A stretch of 64,000 bases of DNA from an uncultured Phycisphaerales bacterium (GTDB lineage Bacteria; Planctomycetota; Phycisphaerae; Tepidisphaerales; Tepidisphaeraceae), in contig CAWJPJ010000006.1 in assembly GCA_963844715.1 (NCBI GenBank), forward strand, positions 160,001 to 224,000, written 5' to 3'. Positions within the stretch are counted from its first letter, which is position 1. Each line of letters starts with the position of its first letter. This document shows positions 1-64,000 of the stretch, piece by piece. The notes below the pieces were generated by a model, which had not been told where the DNA came from, did no database searches, and saw nothing but the letters and a program-made list of their open reading frames with translations. A program made the translations under genes and the position numbers.

Positions 1-897
1 CAAATTCTGTTTGCCGTCCCTGTATCGCGTAATGACATGCTCATCCCCTGGCGCCGCCGCCTCGAACGCCTCCATTAGCGGCCCCCGCAGCTCAGGAAAT
101 AGCGGAATATACCGGCTCGCCCGGCCTTCGATATGCTCGGTCTTAGGCGATGGCACGCGGATGCGATTTCGATCCCACTCTACATCAGCCCAAGTCAACG
201 CCAATGTTTCAGACGGGCAGCGAACGCCTCCATAGCGGCTCAGCGCTACGATCACCCGCCACTGGCAGTCTGGGCATGCCTCAATTACCGCGTCCGCCAT
301 TTTGCGAGTCACAAAAAACTGCCTGGCTGGATTGCTGCGAACGTTGGATTCAAGGCCTGTAAACGGATTCTCGCGGATCATCCGCTTACGGACCGCGAAT
401 CGAAAGAATTGTTTCGCCCGACCGCAGAGCCGGCGCGCCGTATTCACGGATAATTTGCCCAAGAGATATCGGCGATATTCCTCCGCATCGCCTTCTGTAA
501 TGTCGCCCAACGGCTTGTTCTCGCCGAAGAATGCGACAAGATTCCGGCGCACCTGTCCCAAACCGATCCGCGTGTTCGGCTTAATGTCGGATCGCCCTGC
601 GATATATGCGTCAATAAACGCGCCGAGTGCCAAGGCGCCCGAAGATTTCCGCGGCTTCGTTAATCCGACAGCCGCAAGCCGCGCGTGCATCAGGTCATCC
701 AGTCCGGCCAGCCACCGCGAAACCTCATCGTCAATTGAGCCGGTGATTCCCTGTGCAATCAGCGATTCCACCTTGACTTTGAACGACTCGGCCTGGCGCT
801 GGGACACCTTGCCCAGCCGAATCGTCTTGCGCGTGCCGTCGCCGGCAATGAAAAGGATTCGCCGCCTGCCATTTCCATCTGAACCGATGCTTGCCAT
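1..897 (-). CDS. Tyrosine recombinase/phage-type integrase (3' end runs off the window)
   Basis: Manual minus-strand translation from ATG 897 (absent from the ORF track because no stop lies in the window): MASIGSDGNGRRRILF...TIRLGK...NTARRLCGRAKQFF...IRENPF...ALSRYGGVRCPSETLALTWADV...PSPKTEH. SAM-like domain plus catalytic R and K motifs. Confidence 0.9.
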   Translation of the reverse strand, partial: MASIGSDGNGRRRILFIAGDGTRKTIRLGKVSQRQAESFKVKVESLIAQGITGSIDDEVSRWLAGLDDLMHARLAAVGLTKPRKSSGALALGAFIDAYIAGRSDIKPNTRIGLGQVRRNLVAFFGENKPLGDITEGDAEEYRRYLLGKLSVNTARRLCGRAKQFFRFAVRKRMIRENPFTGLESNVRSNPARQFFVTRKMADAVIEACPDCQWRVIVALSRYGGVRCPSETLALTWADVEWDRNRIRVPSPKTEHIEGRASRYIPLFPELRGPLMEAFEAAAPGDEHVITRYRDGKQNL

Positions 898-913
898 AAC
901 TCACCTGTCTCTT

Positions 914-1183
914 TCAATTGCTCGAAGTATCGCGCACTGTTGATACCGTTCCGTTCTTCCCGCGTCCATCCAAATCATCGCTCTGACGATTTTCATGTTG
1001 CGCGATGACGGTGCGAAGCGTTTCCATTGAATATCGAACCGATTTGCCAAGCCGGACGCACGGAACAACTCCTTCACGTGTGAGTGTCCATAAAGTTCGT
1101 GAAGAGATCGACAGCAGCTTGGCCGCTTCATCCGGCTTGATCAGCAGTGACGGCGGAGATGACGTGTGAGACACCATGGGCAT
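914..1183 (-). CDS. Excisionase-like helix-turn-helix protein (HTH_17 type)
   Basis: LLIKPDEAAKLLSISSRTLWTLTREGVVPCVRLGKSVRY, directly upstream of the integrase. Start codon uncertain (1177/1183/1189). Confidence 0.85.
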   Translation of the reverse strand: MPMVSHTSSPPSLLIKPDEAAKLLSISSRTLWTLTREGVVPCVRLGKSVRYSMETLRTVIAQHENRQSDDLDGRGKNGTVSTVRDTSSN

Positions 1184-1307
1184 AACCATCGCCTGTTCGG
1201 CGAATGTTATAGTCGATATAAAAAAAGTCAACTGGTAAGTTATGCTGGACAGCGAATCGAGAATCCGCTGCCTTTGTCGTTATGGCCCTCTGCGGTAAAA
1301 TGGTCGT

Positions 1308-1559
1308 ATGCCAAGCCCAAAATCATCAGTCAGGTCAGCCAAGAGTCCCGAGAAGCCCAAGACGATCCAGCGGACCTACCGCTTTGACACAAAGTTGTTT
1401 GAAGCTTTCGAGGACGACTGCGCCACTCATCTCGCCAACCCCAAGCGCGTCATTGAAGCGCTAATCCTGTATTGGCTGGACGCCGACGCCGACGAACGCG
1501 CGGCGATGGCCCACAAACATCGGGAACGGATTGGCTCTGGATCGCGGGAAGAAGATTAA
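1308..1559 (+). CDS. Small putative ribbon-helix-helix-like regulator, divergent from xis/int
   Basis: 83 aa. KTIQRTYRFD strand followed by two helices. TAAAAT at 1296-1301, 6 nt before the ATG. Confidence 0.5.
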   Translation: MPSPKSSVRSAKSPEKPKTIQRTYRFDTKLFEAFEDDCATHLANPKRVIEALILYWLDADADERAAMAHKHRERIGSGSREED

Positions 1560-1757
1560 TTTTTCGGCGGCACAGACTTTTCCGCACCCACCTCATGGCG
1601 GACGGCTTCACGCGGACGGGGCGGCGGTCAATCTGGATCGCCCGGAGGGATTTTCCCGCGCAGCGGGAGGGAGATTGACGGCCGCCCGGGCCGCGTACAA
1701 TCGAGCCACGAGGTGGGGGCGGGATTTCGGACTTCGGTTCAGGAATTTACTACAGGT

Positions 1758-2753
1758 TCACGCTGCTCCGCCCATCAAGCGATCCAACGGACTGGTCACC
1801 GCAATCGCCGGTTTATTCATCACGTGCGTATAGATCATCGTCGTCTCCAGGCGCTGATGGCCCAGAAGTGTTTGTACTTGTCTGATGTCATAGCCGGATT
1901 CCAGCAAATGGGTGGCAAAACTGTGCCGAAACGTGTGCGGCGTCACTCGCTTGCCAATTTGCGCTCGGATCGTCGCTTGTTTGACCGTTCGGGACAGGAC
2001 GCCGGGGTGCGCGTGCCAGCGATACCCTTTGCCCGATTCGTCCCTTCGCAACGTGATGCTCGGAAACAAGAATTGCCATCGCCAGTCGTCCTCAGCATAG
2101 GGGCATTTGTTCTGTAAGACAGCCGGCAACGGCACGTATCCACCGCCGTGGGCCAGGTCGCGCTCGTGTCGCCGGCGCGCCCGCCGTGCCTGTTCCACCA
2201 GCCGGCTTCGCAGCGACAGTGGCAACATGACGATCCGGTCTTTATCCCCTTTGCCCGAGTGAATCAAAATCTGCTGCCGATCAAAATCCACGTCGCGCAA
2301 GCGCAACGTGCAGCATTCCATCACGCGCAGCCCCGTGCCATACATCAATTCCACCATCAGCCGATGCATCGACTGGGGCCGCATGATTTCAATGAGTTGC
2401 TGCACTTCATGCTGGCTTAACACCGCCGGAAGCCGCACCGGCCGGCGCGAACGCTCGGCGGCGAACCGCCCCAGGTGATCCGGCTCCACTTCATCCGCCA
2501 ACACTTGCTTATACAGAAACACAATCGCGTTAACCGCCTGGTTCTGACTGGACGCGCTCAATTGCCGGTCGCGTGCCAGCGCGGTCAAAAATGCTTCCAC
2601 CTCCACCGTCCCCAGCTCCGCCGGATGTCGCCAATGACCTTCCCGGCAATGATACGCCAAAAACTCACGTACCCACCGGCGATAACATTCGATGGTAGAG
2701 GCGGCCAAATGCTTGCGAGTTCCCACGTCGCTTACCCGATCCAAAAGCTTCAT
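1758..2753 (-). CDS. intI: Integron integrase
   Basis: Tyrosine recombinase motifs (YGTGLRVME, GKGDKDR, HTFRHSFATHLL, LGH..LETTMIYTHV) plus the IntI-specific insertion (GGGYVPLP...K.P....WRWQFLFP). Divergent from an attC array. Confidence 0.97.
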   Translation of the reverse strand: MKLLDRVSDVGTRKHLAASTIECYRRWVREFLAYHCREGHWRHPAELGTVEVEAFLTALARDRQLSASSQNQAVNAIVFLYKQVLADEVEPDHLGRFAAERSRRPVRLPAVLSQHEVQQLIEIMRPQSMHRLMVELMYGTGLRVMECCTLRLRDVDFDRQQILIHSGKGDKDRIVMLPLSLRSRLVEQARRARRRHERDLAHGGGYVPLPAVLQNKCPYAEDDWRWQFLFPSITLRRDESGKGYRWHAHPGVLSRTVKQATIRAQIGKRVTPHTFRHSFATHLLESGYDIRQVQTLLGHQRLETTMIYTHVMNKPAIAVTSPLDRLMGGAA

Positions 2754-2763
2754 ATATTGTCCT

Positions 2764-2834
2764 AACCTAGCGCAAGAAACCGTGGTGTCAATATTTCCGA
2801 GGTTTGTTGACAGGCGTGAAACAATTGGCAAAAT
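2764..2834. promoter_or_regulatory. Back-to-back putative PintI and Pc promoters
   Basis: Minus strand TTGACA (2791-2786)-N16-TAGGTT (2769-2764) facing intI. Plus strand TTGACA (2807-2812)-N16-CAAAAT (2829-2834) with a TG extension, facing the cassettes. Confidence 0.55.
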
Positions 2835-2874
2835 CAGACAAGCGTGGATGGCTGCAAAGAGTGTTCTTTGTACC

Positions 2875-2900
2875 ATTGCGCGAGAGAATCATAGTTATAC
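2875..2900 (+). other. attI site (core G/TTATAC at 2894-2900)
   Basis: GTTATAC is the exact reverse complement of the R'' of the first attC (GTATAAC, 3173-3179), as expected for a cassette inserted at attI. Left boundary approximate. Confidence 0.8.
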
Positions 2901-2910
2901 GGCAGAAAAC

Positions 2911-3162
2911 ATGACGCCCGCCGACGAAGGAGAAATGCACCGTCTCTGCAAGTTGCTCGGCACCGTCGACAAGACGCTGCCGACCTCTTCACCGCTCCGA
3001 GAGGCGCTCGAGAAGGCTGCCTTCGCCATCCAGGCCTCATTCATTCATGGCCATAGGAATTGGGTGGAAAGCATGTACACTGCGCTGCACGACCCGAATA
3101 CGGAACTGTCAGCTGAGCATCGGGCACATCTCGTTAGCCTCGGTATCGACCCCGACGCGTGA
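2911..3162 (+). CDS. Cassette 1 hypothetical protein (83 aa)
   Basis: Single ORF filling the interval between attI and attC1. Confidence 0.75.
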   Translation: MTPADEGEMHRLCKLLGTVDKTLPTSSPLREALEKAAFAIQASFIHGHRNWVESMYTALHDPNTELSAEHRAHLVSLGIDPDA

Positions 3163-3172
3163 CGCGGCTGCC

Positions 3173-3282
3173 GTATAACCAGCCGCTGCTGTGGACCGGC
3201 CCGCGTCGCGGCGGTATGCTCTTCTAGTCCTTGTGCCTGCACGCGCGTCGCGTTGCCGGCCACAGAGCGTCGTCCGTTATCC
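3173..3282 (+). repeat. attC1
   Basis: GTATAAC-CAGCC-GCT[G]CTGT-GG[A]CCGGC...GCCGGCC-ACAGAGC-GTCGTCC-GTTATCC: imperfect hairpin with two extrahelical bases. Confidence 0.92.
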
Positions 3283-3294
3283 GCCGCAGCAACC

Positions 3295-3630
3295 GTGGCA
3301 ACAATCGTCATCCAACTCGATCCAGCGCTCCTCGCGAATCCGGATGCCGACATTCGCTACAAGCTTCCCGACCTCCTCGCGCAACGGTCGGCGAACCGGG
3401 TTTCTAGCGACGGATACGATTACGTCGGCGAGCGAAATCTGCTCCATTTGTTTCTCGGAACCGACAACGCTGAACGCGATCTGCCTGGCATTATCGAGGT
3501 GCTCAAGTCTGAACGGCTTCTAGGCAATGATCTTTCGCAGGTTCCGATCGCTTTCGAAGATGGCGATGCCCTTCGTGTAGTCTATCCGCCCGGTTTCACA
3601 GGCGTCTTCGAGCAGTCGGGCGGCGGATAA
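3295..3630 (+). CDS. Cassette 2 hypothetical protein, possibly immunity-type
   Basis: GTG start, 111 aa, stop inside the attC2 R''. NPDADIRY.LP...DGYDY motif. Confidence 0.7.
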   Translation: MATIVIQLDPALLANPDADIRYKLPDLLAQRSANRVSSDGYDYVGERNLLHLFLGTDNAERDLPGIIEVLKSERLLGNDLSQVPIAFEDGDALRVVYPPGFTGVFEQSGGG

Positions 3631-3733
3631 CCAGCCGTTGCTGTGGACGGGCCCGCGTCGCGAATATATTCTCTTTTAATCTGGCGGTTGTCAGCGCGTC
3701 GCGTTGCCCGCCACAGAACGTCATCCGTTATCC
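3625..3733 (+). repeat. attC2
   Basis: GGATAAC...GTTATCC, same arm architecture as attC1. Confidence 0.92.
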
Positions 3734-3737
3734 GCCC

Positions 3738-4034
3738 ATGACGCAGTCTGACTACTTAAGCATGCCGCAGAACCAGCCCCACCTACGGGTAATGGCCGTT
3801 CTCCGTCGCTGGGATCCGATCGGTGTTATCTCCGACGCGAACCAGGACGAATACGACAGCTATTCAGTAGAAATAGTTCACATGCTTGATCGCGGTGCGT
3901 CGGTGGATGACATTGTTGCATACATGAAGCGGGCGGTAACCGATCACATGGGCATGAGTTTTTTCGACGAGCCGCACAGCCGCGATTGCGCGGAAGAGTT
4001 GGTCAACTACTGGCGGTCCCTAAAGGGCGGATAA
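3738..4034 (+). CDS. Cassette 3 protein, DUF1871-like
   Basis: LRRWDPIGV...DEYDSY motif. Stop inside the attC3 R''. Confidence 0.65.
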   Translation: MTQSDYLSMPQNQPHLRVMAVLRRWDPIGVISDANQDEYDSYSVEIVHMLDRGASVDDIVAYMKRAVTDHMGMSFFDEPHSRDCAEELVNYWRSLKGG

Positions 4035-4138
4035 CCAGCCGTTGCTGTGGACGGGCCCGCGTCGCGTCGATAGTCTTTCTTTCATCTGGCGGTTGTCAGC
4101 GCGTCGCGTTGCCCGCCACAGAACGTCATCCGTTATGC
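4029..4138 (+). repeat. attC3
   Basis: GGATAAC...GTTATGC. Arms nearly identical to attC2. Confidence 0.92.
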
Positions 4139-4141
4139 AAC

Positions 4142-4405
4142 ATGACACGCACCTCGGACGAACTTGAGTTCTACTACAACGGAGAGCCGGTGGGCTACTT
4201 CCAGGAAAACGCTTTTCCGTCGGGTCCATGCCGAGCGAGGTATATGCCCTATCGCGGTTCGGGCCATTATCACATGTCCACAGATCTGCGGTCCGGGATC
4301 AAACCACGGTGTACCAGCCCCACGTTCTCATTTTCCGTGTTGGCTTGTCCAGAGTATGGCGTGTTAGAACTCGCTGACTTCACAGCGGTCGGGAATGTTG
4401 CATAA
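4142..4405 (+). CDS. Cassette 4 hypothetical protein (87 aa)
   Basis: ATG 3 nt after the attC3 core; stop in the attC4 R''. Confidence 0.7.
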   Translation: MTRTSDELEFYYNGEPVGYFQENAFPSGPCRARYMPYRGSGHYHMSTDLRSGIKPRCTSPTFSFSVLACPEYGVLELADFTAVGNVA

Positions 4406-4509
4406 CCAGCCAATGCTGTGGACGGCCCCGCGTCGCGTCGAAAGTTTGTCTTTGGTATAGTGTTCCTCGGCGCGTCGCGTTGGCCGCCACAGATTGTCAT
4501 CCGTTATTC
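4400..4509 (+). repeat. attC4
   Basis: GCATAAC...GTTATTC. Nearly identical to attC6. Confidence 0.92.
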
Positions 4510-4531
4510 GGCCTTAAGAATCGGAGCACCG

Positions 4532-4702
4532 GTGAGCGCTTCTCGAAAAAAACTTTGCGTTCTGGCGGCATGTTCATTCGCTGTCGTCGGCGCCATCGAG
4601 TTAGTTCGAAGCCAGTTGGTTGGCGGCTTGTGTACCCTCTTGCTTGCGTTAGTTTTTCTTTTGCTCGTATATACGCCGGGGCAACACGATCAGGCCGAAT
4701 AA
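4532..4702 (+). CDS. Cassette 5 small two-TM membrane protein (56 aa)
   Basis: GGAG RBS then GTG; two hydrophobic segments; stop in the attC5 R''. Confidence 0.65.
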   Translation: MSASRKKLCVLAACSFAVVGAIELVRSQLVGGLCTLLLALVFLLLVYTPGQHDQAE

Positions 4703-4806
4703 CCAGCCGCTGCTGTGGACCGGCCCGCGTCGCGTCTGTATGCTGTTCTACTCCTGGGCCCGCCGCGCGCGTCGCGTTGCCGGCCACAGAGCGTCGTCCG
4801 TTATGC
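4697..4806 (+). repeat. attC5
   Basis: GAATAAC...GTTATGC. Arms match attC1. Confidence 0.92.
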
Positions 4807-5246
4807 CTCGCATCACCGACACCCTCGCACGGGCGGGCAGCGATTGGAAGGCGTTCGAGGCCCCGCTTGACGCCGACGTGATCGCGGAGGCGCTCGTCCT
4901 TATCGCCCGACCGCTCCCCACCGGCCTGATCGAGCTCTATCACAGCTGCAACGGAGGCGAGGGATCGCTGCCGGTTCAGCCGCTGAACTTCGTCCTCTGG
5001 AACCTCGAATTGGTCGTCCAGACCCGCGAGGATCAGCACTACCGCAAGTATTACGACCAATTTGTCTTCTTCGGCACCAACGGTGGCGGCGAGTATTTTG
5101 GAGTTGACCCGCCAGGGCGCGTCTTCTTCATGGATCCGGTAGCGGGCGAGGAAAGTATTGCCATTGTGGCGGCGACGTTCGATGAGTTCGCGGCGCTCGT
5201 CGGCACTCCCCCGCCGGAAGAGTTTCCGCCGCCCGGCGAGGCATAA
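4803..5246 (+). CDS. Cassette 6 SMI1/KNR4 (SUKH) family immunity-type protein
   Basis: LP..LIELY..CNGGEG and FFGTNGGGEYFG motifs, and TFDEF near the C-terminus. ATG lies inside the attC5 core. Confidence 0.85.
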   Translation: MPRITDTLARAGSDWKAFEAPLDADVIAEALVLIARPLPTGLIELYHSCNGGEGSLPVQPLNFVLWNLELVVQTREDQHYRKYYDQFVFFGTNGGGEYFGVDPPGRVFFMDPVAGEESIAIVAATFDEFAALVGTPPPEEFPPPGEA

Positions 5247-5350
5247 CCAGCCAATGCTGTGGACGGCCCCGCGTCGCGTTGAAAACTTGTCTTTGGTATA
5301 GTGTTCCTCGGCGCGTCGCGTTGGCCGCCACAGATTGTCATCCGTTATGC
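5241..5350 (+). repeat. attC6
   Basis: GCATAAC...GTTATGC. Nearly identical to attC4. Confidence 0.92.
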
Positions 5351-5427
5351 GGCGCGAGGCCACCAACATGCGAATCGTTCAGAAAGCGGCGTTTCTCGCG
5401 GCGATCTGCTGGATGACGGCCACCTTT

Positions 5428-6240
5428 TCAAACCACAACGGTCACACGTAAGAAAGTGGCGGGAATGATCGTGGCGTTCTTATTCGGGCTCTTGTTGTGC
5501 TGCTCGAACAGAGTCTCCAATTCCTTTTGGAGATCGGCCGCTCGACCTTTCTGGCCGGCCGCATCGAATGCATTCATGGTCGGTCCGTAGTATTTTCGGA
5601 AATCATCAACATACGCGGCCGGACTGCTGGCAGAATTGAATGTAAAGGTGTCCCGGACGCACGAAACCTTTTCTTTGGGAACTCCCGCAGCTGCGAATCG
5701 CTCCACGACATGGCTCTCAACGCCCCAGGTCATGGGGCTGACGAAGCCTTCCGGCGGCGGCGGGATGTAGGCGGAACTGATCCTCAAAATCTGCGACACC
5801 AGCGTTGGATCGTTCGGAATCCAATTTCCCATGACAATTCGCCCCCCGGGACGCGTCACTCGCACCATTTCCCTTGTCACATCAAACGGTTTGGGCGCAA
5901 ACATCGCTCCAAAAATGCTGACGACGAGGTCAAAGGAATGATCCTTCAACTCGTGTAAATGGGTTGCATCCCCTTCTTGAAACCGGCAGTTGGCCAGACC
6001 GTGCTTCTTGGCGCGCTGGTTTCCAGCCGCGACGAGATTGCTGGCAATGTCAACGCCCAACACGTCTGCACCGAGCTTTGCCTCCGGCAAAGCGGTCGTT
6101 CCGTCGCCGCATCCGAGATCCAGAACCTTGAGCCCTTTTACGATTCCCAGCTGCTGGACAAAGGCTTCGCCGCTTTCCCTCATGCTCTGGGCAATGCGCG
6201 TAAAGTCGCCTTTTTCCCAAAGTGCTTTATTTGGATTCAT
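5428..6240 (-). CDS. Class I SAM-dependent methyltransferase
   Basis: VLDLGCGDG motif I, GVDI, EGDA, SFDLVVSIFGAMF. Confidence 0.9.
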   Translation of the reverse strand: MNPNKALWEKGDFTRIAQSMRESGEAFVQQLGIVKGLKVLDLGCGDGTTALPEAKLGADVLGVDIASNLVAAGNQRAKKHGLANCRFQEGDATHLHELKDHSFDLVVSIFGAMFAPKPFDVTREMVRVTRPGGRIVMGNWIPNDPTLVSQILRISSAYIPPPPEGFVSPMTWGVESHVVERFAAAGVPKEKVSCVRDTFTFNSASSPAAYVDDFRKYYGPTMNAFDAAGQKGRAADLQKELETLFEQHNKSPNKNATIIPATFLRVTVVV

Positions 6241-6312
6241 AGAAGCCGTTACCTTTGCTTTTGGCTCGGAACGAATGGAACGTTATTGAAGATCATAATC
6301 ATTGCCTTGCAA

Positions 6313-6828
6313 TTATCTATCAGACAGGCTGGTAGGATCAATTGCCGGGGCCTCTACCGTCGAATGCCTTCGCACTGAAGCACCATCGTACTGCGATTTT
6401 CCGGGTGGTTTAGGCGATTCCTGCGTCGGCGCCGGGTCCATTACGGATCGCCGGTTACGGCGATTGGTCGCCAGCGCATCCAGGAAAATTTCAAATCGGT
6501 TGGCGGCGCTGGCCCACGCTGCATCCTTGTGTTCCGGCCTGACCGCCGGCGTGTGGCGAAGGAACGTGCGCACAAACATCGCCAACATCTCCCGGACCAG
6601 CTCATGCTGTGTCTGTTGATCCTCGTGCATCTTCACCAGCCGATTGAAGCAGCGATCCATGGCTTTGAGCAATGTTTGCTCCTGCTTCTCCCGGTATTCA
6701 GACATCAGCGCTTGGCGGGCCGCATCCACAACGACTGAGCCAAGGGACGATCTGGTTAGCGAAGCCTGCACCTTGATGACCTTGAGCAACTCGTCGTCTA
6801 GCCGGATTGTGAGGGGATACTTGTCCAT
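6313..6828 (-). CDS. CopG/RHH-family protein of the Tn4371-like conjugation module
   Basis: MDKYPLTIRLDDELL N-terminal RHH; C-terminal 'EMLAMFVRTFL..TP.V......A...A..RF..F' typical of this family. ATG overlaps the relaxase stop. Confidence 0.75.
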   Translation of the reverse strand: MDKYPLTIRLDDELLKVIKVQASLTRSSLGSVVVDAARQALMSEYREKQEQTLLKAMDRCFNRLVKMHEDQQTQHELVREMLAMFVRTFLRHTPAVRPEHKDAAWASAANRFEIFLDALATNRRNRRSVMDPAPTQESPKPPGKSQYDGASVRRHSTVEAPAIDPTSLSDR

Positions 6829-8369
6829 CAAAGTTCCTGGCCCATGTCCAAATCGCGACCCTGTTCCAACGTGACATTGTTCACGTCCGTCATTCCGGCT
6901 AGCCGCCTCCCGGTCTGCTTGCTTGCCCATGAACTTCTCGAAGTCGGCAACATCAACTTCATAGTCGCCGCCCTCGGCATGGGTGATTCCGGTGCCGGGC
7001 TTGCTGGGCCCATGACTCAACCAAACGCTCGGCCTTGTCCGCCATGTCGCGCGCCCGATCCGATGTCACGTCATCGCCGGCGCGGTCGAGCAGGTTGTCG
7101 AGATGCCTGGTCGGGGAGTAAATCCCGTCGTTGGCTTTGGCCTGCTCGACGATCTCCTGCGCAATCTCCCGGCGCTCCTGCGCCGCTCGGCCAAGCTCCG
7201 CCACGTTCCCGATGCTCAAGGATTGATACGCCTCGCCGTCCTGGACGCGCGCATAGCGCATCGCTCCGGCCTCCTCCCGGATGACAACAAAGCGCCGGTC
7301 GGTGATCTCATCGATCCGCCCCAAGGCGACCACTTCACCAGATACGGCCTGGGTAATCGGCTCCCTCGACACATACATGGACTGGTTCCCCAGGTGTCCG
7401 TATAGCTGCTTAATGATGTCATGGTGCGCGCCAAGGTCCATCAACTGCTGCTTGAAGTCGGGTTCAAGCTGCCACTTGGTTCCCTGAATCTTCTCGGCCA
7501 GTTCCATGCTTTCCAGCCATTGCAGGCGCGCAATCACCAGCGGCCTGTCGGACCTTCTCCAGCCGATCTGGACATCAGGCGACACGTCGATGACGTGCTT
7601 CTCGTCCATGTTGCGCTCGATGGTCCGGTCCAATGATGTGAACCGCTCCGCCTGCACTTCCTTCTCTCGGGCCTGCTCCATCTCCCTTTCTGTGCGCTCC
7701 CCAAGCAGGTCGGTTGCCGCCTCGGACGCCCTTTGCCGGATGCCGTAACCGATGTATTCCCGGCGCAGGATCAGGTCTTGACCCTGTTCGTCCTTGCCCC
7801 GGAACAGGATGTGCGCGTGCGGATTGTCGGTGTTGTGGTGCTCAATCGCGATCCAGTCTAGCTTAGTGCCGACATCGCGCTCGATGCGCTGCATCACGTC
7901 ACGCACATAGGCGCGCATGTCGGCGATCTCATACCCCTTCTCCGGCGACAGGATGAGTCGGAAGTGGTGCCGATCCTCCTCCCATTCCCGTGTCACGGAT
8001 CGACCATCCAACTTGTCTTGCTGTGCATCGAAGAACGTGCCGCGCTCCCCATCCTTGCTGGCGCTGTCGCGGGCAAGGTAGCCCGTATGGCGCGCAAGCC
8101 CGCTGCCAGACCTGCGCGAATGGAAGCGGGATAGCATCTTGACCGTCGCCCGTTGTGCGCGGATTGCTGCCGAAAGGCATGGTCCCGCGCCCCTGAACCC
8201 GCCTCGGCGCGCGCCATCTGCGCATCTTGGTGCGCCAGAACCCTCGCCCGAGCCGCATAGCGATCTCCCCGTTGACGCTCCGCTCGCGCCCTCTGCGCCC
8301 GCCTGTGCGCCCGATACGATCCGAATCAACGCCGTCTCTTGAATTCGACCGACTTACACGTTTTGCCAT
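6828..8369 (-). CDS. VirD2/MOBP-type relaxase (RlxS/DUF3363-like), with frameshifts
   Basis: RHTGYLARD (catalytic Tyr), DRHHFRLILSPE, HHNTDNPHAH (HUH), REYIGYGIR.RA, ERFTSLD. Indels near 8157 and 6900-6995. Confidence 0.85.
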
Positions 8370-8442
8370 GACACCGCTCCCGAAGTTGAAAGCCAGCAAT
8401 CACTTACGCCTCCAACGCTGACAAACCCACTTGCCAAAATGC

Positions 8443-8510
8443 GGGTGATTCGCCAGAAGTGGTTGTAATTGCTACAGATACGAAACACCTGAATCACCCC
8501 TTTATCTTGC
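8443..8510. other. Candidate oriT
   Basis: 9-bp inverted repeat GGGTGATTC (8443-8451)/GAATCACCC (8491-8499), followed by TATCTTGC, which resembles the MOBP nick consensus YATCCTG/Y. Directly upstream of the relaxase. Confidence 0.55.
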
Positions 8511-8724
8511 ATTCCACTTTCAATATATAAATCTTACCGTTCAAACCCATTGCTATGCTCAAAGGCGATTATACCTAACGGGAGCCTAACGTCAAGTGGG
8601 GGGGAATTCATGGTGACATTGACGTCACAAATCGGCATGAACAGACAAGTTTTGGTCGTTGATGAAGAGCTAAGCGTTGGCTGAACTGCTTTGACGATAT
8701 GCCTGCATTGAGGTCGTGGCGGAC

Positions 8725-9686
8725 TTAAAGAAGCTCTTGAAGTTCCACCAAACGGGCCAGCACTTCCGCCCATGACGGGTATGGTCCATAGCACAACATC
8801 CGGCATTGTGCCTCATACTCGGCACCGATGATCGCGGCCAATTCGACGGGCGGGAACAGGGCATCACTGCGCGAGAAACGCATGTCGTTGGGGTAAAAAT
8901 AGCTCTTGGGGAAGTGCGTGCGGCTGATTTTGTCGTAGTCGGTCTTAATGATTTCGTACTCGTCAGACCGCAACATGGCCATCACATCGGGTTGAGCCGA
9001 CAGTTGGAATAGGTCGTAATAATGGCGCGCATAGCTGCCGATTGGTTGCCGGTCGCGCTTGAGCAACTCCACCTTACTGTGAATGGCGAACATTTTCTCA
9101 ACAAACGTCCGCCGGAAGTGGAGCAATCGGAGCGGAAATTGACCCTCGTCTTCCGCCCCAGCGACAAGCCTTTTTCTTCCAGAAACCGACCGACATAGGA
9201 CTGCAACTCAACAATCGTTGTTGGTTCTCGCCCGCTGGCTGTACCAGACTCGACAAGCACTCGATTGGCAACTTCACCAGGACCGCCAAAGCGTTGTGTG
9301 TAAGAGAACCGGTCGCTGCGCCCGAATCCCCCGATCTTTTTGCTCTCGTTATCGACGAACGTCAGCGCCGGATGCGCGCCGATTGCGTCCCGCAGTTGCT
9401 TTAGTTCCCGGTCAATCCCCCGCTTGCCAAGCGCTGGCTCGAATGCTGTGGGATCTAAGAAGATATCGATGTCCTCGGAAAATCGTTGGATCAGGTTCCA
9501 CCCTTTGGCCAGGCTGGTGCCGCCCTTGAAGGTGACTTTGTCGCCAGCGGTGATGGCAATGATCCGCAGGGCTTCGGTGACGTAGTAATCTTTTTCGACG
9601 ATGGCTGGGCGCAGTCCTCGGTCGCGGAAATACTCCGTCGCTTGGATGATCGCCTGCTCGAAATCGGCATGTTCAAACAGCCTCAT
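8725..9686 (-). CDS. AbiEii/AbiGii nucleotidyltransferase toxin (type IV TA), frameshift near 9150
   Basis: VEKDYYV, FKGGTSL.KG..I.RFSEDID, RTFVEK, RHYYDL motifs. Confidence 0.92.
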
Positions 9687-9687
9687 G

Positions 9688-10435
9688 TCAACGGCGCTCC
9701 TTGGCCTGCCATTGGCGAGCGTATTTCAATCCAGCCAACATGCCAAAGTCGAACCGGGAAAATGGATTCAGCGATTCCCGCAACCGCAGTAGTGCTGCTG
9801 GGTTCTTTCCAAGCTGCTGTCCGATGGCGCCCAACATCGCGCGAACTCGTGGGGGTTCTGAATCCGCCACGTTCAGTAAGCGCTCGAACCGGACTTGTTC
9901 GGATGCCAGCGTCAAAGTTCGACGGACTGTATCTGCCGGCGATAGCTCGCTTGCCTTTCCGCGTTGGCGCAGGAAATCAAGCAACGCCGCGTCGGTTTTG
10001 GAAAGATTGGCCCAAGCTTCCGGTCGCCGGCTATGGATTACGGTATTGGCGCCAATCAGCTTTCTGGGCAGACTGATGCGCACTGGTGGCAACCTCGCTG
10101 TGTGCCGCAATCTGTGTCGTGAATCCCAGGAGATTGGCGGCGGCAAGCCCTGATGGATAAACCTTTGTGCGCGTCGCTGCGAGGGTTTGCATTGCGGCCG
10201 GATTTGGCCGGCTCTTTCCCAAGGCGGTTTGTCGGTGGCGGTAATAGACACCTTTGCTCAATCGCTCAAGCATTCCCTTACGCGTCAATCGGGACAGGGC
10301 CTGTGCCGCAGCGGCAAACGGAAGATCCCGGAAATCGTCCAATCGCCATACTCGTTCGCCTCCACGCTCAATCCGTTGCCGAATGGCGGTGGCTGCGCCC
10401 TTTGAACCGATTGCGGCGGTGGGGAATGACTCCAT
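9688..10435 (-). CDS. AbiEi-type antitoxin (DUF6088-like), frameshift near 10078
   Basis: N-terminal wHTH (ALSRL.RKG.LERLSKGVYY), then SG..AANLLGFTTQ. Immediately upstream of AbiEii. Confidence 0.85.
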
Positions 10436-10463
10436 GCACAAAATATCGGCATTCCGCATCTGA

Positions 10464-10495
10464 ATGTCAAGTTTTATTGCGATAAAACTCGACAT
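10464..10495. promoter_or_regulatory. Inverted-repeat operator over the abiE promoter
   Basis: ATGTCAAGTTTTAT-TGCG-ATAAAACTCGACAT (13/14 arms), overlapping a minus-strand TTGACA. Confidence 0.65.
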
Positions 10496-10526
10496 ATTTG
10501 CATTCACCACCACATTCAATTAGAGC

Positions 10527-10555
10527 TTGACAATGGTTTAGTTTATATGTACAAT
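10527..10555 (+). promoter_or_regulatory. Near-consensus sigma70 promoter, probably leaderless
   Basis: TTGACA-N17-TACAAT. An in-frame ATG at 10562 sits at the expected +1. Confidence 0.75.
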
Positions 10556-10561
10556 ATGAAA

Positions 10562-11206
10562 ATGAAATGGAATGAGGCAACACGTTTGTTGGAAGATTGT
10601 GAGCGGAGCCTACGTAAGCTGGTGGCTGAAGCGGCAGGAGAGGGAGACTATCTCGGCGTACAAAAGATCAATGATCTCGCAAAGGCAATTGCCGCCTTAG
10701 CAGCCGAGGGCCGCTCGACGCCTGATCCCACCCTAATGCCATTAATGCCATCCGCGAACATGGATTCCAAGAACGGAACCGTTAACCACTCCGCATCTGT
10801 CGCTGCAACGAAAGTTGGTATGCGCAAGGCGCGGCCATCGGTTGATGTGTATCCGAAATTCTTCCGACGAGGCGATGAATTGGTGAAGGTCGGCTGGTCC
10901 AAGAAGGACCGCAAAGAATACAACCATCGCGCCCCTCGTGGGGCCGTCGATGCGGCGGCTGCTGCCGTCAGACTAATTGGCGCGAAGGGGAAAATGTTTA
11001 ATGGCGATGCGCTGCTACCGCTCAAAGATCCGACCGCCAGCTCCGCCATCCCTGATTACCAGGCATATGTGGCCTTAGCATGGTTGAAGCATCTGGGCGT
11101 GGTCGAGCAGCATGGACGCCGCTCCGGATACACCTTGGTCCCTGAGAAACAGATCGACAGCACAATCACTGCGGCTTGGCCAGAACTGGCAGAATGGCGC
11201 GGGTAA
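10562..11206 (+). CDS. Hypothetical protein: N-terminal helical hairpin, C-terminal winged-helix-like region
   Basis: Long ORF behind a strong promoter. YQAYVALAWLKHLGVVEQHGRRSGYTL resembles a wHTH recognition helix plus wing. Confidence 0.65.
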   Translation: MKWNEATRLLEDCERSLRKLVAEAAGEGDYLGVQKINDLAKAIAALAAEGRSTPDPTLMPLMPSANMDSKNGTVNHSASVAATKVGMRKARPSVDVYPKFFRRGDELVKVGWSKKDRKEYNHRAPRGAVDAAAAAVRLIGAKGKMFNGDALLPLKDPTASSAIPDYQAYVALAWLKHLGVVEQHGRRSGYTLVPEKQIDSTITAAWPELAEWRG

Positions 11207-11270
11207 TAGCTAATACGCAACGAGAGAGAACCCGGCTTATATTTCTCCCGGGGGAAAGCGAAAGTGGGCA

Positions 11271-13207
11271 ATGAGCACAGAATGGCAGTTTTATCTTCAA
11301 CAGCCAACCGATCCGATCCATAACCCAATCTCGGGCGAGTTTTTCTCGACCGAGGCGGTGGGAAACGTGACCGAGGCGCTAATCCGCGAAGGTATCCAGA
11401 ACACGCTTGACGCGCGGAAGAAGAAGGCAGACGGATCACGGCACCCGGCCAGCGCGAGGATTTTCCTGTCTGGCACTGAAGGCGCCCTGTCCGCAAACCG
11501 CGCCCGTCGCTGGTTCGGGACCCTCTGGCCTCATGTAATGGCATCCGGCAATGGCCTGCGGAATCAACCGGCCGCTGACGAATCATGTCCGTTCCTCGTG
11601 TTCGAGGATTTCGGCACCATCGGTCTGACCGGCAATCCACAAGAACACCAAGTCGTTGATGGCGTCGCCAACCACTTCCTCAATTTTTATCGTGCTGAGG
11701 GACACTCAGATAAGGGCGAGCAGGATCGTGGAAGCTGGGGTGTCGGCAAGACGGTCTTTCCACGCGCCAGCCGTATCAGCAGTTACATCGGCTTGACCGT
11801 GCGCAGCGACGATGACAAGCATCTCCTACTGGGGCGATCGATCCTCAAGTATCACCGTATCAACGGAAAGTCATGCAAATCGGATGGCTACTTTGGCGTG
11901 CAACGGCAGAACGACAACTTCATGCTGCCTACAGATGATCCTGGCACACTCGCGGAATTCTGCTGCGACTTCAAGCTCAAGCGGCAAAACGAGAGTGGGT
12001 TGTCCATTGCGGTACCTTGGTATGAGATCAACGGCGACGATGGCATGACCGTCGACAAGGTGATCGCGGCGGTGCTTCGTGGTTTTTTCCATCCGATCCT
12101 GATGGGCCACCTTGCGGTCACCATTGCCACGCCGGAAGAGGAAATCGCGCTACACGCCGATAATATTTTGCACAAGTCGAATCTATTGGCGGTAGTCTCG
12201 CGCTGGAACTGTTGCCGGTAATCAAACTGGCTGAATGGGCACAAACCCGTATGCCAGCCGAGTTCCGTTCGCTGGTCGCGCCGCTCAACGACCGCGCCCA
12301 AAGCTGGTCGGCAGATTTGGTGCCGCCCGATTTGGTCAAACATATCCGCCAGTCCCTAGCCGCGCGGCAACCCGTGGCTCTCAGAGTACCCATGTCCGTT
12401 GAGTTGCGCACAAGTGGTCCACAACCAACGTTTTTTAATGTCTTCGTCGAATATAGCCAAGAAGATAGTGAGAAGCCGGTATTCATTCGCGACGAACTCA
12501 TCATTTCCGACGTGAAATCGCCTCGTATCTCACAAGTCCGTTCCCTCGTGATCGTGGACGATGGTCCCCTAGCCACCTTATTGCGAGATGCTGAGACGCC
12601 CGCGCACACCCAATGGAACCAGGGTACGAGTAAATTCAAGGACAAGTACAAGTTCGGCCCTGGTGTGATCAACTTTGTGCGCTTGAGCGTGTTAGAGTTA
12701 CTGCGCATCATCAATCAGGCGGAACAACAGCCTGATCCGACAATCACCATCGACTTTTTTTCTGTCCCTGCTCCGCCGGACGAAGAGGACGCGGTACTCG
12801 GCCGGCGGCGTAGGCCCCGTCAAACTCCCGGAACCGGGCCGACACCACCACCACCGCTTCCGCCAGCCCGGCCACACCGCTTCCGTATTGACAAACTGCG
12901 TGGCGGGTTCTCCATCCGCTCTGGCGATCCCGATGCGGCGCTTCCGCCCATCATCGACATCCGTGTCGCCTACGACGTGCGCCGCGGCAACCCGCTACGG
13001 AAGTACCATCAATCCGACTTCGACTTAGGCCACTCTCCAATCCGGTATGACACACAAATGAGCGGAGTAGCTGTCAAAAGCGCGAGCGGCAACCGAATGC
13101 TGGTCGCGGTGAAGCAAGCCGGATTCAACCTGGATGTGACAGGGTTCGACCCTGACCGTGACCTCTATGTTAAGGCCGAAGTGAAGGAGGCCGCTGATGT
13201 CGATTAG
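11271..13207 (+). CDS. GHKL-superfamily ATPase (MORC/MutL-like, about 645 aa), frameshift near 12170
   Basis: N box REGIQNTLDA, G1 EDFGTIG, G2 GSWGVGK. One added base near 12170 joins ORFs 11271-12221 and 12212-13207. Confidence 0.8.
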
Positions 13208-13979
13208 ACGTATCAACTCTACCGGGCGCAAGAAAATCATGCGCGAGGATGCACGGATCTTCGTGCGACCAAATTCCGACGGCGCACTAATTTTCGATGC
13301 CATACTCGACCTAACCGATTACGGCCTACCCGATGATGCACAGGTATTTGTAGAGGCATATCGTCAAACAACCTTCATGCGATTCTCGCACGGAACCATC
13401 GCGGCACCTCAGCCGCCGTGCGATTTGGCACGCCGGCTCACTGAGTTCGCCAGTCGCGATGGGCTGCTGTTCCGCGTCAGGGTGACCTCAATGGACAACC
13501 CTGCTGGCGTGCTGCTCGCTGAGGGAGACCAAATCCCCATCAGTGACGACGAGGAGCAGCCGGACAAACGCATCGCTTTGTTGCCGCCCGCCCCTGGCGA
13601 ACTGGGTCAGGAAATGTGGCGCGTCGACCTGACTGGCGCAAACGGTCCGCTGTTGTTGGTAAACAATCGTGTCAGTGACTGGAAAGCCGTCGCCGCCTCG
13701 CCACTATTCCGTTCGCTGGTATACCCGGCCGCTATGCGACACGTGCTGTGGCACATTTACAAGGTGGAAGAGACGCGCGCCATGGACGATGCCGACGACT
13801 GGCGATGCCGCTGGTTGGCGTTCGCCGCAGCACTGCCAGGCGCAGGCAATCCTCCCCTGACGAGTGATGATGACGACGATTGGGGCGAGTGGATCACCAC
13901 TGCTGTTGAATCCTTCGCCCGCCAGCACAAGATGCTCGATCACTACACAGCATTCCTCGCAACGGAGGTTTCGGCATGA
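13197..13979 (+). CDS. Hypothetical protein (260 aa), translationally coupled
   Basis: AGGAGG RBS; overlaps both neighbouring genes. Confidence 0.8.
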   Translation: MSIRRINSTGRKKIMREDARIFVRPNSDGALIFDAILDLTDYGLPDDAQVFVEAYRQTTFMRFSHGTIAAPQPPCDLARRLTEFASRDGLLFRVRVTSMDNPAGVLLAEGDQIPISDDEEQPDKRIALLPPAPGELGQEMWRVDLTGANGPLLLVNNRVSDWKAVAASPLFRSLVYPAAMRHVLWHIYKVEETRAMDDADDWRCRWLAFAAALPGAGNPPLTSDDDDDWGEWITTAVESFARQHKMLDHYTAFLATEVSA

Positions 13980-14707
13980 GGCTCCAACGTTTTAACGATG
14001 AAGGTATCAACCGTTTCGGCCAGTTTCTGGACGCGCTGTCGGTGGATCCCACGATAGCTGTGCCCACTGATCTACTTACCGACGGGGCCTGCGCAGTCCC
14101 CGTTCCACCAAGTCCTGAAGTTCATATGCGGCAATTTGCTAGCCGGTTGGAAGCAGCCCGTTACCTGGATGGCGTCTTGTCGGAAGTTACCGGAAGTGAT
14201 ATTGAGCGCGATGCCGGCCTGTGGGCATGGCTCAGCCTCTTCTACTTTGATCAACTGTGCCCCCCTGATGGTCGGGGCCATCGGAAGCCCGGTGAGCGTG
14301 CGCGATGGATACCAGCCGTCGACGAGGCCCGTCGCTATTATCGGCATTTGCTCGCGGGCGCATATCGCGTTTACCGTGCCCATCACGACAACCCAGAGAG
14401 GGCGATGATACTGCTCCATTCCCCGCTCGCGCGAACTGGACACTTCTGGTATCAATTGGCTTCGCGCCAGGAGTTGGTTACGAATGGCGCGATTATGGAC
14501 GCTGCGACAGAACTCTATTTGGGGCAGCGCGGCACGAAGCCGAAGCGCGGAGCCACAAGTGAGATTCCAGGCAGCGTCTTTCGGTTCGCGGCGGTCCTAA
14601 ATCAGTTGGATACGGTGTGGGATCTGTACGCTATGAAGAAACAAGATATCCTGAATCTGCTCCCTGACGAATTTGATCGTTTTCGGGAGGAACCGTCGCT
14701 CATTTGA
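13976..14707 (+). CDS. Hypothetical protein (243 aa), possibly DUF6339-like
   Basis: GGAGG RBS and ATGA overlap. D.GLWAWL, YYRH and LASRQE motifs. Family assignment tentative. Confidence 0.7.
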   Translation: MRLQRFNDEGINRFGQFLDALSVDPTIAVPTDLLTDGACAVPVPPSPEVHMRQFASRLEAARYLDGVLSEVTGSDIERDAGLWAWLSLFYFDQLCPPDGRGHRKPGERARWIPAVDEARRYYRHLLAGAYRVYRAHHDNPERAMILLHSPLARTGHFWYQLASRQELVTNGAIMDAATELYLGQRGTKPKRGATSEIPGSVFRFAAVLNQLDTVWDLYAMKKQDILNLLPDEFDRFREEPSLI

Positions 14708-15313
14708 CCTATTCGATGCAAACGTGAAATTATGCTCTCGATGATATGACCTCGCCATTGCATCGGGCGAAAATCGTACAGCAATCCATGTCATCCGGCC
14801 GGTTTACTTTTGAGAATACATTCGTATCGCGCCATAAGGGCGGAGACGCAGCAATCGAACGTAGTGTAACCAAGGCACAAAAGGCGGCAGACGGCGTCTG
14901 CCGATTTAGACCTTTGGATTTGCTTAATGCCGTTTGGCGGATTTCGCTTGAGGATTTACACGATGTCGTCCCGGAAATCGTCAACGCGTTCAAACGAACA
15001 GAAATGTTGTGCTTTGCCATGAAGATTGTGCAATCGCCGATTGCACAATTGGGCGGGGCTGTCTTCTGGACAGATCGTGCAGTCGATGTCCTTCATGGGT
15101 CTATCACACCGGCGAGTGATCTTGCTTAACCGCGCGCACCATCGCCAAGATACCCGCCTTCACGGCGGTCGGCAGAATCGGCCAAGCATCACCCAACGAC
15201 TGAAAATCTGGATCGGCTATTTTATGCGCCACGGGTTTGCGCGCACCAACTGTGCCGGATTCTGTGCCGCGCTTACATGAGATTTGTGGTTTTCCCGAAG
15301 GAATTCGAGTAGT

Positions 15314-15334
15314 GTTCGACCCCGATAGAGGCCA
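15314..15334 (+). other. attR: tRNA 3'-end duplicate
   Basis: G-TTCGACC-CCGAT-AGAGGCC-A corresponds to T loop, 3' T stem, 3' acceptor strand and discriminator. The 5' T-stem partner (ATCGG) is missing upstream, so this is not an intact tRNA. Confidence 0.75.
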
Positions 15335-15396
15335 TTCGATAACCCGGGCGGGCGATGGTGAATCGATCATCGGTTTAATCTACACTTCCCTCCGCT

Positions 15397-17219
15397 ATGC
15401 AATGGGAGGGCCGCAAACTTGCCGGGTTGGGCGCCTGCGGAATTCTGCTGGCAACTTTCGCGTTGAATTCGTGGCTCTCCTGGCGCCATACGTCGGCGAC
15501 GTTTGACGAACCGCTGCATCTGGTGGCCGCGAGGATTCAGACCCAGCAATCCGATTTCCGGGCCGATCCGGAGAACCCGCCATTCTGGAAATATTATGTC
15601 GCGTTCGGCTCGCCCGGCGGCGCGATGCCGCTGAATCATGATTATCCCGAATGGTCCGGGATGCTCAGAAATGACCAATCGGAACAGGATTACGCCACCC
15701 GGACTCTCTATACAACGGCGGGCGTCGATGCGGACACACTGATCCGCGCCGCACGGGCGAGAATGCTATGGTTGGGCGTCGTGCTTGGGGCGCTGATCGC
15801 CTGGTGGGCCTGGCGATTGGCGGGCCCTGTCGCCGCGATCGTCGCAACGGCTTTTTTTTGCTTTGATCCCAATTTCCTGGCGCACAGCTCGCTGATCAAA
15901 AATGATGTGGCGATCGCCTTGGCGTTCACCGCGCTGATGTATGCCGTGTGGTGCGTCGGGCGGCGAGCGGGGGTTCTGAACTGCGTGGCCGTTGGCGCGC
16001 TGGCCGGCGCGGCGATTACCACGAAATTTTCCGGCCTGCTGGCGCTGCCGTTTGTTGCCGCGGCGCTATTGCTTCGGGCGATGATTCCAACCGAATGGCG
16101 CGTGCTGAATTGGACGGCCCGCGGCGCAGGCGCGCGTCTGCTCGCCGCCGCGGCCATCGGCGCGTCGAGCCTGATTCTGGCCTATATCTTTATTTGGTAC
16201 AGCTATGGATGCCGGTACGCTTCCAGTCCGAATGCGGATCAGAACGTGGGTTTGCTCGACGCCGAGCAGGTTTACCTCCTCAGCCAGGGCATGCACGATC
16301 ATGGCGGCACCAACGACACGCCGATCGCCCAACTCCGGCAATGGTTCCACCAGGAGCAGCCCGATCGGGTCCTGCGTTCCGTCGAATGGGCCGATGAAAA
16401 ACATCTTCTCCCTCGCGCATTTTCGGCGGGTTTGTGATTATCGAAACGTACGCCATCAGTCGCCCGGGCTTTTTGCTGGGACGAGTCACTGGCGACGGAT
16501 GGTGGTACTATCTGCCAGTCGCCATCGCGGTCAAAACGCCCCTCGCGACGCTGATCGCCTCGGCGCTGGCGGCGGGGTTATTCTGGAAAATTTCGCGGCC
16601 GCGGAATGTTTGGTCGACCATTGCCATTCTGGTCGCGCCGGCGATCTACGCCATCACGGCGATGCGCTCGAACATGGACGTCGGCGTGCGCCATTTCCTG
16701 CCCATTTATCCGTTTCTCTATATTGGTCTTGGTGTCGTCGCCGCCGGCGCGGTGATGCGATTCGACTATCGTGCCGCCGTCGTCGTGGGAATTCTGCTGC
16801 TGGGCGCGGCGGTGGAGACGTGTTGCGCGTTTCCGAATTATCTTCCATTTTTCAATATCGCGGCCGGCGGTTATCGCGGGGGGGCGCGAATTCTCAGCGA
16901 TTCCAACATCGACTGGGGCCAGAACCTGCCGGCCCTGGCCGATTGGCAGCGGCGGCATCCCCAGTATCAGCTCATGCTCTGTTATTTCGGCTCGGCCGAT
17001 CCGCGCTACTACGGGATTCATTACTACAATCTCCCCGGCAGTTTTGCGCCGGACGACGAACCGATTTCCCACGACCGGCTTCCCTACGGGGCCATCAGCG
17101 TGATCTACCTGCAAGGCGAGTATCTGGACGAAACCGGGCGGCAGTTTTTTCAACAATTCCGCGATCACCCGCCGACGGAAATCCTCGGCGGAGGGATTTA
17201 TCTCTACGCTCCCAACTGA
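15397..17219 (+). CDS. GT-C fold glycosyltransferase (ArnT/PMT, GT39-like), frameshift near 16430
   Basis: TFDEP.H, NPP, PNFLAH, TKFSG, GVRH.LP and SDSNIDWGQ motifs; many TM segments. Confidence 0.85.
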
Positions 17220-17235
17220 TTCGCCTGCGCCTCCC

Positions 17236-17823
17236 TTATCCAGGATTCGTCGTCCCCACGCCCGATTGCTGACCCATCGGCCTATACCCAAAACTCTGCC
17301 CACCGATTGACGCCTCGAACATCAATCCATTCACCCCGCGCACAAACACGGCGACGCCATTATCAAACTTCACGGCGGCCGCCGCTCCGGATGCCGCGGC
17401 CACCGCCGAGGCCGTCGCCGACAGCGCAAAATCCCCGCTCTCATAATTATCCAGCGTCGCTTTATCCTTGAAGATGATCAATTCACTATACGTCTGCCCG
17501 CCAAGCTGCGCACCGAGAGTGCCCTGGGTCAAATCCGTCCAGCCGATATTCTGACCACCCTGTACCACCACTCCGCGCCCGTAAGCCCCGCCGATCCCGA
17601 TTGCTCCTTTCCCGATGCTCGGGAAAATGGCGTACGCATAGCACTTGTCAATCAGCGGCGGAAGCGTCGAATCCTGCGAAACAAAGTCGTTGTAAGAACT
17701 CTTGGCGTTATCAAGCAACGCCTGCTGATCCCCTCCCGGCGGCACAGTCGAGCAAGCCGCCGCCGCCGCCACAAGAGCCGCCAACATCGTCACGGGCCAC
17801 GCCCACTTTAAATTCGTACGCAT
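17236..17823 (-). CDS. YSC84/SYLF-domain lipoprotein
   Basis: Lipobox AAAC; AIFP.IGKGA.GIGGAYGRG, GAQLGGQ and GLMFEASIGGQ.F motifs. Confidence 0.88.
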   Translation of the reverse strand: MRTNLKWAWPVTMLAALVAAAAACSTVPPGGDQQALLDNAKSSYNDFVSQDSTLPPLIDKCYAYAIFPSIGKGAIGIGGAYGRGVVVQGGQNIGWTDLTQGTLGAQLGGQTYSELIIFKDKATLDNYESGDFALSATASAVAAASGAAAAVKFDNGVAVFVRGVNGLMFEASIGGQSFGYRPMGQQSGVGTTNPG

Positions 17824-17999
17824 CTCAATTCTCCTAAAAACGAGTAATCCCGGGCCTACATGGCCAGGGCCGCCCGTAACATAGCATCCAACGCCGATTC
17901 GCAACAGATTCAAAACTGCCGATAGGATCGTCAATCGGAGATAGCACTCGAAACGGTGAGATTCACGCCAAAGATTTGGTGGTATAATTGAACAGCGAC

Positions 18000-18278
18000 A
18001 TGACGGCACTCCCCCTCTCCCCGGCGTACCGAGAAGCAGTCAAAGTCTCCCTCATTCTTCAAGCCGCCGTATTCGCCCTCGTCGCGACAATCGAGGACTG
18101 GGACCTGCCCAGGGTTGTCGCCTGCTCCATGATCGGCTTCTGGCTCGGGGTCGCCGTCATCATGACGCGCCGCCCGCGCACGCCCGGCCGCCTCGACCTC
18201 TTCTTCATCCGTTGGGGCTTCGTCCCGATGCTGGCTCTCGGTTTGACGTTGATGCCTTGGATGGGATGGCTGCGCTAA
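18000..18278 (+). CDS. Small three-TM hypothetical protein
   Basis: Three hydrophobic segments; fills the intergenic gap. Confidence 0.55.
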   Translation: MTALPLSPAYREAVKVSLILQAAVFALVATIEDWDLPRVVACSMIGFWLGVAVIMTRRPRTPGRLDLFFIRWGFVPMLALGLTLMPWMGWLR

Positions 18279-18316
18279 TAATCCCCGCCCCAGCCGACCC
18301 TCAATCAATCTCAAGC

Positions 18317-20072
18317 CTATGCCGGAAATCCCCCCGACACAATGCTGTCGATCGCTTCGCTCAGCGCATCGATCGTAATAGGCTTGATCATATGCACCGC
18401 AAATCCGGCATCCTTGCTGCGAACCCGATCATGCTCCATCCCGAATCCGCTCACGGCGATGCCGGGCAACTGATGCTCCCTCCGAAGTTGCTTCATGAGG
18501 TCATACCCATCCCGATCCGGCAAGCCCAGATCGCTGATGACCAGATCAAAATGCTTATGCGCCGCGACATCCGTGGCCGCCGCGGCGTTGGCGACGGAAT
18601 CGAGCCGATGGCCGAGCAATTCGAGCAATTTCGTCAGCGCCATGCGCGTATCGTCGTGGTCTTCGATCAGGAGGATCTCCAAGCTTCGCCGCGCCTGGGG
18701 CAAAGCCGTCGGAGCGCTGGCCGCCGGCGCAACCGGCGACGCGCCCCGCGGATCAAGCGGAAGCGCCACTATGAACGTTGATCCCTGGTCCCGGCCCGCG
18801 CTGCGGGCCTCGATCGTGCCATAGTGAGCTTCCAGGATGGCTTTTGAGATAGCCAGCCCCAGCCCCAGCCCGCCGAAGCGCCGCGTCGTGCTCGAGTTTC
18901 CCTGCTCGAATATGCCAAATATCCGAGGCAGCGCCTCCGCCTCGATTCCAATCCCGTTGTCCTTGATTCGGACCCGGATCGAATCCTTGTTCACCACCGC
19001 GCTGATCTGAATCTCCCCGCCGTCCGGCGTGAATTTCAGGGCGTTGCGCAACACGTTCCAGATAACCTGTTGAAGCCGTGTTCGATCCCCGTACACCGGG
19101 AGCGGCGCGGCGGCAAATTGTCGGCGACATGACGACGTCCCGATGCTGAAATTCCGGCCGGCAAATCTCAACCGCGTTGCGAATGACGTCGCGGAGGTCG
19201 ATATGCTCGAACTTCGGCGCGAATTTTCCCCCAAACATGCGGCTGAGATCGAGCAGGTCGTCGATCAACCGAACTTCCAGCTCCAGATTGCTCAACACGC
19301 TGGCAAGGTCTTCGCGCATCTCCGGGCTGATATTCGGGCTTTCCGCCATCGCCGATAGAATCAACACCGCCGGAGACAGCGGCGTGCGCAGTTCGTGGCT
19401 CAGCATCGCCAAAAAGCGATCCTTCGCCTCGCTCGCCGCTTGCGCGGCGGCGCGCTGGCGCAGCGCGTCGGCGATCTGGTCCGCGTTTTTTCTTCGTTCC
19501 TCCTCCGCGAAAACCCGGCCGCTCACGTCCGTCAGCGCCACCAGAATAACCGTTCCCCGCACGCTCTCCCCGGCTACTTCAACGCTCGAGAGTTGCACGT
19601 GCGCATACCCTCCGATTGCCTTTCGCAGCCGAACTTCCACCCACGTTTTCTGATCGCCCGGGTTACCGCGCGACACCAGCAGAAAATTCAAAAATGCCGA
19701 GCGGTCTTCGTGATGCAAGAATACCAGCAGCGGCCTATGAACGATCAGATCGCGTTCCGCCTGGAGCAGTTTCAGCGCCGTGAGATTGGCCTTCAGAACA
19801 ACCCCGCTCCGGTCCAGCGTCATATATCCGACCGGGGCCTCGTCGTAGAGCCGGGCGTACCGATCCCGTGACTTTTCCAACTCGATCTGCGTCTCCCGCA
19901 ACTGCTCGTTCTGATTCAGCACTTCTTCGTGATAGGCTGAGATCGCCGAGCCCAGTTTGCGCATTTTCTCCGGCATCGTCGTCGACGTGGCGACGCGGTT
20001 CGCTTTGGCCTTCCGAACCGAGCGAATCACCGGCTTCCTGCGAGGAGACTGTCCGCTCAACGTCATATTCAT
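18317..20072 (-). CDS. PAS hybrid sensor histidine kinase with receiver domain, frameshift near 19110
   Basis: LSHELRTPL H box, NALKFT, DNGIG, GLGLGL; C-terminal REC (IEDH, SDLGLP, KP). Confidence 0.92.
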
Positions 20073-20178
20073 CTCGCCCCATTTGCAGAATTGTCCACTT
20101 TAGACTCGACTGCAAAAACACAGTCTATCGGGCAATCGACCCAATACGAAACGGATAAAATAAACTTTCGCCTCGCCG

Positions 20179-22959
20179 CTACTGTCCGGGAGAGCTGTCC
20201 GGCAGGGGGGCGGATCGACCTTGAACCTCGGTCAGGGCGATCACGGCCCCGTCGATCCGGTTCTCCAGGTTCTTATATGGTCTTATTCGCAGCGTGTAGG
20301 TCCGCCCCGAGCGGTCGGAACATTCGCTCTCTTTTGTCGACATCGAATCGATCGCTTCTGTAATCTGGGCCTCCAAATCAGCGCAATCGATATTCGGCTT
20401 GATGTCGCCGATCGGGCGTCCCACGTCCGTCGGGATCAGGTTCAGCACCTTTTCCGCCATCGGCGTAAACCGCCGCACCCGAAGGTCATTCGACACCATC
20501 ACGATCGCGATCTGAACGTTGGCCAGCAAATTAACCAAATCCGAATTGATCTGGCTCAGCTCTTCGTTGCGGGATTGCAGCTCTTCGTTCACCGTGTTCA
20601 GTTCCTCGTTGGTCGATTGCAGTTCCTCCTTGGCGGTGTCCAGTTCCTCATTCGTCGATTGCAGTTCCTCATTGGCCGAGAGAATCTCCTCATTGGCGGA
20701 TTGAAGCTCCTCGTTGGCGGCCTCCAGGTCCTGAATGATCGACTGCAAGTATTCCCGGCTTGCCGCCAGTTCGTTTTTCAACTCCGTAACGCGCCCGCCG
20801 GCCTTGTCGCCCTTTTTCTTATTTTTCCCGACCCGTTTCCCCGCCTTCCCCGATGCCGCCAGGGGCCCGTCCATATTCCCGAAATATTTACCCTTCTCTT
20901 CCTCGAAGAGGATCAGGAAGTGCCTCTCTCCCGGCGCCCTGCGCAGCGGCACGACTTCCACCGACACCGGAACCATTCCCACATTCGACCGCACGCGAAG
21001 ACCTTCGCGGCGAACCGGTTCCTCCGTCTTTCGAGCTTCGTGAATCGCCGTCCGAATCCCGTACAGCAGCCCCTCACGCGCCATTTTCAAAAGATTCAGG
21101 CTCGGATCGCCCGGCGGCGGCTCCAGAAACTTCCCCGTCTGGCCTCGGAACTGAATGATTTGCAAATCGTCATCCACCACCACGCCCGCCGGGCTATAGC
21201 GCGCGCAGGATAATGTGATTGGCTTCGGTTTGAATCGAGGTCGGCCGCGCTTCGGCGGGGCGCGCTGGTTCGTTTGATGCGTCAGTCTGCCGGAGTTGCC
21301 GGCCGAGAATTCCATTTCCGAGCGCGCCGTCGCCGCGTTTTTAGAGTAGAGTTTGTGCCGTTTATCAACAACGCTGAAATAATCGGTGCCCGACCCGACC
21401 GTTTCCGCGCTGCCCAGCATGAGAAACCCCGTGCTCTTCAGCGCATAATTGAACACCGTCATCAGCCGCTTCTGAAGGCCGACCCCCAGATAAATGAGCA
21501 CGTTCCGGCAGAGGATCAGATCCAGTTTCGAAAACGGCGGATCGCGCGTGATGTCCTGCCGCGCGAAGATACATGAATCGCGGATCGTTTTGGTGATCCG
21601 AAATCCGCCGTCCGTGCGCAGGAAAAAACGGCGCAGCCGCTCGGGAGAGACGTCGGCACTGATGCTCTCCGGGTAAATCCCGGCCCGCGCGTGTTCGACC
21701 GCCGTTTCCGAAACATCCGTGCCGAACACTTGCATGGTCGTCGCCGACGCGTCGTCGCCCAGAAATTCCTGAAACGCAATCGCGATTGAATACGCCTCCT
21801 CGCCCGACGCGCAACCGGGAACCCAGATGCGGATCGGCGTCTCCCCCTGGCGGCTGTGGACGATCGACGGAAATGCTTTTTGCTCCAAAACCTTGAACGA
21901 ATCCGGGTCCCGGAAAAACCGCGTCACATGGATCAGGATATCCTGATAGAGACCATGAATTTCCTCCGGGTTGTTTTGCAGGAGTTGAACATACTCCTCC
22001 ATTGTGGCGATTTTGTGCAGCACCATGCGGCGCTGGAGCCGGCGCCGGATGGTCGGCAGCTTGTAATGGCTGAAATCAACCCCCGTCGCCGAACGGAGCA
22101 GCTGGAATATGCGCGGAAGCTGCGCGTCGAAGCCCCCTAGTTCCTCGGCCTTGCGCGGCTCCCCGCGAAGCAGCGGGTGACTGGCGATCCGCACCAATTC
22201 CCTGGCGATTTCCCCCGGACCGAGAATCAGGTCCACCACGCCCGTCCCGATCGCCGCTCGCGGCATCCCATCCGACTTGGCCGTCCGCGGCTCCTGCGCG
22301 ATCGCGATGCCCCCCGCGCTCTTTATTTCCTGAACCCCAATTGCTCCGTCTGAAGCCGACCCCGACATGACGATCCCAACCTCGCGAATCTGCGCATACT
22401 CCGCCAAAGATCGAAAGAACGAATCAATCGGCATGTGCTGCGTCCGATCCTCCGGACGCGCCATGAGATGCAGTTTTCCATCCACGATGTGCATGTGGAC
22501 GTTGGGAGGGATCACGTACGCTTTGTTCGCCTCGACCCGAACTCCTTCCGTCACTTGCACCACCGGCATTTTCGAATGAGAGGCCAGCAATTCCGGAAGA
22601 AAGCTGTCGTGCTTCGGCGCCAGGTGCTGAATAATGATCAGCGCCATCCCCAATTCAGCAGGCAGCGCTTCCAGCAGATTCGAGCACGCTTCCAACCCGC
22701 CGGCCGAAGCTCCAATCCCCGCAATCATGAAATCCGGCAAAGGCTTCACAACCGCATCGTCGGTTGTCTCGCCAACGGAATCGGTAGCTCTCTCCTCACC
22801 GTTCTCGCCATCGGTGTCGGCGCCGCTTTCATCAATGCCCGGCATGCCTGGAATAGTTTCCGGACCGGCCCTGAGCCATTCCCGGCCAGATGTCTGTTTT
22901 CGTTTTTTGGGATTTCGCTTCGGCTTCGATCTCGTCCGTTGCGCACGCTTCTTTTTCAT
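20179..22959 (-). CDS. CheB-CheR fusion with coiled coil and PAS domain
   Basis: GASAGG, QHL and SDG (CheB); FFRD, GCASGEE and CRNVLIY (CheR); EELQSxNEE heptads. Confidence 0.93.
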   Translation of the reverse strand: MKKKRAQRTRSKPKRNPKKRKQTSGREWLRAGPETIPGMPGIDESGADTDGENGEERATDSVGETTDDAVVKPLPDFMIAGIGASAGGLEACSNLLEALPAELGMALIIIQHLAPKHDSFLPELLASHSKMPVVQVTEGVRVEANKAYVIPPNVHMHIVDGKLHLMARPEDRTQHMPIDSFFRSLAEYAQIREVGIVMSGSASDGAIGVQEIKSAGGIAIAQEPRTAKSDGMPRAAIGTGVVDLILGPGEIARELVRIASHPLLRGEPRKAEELGGFDAQLPRIFQLLRSATGVDFSHYKLPTIRRRLQRRMVLHKIATMEEYVQLLQNNPEEIHGLYQDILIHVTRFFRDPDSFKVLEQKAFPSIVHSRQGETPIRIWVPGCASGEEAYSIAIAFQEFLGDDASATTMQVFGTDVSETAVEHARAGIYPESISADVSPERLRRFFLRTDGGFRITKTIRDSCIFARQDITRDPPFSKLDLILCRNVLIYLGVGLQKRLMTVFNYALKSTGFLMLGSAETVGSGTDYFSVVDKRHKLYSKNAATARSEMEFSAGNSGRLTHQTNQRAPPKRGRPRFKPKPITLSCARYSPAGVVVDDDLQIIQFRGQTGKFLEPPPGDPSLNLLKMAREGLLYGIRTAIHEARKTEEPVRREGLRVRSNVGMVPVSVEVVPLRRAPGERHFLILFEEEKGKYFGNMDGPLAASGKAGKRVGKNKKKGDKAGGRVTELKNELAASREYLQSIIQDLEAANEELQSANEEILSANEELQSTNEELDTAKEELQSTNEELNTVNEELQSRNEELSQINSDLVNLLANVQIAIVMVSNDLRVRRFTPMAEKVLNLIPTDVGRPIGDIKPNIDCADLEAQITEAIDSMSTKESECSDRSGRTYTLRIRPYKNLENRIDGAVIALTEVQGRSAPLPDSSPGQ

Positions 22960-23481
22960 CGCGCCGACGCCGCAAGCGGCGTCCCAGGTAAACTCGCAAA
23001 ATGTCCAAATTCGCTTCCCGCCCGCTCCGTCCCGGAACGCACCCACTCAGAATAAACCATGCTAAAAAGCCTTTACCCAGCGGTCAAGGTGAGCCTTGAG
23101 ATTTTAACCGATCACCGCGACGATTCGTCAGAAGTTGCCATTCGGCTACCCGCAATTGCGAGCCAATCAACTCGCCGGCCGGCAGAAAACCAACGAAACC
23201 GGCATCCAGTATCTGATTGACGCCAGACCCGGCGATGCCCCGCCCGGCTCGGACTCAAACATGCGATTTCGGCGCAACGCCCGACCGACGAAACGTCCCA
23301 CGTACGGAGGAGATCGTCTCCCCTCTAAACTTGAAATCTAAAAAGTTTGTTGAACATAAACCATACCCCACCCGAACCCCCAATCACTTCAAAACTGTTA
23401 CCTTTTGCCCAAAAACTATTCCCGCGCACCCGAAAATAAACCCGCGCTCCGCCACGCGCCTACCATACCAGCGAGGCAAAC

Positions 23482-24162
23482 ATGAACGAACAAAAAAACC
23501 GAGGCGCCATCGGCCCCCACGCGAACCAACCCGTCCTCCGCTTGGGCCCGGAACTTTCCCAAGCCGCCGGCGCGATCATTTTCCTGCATGGCCGCGGCGC
23601 GCCGGCTGAAAGCATCCTCGGCCTCTACGATGAAATCGGCCAAAGAACGCTGGCCGCCCTCGCCCCTCAAGCCGCCGGCTATACTTGGTATCCCCAATCC
23701 TTTCTCGCTCCCATCGAAGACAATCAGCCTTATCTCGATTCCGCGCTGAGCAAGATCGAATCCATCGTTAGCGAAATCCTCGAAGCCAAAATCCCAAGCC
23801 AGCGCATCGCGATCCTGGGTTTTTCTCAAGGCGCCTGCCTCACTACGGAATTCGTCGCGCACCGGCCCCGAAAATACGGCGCGGTGATCGCCCTCACCGG
23901 CGGCCTCATCGGGCCGCCCGGAACCCCCCGAAAATACCCCGGCTCGCTCGATGGAACCCCCGTTTTCCTCGGCTCCAGCGACCCCGACCCGCACGTTCCC
24001 TTCCCGCGCGTGCAGGAAACCCGCGATGTCCTGGCGCAAATGGGAGCTAAGGTCGACCTGCGGCGATATCCCAACATGGGCCACACCATCAACGAAGACG
24101 AAATCGAAGCCTGTCGCAACCTGGTAAAACATCTCCTGGCCGCGAGTGACCCAACAAAATAA
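23482..24162 (+). CDS. Phospholipase/carboxylesterase (MhqD-like)
   Basis: LHGRG, GFSQGA, DPHVP, GH. Confidence 0.88.
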   Translation: MNEQKNRGAIGPHANQPVLRLGPELSQAAGAIIFLHGRGAPAESILGLYDEIGQRTLAALAPQAAGYTWYPQSFLAPIEDNQPYLDSALSKIESIVSEILEAKIPSQRIAILGFSQGACLTTEFVAHRPRKYGAVIALTGGLIGPPGTPRKYPGSLDGTPVFLGSSDPDPHVPFPRVQETRDVLAQMGAKVDLRRYPNMGHTINEDEIEACRNLVKHLLAASDPTK

Positions 24163-24175
24163 TGAAAGGAATCCC

Positions 24176-25114
24176 ATGGCAACCATCGCCGGCATTCATC
24201 ACGTCACCGCCATCGCATCCGATCCGCAAAAAAACATCGACTTCTATACCGGAGTCCTCGGCCTGCGACTGGTGAAGCTCACTGTCAACTTCGACGACCC
24301 CGGAAGCTACCACCTTTACTACGGCGACGAACTCGGCCGCCCCGGATCGATTCTGACTTTCTTCGCCTGGCCCGGCGCCCACCGAGGCCGCGTCGGCCCG
24401 CCTCAGGTCACCACCACCGCGTTCTCAATCCCCATCGCCGCAATCGACTTCTGGAGGCAGCGCCTCAAAGATCGCGACGTAAAAGTTCACGCCTTTGAAG
24501 ACCGTTTCGGCGAGCCAACCATCGCCTTCACGGACCCCGACGGCTTGCGCGTCGAACTCATCGGCTCCGCAGACCCGAAAGGCAAACCCTGGGCAACAGG
24601 ACCCGTGCCCGATGCCTCCGCGATTCGCGGTTTCCACGGCGTCACCCTTTCCGAAGAAGGTTACGAGAACACCGCCAAACTGCTCACCAATCCGATGGGT
24701 TTTGAACCGATCGGCAACAAGGCCGACCGATACCGCTACCGCGCCACCGGCGGCGACGGCTTCGCCTCGATCGTCGATGTCGTCTGCCAACCCTCCGCCC
24801 CCGGCGGGAGCATGGGCGCCGGCGTCGTCCACCACATCGCTTACCGCACGCCGGACGACGCGTCGCAATTGCAGTGGCGTTCAAAAATTGTCGAAAACGG
24901 CTATAACGTCTCCCCAATCATGGATCGCTGCTATTTCCATTCCATTTATTACCGCGAGCCAGGCGGCGTGCTATTTGAGATCGCGACGGATTCTCCGGGT
25001 TTCACCGCCGATCAGTCCGCCGATCAGCTTGGCAAAAAACTCATGCTCCCCTCCTGGCTGGAAAAATATCGCGCGGAAATCGAAAAGGCCGTACCCCCCG
25101 TAAAGCTCCCATGA
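24176..25114 (+). CDS. Ring-cleaving dioxygenase (VOC family, MhqA/E/O-like)
   Basis: GIHHVT, TVNFDDP..YHLYYGD, HHIA.R and DR.YF.SIY.REPGG.LFEIAT. Confidence 0.92.
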   Translation: MATIAGIHHVTAIASDPQKNIDFYTGVLGLRLVKLTVNFDDPGSYHLYYGDELGRPGSILTFFAWPGAHRGRVGPPQVTTTAFSIPIAAIDFWRQRLKDRDVKVHAFEDRFGEPTIAFTDPDGLRVELIGSADPKGKPWATGPVPDASAIRGFHGVTLSEEGYENTAKLLTNPMGFEPIGNKADRYRYRATGGDGFASIVDVVCQPSAPGGSMGAGVVHHIAYRTPDDASQLQWRSKIVENGYNVSPIMDRCYFHSIYYREPGGVLFEIATDSPGFTADQSADQLGKKLMLPSWLEKYRAEIEKAVPPVKLP

Positions 25115-26067
25115 AGGCCGTGGTCCTCCGTCAATTCGGCGTCCCCAAACTCCTCAAGGTCGAGGAAGTCCCCACGCCGTCACCAAAGGACGGCGAGGTT
25201 CTCGTCCAAGTAAAAGCCGCATCGATTAATCCGAGCGACGTAAAGAACATCCTCGGGACCATGCACGGAACGACATTGCCGCGAATTCCCGGCCGCGATT
25301 TCGCCGGAGTTATCGTCCAGGGTCCCAAGGATCTCGTCGGCAAAGAGGTTTGGGGCACAGGCGGCGACATTGGCTTCACGCGCGACGGCTCCCATGCCCA
25401 ATTTATCCTCATTCCCGCCGCCGCGGCGACACCCAAGCCGGCAAATCTCTCCATGGAAGAAGCCGCGATCTCCGCTCTGACGTTCCTCACCGCCTGGTTG
25501 GCGATGGTTACAGCAAGCAAGATCGCAGCGGGGGAAATCGCCGTCATCCTCGGCGCCGCCGGCGGCGTTGGTTCCGCGGCCGTGCAAATCGCCAAATCGC
25601 GCGGCGCGCGGGTCGTCGGCGTCGTCAGATCCGACCGGGAAACCGACGCCGCCAGGCAAAATGGCGCCAATGACGTATTGATTTCATCGGAAGCTCTTCC
25701 CGCCGCCATACGAAAGCTGACAATGGACCACGGCGCGGATGTCGCGTTCGACACCAGCGGCTCGATGTTCCCCCAATGCGTCGAGATGGCCGCCCAACAC
25801 GGACGCATCCCCGTCATCACCGCCCCGCGCGACGGCAAAGCCGATTTCAATCTCCGCAATCTCTATCGCCACGAACTCACCGTCTTCGGCTTGGACACGC
25901 GCCCGATGGATGTCACCGCCTGCGCCAATATCCTCGCGGAAATCCGCCCCGGTTTCGAATCAGGCCAATTCAAATCCCGCCGCCCCAAGCCCATGCCGCT
26001 CGCCCAAGCTCCCGAAGCCTACGAACAAGCCGCCGGCGGCGGGGGAGCGGTCGTGCTTATTCCATAA
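25111..26067 (+). CDS. MDR-family quinone oxidoreductase/alcohol dehydrogenase
   Basis: INPSD, PRIPGRDFAG, GAAGGVG. Confidence 0.88.
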   Translation: MKAVVLRQFGVPKLLKVEEVPTPSPKDGEVLVQVKAASINPSDVKNILGTMHGTTLPRIPGRDFAGVIVQGPKDLVGKEVWGTGGDIGFTRDGSHAQFILIPAAAATPKPANLSMEEAAISALTFLTAWLAMVTASKIAAGEIAVILGAAGGVGSAAVQIAKSRGARVVGVVRSDRETDAARQNGANDVLISSEALPAAIRKLTMDHGADVAFDTSGSMFPQCVEMAAQHGRIPVITAPRDGKADFNLRNLYRHELTVFGLDTRPMDVTACANILAEIRPGFESGQFKSRRPKPMPLAQAPEAYEQAAGGGGAVVLIP

Positions 26068-26078
26068 GGGGATCTTTT

Positions 26079-26129
26079 CCCTCTCCCTGTGCCTCCGCTA
26101 GTTTCCGCAGGATGGGCAAGGGTGAGGGG
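26079..26129. repeat. CCCTCTCCC...GGGTGAGGG-type intergenic repeat
   Basis: Related to the copies at 59642-59750. Confidence 0.45.
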
Positions 26130-26217
26130 CGATTTTCGAACGTCGAGTGCCGTCCCTCAACTCTTCCCCGCAAATCTAGCCAGACCATCGTTCTTCGGTT
26201 ACGCTCCCCCTCGGAAC

Positions 26218-26706
26218 ATGGACCGCAAATTAATCGATGCTTACGAGGCAGGGGGCGCCGAGCTGCGCGCGGCAACCGCCGGTCTGTCGCTGCAAGATCT
26301 CCTCTGGGTCCCCGATAAAAACGCCGGCGTCGGCGACTGGTCCATCCAGCAGATCGTCATCCACCTCATGGATGCCGATTTGATCTGGTCATCCCGCATG
26401 AAATGCATCATCGCCGAGGATCATCCCAAGATCCTCGGCTACGACGAAAGCAAATTCGCCGCCAATTTGTTTTATGACAAGCAGGACGCCCAGCTCGCGG
26501 TGCAAATTTTCGACTTGAACCGCAAGCAATTTTCCAAGGCTCTCCGCAAGCTTTCCGACGCCGCCTTCGAGCGCACCGGCGAGCACAACGAACTCGGCAG
26601 CATCACCCTCGAGCAAAGCGTTGGCTGGATGGTGAATCACGTAAACCATCACATTAAATTCATCGACCTTAAACTCGCCAAACTCGGCAAGCCCCCACGG
26701 CCGTAG
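26218..26706 (+). CDS. DinB/YfiT-like protein
   Basis: WSIQQIVIHL.D, YDE..FA and H..HH metal triad. Confidence 0.88.
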   Translation: MDRKLIDAYEAGGAELRAATAGLSLQDLLWVPDKNAGVGDWSIQQIVIHLMDADLIWSSRMKCIIAEDHPKILGYDESKFAANLFYDKQDAQLAVQIFDLNRKQFSKALRKLSDAAFERTGEHNELGSITLEQSVGWMVNHVNHHIKFIDLKLAKLGKPPRP

Positions 26707-26723
26707 CTCTCGCAGGCTCCATC

Positions 26724-27218
26724 ATGGACCCCAAAACAATCCAAGATTTCGAGACCAACGGCCAAAAGCTCGCCAAGGCCATCGAGGGCCTGAGCCGCAA
26801 GGAACTGCTTTGGGTTCCGCCGCCCACGATCACTGTTGGAAAATGGTCCATCCAGCAGGTGGTCTTCCATCTCATGGACGATGAATTGATTTGGACGGCC
26901 AGAATGAAAACCGTGATCGCTGAGGACAATCCGAAAATCGAAATCTACGACGAAGCCAAATTGGCCACCAAAACTTTCGTGGAGGAGCAGGACGCCGCGG
27001 TTGCCGCCCAAATCCTCGATCTGAATCGCCGCCAATTCTCAAAAGTCCTGAACAATCTCCCCCCAGCCGCGTTCCAACGCACCGGCGAGCACAGCAGCAT
27101 CGGCATCTTCACACTCGAGCAGGCCGTGGTCTGGACGAACGAGCACCTGGATCACCACATCCGGTATATCGGGATGAAGAGGGAAATCATTGGCAAGCCA
27201 ATTGCCGTTGGACCGTGA
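26724..27218 (+). CDS. DinB/YfiT-like protein (tandem paralog)
   Basis: Same motifs; clearly similar to the upstream gene. Confidence 0.88.
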   Translation: MDPKTIQDFETNGQKLAKAIEGLSRKELLWVPPPTITVGKWSIQQVVFHLMDDELIWTARMKTVIAEDNPKIEIYDEAKLATKTFVEEQDAAVAAQILDLNRRQFSKVLNNLPPAAFQRTGEHSSIGIFTLEQAVVWTNEHLDHHIRYIGMKREIIGKPIAVGP

Positions 27219-27228
27219 GTTGTGCCTT

Positions 27229-27657
27229 ATGGTCATCGTCGCCACTCATATCGAACTCCGAACGAATCTTATTAACACCGCTTTAAGCCTGTCGAACGTG
27301 GAGAGATTTGACGACGGAAGCGGCTATCGATGCGATGTGGCCGTCCGCTCCAGCGGCTTCGCGTGCAATCGTCCGTTCTATTTCCACCAGGAATCACTTG
27401 ACGGTTTCGTGACTTCTGTTCAGGTAATGACGAGCGGCACGCCGGCGGAGGCAACGCTAAAGCCTCGCTATGAGCCCGATTTCCTGCGCCTCAAGATGAA
27501 CCAGCTCGGTCATCTTCTGGTTTCCGGCGAATTGTATGAACACTCCCGTCTACATCAGTGCTTGAAGTTCGCCTTCGAGACCGACCAGACCGTCCTCGGC
27601 CCGTTCCTATGCGAGTTGCTAAAATTGAAAGAAGCGTGGATTAGCCGGCCTCCGTAA
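27229..27657 (+). CDS. Hypothetical protein, possibly WapI-like immunity fold
   Basis: 142 aa. 'GH..VSGEL...L.F.FETDQT.L..F...L' C-terminus. Confidence 0.55.
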   Translation: MVIVATHIELRTNLINTALSLSNVERFDDGSGYRCDVAVRSSGFACNRPFYFHQESLDGFVTSVQVMTSGTPAEATLKPRYEPDFLRLKMNQLGHLLVSGELYEHSRLHQCLKFAFETDQTVLGPFLCELLKLKEAWISRPP

Positions 27658-27700
27658 GCCCGCCGTCCATGCTATAATACGGCGGAGTTGCAGTGCGCCG

Positions 27701-28321
27701 ATGATCAGCTACGAACAAAAACTCAAAGGCGATCTGGAATGGGCTCTACATGAGGCCGGCATGTATTTCGACGAAACGAGCCAAGTCCACAAGACGCTTA
27801 AGCAACTTACCCAGCGGCTGAATGAATTGGCGATACCGTACGCGGTGGTGGGGGGAATGGCCATGTTCGCCCATGGTTTTCGTAGATTCACGGAGGATGT
27901 AGGTTTGCTCGTCACGCGCGACGGCATGCGCCAAATCGCCGAACAACTCGAAGGCCTTGGCTACGTCCAGCCGCGCGGCAGAAACACCAAGTTGAGGGAC
28001 ACGCAAACGGGCGTTCGAATCGAATTTCTCATCACTGGCGGCTACCCAGGCGACGGAAGGCCCAAACCGGTCGCATTTCCCGATCCCAGTTCCGTTGCTG
28101 TGGATATCGCCGGAATAAAATTTCTTGCGCTACCTGCGCTGGTGGAACTGAAGCTGGCCTCTGGAATCTCCGCCGCGCATCGCCTCAAAGATCTGGCCGA
28201 CGCTCAGGAACTCATCCGCGTCCTGAAACTCCCGCGCAACTTCGCGGATCAGCTCAATCCCTACATCCGCCCGAAATTCGACGAACTCTGGACCGCCGTC
28301 GAGCAGCACCCTGAAGAATAG
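27701..28321 (+). CDS. Nucleotidyltransferase-family protein
   Basis: YAVVGGMA..AHG..R.TEDV, LVELKL and KDLAD motifs; TGCTATAAT upstream. Confidence 0.8.
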   Translation: MISYEQKLKGDLEWALHEAGMYFDETSQVHKTLKQLTQRLNELAIPYAVVGGMAMFAHGFRRFTEDVGLLVTRDGMRQIAEQLEGLGYVQPRGRNTKLRDTQTGVRIEFLITGGYPGDGRPKPVAFPDPSSVAVDIAGIKFLALPALVELKLASGISAAHRLKDLADAQELIRVLKLPRNFADQLNPYIRPKFDELWTAVEQHPEE

Positions 28322-28382
28322 CCTGAAACTCAGGTCCGCCGCGATGATGCGACGAGCGGGAAAGAGAAAAAGGGGAGGGAAG

Positions 28383-28459
28383 TTAACCGCGGATGACACG
28401 GATGAAATGCGGGACATTTTGGCTTTTTATCCGCGCCCATCAGTGAAATCCGCGGTTAA
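28383..28459. repeat. Palindromic AACCGCGGAT... REP-like element
   Basis: TTAACCGCGGAT...ATCCGCGGTTAA arms with internal 9-nt periodic units, between convergent genes. Confidence 0.7.
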
Positions 28460-30043
28460 TTGTATTTCTTTGCACCGTCGATCGTGTCGGGGCGAATATC
28501 TCTAACGGTTTCGATTTTCATTTGCGCGATCGATCCGCCGACGGCGGGGACGCCTTTGGCTTCGATGTTGATGAAAGTGCGGCCGGGCGTCCAGCCAGCT
28601 AATAGTGCCGGGCCATCCACCGGGGCGTTTTGCCCGATGAGGAACAGGTGGCCGTTGTATTGGTTCAATTTCGCTAACAGCGATGCGCCCGCGCGATGGT
28701 CGAGTATCAGAATCGGCCGGGAATATCGGTGGTAGTGAGCCAAATCCAGTATCCAAAGGCACGGCGGGATTTGGCCGGGCGAATAGAAGACCAGGAGATC
28801 AGACGGCCCGGCCATGGAGTCAATTTTGCCTGCGAAATATCGAAAGTCCTCCTTCGATCGCGGTCCCATCTGATATTGGGCCGCCGCTGAAACGGCCAAA
28901 CTGAAGAGCACGCAGACCGGCACGCACCATTTCCAAAATCTCGAAATGGAATCCGCCAATGCCAACGGCGCAACGGCTAGCGCAGATGGCCGGGGCTGCC
29001 ATCGACGTATAGCGCTGCCAATTCACCATCGAAGTGTGCCTCGCGATGTCCATCGCCACAACCCCCGCGATCGCCGCGACGACTTGGAACCAAAAGAGCA
29101 TGAGCACGTGCTTCCGCCGAATCGCCAGCAAGGGAACCACTAAAACGAGTACCGCGACGAACCCGACGGTCAAAACCGTCATGGGATCGAGCTTGCCGTA
29201 CAAATGCACGGCCACGATCTGTATCGCGTGCCAAAGATGATGCAGGGCATCTTCGCCATCGACAGCCCATGGAACGCCACCCGGCGCAGTCAGTGCATCG
29301 CGCTGCCCAAACTCAATCAAAAACCATTTGCCCCAAACAAGGGCGAAAAAGAGCACCGCTGCAAAAATCGCCCCCACGCTTGCGGCTCGTCGACGGCCCC
29401 GCATGAAAACCAATGCATACGCGCCAATACCAGCCAGCGTAAAAAAGCAGAAATAATGGGAGAGCAGCTCGAGACTCGCCGCCGCCCAGAGCTGAAATAC
29501 TCGTCCCGGTGAAACGCCACGCTGTTCGATGCGCACCAAAGCATGGGTCGCCAACAAAATCGCGACAAAGTTAATGGTATAATTCCGAGCATCCTGACTC
29601 AGATCAATTTGCGACCAGGCCAGCGCGCAAGCCGCCGCCGCAAACAGCCCCGCGGCGCCCCCCGAAATTCGGCGAACGATATCAAACATCACCACAATGG
29701 CGGTCAGCGAAAAGACAACGGACAGCGATCGAATCGCAAAATCGCTCTGGCCGAACAGATCAATCCACCATCTCAGTAAAAGAAAATAAAGCGGCGGGTG
29801 AGTCGTGCCATCCATGCTCGTCCAGACGTGCCATGCGGCCGGCGCATTCTCGAATAACACCTCCGGCGGGGGATCAAGAATGCGGTCGACAGGCAACACC
29901 GCATCGCGCCCCGTCGCCAATGAGAGCGACCAGAGTTCGTCCAGTGTGTCCCCTTCGTGCGCGATCTTGTGGAAGCGCAGACCTGCCGCCACAAAAAGGA
30001 TGAACGCCAGAACACCAAAGTGACGAATCCAGGATCGCGGCAT
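28456..30043 (-). CDS. GT39-like membrane glycosyltransferase, frameshift near 28975
   Basis: LDE..S, HPPLY, R.LSV, SQDARNY and SHYF motifs. Confidence 0.85.
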
Positions 30044-30143
30044 GAAAGGGATTTCCGCCTGTCGCCTGTGGAATCTATATGAAAAGCCGGAGGGAAGAAA
30101 ATGCCATGCTAACGATATTTGCATTAGAATCGCGCTGTCGAGT

Positions 30144-31634
30144 ATGAATCAAGCGCCAGTTATCTCACCCTATGACTTGGTTCCCTATAGCGGAGCCGCG
30201 TATTCGGCGACCCATCCAAACCGCCTCGCCGCCGTCGCGACACTCCTGGGGATGACTCCGGCCTCGCCCGAGACCTCCCGGGTATTGGAACTGGGGTGCG
30301 CATCCGGGGAAAACCTGATTCCGATGGCGGAGCAATTTCCGGGCGGCGAATTCGTCGGGATCGACAATTCAGCGGTCCAGATTGAAGCCGGTAAAGCCGT
30401 CGCCTCGCGCCTGGGGATCGGGAATGTCCGCCTGGAGCGGCGCGACATCATGGAGGTGGGCCCGGAATTCGGAAAATTCGATTACATCATCGCGCACGGG
30501 ATCTATTCGTGGGTTCCTCCCCAGGTCAGAGCGAAGGTCCTCGAGATTCTCGCCCAGAATCTGGCCCCGCAAGGGGTCGGATTTGTCAGCTACAACGCGC
30601 TTCCGGGGAGCTACCTTCGCCGGATTCTGCGCGATGCGATGAATTATCACGCGGGAGACGAAGATACGCCCGACCGGCAATTGCGCGAGAGCCTGGCGTT
30701 TGTGGATTTTCTCGTGCAATCACTGCCCAAGGATCATCCGTTCGGCGACTGGCTGCGCAAGTCGCAACAATCGCTGCATACCAGTGAGGGATCGAATGTT
30801 CTGCATGATGACCTCGAGGCGCACAACGAGCCGATCTATCTGTACGAATTCGTCGACCGGGCGGCGGCCCAGGGATTGAAATATGTTGCCGACGCGCATT
30901 TCGGCTCCATCTCGCTATCCCGATTTCCGGCGGAAATGGTGCGGTCGCTAAAGGCGATGACCTCCGACCGGGTTCGAACCGATCAATACCTCGACTTCGT
31001 CACAAACCGCTCCTTTCGCCAGACCCTGTTGTGTCATGCGAATGTGACGCTCGAGCCGGAGCCATCGTGGCGGCGGATTCTCTCTCTCCGCGTCGCATGC
31101 AGGGCAACATTGCCCCAGCCAGTCGACATCCGCACCACCGAGCAGGCGGCCTTCAACCTTCCGGGAGGCATGGTTATGAAGACGCAGGTTCCTCTCGCAA
31201 AGGCCGCGCTGATGCACCTGGGCGAAATCTGGCCCGACTCAATCGGAATGAGCGAGTTGCTCGAATTGGCGCATCTCCGCGCCGGCTTTTCCGTCCCGGT
31301 CGCTAATGCCGATCCGGAATTCGATCTGCGCAGTTTGCTTCAAGCTCTTCTTTTTGGCTTTGAGGCCGGAAAAGTGGAATTCTCCGCCAGCCCGGTCCCC
31401 TGGGTTGCCCAAGTCTCGCAACGCCCGATGGCGACGCCCCTGGCCCGTTATCAGGCGGAAATCGGCAGCATGGTCACAAACCGCAAGCACGAAAGCGGGC
31501 ACATTACTCCAATCATGCGAAAATTGCTGCCCCTCCTTGACGGCAACCACGACCGCGCGGCATTGCCAGGCCAAACCGCGGAATTGGACGCAACCCTCCA
31601 GCAATTGGCGGAACATGCCCTGCTCATCGCGTGA
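30144..31634 (+). CDS. SAM methyltransferase with methyltransferase regulatory domain
   Basis: VLELGCASG, FDYIIAHGIYSWV, SYNALPG, QYLDF..NR.FRQTLL. Confidence 0.88.
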   Translation: MNQAPVISPYDLVPYSGAAYSATHPNRLAAVATLLGMTPASPETSRVLELGCASGENLIPMAEQFPGGEFVGIDNSAVQIEAGKAVASRLGIGNVRLERRDIMEVGPEFGKFDYIIAHGIYSWVPPQVRAKVLEILAQNLAPQGVGFVSYNALPGSYLRRILRDAMNYHAGDEDTPDRQLRESLAFVDFLVQSLPKDHPFGDWLRKSQQSLHTSEGSNVLHDDLEAHNEPIYLYEFVDRAAAQGLKYVADAHFGSISLSRFPAEMVRSLKAMTSDRVRTDQYLDFVTNRSFRQTLLCHANVTLEPEPSWRRILSLRVACRATLPQPVDIRTTEQAAFNLPGGMVMKTQVPLAKAALMHLGEIWPDSIGMSELLELAHLRAGFSVPVANADPEFDLRSLLQALLFGFEAGKVEFSASPVPWVAQVSQRPMATPLARYQAEIGSMVTNRKHESGHITPIMRKLLPLLDGNHDRAALPGQTAELDATLQQLAEHALLIA

Positions 31635-31767
31635 AATGAAGCCGACCCCGGTCGGTAAGTAGTCCCACTTAACCCTTTAGCCTATACTTTCCGATCTTCA
31701 AGTAGCGAGTGTTTCCGGATATGAGCACGACTTGTGAAAATCCGCCGGGGGGAATGACCGCGCCCTA

Positions 31768-33279
31768 TTGGGTCGCGGCCAGGGCGATCTCGACCGCCGC
31801 GCCGTCACCGGGGCTCTCATGCTGGTCATGGTGCTGGCCTCCATGGAGCAGACCGTCACCAGTACGGCTATGCCGACCATCATCGGGTCTCTCCACGGCC
31901 TGGAACATTATTCCTGGGTCGCCTCGATCTACCTTCTGGCCTGTACCGTCAGCATGCCTCTTTACGGGCGATTAGCCGACGCCCTCGGCCGCAAGCGCGT
32001 GATCCTCTTCGCCATCGGCCTGTTCGTCGCCTCTTCGTTGTTGGCCTCGACGGCGCGCTCGATGCCCGAACTCATTCTGTTCCGCGGCTTGATGGGCCTG
32101 GGCGCCGGCGGAATCATGCCCGTCGTCCTGACGATCATCGGCGATATCTTCACCATCGAGGAACGCGCCCGTGTCCAGGGCTTCTTCAGCGCCGTCTGGG
32201 GAACCAGCGCTCTGGCCGGTCCCGCACTCGGTTGGTTCCTCGTCACCACCCTCGGCTGGCGATCCGTCTTCTTCGTCAATCTGCCATTCGGTCTGATCGG
32301 CTGGCTAGTCCTCGCGCACTTCTATCGCGATCAGGAAAAGCCCCAGTCCGTAGGGCTCGATTTACCCGGTTTCGCGGGCTTGGCCATCGGATTTGGAACC
32401 CTTCTGACCCTCGTCTCCCGCCTCGGCCCCGGCGGGTGGCCCTGGACCGTCGCCATCGCCCTGGCCGCGATCACCACCATCGCTTTCATCTTTTATGCCC
32501 TGCACGAGCGAGGCTCGCGCGACCCTATTCTTCCCCTCGATTTGCTCCTGGATCGATCCATCGGCCCATCCCTGATCGGCAGCGGCTTGCTGGGCATCGG
32601 CTTCCTGAGCCTGGATACCTTTGTCCCCCTGTACGTCCAGGGCGGCCGAGGCGGCGGCGTTGGCGCGGCGGCTAGCGTCGTCTCGCCAGTCATGCTCACC
32701 TGGGCGCTCTCCGGCATCTTCTCCGCGCCCCTGGTTGTCATCTGGGGATTTCGCCGCACCTCGTGGCTTGGGTCGAGCCTGATTATCGTCGGATTCACGG
32801 GTTTGATCGCCTGCGCCATCACCGGCGCCAGCGGCGCGATTCTCGCCGCCGTGCTCGCGATCACCGGCTTCGGATTTGGGCCCTCCTCGATGGGTTATCT
32901 TCTGGCCGCGCAAAACGCCGTGCCTTGGCAGCGGCGTGGTATCGTGACCAGCAGCGTTCATTTCTGCCGAACCGCCGGCGGCGCGCTCGGCATCGGAATT
33001 CTCGGCGCCCTCTTCAACGTGATCACCGGCCCGAAGCTTCGCAACCTGCAAGCCGGCGGAATCAGCCCCGCATCGCTGCTCGATCCTCATACGCGCCAGC
33101 AGATTCCGCCCCAAATCCTGCATACCGCCGCGCAAACTATCGCCGGAGCGCTGTATTGGGTTTTCGCCGTCATGCTCGCGGTGGCGGTCGCCCAATTGAT
33201 CGTCACGTGCTGGATGCCGCGGCGCAAGGCCGACCGTCGCCCCACGGCGCTGGAAGCGGCCGAAGCGATCGTCGCATAG
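31768..33279 (+). CDS. MFS drug-efflux transporter (DHA2/MDR type)
   Basis: TAMPTI, YGRLAD..GRK, GP.LG and WRSVFFVNLP motifs. True start may be ATG 31721 with a frameshift. Confidence 0.92.
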   Translation: MGRGQGDLDRRAVTGALMLVMVLASMEQTVTSTAMPTIIGSLHGLEHYSWVASIYLLACTVSMPLYGRLADALGRKRVILFAIGLFVASSLLASTARSMPELILFRGLMGLGAGGIMPVVLTIIGDIFTIEERARVQGFFSAVWGTSALAGPALGWFLVTTLGWRSVFFVNLPFGLIGWLVLAHFYRDQEKPQSVGLDLPGFAGLAIGFGTLLTLVSRLGPGGWPWTVAIALAAITTIAFIFYALHERGSRDPILPLDLLLDRSIGPSLIGSGLLGIGFLSLDTFVPLYVQGGRGGGVGAAASVVSPVMLTWALSGIFSAPLVVIWGFRRTSWLGSSLIIVGFTGLIACAITGASGAILAAVLAITGFGFGPSSMGYLLAAQNAVPWQRRGIVTSSVHFCRTAGGALGIGILGALFNVITGPKLRNLQAGGISPASLLDPHTRQQIPPQILHTAAQTIAGALYWVFAVMLAVAVAQLIVTCWMPRRKADRRPTALEAAEAIVA

Positions 33280-33306
33280 ATTGCTTCAGAATCTCCATTC
33301 GCGAAT

Positions 33307-33597
33307 TCATCGAGGCAGCAAATGCATAATCGATGCGCGGAAATACCAAATCAGGATGCCGAGTACGACCCCGATAAAAAACAGAGGAAGCCGCCGTCGT
33401 CGCGATCTGAATCGCCCCGCGCGCGGGTTCGGTGCATTGGATTTCGCGGGATACCCGCTGGTGACATCCTCAACCCGATGAACCGACATCCCCGCCTGGG
33501 TCGCCTTCCGCTCGGCGGCGGCCTTGCTCTCGGCTTCAAATTCCAACGACATCCGAGCGTCCGTATCCCGATTCTGCCCGATGACGTGATATTTCAT
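33307..33597 (-). CDS. Small hypothetical protein with C-terminal TM
   Basis: 96 aa, 6 nt downstream of the TolC gene. Confidence 0.6.
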   Translation of the reverse strand: MKYHVIGQNRDTDARMSLEFEAESKAAAERKATQAGMSVHRVEDVTSGYPAKSNAPNPRAGRFRSRRRRLPLFFIGVVLGILIWYFRASIMHLLPR

Positions 33598-33603
33598 CGC
33601 AAA

Positions 33604-35355
33604 TTAATGCAGCAGCCCCTCGGGGTTGTCCTCGTTGTCCGCCTGCTCCATCAGCACGTTGTTGTATCGCAGCAGAGTCCCCTTGGCGTGCTCGAGCTGG
33701 GCCAGGGCGATATTGTAATTGGCGATCGCCTCCGCCTCCGCCTGCTGGGCTGAGGAGAGCCGCTCCTGCGTGTCCAGCTTCAACTGCACGAACTCGGGCG
33801 TCAGCGGCTCGTTGGCGTCTTCCCGCTCCTGGATCGCCTGCAAGGCCGCCTCGGCGCTGAAGCGCGCCTTGCGGTTTTCGCCGACCAAAATCCAGGTGGT
33901 TTCGACATTTCGAGCCCCTTGCGTCACGTCTACGGCCACCTGTTCGATGGCCGAATCATACTGCTCGATTGCCTGCTGCCGTTGCAGAAGCACGCGGCGA
34001 TAAATCGCCTTCCCCTCGCGATAGCCGATCGGGATGCTCAGTTTGAATCCCACGGTGTAATCGACGTGATGGAAATCGGCATTGCTGGAGATCGCCGCCC
34101 CTTCGCTTGAATCCGCTCCCTGCGGTCCGACCGAACCGACAAAATCCAACTCCGGCAGCAGATTGTTCTCCGCCACCGAAACCGTAACCGTCGCCGCCTG
34201 CACTTTCAGTTGCTGCTCGCCAAGCTCGAAGCGATTTTCCATCGCCGTCTTGATTTCATCATCGATGATAAAGTTCATCGGAACCTCGATCGGCGAATCC
34301 GCCGGCAGGATCACGATCGGCGACGTCACCGGAAACTGCGGATCGCTCATGAGCTGCTTAAGCTGATCCGACAAATCGCTGGCATGCGACTTGAACGACA
34401 CGAGCTGTCCGCGGCGGGATTCCAAAACCGTCTGCGCCTGGGCAACCTGCAATGAGCTGACGTCCAGCCCTTGTTTCATTCGCGTATTCAAAATCTGGTA
34501 GGTCGTCTCGGTTTGCTGAACCAGCGCCGTTTCGGTGCGAATGTCCTCCATCGTTTGCACGAGCTGCCAATACGCCTTTTCGATGTCCAGAGCGTTCTGT
34601 TCGACCGCCTTGCGGAATTCCAGAATGCTTTCCTGTTGCGTCAATCGGCTGATCGTGATCTGCGCCTGGTTGACGTCATATCCAAAATTCCGCAACAACG
34701 GCTGCGTCAATGAGAGCGTCAACTGGCTCGTATAAAACGGATTCAAAACCGTTGTCTGGGGATTAAACCAGTTGTAGGTATTGTCGTATTCAAGCTGGAT
34801 CTGTCCGCCGCTGTTCAGGTTCTGCTGAAGGCCGACTTGTCCCGATCCGGTCTGGGATTCGAACGAGTTGCTGGTAACCGGGAGCAAACCGCCCGAGAAG
34901 CTGTTGAATACCTGCCCGCCGGTCTCTTCATCCTTGGATTGCCACTGCGAATTGAGAAAGAAGCTCGGGTCGAAATGCGCCTGGGCTTCAACCGTTCGAG
35001 CGCCTTCGATCCCCGGCTGATATCCGGCAACCCGAACGTCGTGATTATTCAAAACCGCGCGGTGAATGATCTCCCTGAGGCTCATTCGCACGACGGTCTC
35101 GGCATCGAATCGCGCCATCGCTGTCGGATCGTGCGTCGAACCCGACGAAGCGCCGATCACTGGTGCCTGCCTGGTCGTCGGCAGAGGCACCAGTTGCGGA
35201 TTCAAGTCCTCCGAAGCGTCCATGCGCGTCCGAGGTCTGGAGCATTTTCGGATCGAATGGGCTGACGGGTTCCGCCCCGCATCCCCCCAATCCCCAGGTC
35301 AGCGCAAACTCCCCGTTACCATTCCCGCCAGCACAAGTATTCTGCGCACCATCAT
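33604..35355 (-). CDS. TolC-family outer membrane protein, N-terminal frameshifts
   Basis: LTQPLLRNFG, AYW.L and LLP.LDF OEP repeats; lipoprotein-like N-terminus. Confidence 0.88.
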
Positions 35356-35436
35356 GTTTCGCCCGGTTTGAATCCCTTCCGCCTGCGGCACGTCACAAAA
35401 ATTATGCCGTGACCGCGTGTTTTTACCGGGTGAGGC

Positions 35437-35965
35437 ATGACGACACAACCCATCCACCCAAATTACCCCAATTTTTATCTTCAGGCTCAAACTTTTGAAT
35501 CCGGGCCGTGCAGGAGTTGGCGCGGCTTATTTTCGTGATAAACTCCGAGGATGCCGCCGTCCGCAAAGCTTCAGCAGTACGCGATTCTGGATCGCGTCGC
35601 CCGCCGTCGGCGTCTGGCCGATCGAAGCCTATGAATTCGTGCACCTCGGCCTTGCCCACACGGTCAATTCCCTCTACGGCTCAAAATCCCCCCGCCCCGG
35701 CCCGCGCAGCCCCGCCACGTCTCCGGCCAGGAACTATGCTGGGGCCTGCGCAACTATGCGCACTCAGCGGTGGGGCATGCTTGCCCTGCCCGTCCTGAAC
35801 CGGTGGGACATCCGTACTACGCTCGATTTTGGCCGCATCGTCTTCAGCCTGGTCGAGCATGGCCTGCTTGCCGTCACGCCGGAGGACAATCTGGAGGATT
35901 TCCGCGGCGTTTACAACTTCAAATCCGCTCTCGGATCCGGATATTGCATTCGCCCCCAGATATGA
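35437..35965 (+). CDS. Minf_1886-type PVC conserved protein, frameshifted
   Basis: EAYEFV..GL, HVSGQELC.G and WG.LA..VL.RW.I.TT.DFG.IVF across frames. Confidence 0.75.
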
Positions 35966-36112
35966 GCCGCCCAAGGCCGGCCAAAGAGGCTGATTCGCGC
36001 ACGCACCGCCTTCCCCGTCTTCAAAACCCATTCGACGATTGCGCCCCCATCGCCGCTTGTTCTTCTGGCTCTGCGTCGCCTACGCCGTTTGGATCGCGGC
36101 CCTGGTTATTCT

Positions 36113-37794
36113 TTATTTTGTAACCGTATATCCATTGCGGCATCCATCGTCCGGTACCCGCCCGGGGGCGTCCGATCTGCCCAGCGCGCCCCGGTAGTCA
36201 AACGCATGAGCCGAAATGCAGAGGATCAATTCCCCAAGCACCGTCCACAGCCGAAGCAGTACGCTTAGAAACGATAGAAATAATTTGAACGCCCCCTCGG
36301 TATGGAATTCGTGATGGATCGATTCTGGCAGTGCGAATTTCAACGTAGCCACGAAGACGATCTCGCGCACCCCGATTCCCCCCGGCGCCCATACTGCGAG
36401 AAATCCCGCGCACCAAGCAAGGCAGTAAGCCGAGACAACAAGAACAATCCCGTCAAATCCGATATTCAGCGCGTTCGGCTGGCACATGAGAATCCAAATC
36501 GCCAAACCCTGCCAGCAAAGTCCCAGCAGCGACCACCCCAACAATCCGACGAGTCCCGGGCCGCTCACGCGCGATTCCAGCGGCGGCTTTTTTATCCACC
36601 GCAAAACGGTATTGATCACGCCGTAGAAAACCGGCGGATAAAGCAAAACCAGCAGCAGGGGGGCGAGCCCGCACGCCGCCCACAGCCAGGCATGGGTCGG
36701 CGAGTCGCCTTGCGCCGCGATTTCCGCCGCATACCACGGCAAACCGCCCAGCGCAATCAGCAGATTCGCCAGCAAGAAAATCGTCAATTCCAAAACCTGG
36801 CTCGCCGACGATGTCGCCCCGGAAATTCCGTACGGCCGCGCCAAGATAAGCCCGCCCGACCACCTGCCAGATCGCACCAGGCAGATACCGCGCTAATTCC
36901 GACGTAGACCAGATTCGCGTCGCCGTCGCCAGCGGGAGCTTATGCCCCATTGACTCGACGATTTTCCGCCACGAAACCACCCGGAAGACCAGCAGGAAAA
37001 TGCTGAACATCACCGACGCCAGCAAAAACCGCGGGAAACTCGTGTGCATCACCCGCTCATGCACATCCGGCCAGCGATGGATAATCGGCTTGAACATCCA
37101 GCCGAGAATCGCGGCCGTGATCACCGATCCGACGATCACCTTCCGTCGCCGCCGCCAGAACGAAACGGCGTCGCCAATCCCTGGCCGGCTGATCTGCAGG
37201 ATTCCCTCACTCCCGTCCGCCGAACGCGGCCCGCGATGCTTGGCTCGCGGCGGCAGGAGATTGATTCCATGACTCCGCAACCACGGCCGAATCCGCCGGC
37301 GAATCCCCGGCACAAAGCCGCATCCCGTAATTGATCGCCCGCAACACCCAATATGAACCCACCCAAGTCACCACCACGCCCACCAGGTACGCCGCCGCCA
37401 TCCCCGCAGCGCCGATAGTTCCTCGCCAGGGACAGAACCTGCGGCTGACGCGATTCGACCCAAGCCAGAATCGGAGGAAAAAACGGCGGGAGCAACACGC
37501 GCCAGTACCGTTCGCCACCAGCGCACTTGCACCGATTCGATTTGAACCGGAATCCCGCGCAATACCCGGCTGGTAAGACTTCGCTTCCCCGGCAGCGTAA
37601 CCAGCGCAAACCCAATCAAAAACATCGGCAAACCCAGCGGCCCCGGAAAAAGACCCGCCACCGGAACCGCCATCAAAATGAAAACCCAGCCAATGAGGTT
37701 CTTGATCAGGATCCAGGAATACGTGCGCAAAGAACGTGCCGATATCGACCGATCGGCCCCAAGCGCCCTGATGTGAGATGGGATTTTTGGACAC
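36113..37794 (-). CDS. Lysylphosphatidylglycerol-synthase TM-like membrane protein with PGP-motif N-terminus, several frameshifts
   Basis: PGPLG.P, SELARYLPG.IW and APGGIGVRE motifs pieced together across frames. Confidence 0.7.
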
Positions 37795-37806
37795 CAGGAA
37801 GGGATT

Positions 37807-38916
37807 CTAACCAACCGCGGCCCCGAATCGAGCATCGGACTTCCCCAGGAACCGCAAAGCAAGGTTTCTCAGGGCCGGCACCGCCTCGGCTGCCAGGACC
37901 GTGAACGCCGCCGCATCCGGATGAGAAATGAGAATCCCCATCAGCCGGCAAGCCGCGCCGGCACGCGCCACATCCCCGCGAGCCTGCGGCGAAGCACGTC
38001 CACATCCTCGCCCTGGCCCGAAAATTTCGCGTCGATCCATTCAGCCGCGCCACGCAGCGCTCCGCATTGCCAGCCCCATCCCCTCGCCGCCAATCGGCTC
38101 AAGGGCCGCCGCCGCATTCCCGACCGGAATGACATTGACCGGCCAGCGCTTCTCAACCCCAAATCGCGGCAGCGGCGACGCCAGCCAATCGCCAGTTCGC
38201 TTCGCCCCGCCAATCGTTTCTTCAACATCGGATTTTGCTTAATGACGTCGCCCATCAAGTATTCGAGATCTCCCCCATACGCCGCCGCCAACCGAGCCGG
38301 CACGCTGAAAGCCGCGTTCCATCCCCCATCTTCGACCGGCACCAGTCCCCCGTAGTGCCCATCGACGCCAAACAGCTCAATCGAATCGGCCGGTCCGTCC
38401 ACATCATAAAACGAAGCCTTAATTCCCAAGCTACCGGTGCGCCCCGTGGCTTTCCCGTCGGCGACAATCACACTGCCACATTCCAACTCGGTCACCCGAT
38501 TGGTCGCCAGATCGCGCACTTTCACCCGCGGCCGATCCCCGGATTCAACCCCCTCGCACCGGCAGGGCTGCAAAATGTCCGCTCCGGACTCCGCCGCGAT
38601 ATCCAATAATTCCCGATCCAATCTAAATCGCGATATGCCCCACATCGCGCGCGGAAGCGCCAGCTGCGCCGAATTCCCGTCCGGCGAATGCAGTATCGTC
38701 CGTTTCAAAACAGCCGGGCCGAGAGCTGCGATTCGTTCGCCGAGGCCAAGTTCCCGCAAAACGTCGATCCCCAGCGCACTCAAACATTCCCCGCAAACCT
38801 TTTGCGCGCGGAAACCGATGTTGCTCGATAAGAACCACATCCCGGCCGCGCCTCGCCAGATAAATGGCCGCAATGCTCCCCGCCGGACCGGCGCCGATGA
38901 TGATCACCTCGGGCAT
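37807..38916 (-). CDS. FAD-dependent oxidoreductase (geranylgeranyl reductase-like), frameshifted
   Basis: IIGAGPAG, KVCGE, R..LD, VADG and GNAA...EP..GEGM motifs. Confidence 0.82.
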
Positions 38917-38934
38917 GAGACGATTGTAGGGCGA

Positions 38935-40463
38935 TTACTTCCCGGCAGTAGCGATTCCGCCGCTCACTTCCGGATTCCATCCGTCTCCCAGCACCCAACC
39001 GGGATCGCTGTATTGCTTGATCGTGGCTGAATCCGCCGGCTCCCGCAGCACCTTCGACACCGCCAGCCGCTGGCTTTCGTCGATGGGATTGCCGGATTCA
39101 TCTTGGCTGTCAAATTCCCAAAAATGAAGATTCGCCACATTCGCCGCCGTAAGCGGCGGGGGGGTGGCGCGGGATGAATCGTCGTCTTCGGGGGGCTCAG
39201 CAGATATCCCACCGGCAAAACCGTCTTGCCCATCGTGCAATCCAGAAACGCTACTTCGCTATAAGGATACGCCCGCGGATCGACACGCGTCAGATAGCTC
39301 GGCGTGACGTCATTCGGCCCATCCAGCAGGCAATGATGGAACACAAAGCCGTGATTGAATTGCGTGTTTCGCACCTGCGTGTAATACGCCAGATTTCGAG
39401 TCTCCCGAAGATGGCAGTTCTGGAAATAGCAGGGCCCGATGCCCCACACGAAATCCACGTCTCCCTCGATGTAGCAATTCGAGATGTACGCCTGCCCGTT
39501 CGCCTGAAGCGTGTCTTTGGTGCTATAAAGGTCGAGGTCCGTCAGAATCGCGCGAGCCGTCACGCTTCCGACAAGAATAACCGTCTCCGCCTGCGAGCCT
39601 CCGCGCAGGCGTGGTGTTCCGTATCGTCAAATTGGACAAATGGAAATCGTCGCAATGCGCTGCCGTCAGAACCCCCCGGCGATAGTCCTTCATGTCCGGC
39701 TTTTGCGACATCCTGTCGTTGTTCAAATAGGTCAGAATCGTCTGCTTGCGATCCTCCCCCCGGATCGTGATCGCGTGCTTCTTGGAGATGCAAATGATCC
39801 CCGTGTAGGTTCCCTTTCTCACCAAGATCGTCGTTGGAATTCGGTTCTTCGCCGGAATGAAATCCACGGCCCCCTGCACCGTGCAAAAATCCCCCGATCC
39901 GTCCGCCGCCACGACCAGCTTCGTCGTCCCCGCCGCCGGTCCGGCGGCGCCGCGTATCGAAAGACCAATCCTTCGCGCCGAAAATCCCGCCCAGTCATTG
40001 GCACTTTTGAAAACGCCCGGATCAATCGTGAGGTAATAGCTCTTTCCGTAACTCAGGCTCTGGTTCCGCGGATAGACGTCCGCTTCATTCCCGCTAATGA
40101 TGACCGGGAAATACGTGAATCGATCCATCCCGCCGATCGACTGAATAGCCGTTTTCTGGCTTACGTCGATCGTCTCGACGACCTGATTCGTCGAGGCGTC
40201 GAAAATCTGAATCTTCCCCCATCCCCTAGAACAGGCGGGGATGAAAACGTGATCGTCAGCGGCGAATCGATGCATACCCCCATCGCGCCCGCCGCGGGGG
40301 ACAGACCGATCAAAGTCAGGTCACTAGGCCGCGTTTGCCCAAACAGCGCGGTCCCCGCGCCATTTAAGACAATCAAAAAAGCCAAAAGAATTAGTAGTTT
40401 TGGTAGGTCAGACTTGCGTTGAACGTAGTGAACCTTCGGGCCGCTTACGAGCGGTCTGGCCAT
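38935..40463 (-). CDS. Secreted pectinesterase-family protein with N-terminal Ig-like domain, frameshifted
   Basis: VAADGSGDFCTVQGAVD, DTL, YIEGDVDFVWG. Confidence 0.85.
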
Positions 40464-40524
40464 AACGGTCAACTCCAACCGCTATCTTACCCTAAACCTG
40501 CGAATCGGCCAAACCTGGTGCAAT

Positions 40525-43039
40525 TTAAGTTGCCACGCATCCTGCCGTGAAGTTGGCAACCACCTGGGCGTACGTCAGCGTCGCGTACCCGGAGCCGCTT
40601 TCCAGCGAATCACCGGAAACGCCCCAGGGGTTGCGCACGATGTAGTGGTTCACGCCGTTGCTGTCACGATAGACGCTGACCAGCGTGTATGCGTGATCGC
40701 TGACCAGATTCGGAGCACTCCCGCTTGTCGCCAGGGTGACCGGATCGTCGTTCCCCAGCGCGGTGGTCAGGAGGCTGTAAAGGGCGTTGTCCGAATAAGC
40801 CGACGGCGTAAAGGCCGACGAAGAGACGTTCAAATCGGAGTACACCTCGCCCATCCAACCCGCGTTGATCGAGTTGTACGTGTTGGCTCCGGTTCGGAAG
40901 TAGGCGAACGCCTTCTCCATCACCGGCGCCCAGATATCCCCATCCGAACCGGGATGGGCATACAGATAACCATTGAACGGCCCCGTGGAGAACGAGTCGC
41001 TCACGCGCACATAAACCGGCGTGCCGTTGGAATAGAACTCCACCACGGATGTCCCGTCGCCCATGTCGACGGCCATTTGCCGCAGCGCCTGCGGCTGCAC
41101 GCCCGCGAACGCCGCCAGCGTCGAGAGGAAGTAGCAGTCGCCGACTTCCCCTTGATTGACGTCGCCTGCGACCGGCCCGGTGCCCCACAGCGAGGCATTG
41201 ACCGCCATCACCGTGCCGGCGTCCTTCGGGTTCGCCAGTGCCGCGCCCAGGGCTTTGCTCACGCCGCCGGCAAAGCTGGCGACCTTGTGAACCGTTCCGG
41301 TTCCCGTAAAGCTGTCCGTGGTGTTGCACCAGATGCTCACGTCGCTACCGGCGCTGGTGATCTGCGCTGACCGCCCTCGAGGGTATCGACAGTCGTGAAG
41401 GCGTTGACCGATTTGTCCACATCGATCGCGTCCAGCCCGCCGCGCGTGTAGATGAACACGCCCGCCGCCGGATCCGCCTCGCTGAACATCTGCCCATCGG
41501 CATCCACCGTCAAAGTGTTGCCGCTCTGGAACAGCGAAACCGTATCTGACCCGCCGGAAGCCGTAATAACCAGCTCATCCGTGTATTCGATTGTGATCGT
41601 TACGCCATCGACCGGCGTCACAATCTTCGCCGAAGCGCATGGCCGCGCTGTTCGCAACCGCCCCAACCGCCTCGACACGATAGTAATAGGTCGTCCCCGG
41701 CGCGACGGTCGTGTCCACGTAGCTGTTCGCGCTTACGCCCGAAAGCGTGGCGATCGTCGTCCAGGTGGAATTGTTCAGCGAACGCTGCACCAGATACCCG
41801 GTCGCGCTCGTGTCCTTGTCCGTCCAGGTCAGTTTCACGGTTCCGTCCTGCGTGGTCCCGGCCAAGTTGATCGGCGCAACCAGAGGCGTCGTGACCGCGA
41901 CAGCCGTGCTCGCCGCGCTCACCACCGACCCGCTGAACGCCTCGATTTCATATTGATATTGATGCCCGGACGTCACCATTGAATCGGTATACGAGGTGGT
42001 CTTCAGGCCGTTGACGGTTGCGATCTTCGTGAAATGCACCCCGTCGGTCGCGCGAAGAATGTAATACCCCAGGCTGTCCGCGTCGTTATTCGTCCAGGAC
42101 AGCAGAACGCTCGTCGGATTCGCCACGAAAGCGACGGCTGTCGGATGCGCCAGCGTCGTCGTCGCGCTCGCGGCTGCCGACGCAGCGGAAGTCATGCTCC
42201 CGCTGACCGCTTCGATCTCATATTGATACGCGTGCGCCGACGCCACCGTGTTGTCGGTATAGCTCGTGGCGCGTGCCGCTGCTCAGCGTCCCAATTTTCG
42301 TGAAATGGACGCCATCGGTCGCGCGGAGCACGATATAGCTCGTCGCGTGGGAATCATTGTCCTTCCAGGTGATCAGCACGCTGGTCGGCGACTGCGCACT
42401 GGCAGCCGCGGCCGTCGGCGCGATCAGCGGGGTCGTGGCGCTAACGGTGTTCGAAACCGCCGAAGTCGCCGCGGCGCCGTACGCCTCGACTTCATAACTG
42501 TACGTCGTATCCGAAGAAACTGTGCTGTCGGTGTATGTGGTCGTTCCGGCCGAAGTGACCTGGCCGACCTTCGTGTACGTTCCCCCGTTTGTCGCCCGTA
42601 GAATGTAATACCCGACAGTCGTCGTGTCTTTATTCGTCCACGTCAACTTCACCGATGTCGGGCTAATGACCGTGGCTGCCAGCCCGGTCGGGGTGACCAT
42701 GGGAGTCGTCACAGCCGCCACATTGGACGGCGTCGCCGTCACCTTGCTGGAATAACCCTCGACTTCGTAATCGTAAGTGTGGTTCGAGAGAACCGTATTA
42801 TCGGTATAGGTCCGCGTCGCGCCATTGGCGATCGTCGCGATGGTGCTGAAATGCGTTCCGTCCGTGGAGCGAAGAACATAGTAGCCGGATTCAGCCGTGG
42901 TATCCGTCCAGTTCAACGCCACGCTGGTCGGGGCGAGGGCATGCGCCATGACGGCCGAAAGCATCGTCCGCGGTTCCAGGCCTTCGAACATGCAAGCCTC
43001 GCGCACCTTCTGCTGGGCGGGCGACCGCTTGATGATCAT
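40525..43039 (-). CDS. Fibronectin III repeats plus calpain-like (C2) cysteine protease, frameshifted
   Basis: EGLEPRTMLS N-terminal motif; about five FN3 repeats; QGEVGDCYFL, SDHAY and RNPWG triad motifs. Confidence 0.85.
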
Positions 43040-43235
43040 CTTCCAGATTTTTCGCCAGTGCGTCTTCGACAACCCGCTGGCTCGGCGCATGCTGAATCCC
43101 ATTTTCTCTATCCTCCGCTCGAATATCGGATTCATTGGAAACGGGGTGCAAATAACGGTTTTGTTGAACCGGCAAGAAAGTGCGGTTTTATGGGCGAACG
43201 ATTATCGTCCGGTGGGAAAGTTCAGCGTGTGACGG

Positions 43236-45148
43236 TTATTCCGGCGGATTTCCGCCCTCGGGAATATCCGGACCGCAATAAGGTCCCGATTCCCGCTCCA
43301 TCGCCTGCATCACCGAAATCTTCGGCGGGGCAAATCGCTGCAAATCCGATTTGAAAAACAGATGAAACAGCGTCAGTTGCTGCCCGGGGAGCTTCTGCCG
43401 CCGCGAATGCTCGGATTGATCGATCGTCTGCACCGCCCCCAGCGTTTGCAACGCCGCCTGATCGTACATCCTGGCCACTATATAAACGTCCCCGCCAGTG
43501 ATTTCGGTGCTCCGCAGATAAGAGAGGTTATGCAGCATCAAGGTCGATGAGCGGAGATAAAACTGATCCCGGAAGAAATCGAGCGGCCCGACCGCCCCGT
43601 CTATGGCAAGCAATTTTGAACCTGGCACTTCTCCGTTCACGCGCCGGAGGAATTGCGTGTCGTCCACCGTTTCATCCGGCCAGTTCGATTGCCCCCAACT
43701 GTACGAAAACCCAACGCCCACAATCACCGCCGCAAACAACCACGCCGGTTTCTGCTTCGCCAGTCCTCGATAGTAAATCCCGACGCAAACCAATATCGCC
43801 CCCAGCAGCACCGCCGCCCAGATCGGCGATCCCGGAACCTTCCCCAGAATCATCAGAATCGTAAACGCGATGATCAGCGGATATCGAACAAAATAAGTTC
43901 CAAACTCCACCCTCCGGGACCATGCCGGACCGCTGAACAAGAACTGCCCAATCCGCGGCAAAGCCACTGCCGCCAATATCGCCCAAGGGGCAAGGCTCGG
44001 AACGAGATAATGATGATGCTTCCGATGCGGAATCGACAGAATCAAAATCGGTACGATTGCCCAGCACCACAAAAACCGCTTGACCCGATCCCCTTCCTTA
44101 AACGCTCCGCGCACCGTCAAGACCAGCCCCACGATAGCGGCGGGGGACCAGGGCATACTCACGCCCAAAAGTTGCGGAACGTAATACCAAAACGGCTGAT
44201 CGAACGTGTTGGTGTCCGAAAAATCATATTTCAGATTCTTCAAATATTCCGGATACCGAATCCCCACCGCGATATGCCACCACAGCGCCAGCGCGAGAAC
44301 ATCAGCCAACCCCACACCCCCACATACCGCCGCATCCTCTTCCAATCCTTTTGCCAAACCAGATAAACCCCGAGCGTCCCCGCGACCACAATCGCCCCCA
44401 CCAGCGGCCCCTTGGCCATGTTGCTCAGCCCCATCGCCAAAAAAAACGCCACCACCGGCCAAGGCCGCCCGGACACAATCCCCAGCCGCGTGTCCGTCAC
44501 GTCCGGATCAATAAAAAACTCCATCCAGACGAATAGCAGAATCGACCCGACAACCAGCACAGCCAGAAAAATGTCATCTTCGGAAAGAGTCGAGTAATAA
44601 TAAAACTCGTACATCGTCGCCAAACAGAACCCCGCCAGCAGCCCGGTCGATCTCCCGAACCATTTCCCGGCCAGCGTCGCGGTCATTAGCACCACCAGCA
44701 ATCCCATCACCGCCGGCGGAATTCGCACCGACCATTCCGTATCGCAATGCTGCCCCATAACCCCGCAAACCCGATCATGATCCAATGCGGCAGCGGCGGC
44801 CTCTCCAGCCACGGCCACGCCGCTATGCGGCACCAGATAATCCCCCGTCTGCATCATCTCCCGAGAAAGCTGCGGCAGCCGCGCCTCATGCATCGTCATC
44901 GGCCGCCCGCTCACCGCCACGTAGCCGAACAAAAGCGCACAAAAGACCGCCAGCAAGAGGTAGTCCCTTACTCTTAGGCCGCAAACCGCGGCAGGCGGCG
45001 GCGCTTCCAATGACGAATGACGAATGACTAGTGACGAATCAATGACCGAATGACCCAATGTTGAAGCGGCATTCGCGTCATTGGAATTTGATTCGTCATT
45101 CGTCATTCGAATTTCGTCATTTTGCAAACGCCTCCGCAGTATACTCAA
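43236..45148 (-). CDS. ArnT-like glycosyltransferase, frameshifts near 44810 and 44460
   Basis: HEAR...SREM...DY..P, KGP, P.WYY and PWS motifs. Start uncertain. Confidence 0.85.
45009..45121. repeat. AATGACG / CGTCATT heptamer inverted-repeat element
   Basis: Tandem AATGAC(G) units followed by their reverse complements. Confidence 0.75.
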
Positions 45149-45159
45149 GCCCCCGCTCT

Positions 45160-45948
45160 ATGCCCATTTGCCCCATCCATTCCCTCGACGATCCCCGCCT
45201 CGAGCCTTACCGCAACATGAAGGACCGCGAACTGGCCCGCTTCGGCGACCGGTTCATCGCCGAAGGGGAAAACGTCGTCCGAAGACTCCTCAAAAGCTCC
45301 ATCCCGGTAGAGTCCGTTCTTCTGGTCAAAAGAAAAGTCGACCTCATCGCGCCGGTCGTCAATCCCGCCATCACCATTTTCTCCGCCGGCGACGACATCA
45401 TCGAACAACTGATCGGCTTCGAATTCCACAGCGGCGTCATGGCCTGCGGAATCCGTCCCCCGTCGGCGAACCTGGACGCAATCCTTTCTTCCGCCAAATT
45501 AATCGCCGTCTGCCAGCGCATCACCAACACAGAAAATCTTGGCTCGCTGATCAGAATATCCGCCGCCTTCGGGGCCGACGCGATGGTCGTAGGGGAAAGC
45601 TGCTGCGATCCCTTTTTCCGCCAAAGCGTCCGCGTCTCGATGGGCACGGTGTTTTCTCTTCCCCTGATCAGATCCGAAAATCTACTGACCGATCTCGATC
45701 ACATGACTGAGCTCGGCGTAGAAACCTTCGCAACCGTGCTGGACCCCGATGCCGAGCCGCTATCCCAGGTGATTCCCGCCGGAAAATCCGCCCTGGTCTT
45801 CGGAAACGAAGCCCAGGGCCTGGACTCCGAAACCATCAGCCATTGCCGCAGGCGTATAACAATCCCCATGCAATTACAAACCGACTCCCTCAACGTCGCC
45901 ATCGCCGCCGCGGTCTTCCTCTATCACTTCACGCTCCCCCCACGATGA
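45160..45948 (+). CDS. TrmH/SpoU RNA methyltransferase
   Basis: ENLGSLIR..AAFG, VRVSMG, FGNE..GL, IPM...DSLNV. Confidence 0.92.
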   Translation: MPICPIHSLDDPRLEPYRNMKDRELARFGDRFIAEGENVVRRLLKSSIPVESVLLVKRKVDLIAPVVNPAITIFSAGDDIIEQLIGFEFHSGVMACGIRPPSANLDAILSSAKLIAVCQRITNTENLGSLIRISAAFGADAMVVGESCCDPFFRQSVRVSMGTVFSLPLIRSENLLTDLDHMTELGVETFATVLDPDAEPLSQVIPAGKSALVFGNEAQGLDSETISHCRRRITIPMQLQTDSLNVAIAAAVFLYHFTLPPR

Positions 45949-47125
45949 GCCTCGTCCCACGCCAGGCGGAATGCCATCTCCACATCCACCACGGCCTTGG
46001 CATTTTGCAGGGCGATCAACTGGATCATGGATAATTGTTGGCCATGCGTTGGTCCCACGTATCCAAAATACGCGGCCGGATCAAACTGGCCGCTCGCATA
46101 ACCCGCTTGCGTCGCCGCCCCGACAAACGGCAGATAATCGTAACTGGCGCCCAGGATTCGCAAGTCCCACCGAAACGGATCAAACGCCTCCACGCTCGGC
46201 CGAATCTGCGCCTTATTCTGCACCGCAATATCGCTCTGTAAATCGTTCCAGAACTCCTCCCGAAAACTCTTCCGCGGCTCGTCATCGTTCTCAAACAACT
46301 CATACTCAATATCCCCATGCGGATTGATCCCCGCCGGCAGCCGCAATGCCACCAGCGCCATCAACCCCGGCTGCGTCGTCGCATAGACCCCCTTCACATG
46401 CCCAGCGAGGTAACTCTGGCTCTGGTAATCCCCCGTCGAATGATGCGGCTGAGTCGAGTCCTCAATGTAATGCGCCAAATATCCCGCCGCCTCGAGCGCG
46501 CCTTGGGAATCATTCACCTCATCCCCCGGCCCAAACGCCGCCGCCAGTTTGTGATACATCTCCTCCACCCGCCAAGGCAAAAACCCCGCCCGCTTCCATC
46601 GCCGATCGGAAAGATTGTGGGCAATCCGCTCGACATCCGGCTTCCCCGACAAATCCGGCTTGTAATATCCAACCGAAGAAAACACCTCCAAATCCCGCCG
46701 ATGCATAAATGCTTCCGGCATCCCATAGGGCTGGATCTTCTTCATCCCAACCACTCCCCCCTTCATCCGATCCGGCATCGTCGCCCACCGATCCAGCCCG
46801 ATATCAAACGCCTCAATGTCCTCCGGATGCGCCCGACGGTCTGCTCCGTCGCCAGTTGTTTGCAATCGTCCGTTGACCACTGCATCTGCGACCGCAAAAA
46901 ATCGCGCAAACCCCGCGGCGCGGAAGGATCATCAATAATCCGCAATGCCGCGAGCCGGGTAATAAGAATATGCCCCTGATGCGCCCACCCAAAACAAACG
47001 TTGCCCATGCTCACACACGCCAAAATAAATGCAACCGCGGAGACACAGAGGCGCGGAGTTGAAAACCGGCCGTGGCGGGACAGACACGGAGGAATGGCAG
47101 AATTTGAATTAAACCCTCTTCGCAT
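45924..47125 (-). CDS. Secreted S1/P1 nuclease or Zn-dependent phospholipase C-like protein, frameshift near 46835
   Basis: W...GH after a signal peptide; G.LPW, HY.ED..QP.H and H...E zinc ligands. Confidence 0.75.
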
Positions 47126-47178
47126 CCGTCTTCTCCGCGTCTTCCTCCGCGCCCTCTGTGTCTCCGCGGTTGCATTTA
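47026..47178. repeat. Long palindromic AACCGCGGAGACACAGAG element
   Basis: 33-nt arm at 47026-47058 and its reverse complement at 47145-47178 (one extra C). Confidence 0.85.
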
Positions 47179-47212
47179 GAATTTCCCTCCCCCCATGATA
47201 ACCTAACCGCCA

Positions 47213-50200
47213 ATGCGGATCGCGCTTCTGGACTTTCTACCGCGTGATTACACGGTTTCGACCCCTCGTCACGCCCCCCTGGGCGGAAGCCCATCGGCTG
47301 TTTGCTACCTGGCCGAGCAATTCGCGCGCTCCGGCCACGATACTTTCCTCGTCAATTTCACATCCGCCCCCGGCAAATACGAAGGCGTCGAACAACTAAG
47401 CTGGAGCAATTTCAAGATCGAAGACTTGAACCCTCTGGGCCTCGACGCCGCGATCATCATTCAAGCCGCCGGGCGTGGCAAATTTGTCAAAGCCGCCATC
47501 GGAAACAAAGCCCGTCTCATTCTCTTCGGCCAGGACGGCACCGATCAACCCACCGTCTGGCCCCTCCACGAACCCGCCGAACGGGATTCCTACGATGGCA
47601 TCGTGATGGTCAGCCAATGGCAGGCGGACCGATACGCCAAGGACTTCGCAATCGATCGCGCCCGCATGGCGGTCATCGGCAACGCCATTTCGCCCGTCTT
47701 CGAGAATTTGTTTCCCGCCGGCACGCCAATCCTTTCCGCCAAAAATCCCACCGCTTGGCTCGCATACACGAGCGTCCCGTATCGCGGCCTGGAAACTCTG
47801 CTCGATCTATTCCCCCATATTCAAAGCGAATTCCCGGATGCGCGCCTCGGCGTTTTCTCCAGCATGAAGGTCTACCAACCAACCGACGATAAATATGCCG
47901 CTCTTTACGAGCGCTGCCGCGCCACCCCCGGCGTTGAATACTTCGGCTCCGTCCCCCAACCCCAGTTGGCATCCTGGCTCCGCGGCGCCGCCGTCCTCAC
48001 CTATCCCAACGTCTACCCCGAAACCGCCTGCATCGCCGTCATGGAAGCCATGGCCGCCGGCTGCCACATCGTCACCGCCGATCTCGCAGCCCTCCCCGAG
48101 ACCTGCGCCGGCTTTGGCCGCCTCGTCCCGCCGGATTTCACCAATCCGGATAATCGCCGCCGCTTCGTCGCCGAAACCATCGCCGTCTTGAAGGAATTTC
48201 AGTCTTCCGAGGATGTGCTGGGCCGTCAGGTCGATTACGTAAACGGAAAATACACGTGGTCCGCCCGCGCAAAAGATTGGCTGGCCTGGCTCCCGCGATT
48301 AGAACCTCGCCACCCCGTAATCTCGATGCAAACGCTCGTCGATCTTCACGACCGCATCCGTGCCGCCGGTGCGCACTATCAAGCCGGCCGCCCCGCGGAA
48401 GCCCAGGCGATCTGCAAAGAGATTTTGCTCTCGCATCCAGATCACATCGACGCCAACAATCTGATGGGGGTCATGACCTTTCAGGCCGGGCGATCGAAAG
48501 AAGCGATCAAATTTCTCCAGCACGCCGTCAAACTCAATCCGCAGCGCCCCGATTTGCAGGTGAATCTGGGACTCGCATTCGGAAACATTGGAGCGAATGA
48601 AGAAGCCTTGGCGGCATTTCGCCTGGCGACCGACCTCCAGCCCGATTTCGCCCCCGCCTATCAAAATCTCGCCACCATTCTTCTTTCCCAAAAGCGCCCC
48701 GATCAAGCTATCCCCGCATTGCGGAAATACCTTCAGCTTCGCCCCGACGACCCCGATGCCTGGAACACGCTCGGCAACGCACTTCAGGACCAACATCAAA
48801 ACGAAGAAGCGATCGCCGCCTACCGCCGCGCCCTCGAAATCTGCCCCGACTTCGCCGCGGCGTTCTACAACCTCGGCCTATCCCTTCGCGCCGCCGGTCG
48901 CTGGGACGAAGCGGTGGGGGCCCTGCGCCAGACCGTTGCCGTCGAACCCATCTTCCCCGACGGCCACAACAATCTCGCCAGCGCACTCAAACACATCGGC
49001 CAGTTCTCCGAAGCCGAGCTTGAATATCGCAAAACCCTCGAACTGCGCCCCGATTTCGCCCAGGCCCACAGCAATCTCATCATGCTCCTGCACTACGCCC
49101 CGGGAAAGTCGCCGCAGGAAATCCTCGCCGAAATGCGCGCCTGGAACGACCAGCACGCCCGCCCGCTCGCTCACTTGCGCAAACCCCAGGATCGCAACCG
49201 AGATCCCCGCAGAAAACTTCGCATCGGCTACGTCTCCCCAGATTTCACCGGCCACATCGTCGGCCTGAATCTCCTCCCTCTATTCCTGAACCACGATCCC
49301 AACGAATTCGAAATTTATTGTTATTTCAATGGGCCAAAAGAAGACGAATTCACGCTGAATTTCAAAAAAGCCGCCGCGCGCTGCGCGATATTCGACGACT
49401 CAGCGACCAGGCCGCCGCCGAGCTCATCCGCCAGGACCAGATCGACATCCTCGTCGATCTCGCCGGCCACACCGCCGACAATCGCCTCCTCGTCTTCGCC
49501 CAAAAACCCGCCCCTATTCAAATCACCTTCGGCGGTTACCCCGGCGGCACAGGCCTGGAAACGATGGACTGGCGTCTCACCGACCCCCATCTCGATCCCC
49601 CCGGCCAAACCGAAATCCACTACGTCGAAAAGCTCTATCGCCTCCGCGACAGTTTTTGGTGCTACGATCCCGCCGCCATGATCCCAGCCGCGGAGTTGCA
49701 AATCGCCCCTTTACCCGCCTCTCAAAATGGCTTCATCACCTTCGGCTGCCTGAACAATTTTATGAAAGTCACCGAGACCACCGTCCAAGCGTGGGCCGCC
49801 ACCGTTAAGTCCGTCCCCGCCTCGCGTTTCCTCATGCTCGCGCCCGAAGGCTCACCCCGCCAGCGCATTTCGCAGATTTTCGCCCAATCCGGCGTCGCCG
49901 ATCGCCTGGAATTCGTCGGTCAGCAATATCGAAAGGACTACCTCGAAACCTATCACCGAATCGACATGGGCCTCGACACGGTCCCCTACAACGGCCACAC
50001 CACCAGTCTCGACGCCATGTGGATGGGCGTCCCCGTCCTGACGATGATCGGCTCCACAGCCGTCGGCCGCGCCGGCTTCAGCCATTTATCCAACCTCTCC
50101 TTGGCCCACTTGGCCGCCGCGCGACCCGAGGACCTCCCCAATATCGCAAAAAAACTCGCCGCCGACGTGCCTACACTGGCCGAATTGCGTTCCTCCATGC

Positions 50201-50307
50201 GCGATCGGCTTAATAGCAGTGGCCTTACCGACGGCAAGCGCTTTGCGCAAAATATCCAAAACGCCTTCCGCGATATTTGGCGTAAATGGTGCGAGCAAAC
50301 CCAATGA
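47213..50307 (+). CDS. GT4 + TPR + GT41 (SPINDLY/OGT-like) fusion, frameshift near 49380
   Basis: N-terminal GT-B (RGL, ET.CI..MEAMAAG), TPR array, then RIGYVSPDF..H, DILVDL.GHT, PAPIQ, D..LDT.PYNG.TT..DA.WMGVP. Confidence 0.9.
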
Positions 50308-52174
50308 GCCAATCCGCCCAGGACATTCTCGCCCAGGCCCTGCGATTTCATCGCGCCGGACAAATCCTCCAGGCGCGCGACTGTTACAACCAGGTTCTTG
50401 CCGAGCATCCCGACCACGCCGATGCCCTCAACTTGCTCGGATACGCCACCCATCAGGCGGGTGACCCCCACGAAGCGCTCAGGCTCATTCGCAAGTCGAT
50501 TGTTCTCAATGGCTCCCGCGCGGATTATCACTGCAACCTCGGCGTGGTGCTTGCCGGGATGCACCAACACCGCGAAGCAATCGACGCCTTCCGCGCCGCC
50601 CTGGCAATCCGCCCCGACTTGGCCGAGGCATCCTACAACCTCGGCGTCTCCCTCCACGCCATCGAGCACAGAGATGAAGCGCTCGACGCTTACCGCGCCG
50701 CTCTCGCAATCAAACCCGCATGGGCCGAGGCGTGGATCAATCTAGGCAATACCCTCATGGATCTGGATCGTTTTCAGGAAGCTCTGGATGCCTTCCGCAA
50801 GGCGGCCGAACTGAATCCCCAAATGCCCGCCGCATGGTTCAACCAATCCAACGCCCTGATGAAGCTTGAGCGCTTTCAAGAGGGCATCGTTGCCGCAAAG
50901 CAGACCATCGCCCTCCAACCCGTCCATGCCAAGGCTTACAACAATCTGGGATCGCTCTACGCGGCAACCAAACGGCACAACGACGCGATCGCGGCTTTCC
51001 TATGCGCGATCGAGCAAAATCCCAATTATGCCGACGCCTTCGGCAATCTCGCCAACGCCTATCAGGCAACGGAGAATTACCCCAAAGCCATCGCCGCCGC
51101 CCGCAGTGCCATCTCCCTCGATCCGAATCACGCTCAGGCCCACGCCAATCTCGCCCACGCCTTTCTGGCCACCCATCAGCGCGCCAAGGCCCTGGACACC
51201 TACCGACAGGCCATCCGAATCGATTCCGAGTTGCCCGAAGCCCACTACACCCTCGGCGTCATGCTCCTCGCTCAGGGAGACTATCTCGCCGCCTGGGAGC
51301 ATTACGAATGGCGCTGGCAAGTAAAGGAATTCCGCAACAGCCGCCGGCCGTCAAGTCTCCCCTTATGGAACGGCGAACCCATCCAAGGCAAAAAGATTCT
51401 CCTCCAGATCGAGCAGGGATTTGGAGACCTCATCCAGTTTGCCCGGTACGTCCCCCTCGTTGCCCAGCGCGGAGCCACGGTCTATTTGGAAACTCACCGC
51501 GAATTGGCTCGTCTCATGGATTCTGTGCCCGGTGTCGAAAAAGTTATTCCGCCCGATGCGCCCCCTCCGGAAACCGAATTGCGATGCCCGCTCCTAAGCC
51601 TGCCGCGCATTTTCGGCACGACCATCGAGACCATTCCGAGCAAAGTTCCCTATTTGTGGTTCGATCCAAAACTAGCCGACAAGTGGCGCGACCGTTTGGG
51701 GGATGAAAAGCGCCTCAAGGTCGGCCTGGTCTGGACCGGCCGGCCTCGCCCCGAGCCTCGCAGATCCGTCCCCATCGATCAGCTCGCCCCCTTGGCCAAC
51801 GTGGACGCCGTCCGCTTCATCAGCCTGCAATACGGCGATGCCGCCGCCCAGGCCAAAAACGCTCCGGCCGGCCTCGTGCTGGAGGATTTCAATTCCGACA
51901 TTTCCGATTTCGCCGATACCGCCGCCCTCATGGCGAATCTCGACTTGATCATCACCATCGACACCGCCGCCGCCCATCTCGCCGGCGCCTGGCAAGGCCC
52001 GCCTGGGTCCTCCTCTGCGATCGCCCGGATTGGCGCTGGCTCGAATCCGGCCCGGCCACTCCCTGGTACCCGACGCTAAAACTCTTCCGCCAGCCCACCG
52101 AAGACGATTGGCAAACCCCGATCAAACAATTGGCCCGTGAATTGGCGGATTTGACCGCCAAGAAACGATCATGA
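50304..52174 (+). CDS. TPR + GT9-like glycosyltransferase, frameshift near 51990
   Basis: TPR array; YEWRW, EQGFGD.IQFARY, LDLIITIDTA.AHLAGA, WRW and PWYP motifs. Confidence 0.88.
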
Positions 52175-53548
52175 GCGACCCAGCGGCTCATCTTTTCGAG
52201 CAAGCCAACCACGCCCGCAACGCCGGCAAACTCGACGAAGCCGTCTCCCTCTATCGCCAGGCCATCCAATTCTCCCCCAATTACCCCGGCGCCCACGTCA
52301 ACCTCGGCACGGTCCTGGCCATGCAAAACCGCTGGGACGAATCCGCCGCCGCCTATCGCCGCGCTGCCCAGCTCGCCCCCGGCGTTCCCGCCATCCAATA
52401 CAATCTCAGCAACGTCCTTGAAGCCGCCTGCGCCTGGGACGAAGCCCTCGAAGTCGCGCAATCCGCTTTGAACCAACGCCCCGACGATCCCCTCATGCTC
52501 CATCATCTCGGCGTAGCGCTCCATAACGTCGGAAAATTTCCCGAAGCCCCGGACGCCTATTCTCGCGCCCTCGCGCTCAAACCCGACTTCCCCATGGCCC
52601 ATTGCGACCTCGCCTCCCTCCTCATCCTCACCGGCGATTTCGAGCGCGGCTGGCGCGAATACGAATGGCGCTTCAAAGCCGTCGAACCGGGCCGATTCCA
52701 CCCCAAATTCACCGCCGCCAATTTCTGGGATGGCTCTGCTCTCCCCGGCCGCCGAATATTGATCCACACGGAAGGAGGATTCGGCGACGCCATCAACTAT
52801 TTCCGGTACGCGCCCCTTATCGCACAACGCGGCGCGCGAGTAATCGTGCGCTGCAAGCGTCCCCTCGTGGAATTATTCCGCACATTGAATGGGATCGCGG
52901 GCGTCATCTCCGACGACGAACACTTGCCCGATTTCGATCTGCACTGTCCCTTGTTCAGCCTTCCCCGGGTGATTGGCACCACCGTCGCCACCATCCCAAC
53001 AAATTCACCCTATCTTAGCGCCAGGCGCGGAAAAAGCTGCCGCGTGGAAATACCGCCTTTCAAATGACCGCATAAACGTGGGACTAATCTGGGCCGGCGC
53101 CGGCGGCCACGCTCAGGATCGTCTCCGCTCCATGCGCCTCGATGACCTCGCCCCTCTGGCGTCAACTCATGCCCGCTTTTACAGTCTCCAAAAAGGAGAA
53201 CCCTCCCGTCAGGCGCAAAACCCGTCCCGTGGATTGGATCTCACCGATTTCTCGGCGGACTTGCACGATTGGACCGACACAGCCGCCCTGATCGATACCC
53301 TTGACCTGCTCATCAGCGTAGACACCGCCGCCGCCCATTTGGCAGGCGCTCTCGCCAAGCCGGTCTGGACGGCAATACAATATGTGCCCGACCCGAGATG
53401 GCTCCTCAATCGCTCCGATACCCCCTGGTATCCCAGCATGAAGCTCTTTCGGCAGTCAAAAAGAAACGATTGGGCTGATCCAATTCAGAAAATCGCGGCC
53501 GAATTAAAGGAATTATGCGCGCATTTATCTCCGGACAAGTCGGCGTAG
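52171..53548 (+). CDS. TPR + GT9-like glycosyltransferase paralog, frameshift near 53025
   Basis: Same C-terminal motifs with fewer TPRs; ATGA overlap with the upstream gene. Confidence 0.88.
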
Positions 53549-54632
53549 ACAAAACCCCGTTCCTCGAAGCCGTCAAGGACCGCGCCTGCGCCCGCGGTCT
53601 CGACCTCGAGATCTGCCATGTCGGCAAGATGATGTACGAAGAAGCCCCCGACGTTCCCGCCGGCAGAATCCTCAATCTCCCCATCACCCGCCTGAATGCC
53701 CTGCTCGCGCCGTCTTCCGCGAAATTCACTCGATCGCGCAAAAGCACGAGCATCTGATCATCAACTCCCACGCCACCTTTCGCTGGCGCCACGGCTTATT
53801 CGCCGCCTTCGATTTCGATCAGATCAAAACCCTCAACCCGGACGTTTACATCACCCTCCTCGACAACGCCGAGTCCGTCCATCAGCGCCTTCTGCGGGAT
53901 AATGGCGATCTCGATCATTCGCTCAAGGACATCATGGTCTGGCGCGAGGAGGAGATGCTTGCCACCGAAATCATCGCCAACATCACGCGCGGCTTCGGCC
54001 ATTTCTTTGTCCTCGCCCGCGGCCGTCACGACGAAACCATCCCCACTCTCGACGATCTCCTCTTCCAACCCGCCAAGCGCAAGGTCTATCTCAGTTTCCC
54101 CATGACCCATGTCATGGATCAGCCTGCGACTCTGGAAAAAATCGCCGCCTTCCAAAAGGAAATGGCCCGCCACTTTATTTGCTTCAATCCCGGCGACGTC
54201 GACGAAATGCTGCTGCATATCAGCGCCGTCCGCGCCCTCGAGGCCGGCGAATCCACCATCGAAGCCACCGGCCCGCACGGGCCGATCACCCTGAAAACCA
54301 GCGAAGTCGCCCAGATCAGCTCCGACATCCTCGGCCAGACTTACGCCCGCGATTTCAAAATGATCGACCAATCCGACATGATTGTCAGCCTCATCCCCGA
54401 ACTCCCCAACGGCAAACCCGCCATCTCCAGCGGCGTGGAACGCGAACTCCACCACGCTTTCGAGGCCGGCAAAGAAGTCTTCGTCATCTGGACCTGCAAA
54501 AGCGTCCCCAGCCCCTTCGTCACCAAAACCGCCACAAGAGTCTTCAATTCCGTCGAAGAACTAACTCGCGAACTACTCGGCGACCAGAAGCCCCAACCCG
54601 GCCCCCAAAAACAACTAAAAACCGCCCAATAA
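53515..54632 (+). CDS. P-loop NMP-kinase-like domain fused to nucleoside 2-deoxyribosyltransferase-like domain, frameshift near 53705
   Basis: SGQVGVDKT, HATFRW and WREEE; then VYLSFPMT, D..MIDQSD and SSGVEREL. Confidence 0.7.
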
Positions 54633-54687
54633 CTCGCCCACGGCGGCCTACCCATTGACTGATTCAGACATTCTGATTTGATTCCAG

Positions 54688-54722
54688 TTTCTAGTCTCTA
54701 GTTTCTAGCCTCTAGTTTCTAG
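54688..54722 (+). repeat. Five tandem heptamers (YYTCTAG)
   Basis: TTTCTAG TCTCTAG TTTCTAG CCTCTAG TTTCTAG. Confidence 0.85.
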
Positions 54723-55607
54723 GGCCTGTCTGATGAATCGCTTTTGGTTATAAATAGCGGTTTTCAGACGAGGTGTCACGGATGCGACGTTATGAGCTCA
54801 CGGATGAGCAGTACGAGTTGATCGGCGATCTGCTGCCCGGCAACGGCAAGCGCGGCGGGCAGTGGAACGACCACCGCACCACGCTCAACGGCATGTTCTG
54901 GATTCTGCACTCGGGCGCTCAATGGCGCGAGATGCCCGAACGTTACGGCAGATGGCAAAGCGTCTACGACCGCTTCAACCGCTGGAGAAAGGACGGAACG
55001 ATTGATCGAATCCTCCAGCGGCTGCAGATGAGGTTGGACAAGCAAGGACGAATCGACTGGGACCTGTGGTGCATCGACGGCACCAATGTGCGAGCCAGTC
55101 GATCCGCCGCCGGAGCCAGAAAATCAAAACCGCCCCGGAAGAACCGGCGGATCACGCGTTGGGCCGCAGCCGAGGCGGGTGGGGCAGCAAGCTCCACCTG
55201 GTTACTGACGGCCAGGGAGTTCCGCTCGCCGTCGAGGCCAGCGCCGGCCAATGCCACGAGAGCCGGTACGTGGAGCCGGTGATGAACGCGATGCGCATCG
55301 GTCGCCGCCGTCGTCGCCCCAGGAGGCTGGCGGGCGACAAGGGATACAGTTACGGAAATGTGCGGCGATGGCTGCGTCGCCACCGAATCCAAGCGGTGAT
55401 CCCGGCGAAATCGAATCAGCCGCCGCAGGAGAACTTTGATCGCAAGGCGTATCGCCGACGGAACGTGGTGGAGCGTTGCGTGAATTGGATGAAGGAGAAT
55501 CGCCGCCTGGGCACGCGTTACGAGAAACTGGCGGTGAACTTTCAGGCCATGGCCAAGCTCGCCATGATCCGTCGCTATTTCAGGATTTTGGATTCATCAG
55601 ACAGGCC
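54723..55607 (+). mobile_element. IS5-family insertion sequence (885 bp)
   Basis: Perfect 17-bp terminal inverted repeats GGCCTGTCTGATGAATC; CTAG duplicated at 54719-54722 and 55608-55611. Confidence 0.95.
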
Positions 55608-55611
55608 CTAG
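54782..55611 (+). CDS. IS5-family transposase in two ORFs joined by a -1 frameshift near 55120-55130
   Basis: G.QWR..P.RYG.W.SVY.RF.RW, IDGT, GRSRGG..SK.H, AGDKGY and YRRRN.VER motifs. Confidence 0.92.
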
Positions 55612-55613
55612 TT

Positions 55614-56657
55614 ATGCTTTCCCTATCCGTGCCACGTCGCGACCCCACGCTCCTGCTCTGCCTCCTGGCGGCCCTGGCCGTCCATGGCGCAATTCTCGCG
55701 GCCGGCAATCGTCAGTTCCGCGCCAACCTAGGCTGGGAACTCGCCACCTCCCTCGCCCAGGCCCGGCCCCCCGCCGTCATCGCTCCCGTCCCCCGTCCCC
55801 CCGAATCCGACCAAGACCTCGGCGAAGCCAAAGGCACCGGAAAATCGATTAACTCCCTCCAGGGCGACACCCCCATGCAATCCGCAGTAGCCGACGCCGA
55901 GCAGGAACAAGCCATGGCCACCCGAGACTCCGGCTTCGGCAAGCCCTCCCGCGCCCGCCCACTGGTCCAAGCCCTTCAGGGCAGCAACCCGACCAATCCC
56001 GCCATCGCTCAACCCAAGGACATAACCTCGCCCCCGGCCCCGCGATCCGTGCGCCCGCCGCCGCCCCTGGCCCTCGTTGATCCCAAAGCCCCCGCGAACC
56101 TCTCGCCTTCGCCTAATCCTTTGGATGCCGGCCCCCTCGCGGCCAAGCCCATGCCCCCCGCGCCGCAGACTCCGCCCCAGCCGCAGGCCCAGCAGAAACC
56201 CGATCAAAACCCCGCGCAAAATCCCGACCAAACCCAATCCCCCGCCCAACCCCAGCAGCAGCAGCAAAATCCCTCCGCCGCCGCCCCCGGCGGCAAGCCC
56301 GAACCCCAGGCCACTTTCGAATCCACACCCGTCACCACCATCGCCAGTAATTACGTCGCCGGCAGAATCATCGCCCGCCCCGGCCGCAGGTTCATCACTC
56401 GCCAGCTCCCCGACCTCACCGACGCCGAACTCTACATCGATCTCCCCTCGCTCCCCCACGCCGTCGTAGGCCTGCAAATAAAAATCGCCGAAACCGGCGA
56501 AGTCACCGACGTCCAGGTCGTACACAGTTGCGGCAGCGCCGGCGTAGACGACGCCTGCCAACGCGCCGCCGCGACCTGGTGGTTCGAACCCAAAATAGAC
56601 CCGGAGACCGGCAAAGCCGTCCCCGATGAAATCCTTTTCGCGATTCGATTTAAATAA
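55614..56657 (+). CDS. TonB-family energy transducer
   Basis: N-terminal TM with conserved His, Pro/Gln-rich linker, TonB_C-like end (G.V.DV.V..S.G...D..C..AA..W.F.P). Confidence 0.8.
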   Translation: MLSLSVPRRDPTLLLCLLAALAVHGAILAAGNRQFRANLGWELATSLAQARPPAVIAPVPRPPESDQDLGEAKGTGKSINSLQGDTPMQSAVADAEQEQAMATRDSGFGKPSRARPLVQALQGSNPTNPAIAQPKDITSPPAPRSVRPPPPLALVDPKAPANLSPSPNPLDAGPLAAKPMPPAPQTPPQPQAQQKPDQNPAQNPDQTQSPAQPQQQQQNPSAAAPGGKPEPQATFESTPVTTIASNYVAGRIIARPGRRFITRQLPDLTDAELYIDLPSLPHAVVGLQIKIAETGEVTDVQVVHSCGSAGVDDACQRAAATWWFEPKIDPETGKAVPDEILFAIRFK

Positions 56658-56664
56658 GATTATT

Positions 56665-56777
56665 AACCGCCAAGCCGCCAAGCACGCCAAGACCAGAACG
56701 CCAAAAATCAATTCCTAATTTTAATCTCCAATCAACTTGGCGGAATTTATCTTGGCGTCCTCGGCGGCTTGGCGGTT
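56665..56777. repeat. Palindromic AACCGCCAAG... element
   Basis: CGCCAAG units on a 9-nt period with inverted CTTGGCG units, between convergent genes. Confidence 0.75.
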
Positions 56778-56807
56778 TTATCATCTTATTTGACCGATCG
56801 ACACGGC

Positions 56808-57469
56808 CTACTGAAGCAAAAACACCCGCACCATCCCCGGTCCATGCACCCCCTGCACCATCACCGCCTCGATATCCGCCGTCTGCGATGGCCCCGTGAT
56901 GATCGAAACCGCCCCCCCCGGATCCTCCCCCTTCATCTTCTCAAATAGATCCAGCAAATCCGCCACAATATTCTTCGGCTCGACAATCGCCACATGAATG
57001 GGCGGAATCAGTGAAAGCGCCCGCCCATGCCGCGGGTCAGGCCGAATCACCAAACTTCCCGTCTCGGCGACCGCCGCCCATACATCGGTAATCCCGCAAT
57101 CCAACTCGTACGTCTCGTCCAGGGTTATCTCGCTCCAAAAAGTAGCATCCAACCCCGCCCCGCGCAATACCGCGGGCAAATTCAATTGATCAAACAAATC
57201 GGTGTTCGTCAGACTCACCCGATGGCAGTTCTTCGATTTCAGAAACTCCAGCAATTTCCCCGCCAGTTCATCCGGCGCGACCGATTCAACAACAAACTTC
57301 GCCGCCTTGGCGGTCTTCAAATAAAGATCGGCCAGCCGAATATCCGAATGCACCAGCCGGGTAATCGGCTCGTCAATCGCCGGCGGCACCGGCGCAACCT
57401 TCAGCGGCTCACGACGCCCCAGCCCCGGCGAACCGACGCGATCCAATCTTTTTCCGCCGGCGCCGTCAT
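56808..57469 (-). CDS. lutC: Lactate utilisation protein C (LUD domain), N-terminal frameshift
   Basis: GIT....VAETGS, SL.PP.H, ITGPS.TADIE...V.GVHGP. Confidence 0.85.
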
Positions 57470-58887
57470 GATTTCTTTCGTTCCTCCCACAAGTCATGAA
57501 ACGACTTCGCCGCTGGCGCGGGCAAATCCCTGATCTGCGTCCACCCCGAGACCGGTCCCGGCAATCGATGCACCCACCCCGTCTCCTCCGCGCGCCGCCG
57601 CAAATCCCACCGCTGAATCCCCCCGATCTTGCGGTACACCCATGGACTCTTCATCCCTTTCGCCCAAAGCCGATACAGCATTCGCTCAAAAAACCCGTTC
57701 AAATGCCGCCGCGAGATATCCCGCCGCAGTTGGACCAGGTGTTTCGGAATATCAATCTTCACCGGGCAAGCCTGATAGCAAGCCCCGCAGAGCGAACTGG
57801 CCTGCGGCAAATCCTTGTACTCCTTCAATCCCCCCAGCAGGGGACTCAGCAGCGCCCCGATCGGCCCCGGATAAACGCTCCCATACGCATGCCCCCCGAT
57901 CCCCCGAAAAATGGGGCACACGTTCAAACACGCCCCGCACCGAATGCACCGCAGAATCTCGCGATATTCCGGATTCGCGAGGATCTCCGTCCGCCCATTA
58001 TCCAGCAGAACCAGATGAAATTCCTCCGGCCCGTCCTTTTCCCCCGCCCGACGCGGCCCGCCGAAAATATTCGTGTAAACCGTCATCGATTGCCCCGTCG
58101 AACTCCGCGCCAAAAGCTTGATCATCACCGCCAGATCGCTCATCCGCGGCACAACCTTCTCAATCCCCACCAGACTCACCAAAATCCGCGGCGTAGTCAG
58201 AGACTGCCGCGCATTCCCCTCGTTCTCCACCACGCAAACCTGCCCCGTCTCGGCCACAAGAAAATTTCCCCCCGTCATCCCCAAATCCGCGCGGCGGAAT
58301 TTATCGCGCAAAAACACCCGCGCCTGCTGCGTCAAGGTAGGCGGATCATCGTTGTAAGGCGTCCCAAAATATTTACTGAACACCGTTGCGATCGACTTGC
58401 GATCCTTATGAATAATCGGCGCCACCAGATGGCTCGGCCGATCATGGCTCACCTGCACAATGAACTCCCCCAGATCCGTCTCAACAACATCGAGTTTCGC
58501 CTTCTCCAATTCATGCGTCAGCTCAATCTCCTCGCTGGCCATCGACTTGCTCTTGATGATCTTTTTGGATTTCGTCCTGGCGATGATGTCGAAGATAATC
58601 TGGCGCGCCTCGGCCCCGTCCTTGGCGAAATGAACGTGTCCCCCATTCCGCTCGACCGCGCTCTTAAACTGATCGAGATAATAATCCAAATAATCCAGCG
58701 TATGCTGCTTGATCGCCGCCCCGTGCGCTCGAAGCCCCTGCACATCCGGCAATTCCGCCCACCGCAGTTCGCGCCCCTCCTGTTTGCGATACGTGTTATT
58801 GATGACCGCCATGCGCAGCCGCTTATCCGCCGCCCCCTTGGCGGCCCCCTCCTGAAAATCAACCTTTGGCAGTCCGATCGATCCCAT
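57466..58887 (-). CDS. lutB: Lactate utilisation protein B (Fe-S)
   Basis: KSKSM..EE, ETDLGE, CIRCGACLNVCP, YPGPIG, SSLCGAC...CPVKI. Confidence 0.95.
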   Translation of the reverse strand: MGSIGLPKVDFQEGAAKGAADKRLRMAVINNTYRKQEGRELRWAELPDVQGLRAHGAAIKQHTLDYLDYYLDQFKSAVERNGGHVHFAKDGAEARQIIFDIIARTKSKKIIKSKSMASEEIELTHELEKAKLDVVETDLGEFIVQVSHDRPSHLVAPIIHKDRKSIATVFSKYFGTPYNDDPPTLTQQARVFLRDKFRRADLGMTGGNFLVAETGQVCVVENEGNARQSLTTPRILVSLVGIEKVVPRMSDLAVMIKLLARSSTGQSMTVYTNIFGGPRRAGEKDGPEEFHLVLLDNGRTEILANPEYREILRCIRCGACLNVCPIFRGIGGHAYGSVYPGPIGALLSPLLGGLKEYKDLPQASSLCGACYQACPVKIDIPKHLVQLRRDISRRHLNGFFERMLYRLWAKGMKSPWVYRKIGGIQRWDLRRRAEETGWVHRLPGPVSGWTQIRDLPAPAAKSFHDLWEERKKS

Positions 58888-58890
58888 TAA

Positions 58891-59697
58891 TCACCACCGC
58901 TCCAAATCCAAATCCAGCGCCTCCGCCAGCAACTCCGCCAGATGTACGACGCGAGTGTCCATTCCCCGCCGACGGCACATCCCCGAAATATTCATCGTGC
59001 ACCCCGCGTCATTGCATACCACCATCTCCGCTCCGCTCTTGGCAATGCAATCCGTCTTATCCTCCACAATCGCGCCGCTCACAACCGGATATTTCACCGC
59101 AAAAGTCCCCCCAAACCCGCAGCACTGATCGGTCCGCTCCAATGGCAACAACTTCACATTCCCCAGCTCCCGCAAAATCCGCGGCGCCTGGGGAGAAATC
59201 CCCAGCCCCCGCAAATGGCAAGTATAGTGATACGCGATCGTGCGTTCCCGCTTCAGCTCCAACGCCGAAACGTCCACCTTCAAAACCTTGTCCAAAAACT
59301 CCACGAACTCAAAAGTCTTATGCGCCGTCTCTGACACCGCCGGATCATCCTTAATCAACTCCGGATAATGCTCCCGCACCATCGAGCAGCAGGACCCGCT
59401 GGGGCTAACGATGTATTGGTACGGCTTGAAAATCTCCACCCACCGCCGAGCCAAATCCCGCGCCTCCCGAGAATAGCCATTGTTGTACATCGGCTGCCCG
59501 CAGCAAGTCTGCTTCCCGGGGAAGTGCACCTCACACCCAAAATGCTCGATAATTTTCGTGACCGCCATGCCCACGCGCGGAAAAAACTGATCCGTCAAAC
59601 AAGTAACAAACAAAGCAACCCGAGGCTTGCCAGGTTTAACCCCCTCTTTCGGTATTCCGAGAGAGGGCAGGGGTGAGCGCAATTCATCATTCATCAT
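58891..59697 (-). CDS. lutA: Lactate utilisation protein A (CCG domains)
   Basis: LFVTCL.D, QTCCGQP, SGSC, H..CH, CCGFGGTF.VK. Confidence 0.93.
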   Translation of the reverse strand: MMNDELRSPLPSLGIPKEGVKPGKPRVALFVTCLTDQFFPRVGMAVTKIIEHFGCEVHFPGKQTCCGQPMYNNGYSREARDLARRWVEIFKPYQYIVSPSGSCCSMVREHYPELIKDDPAVSETAHKTFEFVEFLDKVLKVDVSALELKRERTIAYHYTCHLRGLGISPQAPRILRELGNVKLLPLERTDQCCGFGGTFAVKYPVVSGAIVEDKTDCIAKSGAEMVVCNDAGCTMNISGMCRRRGMDTRVVHLAELLAEALDLDLERW

Positions 59698-59750
59698 TCA
59701 CCGTTAATTCGCCCCTCACCCTATCCCTCTCCCCGAGTACAGGGAGAGGG
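59642..59750. repeat. Composite repeat: CCCTCACCC/CCCTCTCCC...GGGAGAGGG palindromes and TTCATCA heptamers
   Basis: Direct reading of the sequence; related to 26079-26129. Confidence 0.65.
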
Positions 59751-59757
59751 TAATAGC

Positions 59758-60309
59758 TCAAGGCGTAGGAGGATACTTACTCAGCTTTCGTTGCAGCGAC
59801 CGCCGATGAATCCCCAGCACTCGCGCCGCCTGCGAAATATTCCCCCCGCAATCCGTCAGAATGCGCTGGATATGCTCCCATTCGACGTGCGCCAGCGAAG
59901 GCGCCGTCTGCGGCGGTGGGGGGGCCATCTCGCCGGCGCGGTCAAACGCCGCCAAAATCTGGTCCGCATCCGCCGGTTTAGTCAGGTAATCCGCCGCCCC
60001 GCGCCGCATCGCCTCCAGCGCCGTCGCGATGCTTCCATAACTCGTCAACACCACGATATCCATCTCCGAGTCGATCTCCAGAAGATCGCTCACCAGATCG
60101 ATCCCCGACCCGCCCGGCATCCGCAAATCCACCACAGCCCGGTCCGGCTTGAATCGCACCGCCGCCTCCAGCGCCTCCGCCGGCGACCCCGATCCCTGCG
60201 CCGCCAGTTTCCTGGCGCACAAAGCCGCCACCAGACGCTCGCGGAACGTCGCGTCGTCGTCCACGACCATGATTCTCAGTTTCGCTGTTTCGGTAAGCGT
60301 CGTAGTCAT
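59758..60309 (-). CDS. RegA/PrrA/ActR-type response regulator
   Basis: REC domain plus SL..VEWEHIQR.L....GNIS.AAR.LG.HRRSLQRKL. Confidence 0.92.
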   Translation of the reverse strand: MTTTLTETAKLRIMVVDDDATFRERLVAALCARKLAAQGSGSPAEALEAAVRFKPDRAVVDLRMPGGSGIDLVSDLLEIDSEMDIVVLTSYGSIATALEAMRRGAADYLTKPADADQILAAFDRAGEMAPPPPQTAPSLAHVEWEHIQRILTDCGGNISQAARVLGIHRRSLQRKLSKYPPTP

Positions 60310-60328
60310 AACTCGCGCGCAGCCGGTT

Positions 60329-61618
60329 TCAATGCGCGGGCAATTCCAGGGTCGCACACGTCCCTTCGCCTGGACGGGATTCAAATCTCAATCTCCCGCC
60401 CAACTTTTCCGCCACCAGCCGCGCCAGGAACAGGCCGAGGCCCATCCCCTTTCCAGGCGGCTTGGTGGTGAAGAACGGTTCCCCGGCGCGGCGAGCCACT
60501 TCCTCGCTCATCCCGGGTCCCTGATCCCGCACGTCGAAGAATATATGCCCACCAGCCGCATGGATGCAAAGCCTCACCCCCTTGCCCCCCGGGGAAACAG
60601 CCAAGGCGTTGTCCACCAATATCGCCACCGCCTGCTGCACCGCACGCACGGGAAGCTCGATATTCGGCAGTTCCGCCGCGCATTCCACCCTCAAAACCTC
60701 CCGCACGCCAGGCTCCATACCCCCGATTAACGCCGCCAAAAATTCCTCCGCCGGCATCGCGCTCCGCTTCCGCCACTCCCCCTGAAGCACATCCACCCGC
60801 ATCCGCCCCAGGATCAACTGGCACCGGTCCACCTCCCGCCGGATCAGTTGCGCATCCTTCCCCACCCCATCCGCCTCCGGAAGCTGCTTGGATTGCACCT
60901 CCAACTCCCGCGCCACCACCGCAATCGTGCTCAGCGGCGTATTCAATTCGTGCGCCGCGCCAGCCGCCAACGTCGTCAGGGACGCAAGCTGTTCATTCCG
61001 CGCCGCCCGCTCCCGCGCATCGGCCAGTTCCCTCTCCCGCCGCCGAAGCGAGCGCGTCGTCCGCCCCACGAAATAGACGATGACGATCGCCACCAAAACC
61101 AGCGCCACCCAATCCGCCGCCGCTGCCGATTCCGGCGCAAGATGCAGCGCGTAAGGCGAAGGCCACAAAAATAGCAACCCATAACAAGCCGCCGTCGTCG
61201 CCACTACCAGCCAAGGCCAGTTATCGTCCAGAGTCACCACCGCCATCGCGACGTGCACCAGATAAAGCGCACTAAACGGATTGCTCGGGCCGCCGCTGCA
61301 AATCAGCAGAGCCGTCAAAAGCCCCACGTCCAGAATCAAAACCCCCGGCACCAGCCAACCCGGCGCAGCCGGCGCCGGCCGCGTCGTCCAAAAATGAATG
61401 ACGACGTTGCTCGCCAACGTCAGCAGAATGACCGATTCAATCGCCCCAAGGGGAAGTTTCAGTTTCAGGATGAAATACGCAACCAGAGTCGCGATAGTTT
61501 GCCCCGCCGCCGCCAGCCAGCGCAAACGCACCAGCCAGCGCAAAACGATCTGAGTCTCCTGCGCGGTTCCCCGCGCCAGGTCCGGCGTCGTCCATGCCTT
61601 GCTTGCCGACGCCGTCAC
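60329..61618 (-). CDS. RegB/PrrB-type sensor histidine kinase
   Basis: LRWLA..GQ, GG.SNPF, LAAGAAHELNTPL, RC..IL and GMGLGLF. Confidence 0.92.
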   Translation of the reverse strand: MTASASKAWTTPDLARGTAQETQIVLRWLVRLRWLAAAGQTIATLVAYFILKLKLPLGAIESVILLTLASNVVIHFWTTRPAPAAPGWLVPGVLILDVGLLTALLICSGGPSNPFSALYLVHVAMAVVTLDDNWPWLVVATTAACYGLLFLWPSPYALHLAPESAAAADWVALVLVAIVIVYFVGRTTRSLRRRERELADARERAARNEQLASLTTLAAGAAHELNTPLSTIAVVARELEVQSKQLPEADGVGKDAQLIRREVDRCQLILGRMRVDVLQGEWRKRSAMPAEEFLAALIGGMEPGVREVLRVECAAELPNIELPVRAVQQAVAILVDNALAVSPGGKGVRLCIHAAGGHIFFDVRDQGPGMSEEVARRAGEPFFTTKPPGKGMGLGLFLARLVAEKLGGRLRFESRPGEGTCATLELPAH

Positions 61619-62127
61619 CGAGGCTCCTCATACACCGCCGGGTCTTCCTTGTCCCCGACATGACGGATCATGGCCCGTCCGCTCGGCCAGAACGTCACGA
61701 AAAACATGAACGCGATCAAAGCCGGAAAAAGATTCGGCAGCAACTGATTCTGCACCAGGCACCCCGCCAGGCTGAACAACCCGCCTATTTCCAGCGTCAA
61801 CCAGATCAGCAGCATCCCGGAAAGATATTTCCCCGGCGACACGACTTCTCCCGTCCAATACGCCTTGAACACATTGCTCCGCGCAAAAAACGAAATCGGC
61901 CCCGCGACGAGCAAATAAATAATCGCCGCGATGAACCAGGTCTGATGCGCATGCGGAGACACCGTCACGCGCGATTCCGCATTCAGCGTCCAGACCACGT
62001 GCAAAAACATAAAGAACGGCGCCACCAGAAGCACCATCCAACAAACCCAGGCGATGCGAATAGCCGTCGCCGGCGACAAGCCCGAAACTCCCGATGGAAC
62101 ATGGGGATGGGAAGCCGATTCGCTCAT
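61615..62127 (-). CDS. Four-TM hypothetical membrane protein
   Basis: GGAG RBS, four hydrophobic segments, overlap with the kinase start. Confidence 0.7.
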   Translation of the reverse strand: MSESASHPHVPSGVSGLSPATAIRIAWVCWMVLLVAPFFMFLHVVWTLNAESRVTVSPHAHQTWFIAAIIYLLVAGPISFFARSNVFKAYWTGEVVSPGKYLSGMLLIWLTLEIGGLFSLAGCLVQNQLLPNLFPALIAFMFFVTFWPSGRAMIRHVGDKEDPAVYEEPR

Positions 62128-62263
62128 CTGATCGTCTCCTTGTTTGCTGCCGTCCGCTATTCCACATTGTACCTACTATTTCACCAGAATCGCATGCGGA
62201 AATTTCTTGATAACACAAGTAATGAGATAGAGAATTATTTCACACACTATATGGGGAGGCTAT

Positions 62264-62908
62264 ATGGATTGGGGCGAGGATCCGGGGGAGCAAGCTCCCC
62301 CGGCTTCGCAAAAGAAGAAAGGGTCCCCGTGGAACGGATGGTATCATTGCATCGTCCACACTTACGGGACTTGGTTGCCTGGCGACCCGCGGATTTCGCA
62401 CCGCCCATCATCGAGTACATGTCGAGGGCGATTACAAATCCCCACCGCCTCGCGGCACTTATGATCGCCTTCATAAGCACGTGAAAAACAAAATGCCGCG
62501 AGAGCCGGTATTTATCAAACCCGACCATCGCCGCCAAATTGCGCAATTCCTGGTCGACTACCTTTTGCGTCGAAACATTGACCTCGTCGCGCTGAGCGTC
62601 GACGCCACGCACTTTCACCTCCTCGGTCGTTTCCGCACAAGCGACCCCGAATACCCGATTGGAATCGCAAAGAGAGAAACCTCGTACTACGCCAAAGCCG
62701 CCCGCATTGCCCGCCCCGGCGGCCTATGGGCCATAGGCGGCAAATACCAACCCATCCGCGACCGCCAACACCAACTAGCCACGGTGCGATATATTTTAAA
62801 GCATCGCCAAAAGGCGCAGCCATCTGGTTCCAAGGAAAGCTCTCCCCTCCCCGCGAAGCCGGGGGAGCTTGCTCCCCCGGATCTCCCCCCGCCCCTCACC
62901 CCACGTAA
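62264..62908 (+). CDS. REP-associated tyrosine transposase (RAYT/TnpA-REP, Y1 HUH), frameshifted
   Basis: WYHCIVHTYGTWLPGDPR, HFH (HUH), LW and YILKH. Frameshifts near 62390 and 62810. Confidence 0.8.
62279..62309 (-). repeat. REP-like hairpin (left)
   Basis: Exact 31-nt reverse complement of 62853-62883; 10-bp stem CCGGGGGAGC. Confidence 0.88.
62853..62883 (+). repeat. REP-like hairpin (right)
   Basis: GC-GAAG-CCGGGGGAGC-TT-GCTCCCCCGG-ATC. Confidence 0.88.
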
Positions 62909-63383
62909 AAAAACGACAAGTGCAATTCCCCATGCCGAAGTGCCAGCTCGATCCACACCTCATGCGTCATCGCCCCAAACAACGGATTCGCCTCCATTGG
63001 CGCACCCGCCCGCAGCCGCGCATTGGCCGCCAGAAACTTCTTCAATCCCTCCTCCGTCGAAATCGCCTCCGTCCCAAACGTCCCGCCCGCTACGTTAGGA
63101 ATGCATTTCCCCGCTGGGATCGGCCCGCGCAGTAATCTCCCCTTCATTGGCCGGATCATCGCCTTGATATAAAACGGTACCTTCATCGGATACCCGTCAA
63201 ATCCAAAATTCGTCCACGCCGCCAAATGCCCCACGCCTGGCCCAAAGACCAATTCCCAAGTCGGTGCAATTTCCCCGCCGCATCCCCCTCCGCCAGAGCC
63301 CGTGCGTCCGCGTCCAACTGTGCGAGATCCGTAAAATGCAGTTCCCGCCGCCCCGTGACATTCCCCGTGTCGATGGTCCCCAT
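62896..63383 (-). CDS. DUF1569 (DinB-like) protein, frameshift near 63240
   Basis: RR.L.F, GNWSLGQ...HL, P.FG.MT...W..L.LRH.ELHLSF. Confidence 0.8.
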
Positions 63384-63404
63384 CCCCACATTATAAACCG
63401 CGAT

Positions 63405-64000
63405 TCACTGCGGCACATGCCTTCCCGGCTTCAGCAGCGTCACCCGCACCTTCTCGCTCGGCACCACCTTCCCCGGATTAATCTGCTCCTCCGGATCAAA
63501 CGCCCCCTTGATCCGCGAAAAAAGCCCCAGCGTAGGCTCATCAAACAGATACGGCATCAGATGCAATTTCTCCACGCCCACCCCATGCTCCCCGGTTATC
63601 GTCCCACCCACATCCACGCAAAATTGCAAAACCTTCTCCGCCGCCCGCAGCGTGTTCTGCACCTGGCTCTCATCCCGATCATCATAAAGAAAAATCGGAT
63701 GCACATTCCCATCCCCCGCATGGAACACATTGGTGATCTGCAATCCATGCTCGCGCCCAATCTCCCCAATCCTCCGCAAAACCTCCGGCAACTTACTCCG
63801 AGGCACACAAGCGTCCTGCGTGCAATAGCTATGACTGATCCGCCCGATCGCCCCAAACGCATTCTTCCGCGCCCGCCACAAATGCGCCCGCCTCTGGGCA
63901 TCCCGGCTCGATTCAACGCTGATCGCTCCGCGCCTTCGATGAATCTCCAAAATCATCTCCAATTCCCCATCCAGCAACTCATCGATCCCGTCAATCTCCG
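63405..64000 (-). CDS. FAD-linked oxidase, GlcD-like (5' part outside the window)
   Basis: QD.CVPRS.L, HAGDGN.HP, GGTITGEHGVG.EK, FDP...NPGK. Confidence 0.9.
   Translation of the reverse strand, partial: EIDGIDELLDGELEMILEIHRRRGAISVESSRDAQRRAHLWRARKNAFGAIGRISHSYCTQDACVPRSKLPEVLRRIGEIGREHGLQITNVFHAGDGNVHPIFLYDDRDESQVQNTLRAAEKVLQFCVDVGGTITGEHGVGVEKLHLMPYLFDEPTLGLFSRIKGAFDPEEQINPGKVVPSEKVRVTLLKPGRHVPQ

Follow-up and report, generated by a model that had tools for sequence, protein, structure and literature searches.

Putative sigma70 promoter elements in the attC loops of an integron from an uncultured Phycisphaerales bacterium

Integron cassettes, as the standard model is presented in PMC11023631 and PMC8946536, are promoterless and become expressed only when they lie near the platform promoter Pc. 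The integron of the present study, located in a stretch of 64,000 nucleotides (the window), raises the question whether the recombination sites themselves could contribute to expression. A first-pass annotation had claimed this for all six attC sites: TGGAC(C/G) in the left arm and a TAnnnT hexamer in the loop were read as -35 and -10 boxes in four of them and an extended -10 was noted in the other two, and the resulting built-in promoters would drive the next cassette and remove the positional gradient. The answer bears on the expression of distant cassettes and of clusters without integrase, and on the reasons for which both are kept. A promoter in a recombination site would express every cassette after such a site and would move with each shuffle; it would suit cargo in need of standing expression such as the SUKH immunity-type gene of cassette 6.

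Integron platform, cassettes and attC sites

The locus (Table 1) comprises an IntI-family tyrosine recombinase, an attI adjoining intI and six plus-strand ORFs, each closed by an attC. An intI-facing TTG-type -35 with a similar -10 is present in 9 of 10 related loci, and seven of the ten (L002, L003, L004, L005, L011, L012 and L013) carry TTGAC(A/T) and a -10-like hexamer without T-12 at the position of the Pc candidate. The platform similarity to L002 and L003 stops at 2897-2898, i.e. within the attI core. Repeat and attC searches of the window revealed no further attC after attC6, and the short ORF that follows is possibly a truncated seventh cassette; Rfam gave no match anywhere in the window. 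Of 150 related cassette proteins scanned, 24 had any Pfam match, and six of these are immunity-type by name.

Table 1. Features of the integron (positions in the window)
Feature	Position	Strand	Details
intI, integron integrase, 331 aa	1758..2753	-	TIGR02249, 370.6 bits (cut-off 265); Phage_integrase (Pfam)
Pint candidate TTGACA-16-TAGGTT	2764..2791	-	sequence reading
Pc candidate TTGACA-16-CAAAAT with TG extension	2807..2834	+	promoter scan
attI core GTTATAC	2894..2900	+	sequence reading
Cassette 1 ORF, 83 aa	2911..3162	+	no family; reading frame, family search
attC1	3173..3282	+	stem hexamer 3192-3197; -10 TATGCT 3215-3220 with G-14; predicted start ~3226
Cassette 2 ORF, 111 aa	3295..3630	+	GTG start assumed; no family
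attC2	3625..3733	+	-10 TATTCT 3667-3672; predicted start ~3678
Cassette 3 ORF, 98 aa	3738..4034	+	no family over cut-off
attC3	4029..4138	+	-10 TAGTCT 4071-4076 with G-14; predicted start ~4084
Cassette 4 ORF, 87 aa	4142..4405	+	no family
attC4	4400..4509	+	broken proximal box AAGTTT 4442-4447; distal extended -10 TGG-TATAGT 4453-4461; predicted start ~4469
Cassette 5 ORF, 56 aa, hydrophobic	4532..4702	+	no family
attC5	4697..4806	+	-10 TATGCT 4739-4744; predicted start ~4750
Cassette 6 ORF, 147 aa	4803..5246	+	SMI1/KNR4 (SUKH) immunity-type protein; PF09346, E 6e-9
attC6	5241..5350	+	broken proximal box AAACTT 5283-5288; distal extended -10 TGG-TATAGT 5294-5302; predicted start ~5310
27-codon ORF 3' of attC6	5368..5451	+	without closing attC; sequence reading

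The attC sites, 109-110 bp each, feature R'' (RYYYAAC) and R' (GTTRRRY) cores with exact AAC and GTT triplets and flanking letters partly off consensus, paired L''/L' boxes and an unpaired central spacer. The extrahelical bases of the bottom strand are a T (corresponding to the A of TGGAC) and a C, 6 bp apart, and in all six sites the fold of the bottom strand is the more stable one, by 1.5-3.5 kcal/mol. The elements of the first-pass annotation were recovered exactly where it had placed them, namely TGGACC-17-TATGCT in attC1 (3192-3220) and attC5 (4716-4744), TGGACG-17-TATTCT in attC2 (3644-3672; TATATT overlaps this box 2 nt earlier), TGGACG-17-TAGTCT in attC3 (4048-4076) and an extended -10, TGGTATAGT, in attC4 (4453-4461) and attC6 (5294-5302). 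A generic sigma70 scan (rule: at least 9 of 12 matches) reports none of the six window sites. The sites form three similar pairs (attC1/5, attC2/3 and attC4/6) and are not independent; chance was therefore tested on homologues instead. Across many arrays the same attC types flank different genes.

The TAnnnT box in the attC loop

An attC caller relaxed to admit an 8-nt right spacer returned 508 raw calls compared to 142 on reversed controls, and GAC and TAAC filters were therefore added. Eighty new metagenome attCs were fetched by a pattern confined to the left arm; 74 of them contain TAnnnT within the loop, compared to 38.6 expected from loop-only shuffles, and in 34 (4.5 expected) it stands 16-18 nt after TGGACN. 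Among 281 attCs collected blind to the loop the motif is present on the top strand in 176 (50.4 expected) and on the bottom strand in 43 (27.4 expected), and at the level of sequence clusters in 16 of 28 (5.5 expected); the attC sites are related, so that these counts overstate independence. In a ranking of 832 gapped motifs TA...T came ninth, after A-rich motifs. The box lies 10-11, 16-18, 22 or 31 nt from the stem hexamer; it also occurs in five sister subfamilies, where the offset differs and the strand is the sense strand. These offsets resemble helical phasing (~10.5, 21 and 31.5), with four modes only.

The distribution of the box is uneven. Subfamilies 12, 15, 16, 17 and 18 are without it (6/95, 12.7 expected), attCs from other phyla show no TAnnnT excess (6/42 vs 8.4), and a phylum-wide pattern search matched 8 of 401 genomes, mostly with other attC types and too few to be used. 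Arrays with at least four attCs combine box-bearing and boxless sites in 22 of 25 cases; arrays without intI show no significant box excess (75/111 vs 51/89, p 0.14).

Could TAnnnT occur by chance in an inherited T-rich loop, a result of the pyrimidine skew of attC top strands that is described in PMC5027507? The loop is indeed 45% T, the sites share ancestry, and T-rich masks were also high-scoring in the anchoring control. The tree argues otherwise. Within the clade, TAnnnT was retained in 126 of 129 attCs, with both boxes absent in the other three, and across the 58 clade sites with the proximal box position only parsimony required a single change each at T-12, A-11 and T-7 compared to 10-21 at each of the 19 remaining columns. 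When neutral evolution was simulated on this tree, with identical anchoring, the loop composition and a rate matched to the middle columns, it yielded 8.8, 16.7 and 9.1 changes at -12, -11 and -7 and left 14 of 58 boxes intact, whereas 55 are observed, a number that no replicate reached at rates x1-x3. Totals from anchored parsimony (2/2/7 vs 33/27/48) are biased by the anchoring, and the simulation is therefore the test we rely on. The proximal box is intact in the same 55 of 58 sites without a distal box but in only 16 of 71 with one, being broken in the 55 remaining sites that bear a second box 31 nt in (attC4/6 type); the tips are related, so that Fisher's p for this contrast is not relied on, and a single event may account for most of the T-12 loss in the attC4/6 lineage. 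Such reciprocal decay, the four different offsets and the conservation of A-11 against the skew add to the loop-only shuffles, and the simulation largely refutes the neutral reading, which we consider extremely improbable. Purifying selection acts on the -10 box and follows the pattern of a sigma70 -10 element, with T-12, A-11 and T-7 kept over the middle bases.

Selection on the box need not mean selection for transcription. Pairing does not force it, since its mean pairing is low (0.12-0.46 for proximal and 0.01-0.34 for distal boxes) and the mirror AnnnTA is found in just 2 of 71 sites. Stop codons were considered as its cause and rejected, as TATGCT, TATAAT and TACAAT contain none. TAnnnT could be the site of another protein, or an RNA or single-strand element, that merely resembles a -10: T-5 is fairly conserved in some subfamilies yet is no host promoter feature, and the host has 27 sigma-region-4 matches, so that other specificities exist. 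In the largest group, however, T-5 changes 10 times and just -12, -11 and -7 stand out. Conservation of these three positions is the known sigma70 pattern, and the TG and G-14 extensions considered below are also consistent with sigma70, which makes this alternative very unlikely.

The box might also be selected for recombination, if sigma70 holoenzyme melted or supercoiled the long loop and thereby helped or hindered extrusion of the attC hairpin. Extrusion requires loop melting and depends on supercoiling, and transcription is named as a possible influence (PMC8946536, PMC5027507); the loops are long, and in each of the seven subfamilies the bubble is predicted within the loop or next to it. 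The bubble is, however, not centred on the dyad (subfamily medians of -8 to +8.5 nt). Melting would work in both directions, whereas at every offset it is chiefly the sense strand that shows the excess. Boxless subfamilies occur in the same arrays as box-bearing ones and are thus evidently mobile. We regard a role in extrusion as unlikely.

The stem hexamer and promoters of the host

The host encodes a canonical RpoD, and promoters of the form TTGAC-16/18-TAnnnT occur in its genome. Regions 2-4 of its RpoD align with solved sigma70/SigA; the match to TIGR02393 scores 333.8 bits, under the cut-off of 354, since the alignment ends near the C-terminal end of region 4. TTGAC at spacings of 16, 17 and 18 nt from TAnnnT was counted 15, 24 and 12 times, compared to ~1-2 expected. 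The host promoter model was anchored on TAnnnT, a free two-box EM having drifted to a meaningless motif. CarD gave a single match, inside a 772-aa frame taken as Mfd.

In this setting the part of the earlier claim that concerns the -10 has stood, as the box lies mostly in the unpaired loop, exceeds chance, is selected and faces the next cassette; the assignment of TGGAC as its -35 has not. TGG and CN of the stem hexamer are paired (probability 0.90-0.95), the A is extrahelical (0.08), and the first base changes in step with the right arm (TGG/CCA 87, CGG/CCG 66). The hexamer is kept at -10 offsets of 10, 17, 22 and 31 nt and in boxless sites, whereas TTGAC occurs in just 1 of 281 attCs. On the host -35 model TGGACC/G scores ~0.3 bits compared to 6.6 for TTGACA, with G at position 2 at 0.01, and over 66 proximal sites no -35 resembling the host consensus emerged at 16-18 nt (median best score 0.13 bits). 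The combination TGGAC.-17-TAnnnT shows no enrichment in front of host genes (3 vs 1.8).

A stronger reading, with TGGAC as a genuine -35, a complete bipartite promoter in every attC and no positional gradient left from Pc, is nevertheless worth stating. Spacers in proximal-only sites (15 nt, 4; 16 nt, 9; 17 nt, 29; 18 nt, 12; 19 nt, 1) centre where those of the host do (0.29, 0.49 and 0.22 for 16, 17 and 18 nt), host upstream regions show a modest excess of TGGAC at 16-18 nt (13 vs 5.0), and class 1 PcW uses TGGACA (PMC2791841). The TG extension, moreover, is scarce where TGGAC stands at 16-18 nt and nearly fixed elsewhere: it is present in 10 of 71 proximal sites compared to 50 of 55 distal and 33 of 38 subfamily-21 sites. 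Against this stand the stem role of the hexamer and its indifference to the box, and the spacer could be inherited along with stem length. The gradient itself would probably remain, given the conserved TTGACA of the Pc candidate and a PcW that is ~25-fold weaker than PcS (PMC2791841). We thus judge the full bipartite reading unlikely.

Other promoter features vary between sites. G-14 is found in 181 of 218 sites; subfamilies 9, 13 and 14 lack TG (0/50), and 9 and 13 are also without a good -35. The middle triplet of the box matches host preferences weakly (r 0.26, p 0.42 raw), and the purine-initiator test on proximal sites is weak (48/66 vs 39.1 expected). An ECF-type promoter for the boxless subfamilies is unsupported, as neither candidate motif, ECF-type GT...TC or TGTGATTC, is enriched 5' of host genes. 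In three metatranscriptome runs 5-7% of words were present, and at 85% likeness these gave contigs of relatives only, not informative on starts or strand. Among the matches listed, nine RNA-library pieces fall on attCs: three span the whole site, three start in the left arm, two start in the loop or right arm and one ends there.

Proposed function and known systems

We propose, from the sequence patterns above, that attC loops probably serve as weak internal sigma70 promoters that provide basal expression of downstream cassettes on top of Pc. RNA polymerase would open the DNA at the attC loop and start 6-8 nt further on. The cassette mRNA would begin in the attC right arm and lack the left arm, and the full attC hairpin could therefore not form in it; predicted leaders have -18 to -24 kcal/mol, compared to -45 to -51 kcal/mol for whole attC RNA. 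The TGGAC of the stem would add little, at most as much as the poor -35 of PcW, and sites without TGGAC at 16-18 nt would often rely on the TG extension. Since the promoter would serve whichever cassette adjoins, shuffling would alter expression, and neither arrays distant from Pc nor those lacking intI would be silent. In an excised circle the modelled attC promoter has the correct geometry toward its own ORF; the double-strandedness of excised cassettes is given as not known in the Fig. 1 legend of PMC5027507.

More tentatively, attC may be a dual-use element, with arms for the IntI hairpin and a loop in which a sigma70 promoter is repeatedly re-made, and array expression may be a mosaic by attC type. 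If this were true, box-bearing and boxless attCs would be on and off linkers along arrays, including arrays without integrase or Pc; for these integrons the silent-reservoir model would be superseded, and other lineages with long attC loops may follow the same pattern.

For attC promoters the literature searched yielded just single-site precedents. One is in Vibrio sp. DAT722 (Michael and Labbate 2010, PMC2945992), where a sigma70-type promoter overlapping the attC between cassettes 20 and 21 likewise drives the next cassette. Its -35 is described as common to other attCs of the array and its -10 as belonging to the downstream cassette and unique in the array, whereas here the -10 lies wholly in the attC loop, moves with the upstream cassette and is selected across the attC family. 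Gene-less promoter cassettes of Vibrionaceae superintegrons (Blanco et al., bioRxiv 10.1101/2023.11.21.568050, PMC11014356) also give Pc-independent transcription within arrays, but these are dedicated cassettes, while our predicted box is in the recombination site of gene-bearing ones; the starts mapped inside an attC of cassette F2 in that work are scattered and were suspected of being spurious. Group IIC-attC introns (Leon et al. 2010, PMC3001079) place an outward promoter at the attC position and express the next cassette independently of Pc; that promoter comes from an inserted intron which blocks Pc read-through, and no insertion is present in this integron.

The architecture itself is that of class 1 PcW, TGGACA-17-TAAGCT, which is weak but works in E. 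coli (Jove et al. 2010, PMC2791841), and in PcW-TGN-10 of the same study TG raises activity 15-fold, rescuing the poor -35. PcW is described as one platform promoter inside intI1 under protein-code constraint, whereas many predicted copies under hairpin-geometry constraint occur here. The attCs of chromosomal integrons with long variable terminal structures (Nivina et al. 2016, PMC5027507) likewise have R and L boxes, two extrahelical bases 6 bp apart, a more stable bottom strand and a pyrimidine-rich top loop; the L'' extrahelical base of the bottom strand is C here instead of the usual G. In that account the loop is constrained just by length, folding and skew, in contrast to the sequence-specific motif found here.

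The integron locus and its attC homologues

A complete integron, comprising intI, attI and six cassettes each ended by an attC of 109-110 bp, lies within a region of mobility genes. The sixth cassette encodes an SMI1/KNR4 protein, and profile searches with the other five cassette proteins returned no family above cut-off. The nearest integrases are found in records titled Phycisphaerales, Phycisphaerae, Tepidisphaeraceae and Planctomycetota, plus one titled Methylococcaceae, and on this basis a Phycisphaerae planctomycete is assumed as host. The DNA of the intI platform is 93-96% identical to two related loci, L002 and L003, whose cassettes differ; in L002 the match also takes in the neighbouring phage-type integrase region (89%) and a portion of the relaxase region. 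Such sharing suggests that the integron is carried on a mobile element. A tRNA-Leu gene begins about 440 nt ahead of the window.

Features of the integron locus (window positions) and features elsewhere in the source genome (G000, contigs C5 and C6)
Feature	Position	Strand	Remarks
Flanks	1-1559, 6313-10251		phage-type integrase, HTH_17 excisionase-like and ribbon-helix-helix-like genes; VirD2/MobA-like relaxase with DUF3363; AbiEii-like gene in two overlapping ORFs
intI platform	1355-2898		
Promoter-like TTGACG-15-TACAAT	1675-1701	+	just beyond intI 3' end, antisense into intI
Complete integron	1758-5350		
intI	1758-2753	-	TIGR02249, 370.6 bits (cut-off 265)
Pc candidate	2807-2834		conserved in 7/10 relatives
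attI core GTTATAC	2894-2900		similarity to two near-identical platforms stops here
rpoD frame	G000:C5:52665-53309 (L260)		alignment to solved sigma factors ends at region 4 end, then unrelated sequence
Second attC cluster	G000:C5:367900-372200		six divergent attCs; no intI match on this contig
Dense tRNA array	G000:C6:952600-956000		~24 tRNA genes

The first-pass annotation had read sigma70-like promoters of the form TGGAC(C/G)-17-TAnnnT into four of the attCs and an extended -10 into attC4 and attC6. Its motifs are in place in all six sites, none of which is reported by a generic promoter scan. Because the six attCs fall into three similar pairs, chance cannot be judged from them, and homologues were therefore gathered without use of the loop. 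Of the family's 141 genomes, 51 had matches to an arm-only pattern; 80 regions around part of the listed matches were fetched and Planctomycetota-titled integrase loci were added. A structural attC caller made 508 calls before filtering, and 142 on reversed controls; filtering left 287 unique sites and 281 stringent ones. Metagenomes scanned with the left arm alone supplied a second set: 122 matches (30 truncated), 82 of them unique and 80 new.

A -10 box in the attC loop

The box in the attC loop is a real feature. Top-strand TAnnnT occurs in 176 of the 281 sites against 50.4 expected from shuffles, and bottom-strand TAnnnT in 43 against 27.4; most members carry the box in 16 of 28 sequence clusters (5.5 expected). 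The enrichment over shuffled loops that a promoter reading predicts is borne out in the metagenome set, where 34/80 new sites have TAnnnT 16-18 nt after TGGACN compared with 4.5 in loop-only shuffles. However, TA...T ranks only 9th among 832 gapped motifs, behind A-rich ones, and five subfamilies are without the box (6/95). Among 42 attC-like sites of other phyla (12 loci) it shows no excess (6 against 8.4 expected), and two of these six positives, both in L004, are of the same attC types as the family's own sites. Phycisphaerae-family attC types are found in this locus, whose record is titled Methylococcaceae, and in L010, whose record is titled Pirellulaceae; L004 has the box, as does one site of L010. 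Either transfer between lineages or mis-binned contigs may lie behind this. In the second attC cluster of the source genome all six sites show, by eye, TAnnnT 17, 17, 17, 18, 22 or 11 nt after TGGACN. The boxless subfamilies 15-18 (e.g. L012, L133, L160) have a conserved CGGTCC 9-11 nt past the left-arm GGACCG, and in subfamilies 17 and 18 its columns change 0-2 times each; this internal inverted repeat could rival the main stem or serve as an operator.

The sigma70 -10 pattern has T-12, A-11 and T-7 fixed and the middle free. In the window's clade of 129 sites (four were dropped, two as not attC-like and two with internal duplications), the proximal box, about 17 nt after TGGACN, is kept in 55 of the 58 sites that lack a distal box. 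Parsimony gives 1, 1 and 1 changes at -12, -11 and -7 of these 58 sites, while the middle bases change 18, 19 and 16 times and the whole set of 19 other columns 10-21 times each. As each site was anchored at whichever of five offsets matched best, neutral inheritance of the box had to be simulated with the same anchoring, on the same tree and with the base composition of the loop (45% T; no indels). At the middle-column rate 14/58 boxes stayed intact, with 8.8/16.7/9.1 changes at -12/-11/-7, and at rates from x1 to x3 not one replicate in 200 reached 55. Neutral inheritance is therefore rejected and, judged from these substitution patterns, the -10 box is under selection.

The box had been placed in an unconstrained part of the hairpin, and this agrees with a mean pairing in the recombinogenic strand of 0.12-0.46 (proximal) and 0.01-0.34 (distal). 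Since it is mostly unpaired and has a mirror partner in only 2/71, the box is not forced by the hairpin. Selection for loop melting as an aid to hairpin extrusion is plausible, as extrusion requires melting and depends on supercoiling (PMC8946536), but the bubble is displaced from the dyad by -8 to +8.5 nt according to subfamily and the box excess is mainly sense-strand. Binding of the box by another protein is possible.

attC4 and attC6 had been described as a subtype lacking the box. Their TGG-TATAGT, 31 nt in (the distal box), is confirmed, but the proximal box is present in broken form: sister sites have TAGTTT at this offset where attC4 and attC6 have AAGTTT and AAACTT. The proximal box survives in only 16/71 sites with a distal box, where T-12 has undergone 11 changes; 3/129 clade sites have neither box and 5/80 new metagenome sites have both, as intermediates. 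Proximal loss may largely go back to a single ancestral event with later drift. Elsewhere the box lies at 10-11 nt (subfamilies 13, 14, 9), 16 nt (24) or 22 nt (21). By this comparison, the retained feature is some -10 within the loop, oriented downstream.

The TGGAC hexamer and host promoters

TGGAC is not supported as a -35. TGG and CN are paired (0.90-0.95) and the A (0.08) corresponds to the bottom strand's conserved extrahelical T. That the hexamer may be forced by the hairpin, also suggested in the first-pass annotation, is supported by covariation of its first base with the right arm (TGG/CCA 87, CGG/CCG 66). TGGAC-type hexamers are present at all box offsets and in boxless sites, TTGAC in 1/281 sites, and a host-derived -35 model gives TGGACC/G about 0.3 bits versus 6.6 for TTGACA. 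By their sequences, host promoters are of the ordinary type. A count over 2095 upstream regions gave 15/24/12 cases of TTGAC.-16/17/18-TAnnnT, where shuffles contain about 1-2 of each, and regions 2-4 of RpoD can be aligned to solved sigma70 and SigA. The run-on of the rpoD frame is probably an assembly frameshift.

PcW, the weak Pc variant of class 1 integrons, is TGGACA-17-TAAGCT; it is weakly active and increased 15-fold by TG (PMC2791841). By analogy, some role for TGGAC is possible; the full promoter form of the first-pass annotation is unlikely. TG precedes 50/55 distal and 33/38 subfamily-21 boxes, but 10/71 proximal ones, and G-14 occurs in 181/218 boxes. Neither TG nor a good -35 is present in subfamilies 9 and 13, which the promoter model leaves unaccounted for.

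Putative attC promoters and known systems

We consider it likely that these attC loops are working promoters in one form or the other, and probable that they are of the -10-driven form. The sigma70 holoenzyme would melt the duplex at the loop and start about 6-8 nt past T-7. Pyrimidine-purine steps at 3226, 3678, 4084, 4469, 4750 and 5310 are candidate starts and match the previously predicted ones to within 1 nt; the initiator test is weak at proximal sites (48/66 against 39.1 expected). Three RNA libraries yielded contigs of relatives only. The leader of the mRNA would come from the right arm and measure 52-68 nt, with a predicted fold of -18 to -24 kcal/mol versus -45 to -51 for the whole attC RNA. 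Each attC would drive the downstream neighbour of its cassette, and the first cassette would rely on Pc, the main integron promoter. Once a cassette is excised as a circle, its box would lie ahead of its own gene, provided that the circle is duplex, a point described as not known in PMC5027507. Box-bearing and boxless attCs are mixed in 22/25 arrays with four or more sites. Given this mixture and the conserved Pc candidate, a basal floor and mosaic expression are expected, not the loss of gradient originally proposed. Boxes are not significantly more frequent in arrays that lack intI (75/111 versus 51/89, p 0.14).

The Pc candidate and its equivalents in the related loci L002-L013 have a near-perfect TTGACA and no T-12 (CAAAAT, CATCGT, GATAAT, GATGAT, GACAAT). 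The attC boxes are the reverse, with a poor -35 and a fixed T-12. Our search, with subscription papers and supplements outside it, found no published attC family with a selected -10 in the loop. Earlier reports describe a single promoter that spans an attC and has a unique -10 (PMC2945992), dispersed starts in one attC (bioRxiv 2023.11.21.568050), and promoters carried by cassettes (PMC8876359) or introns (PMC3001079); in mobile-integron cassettes, secondary promoters and attCs were found to have little effect (PMC11511950). Internal array promoters are already known as single cases; a selected -10 that is re-made within the recombination site across a whole family did not appear in the literature searched.
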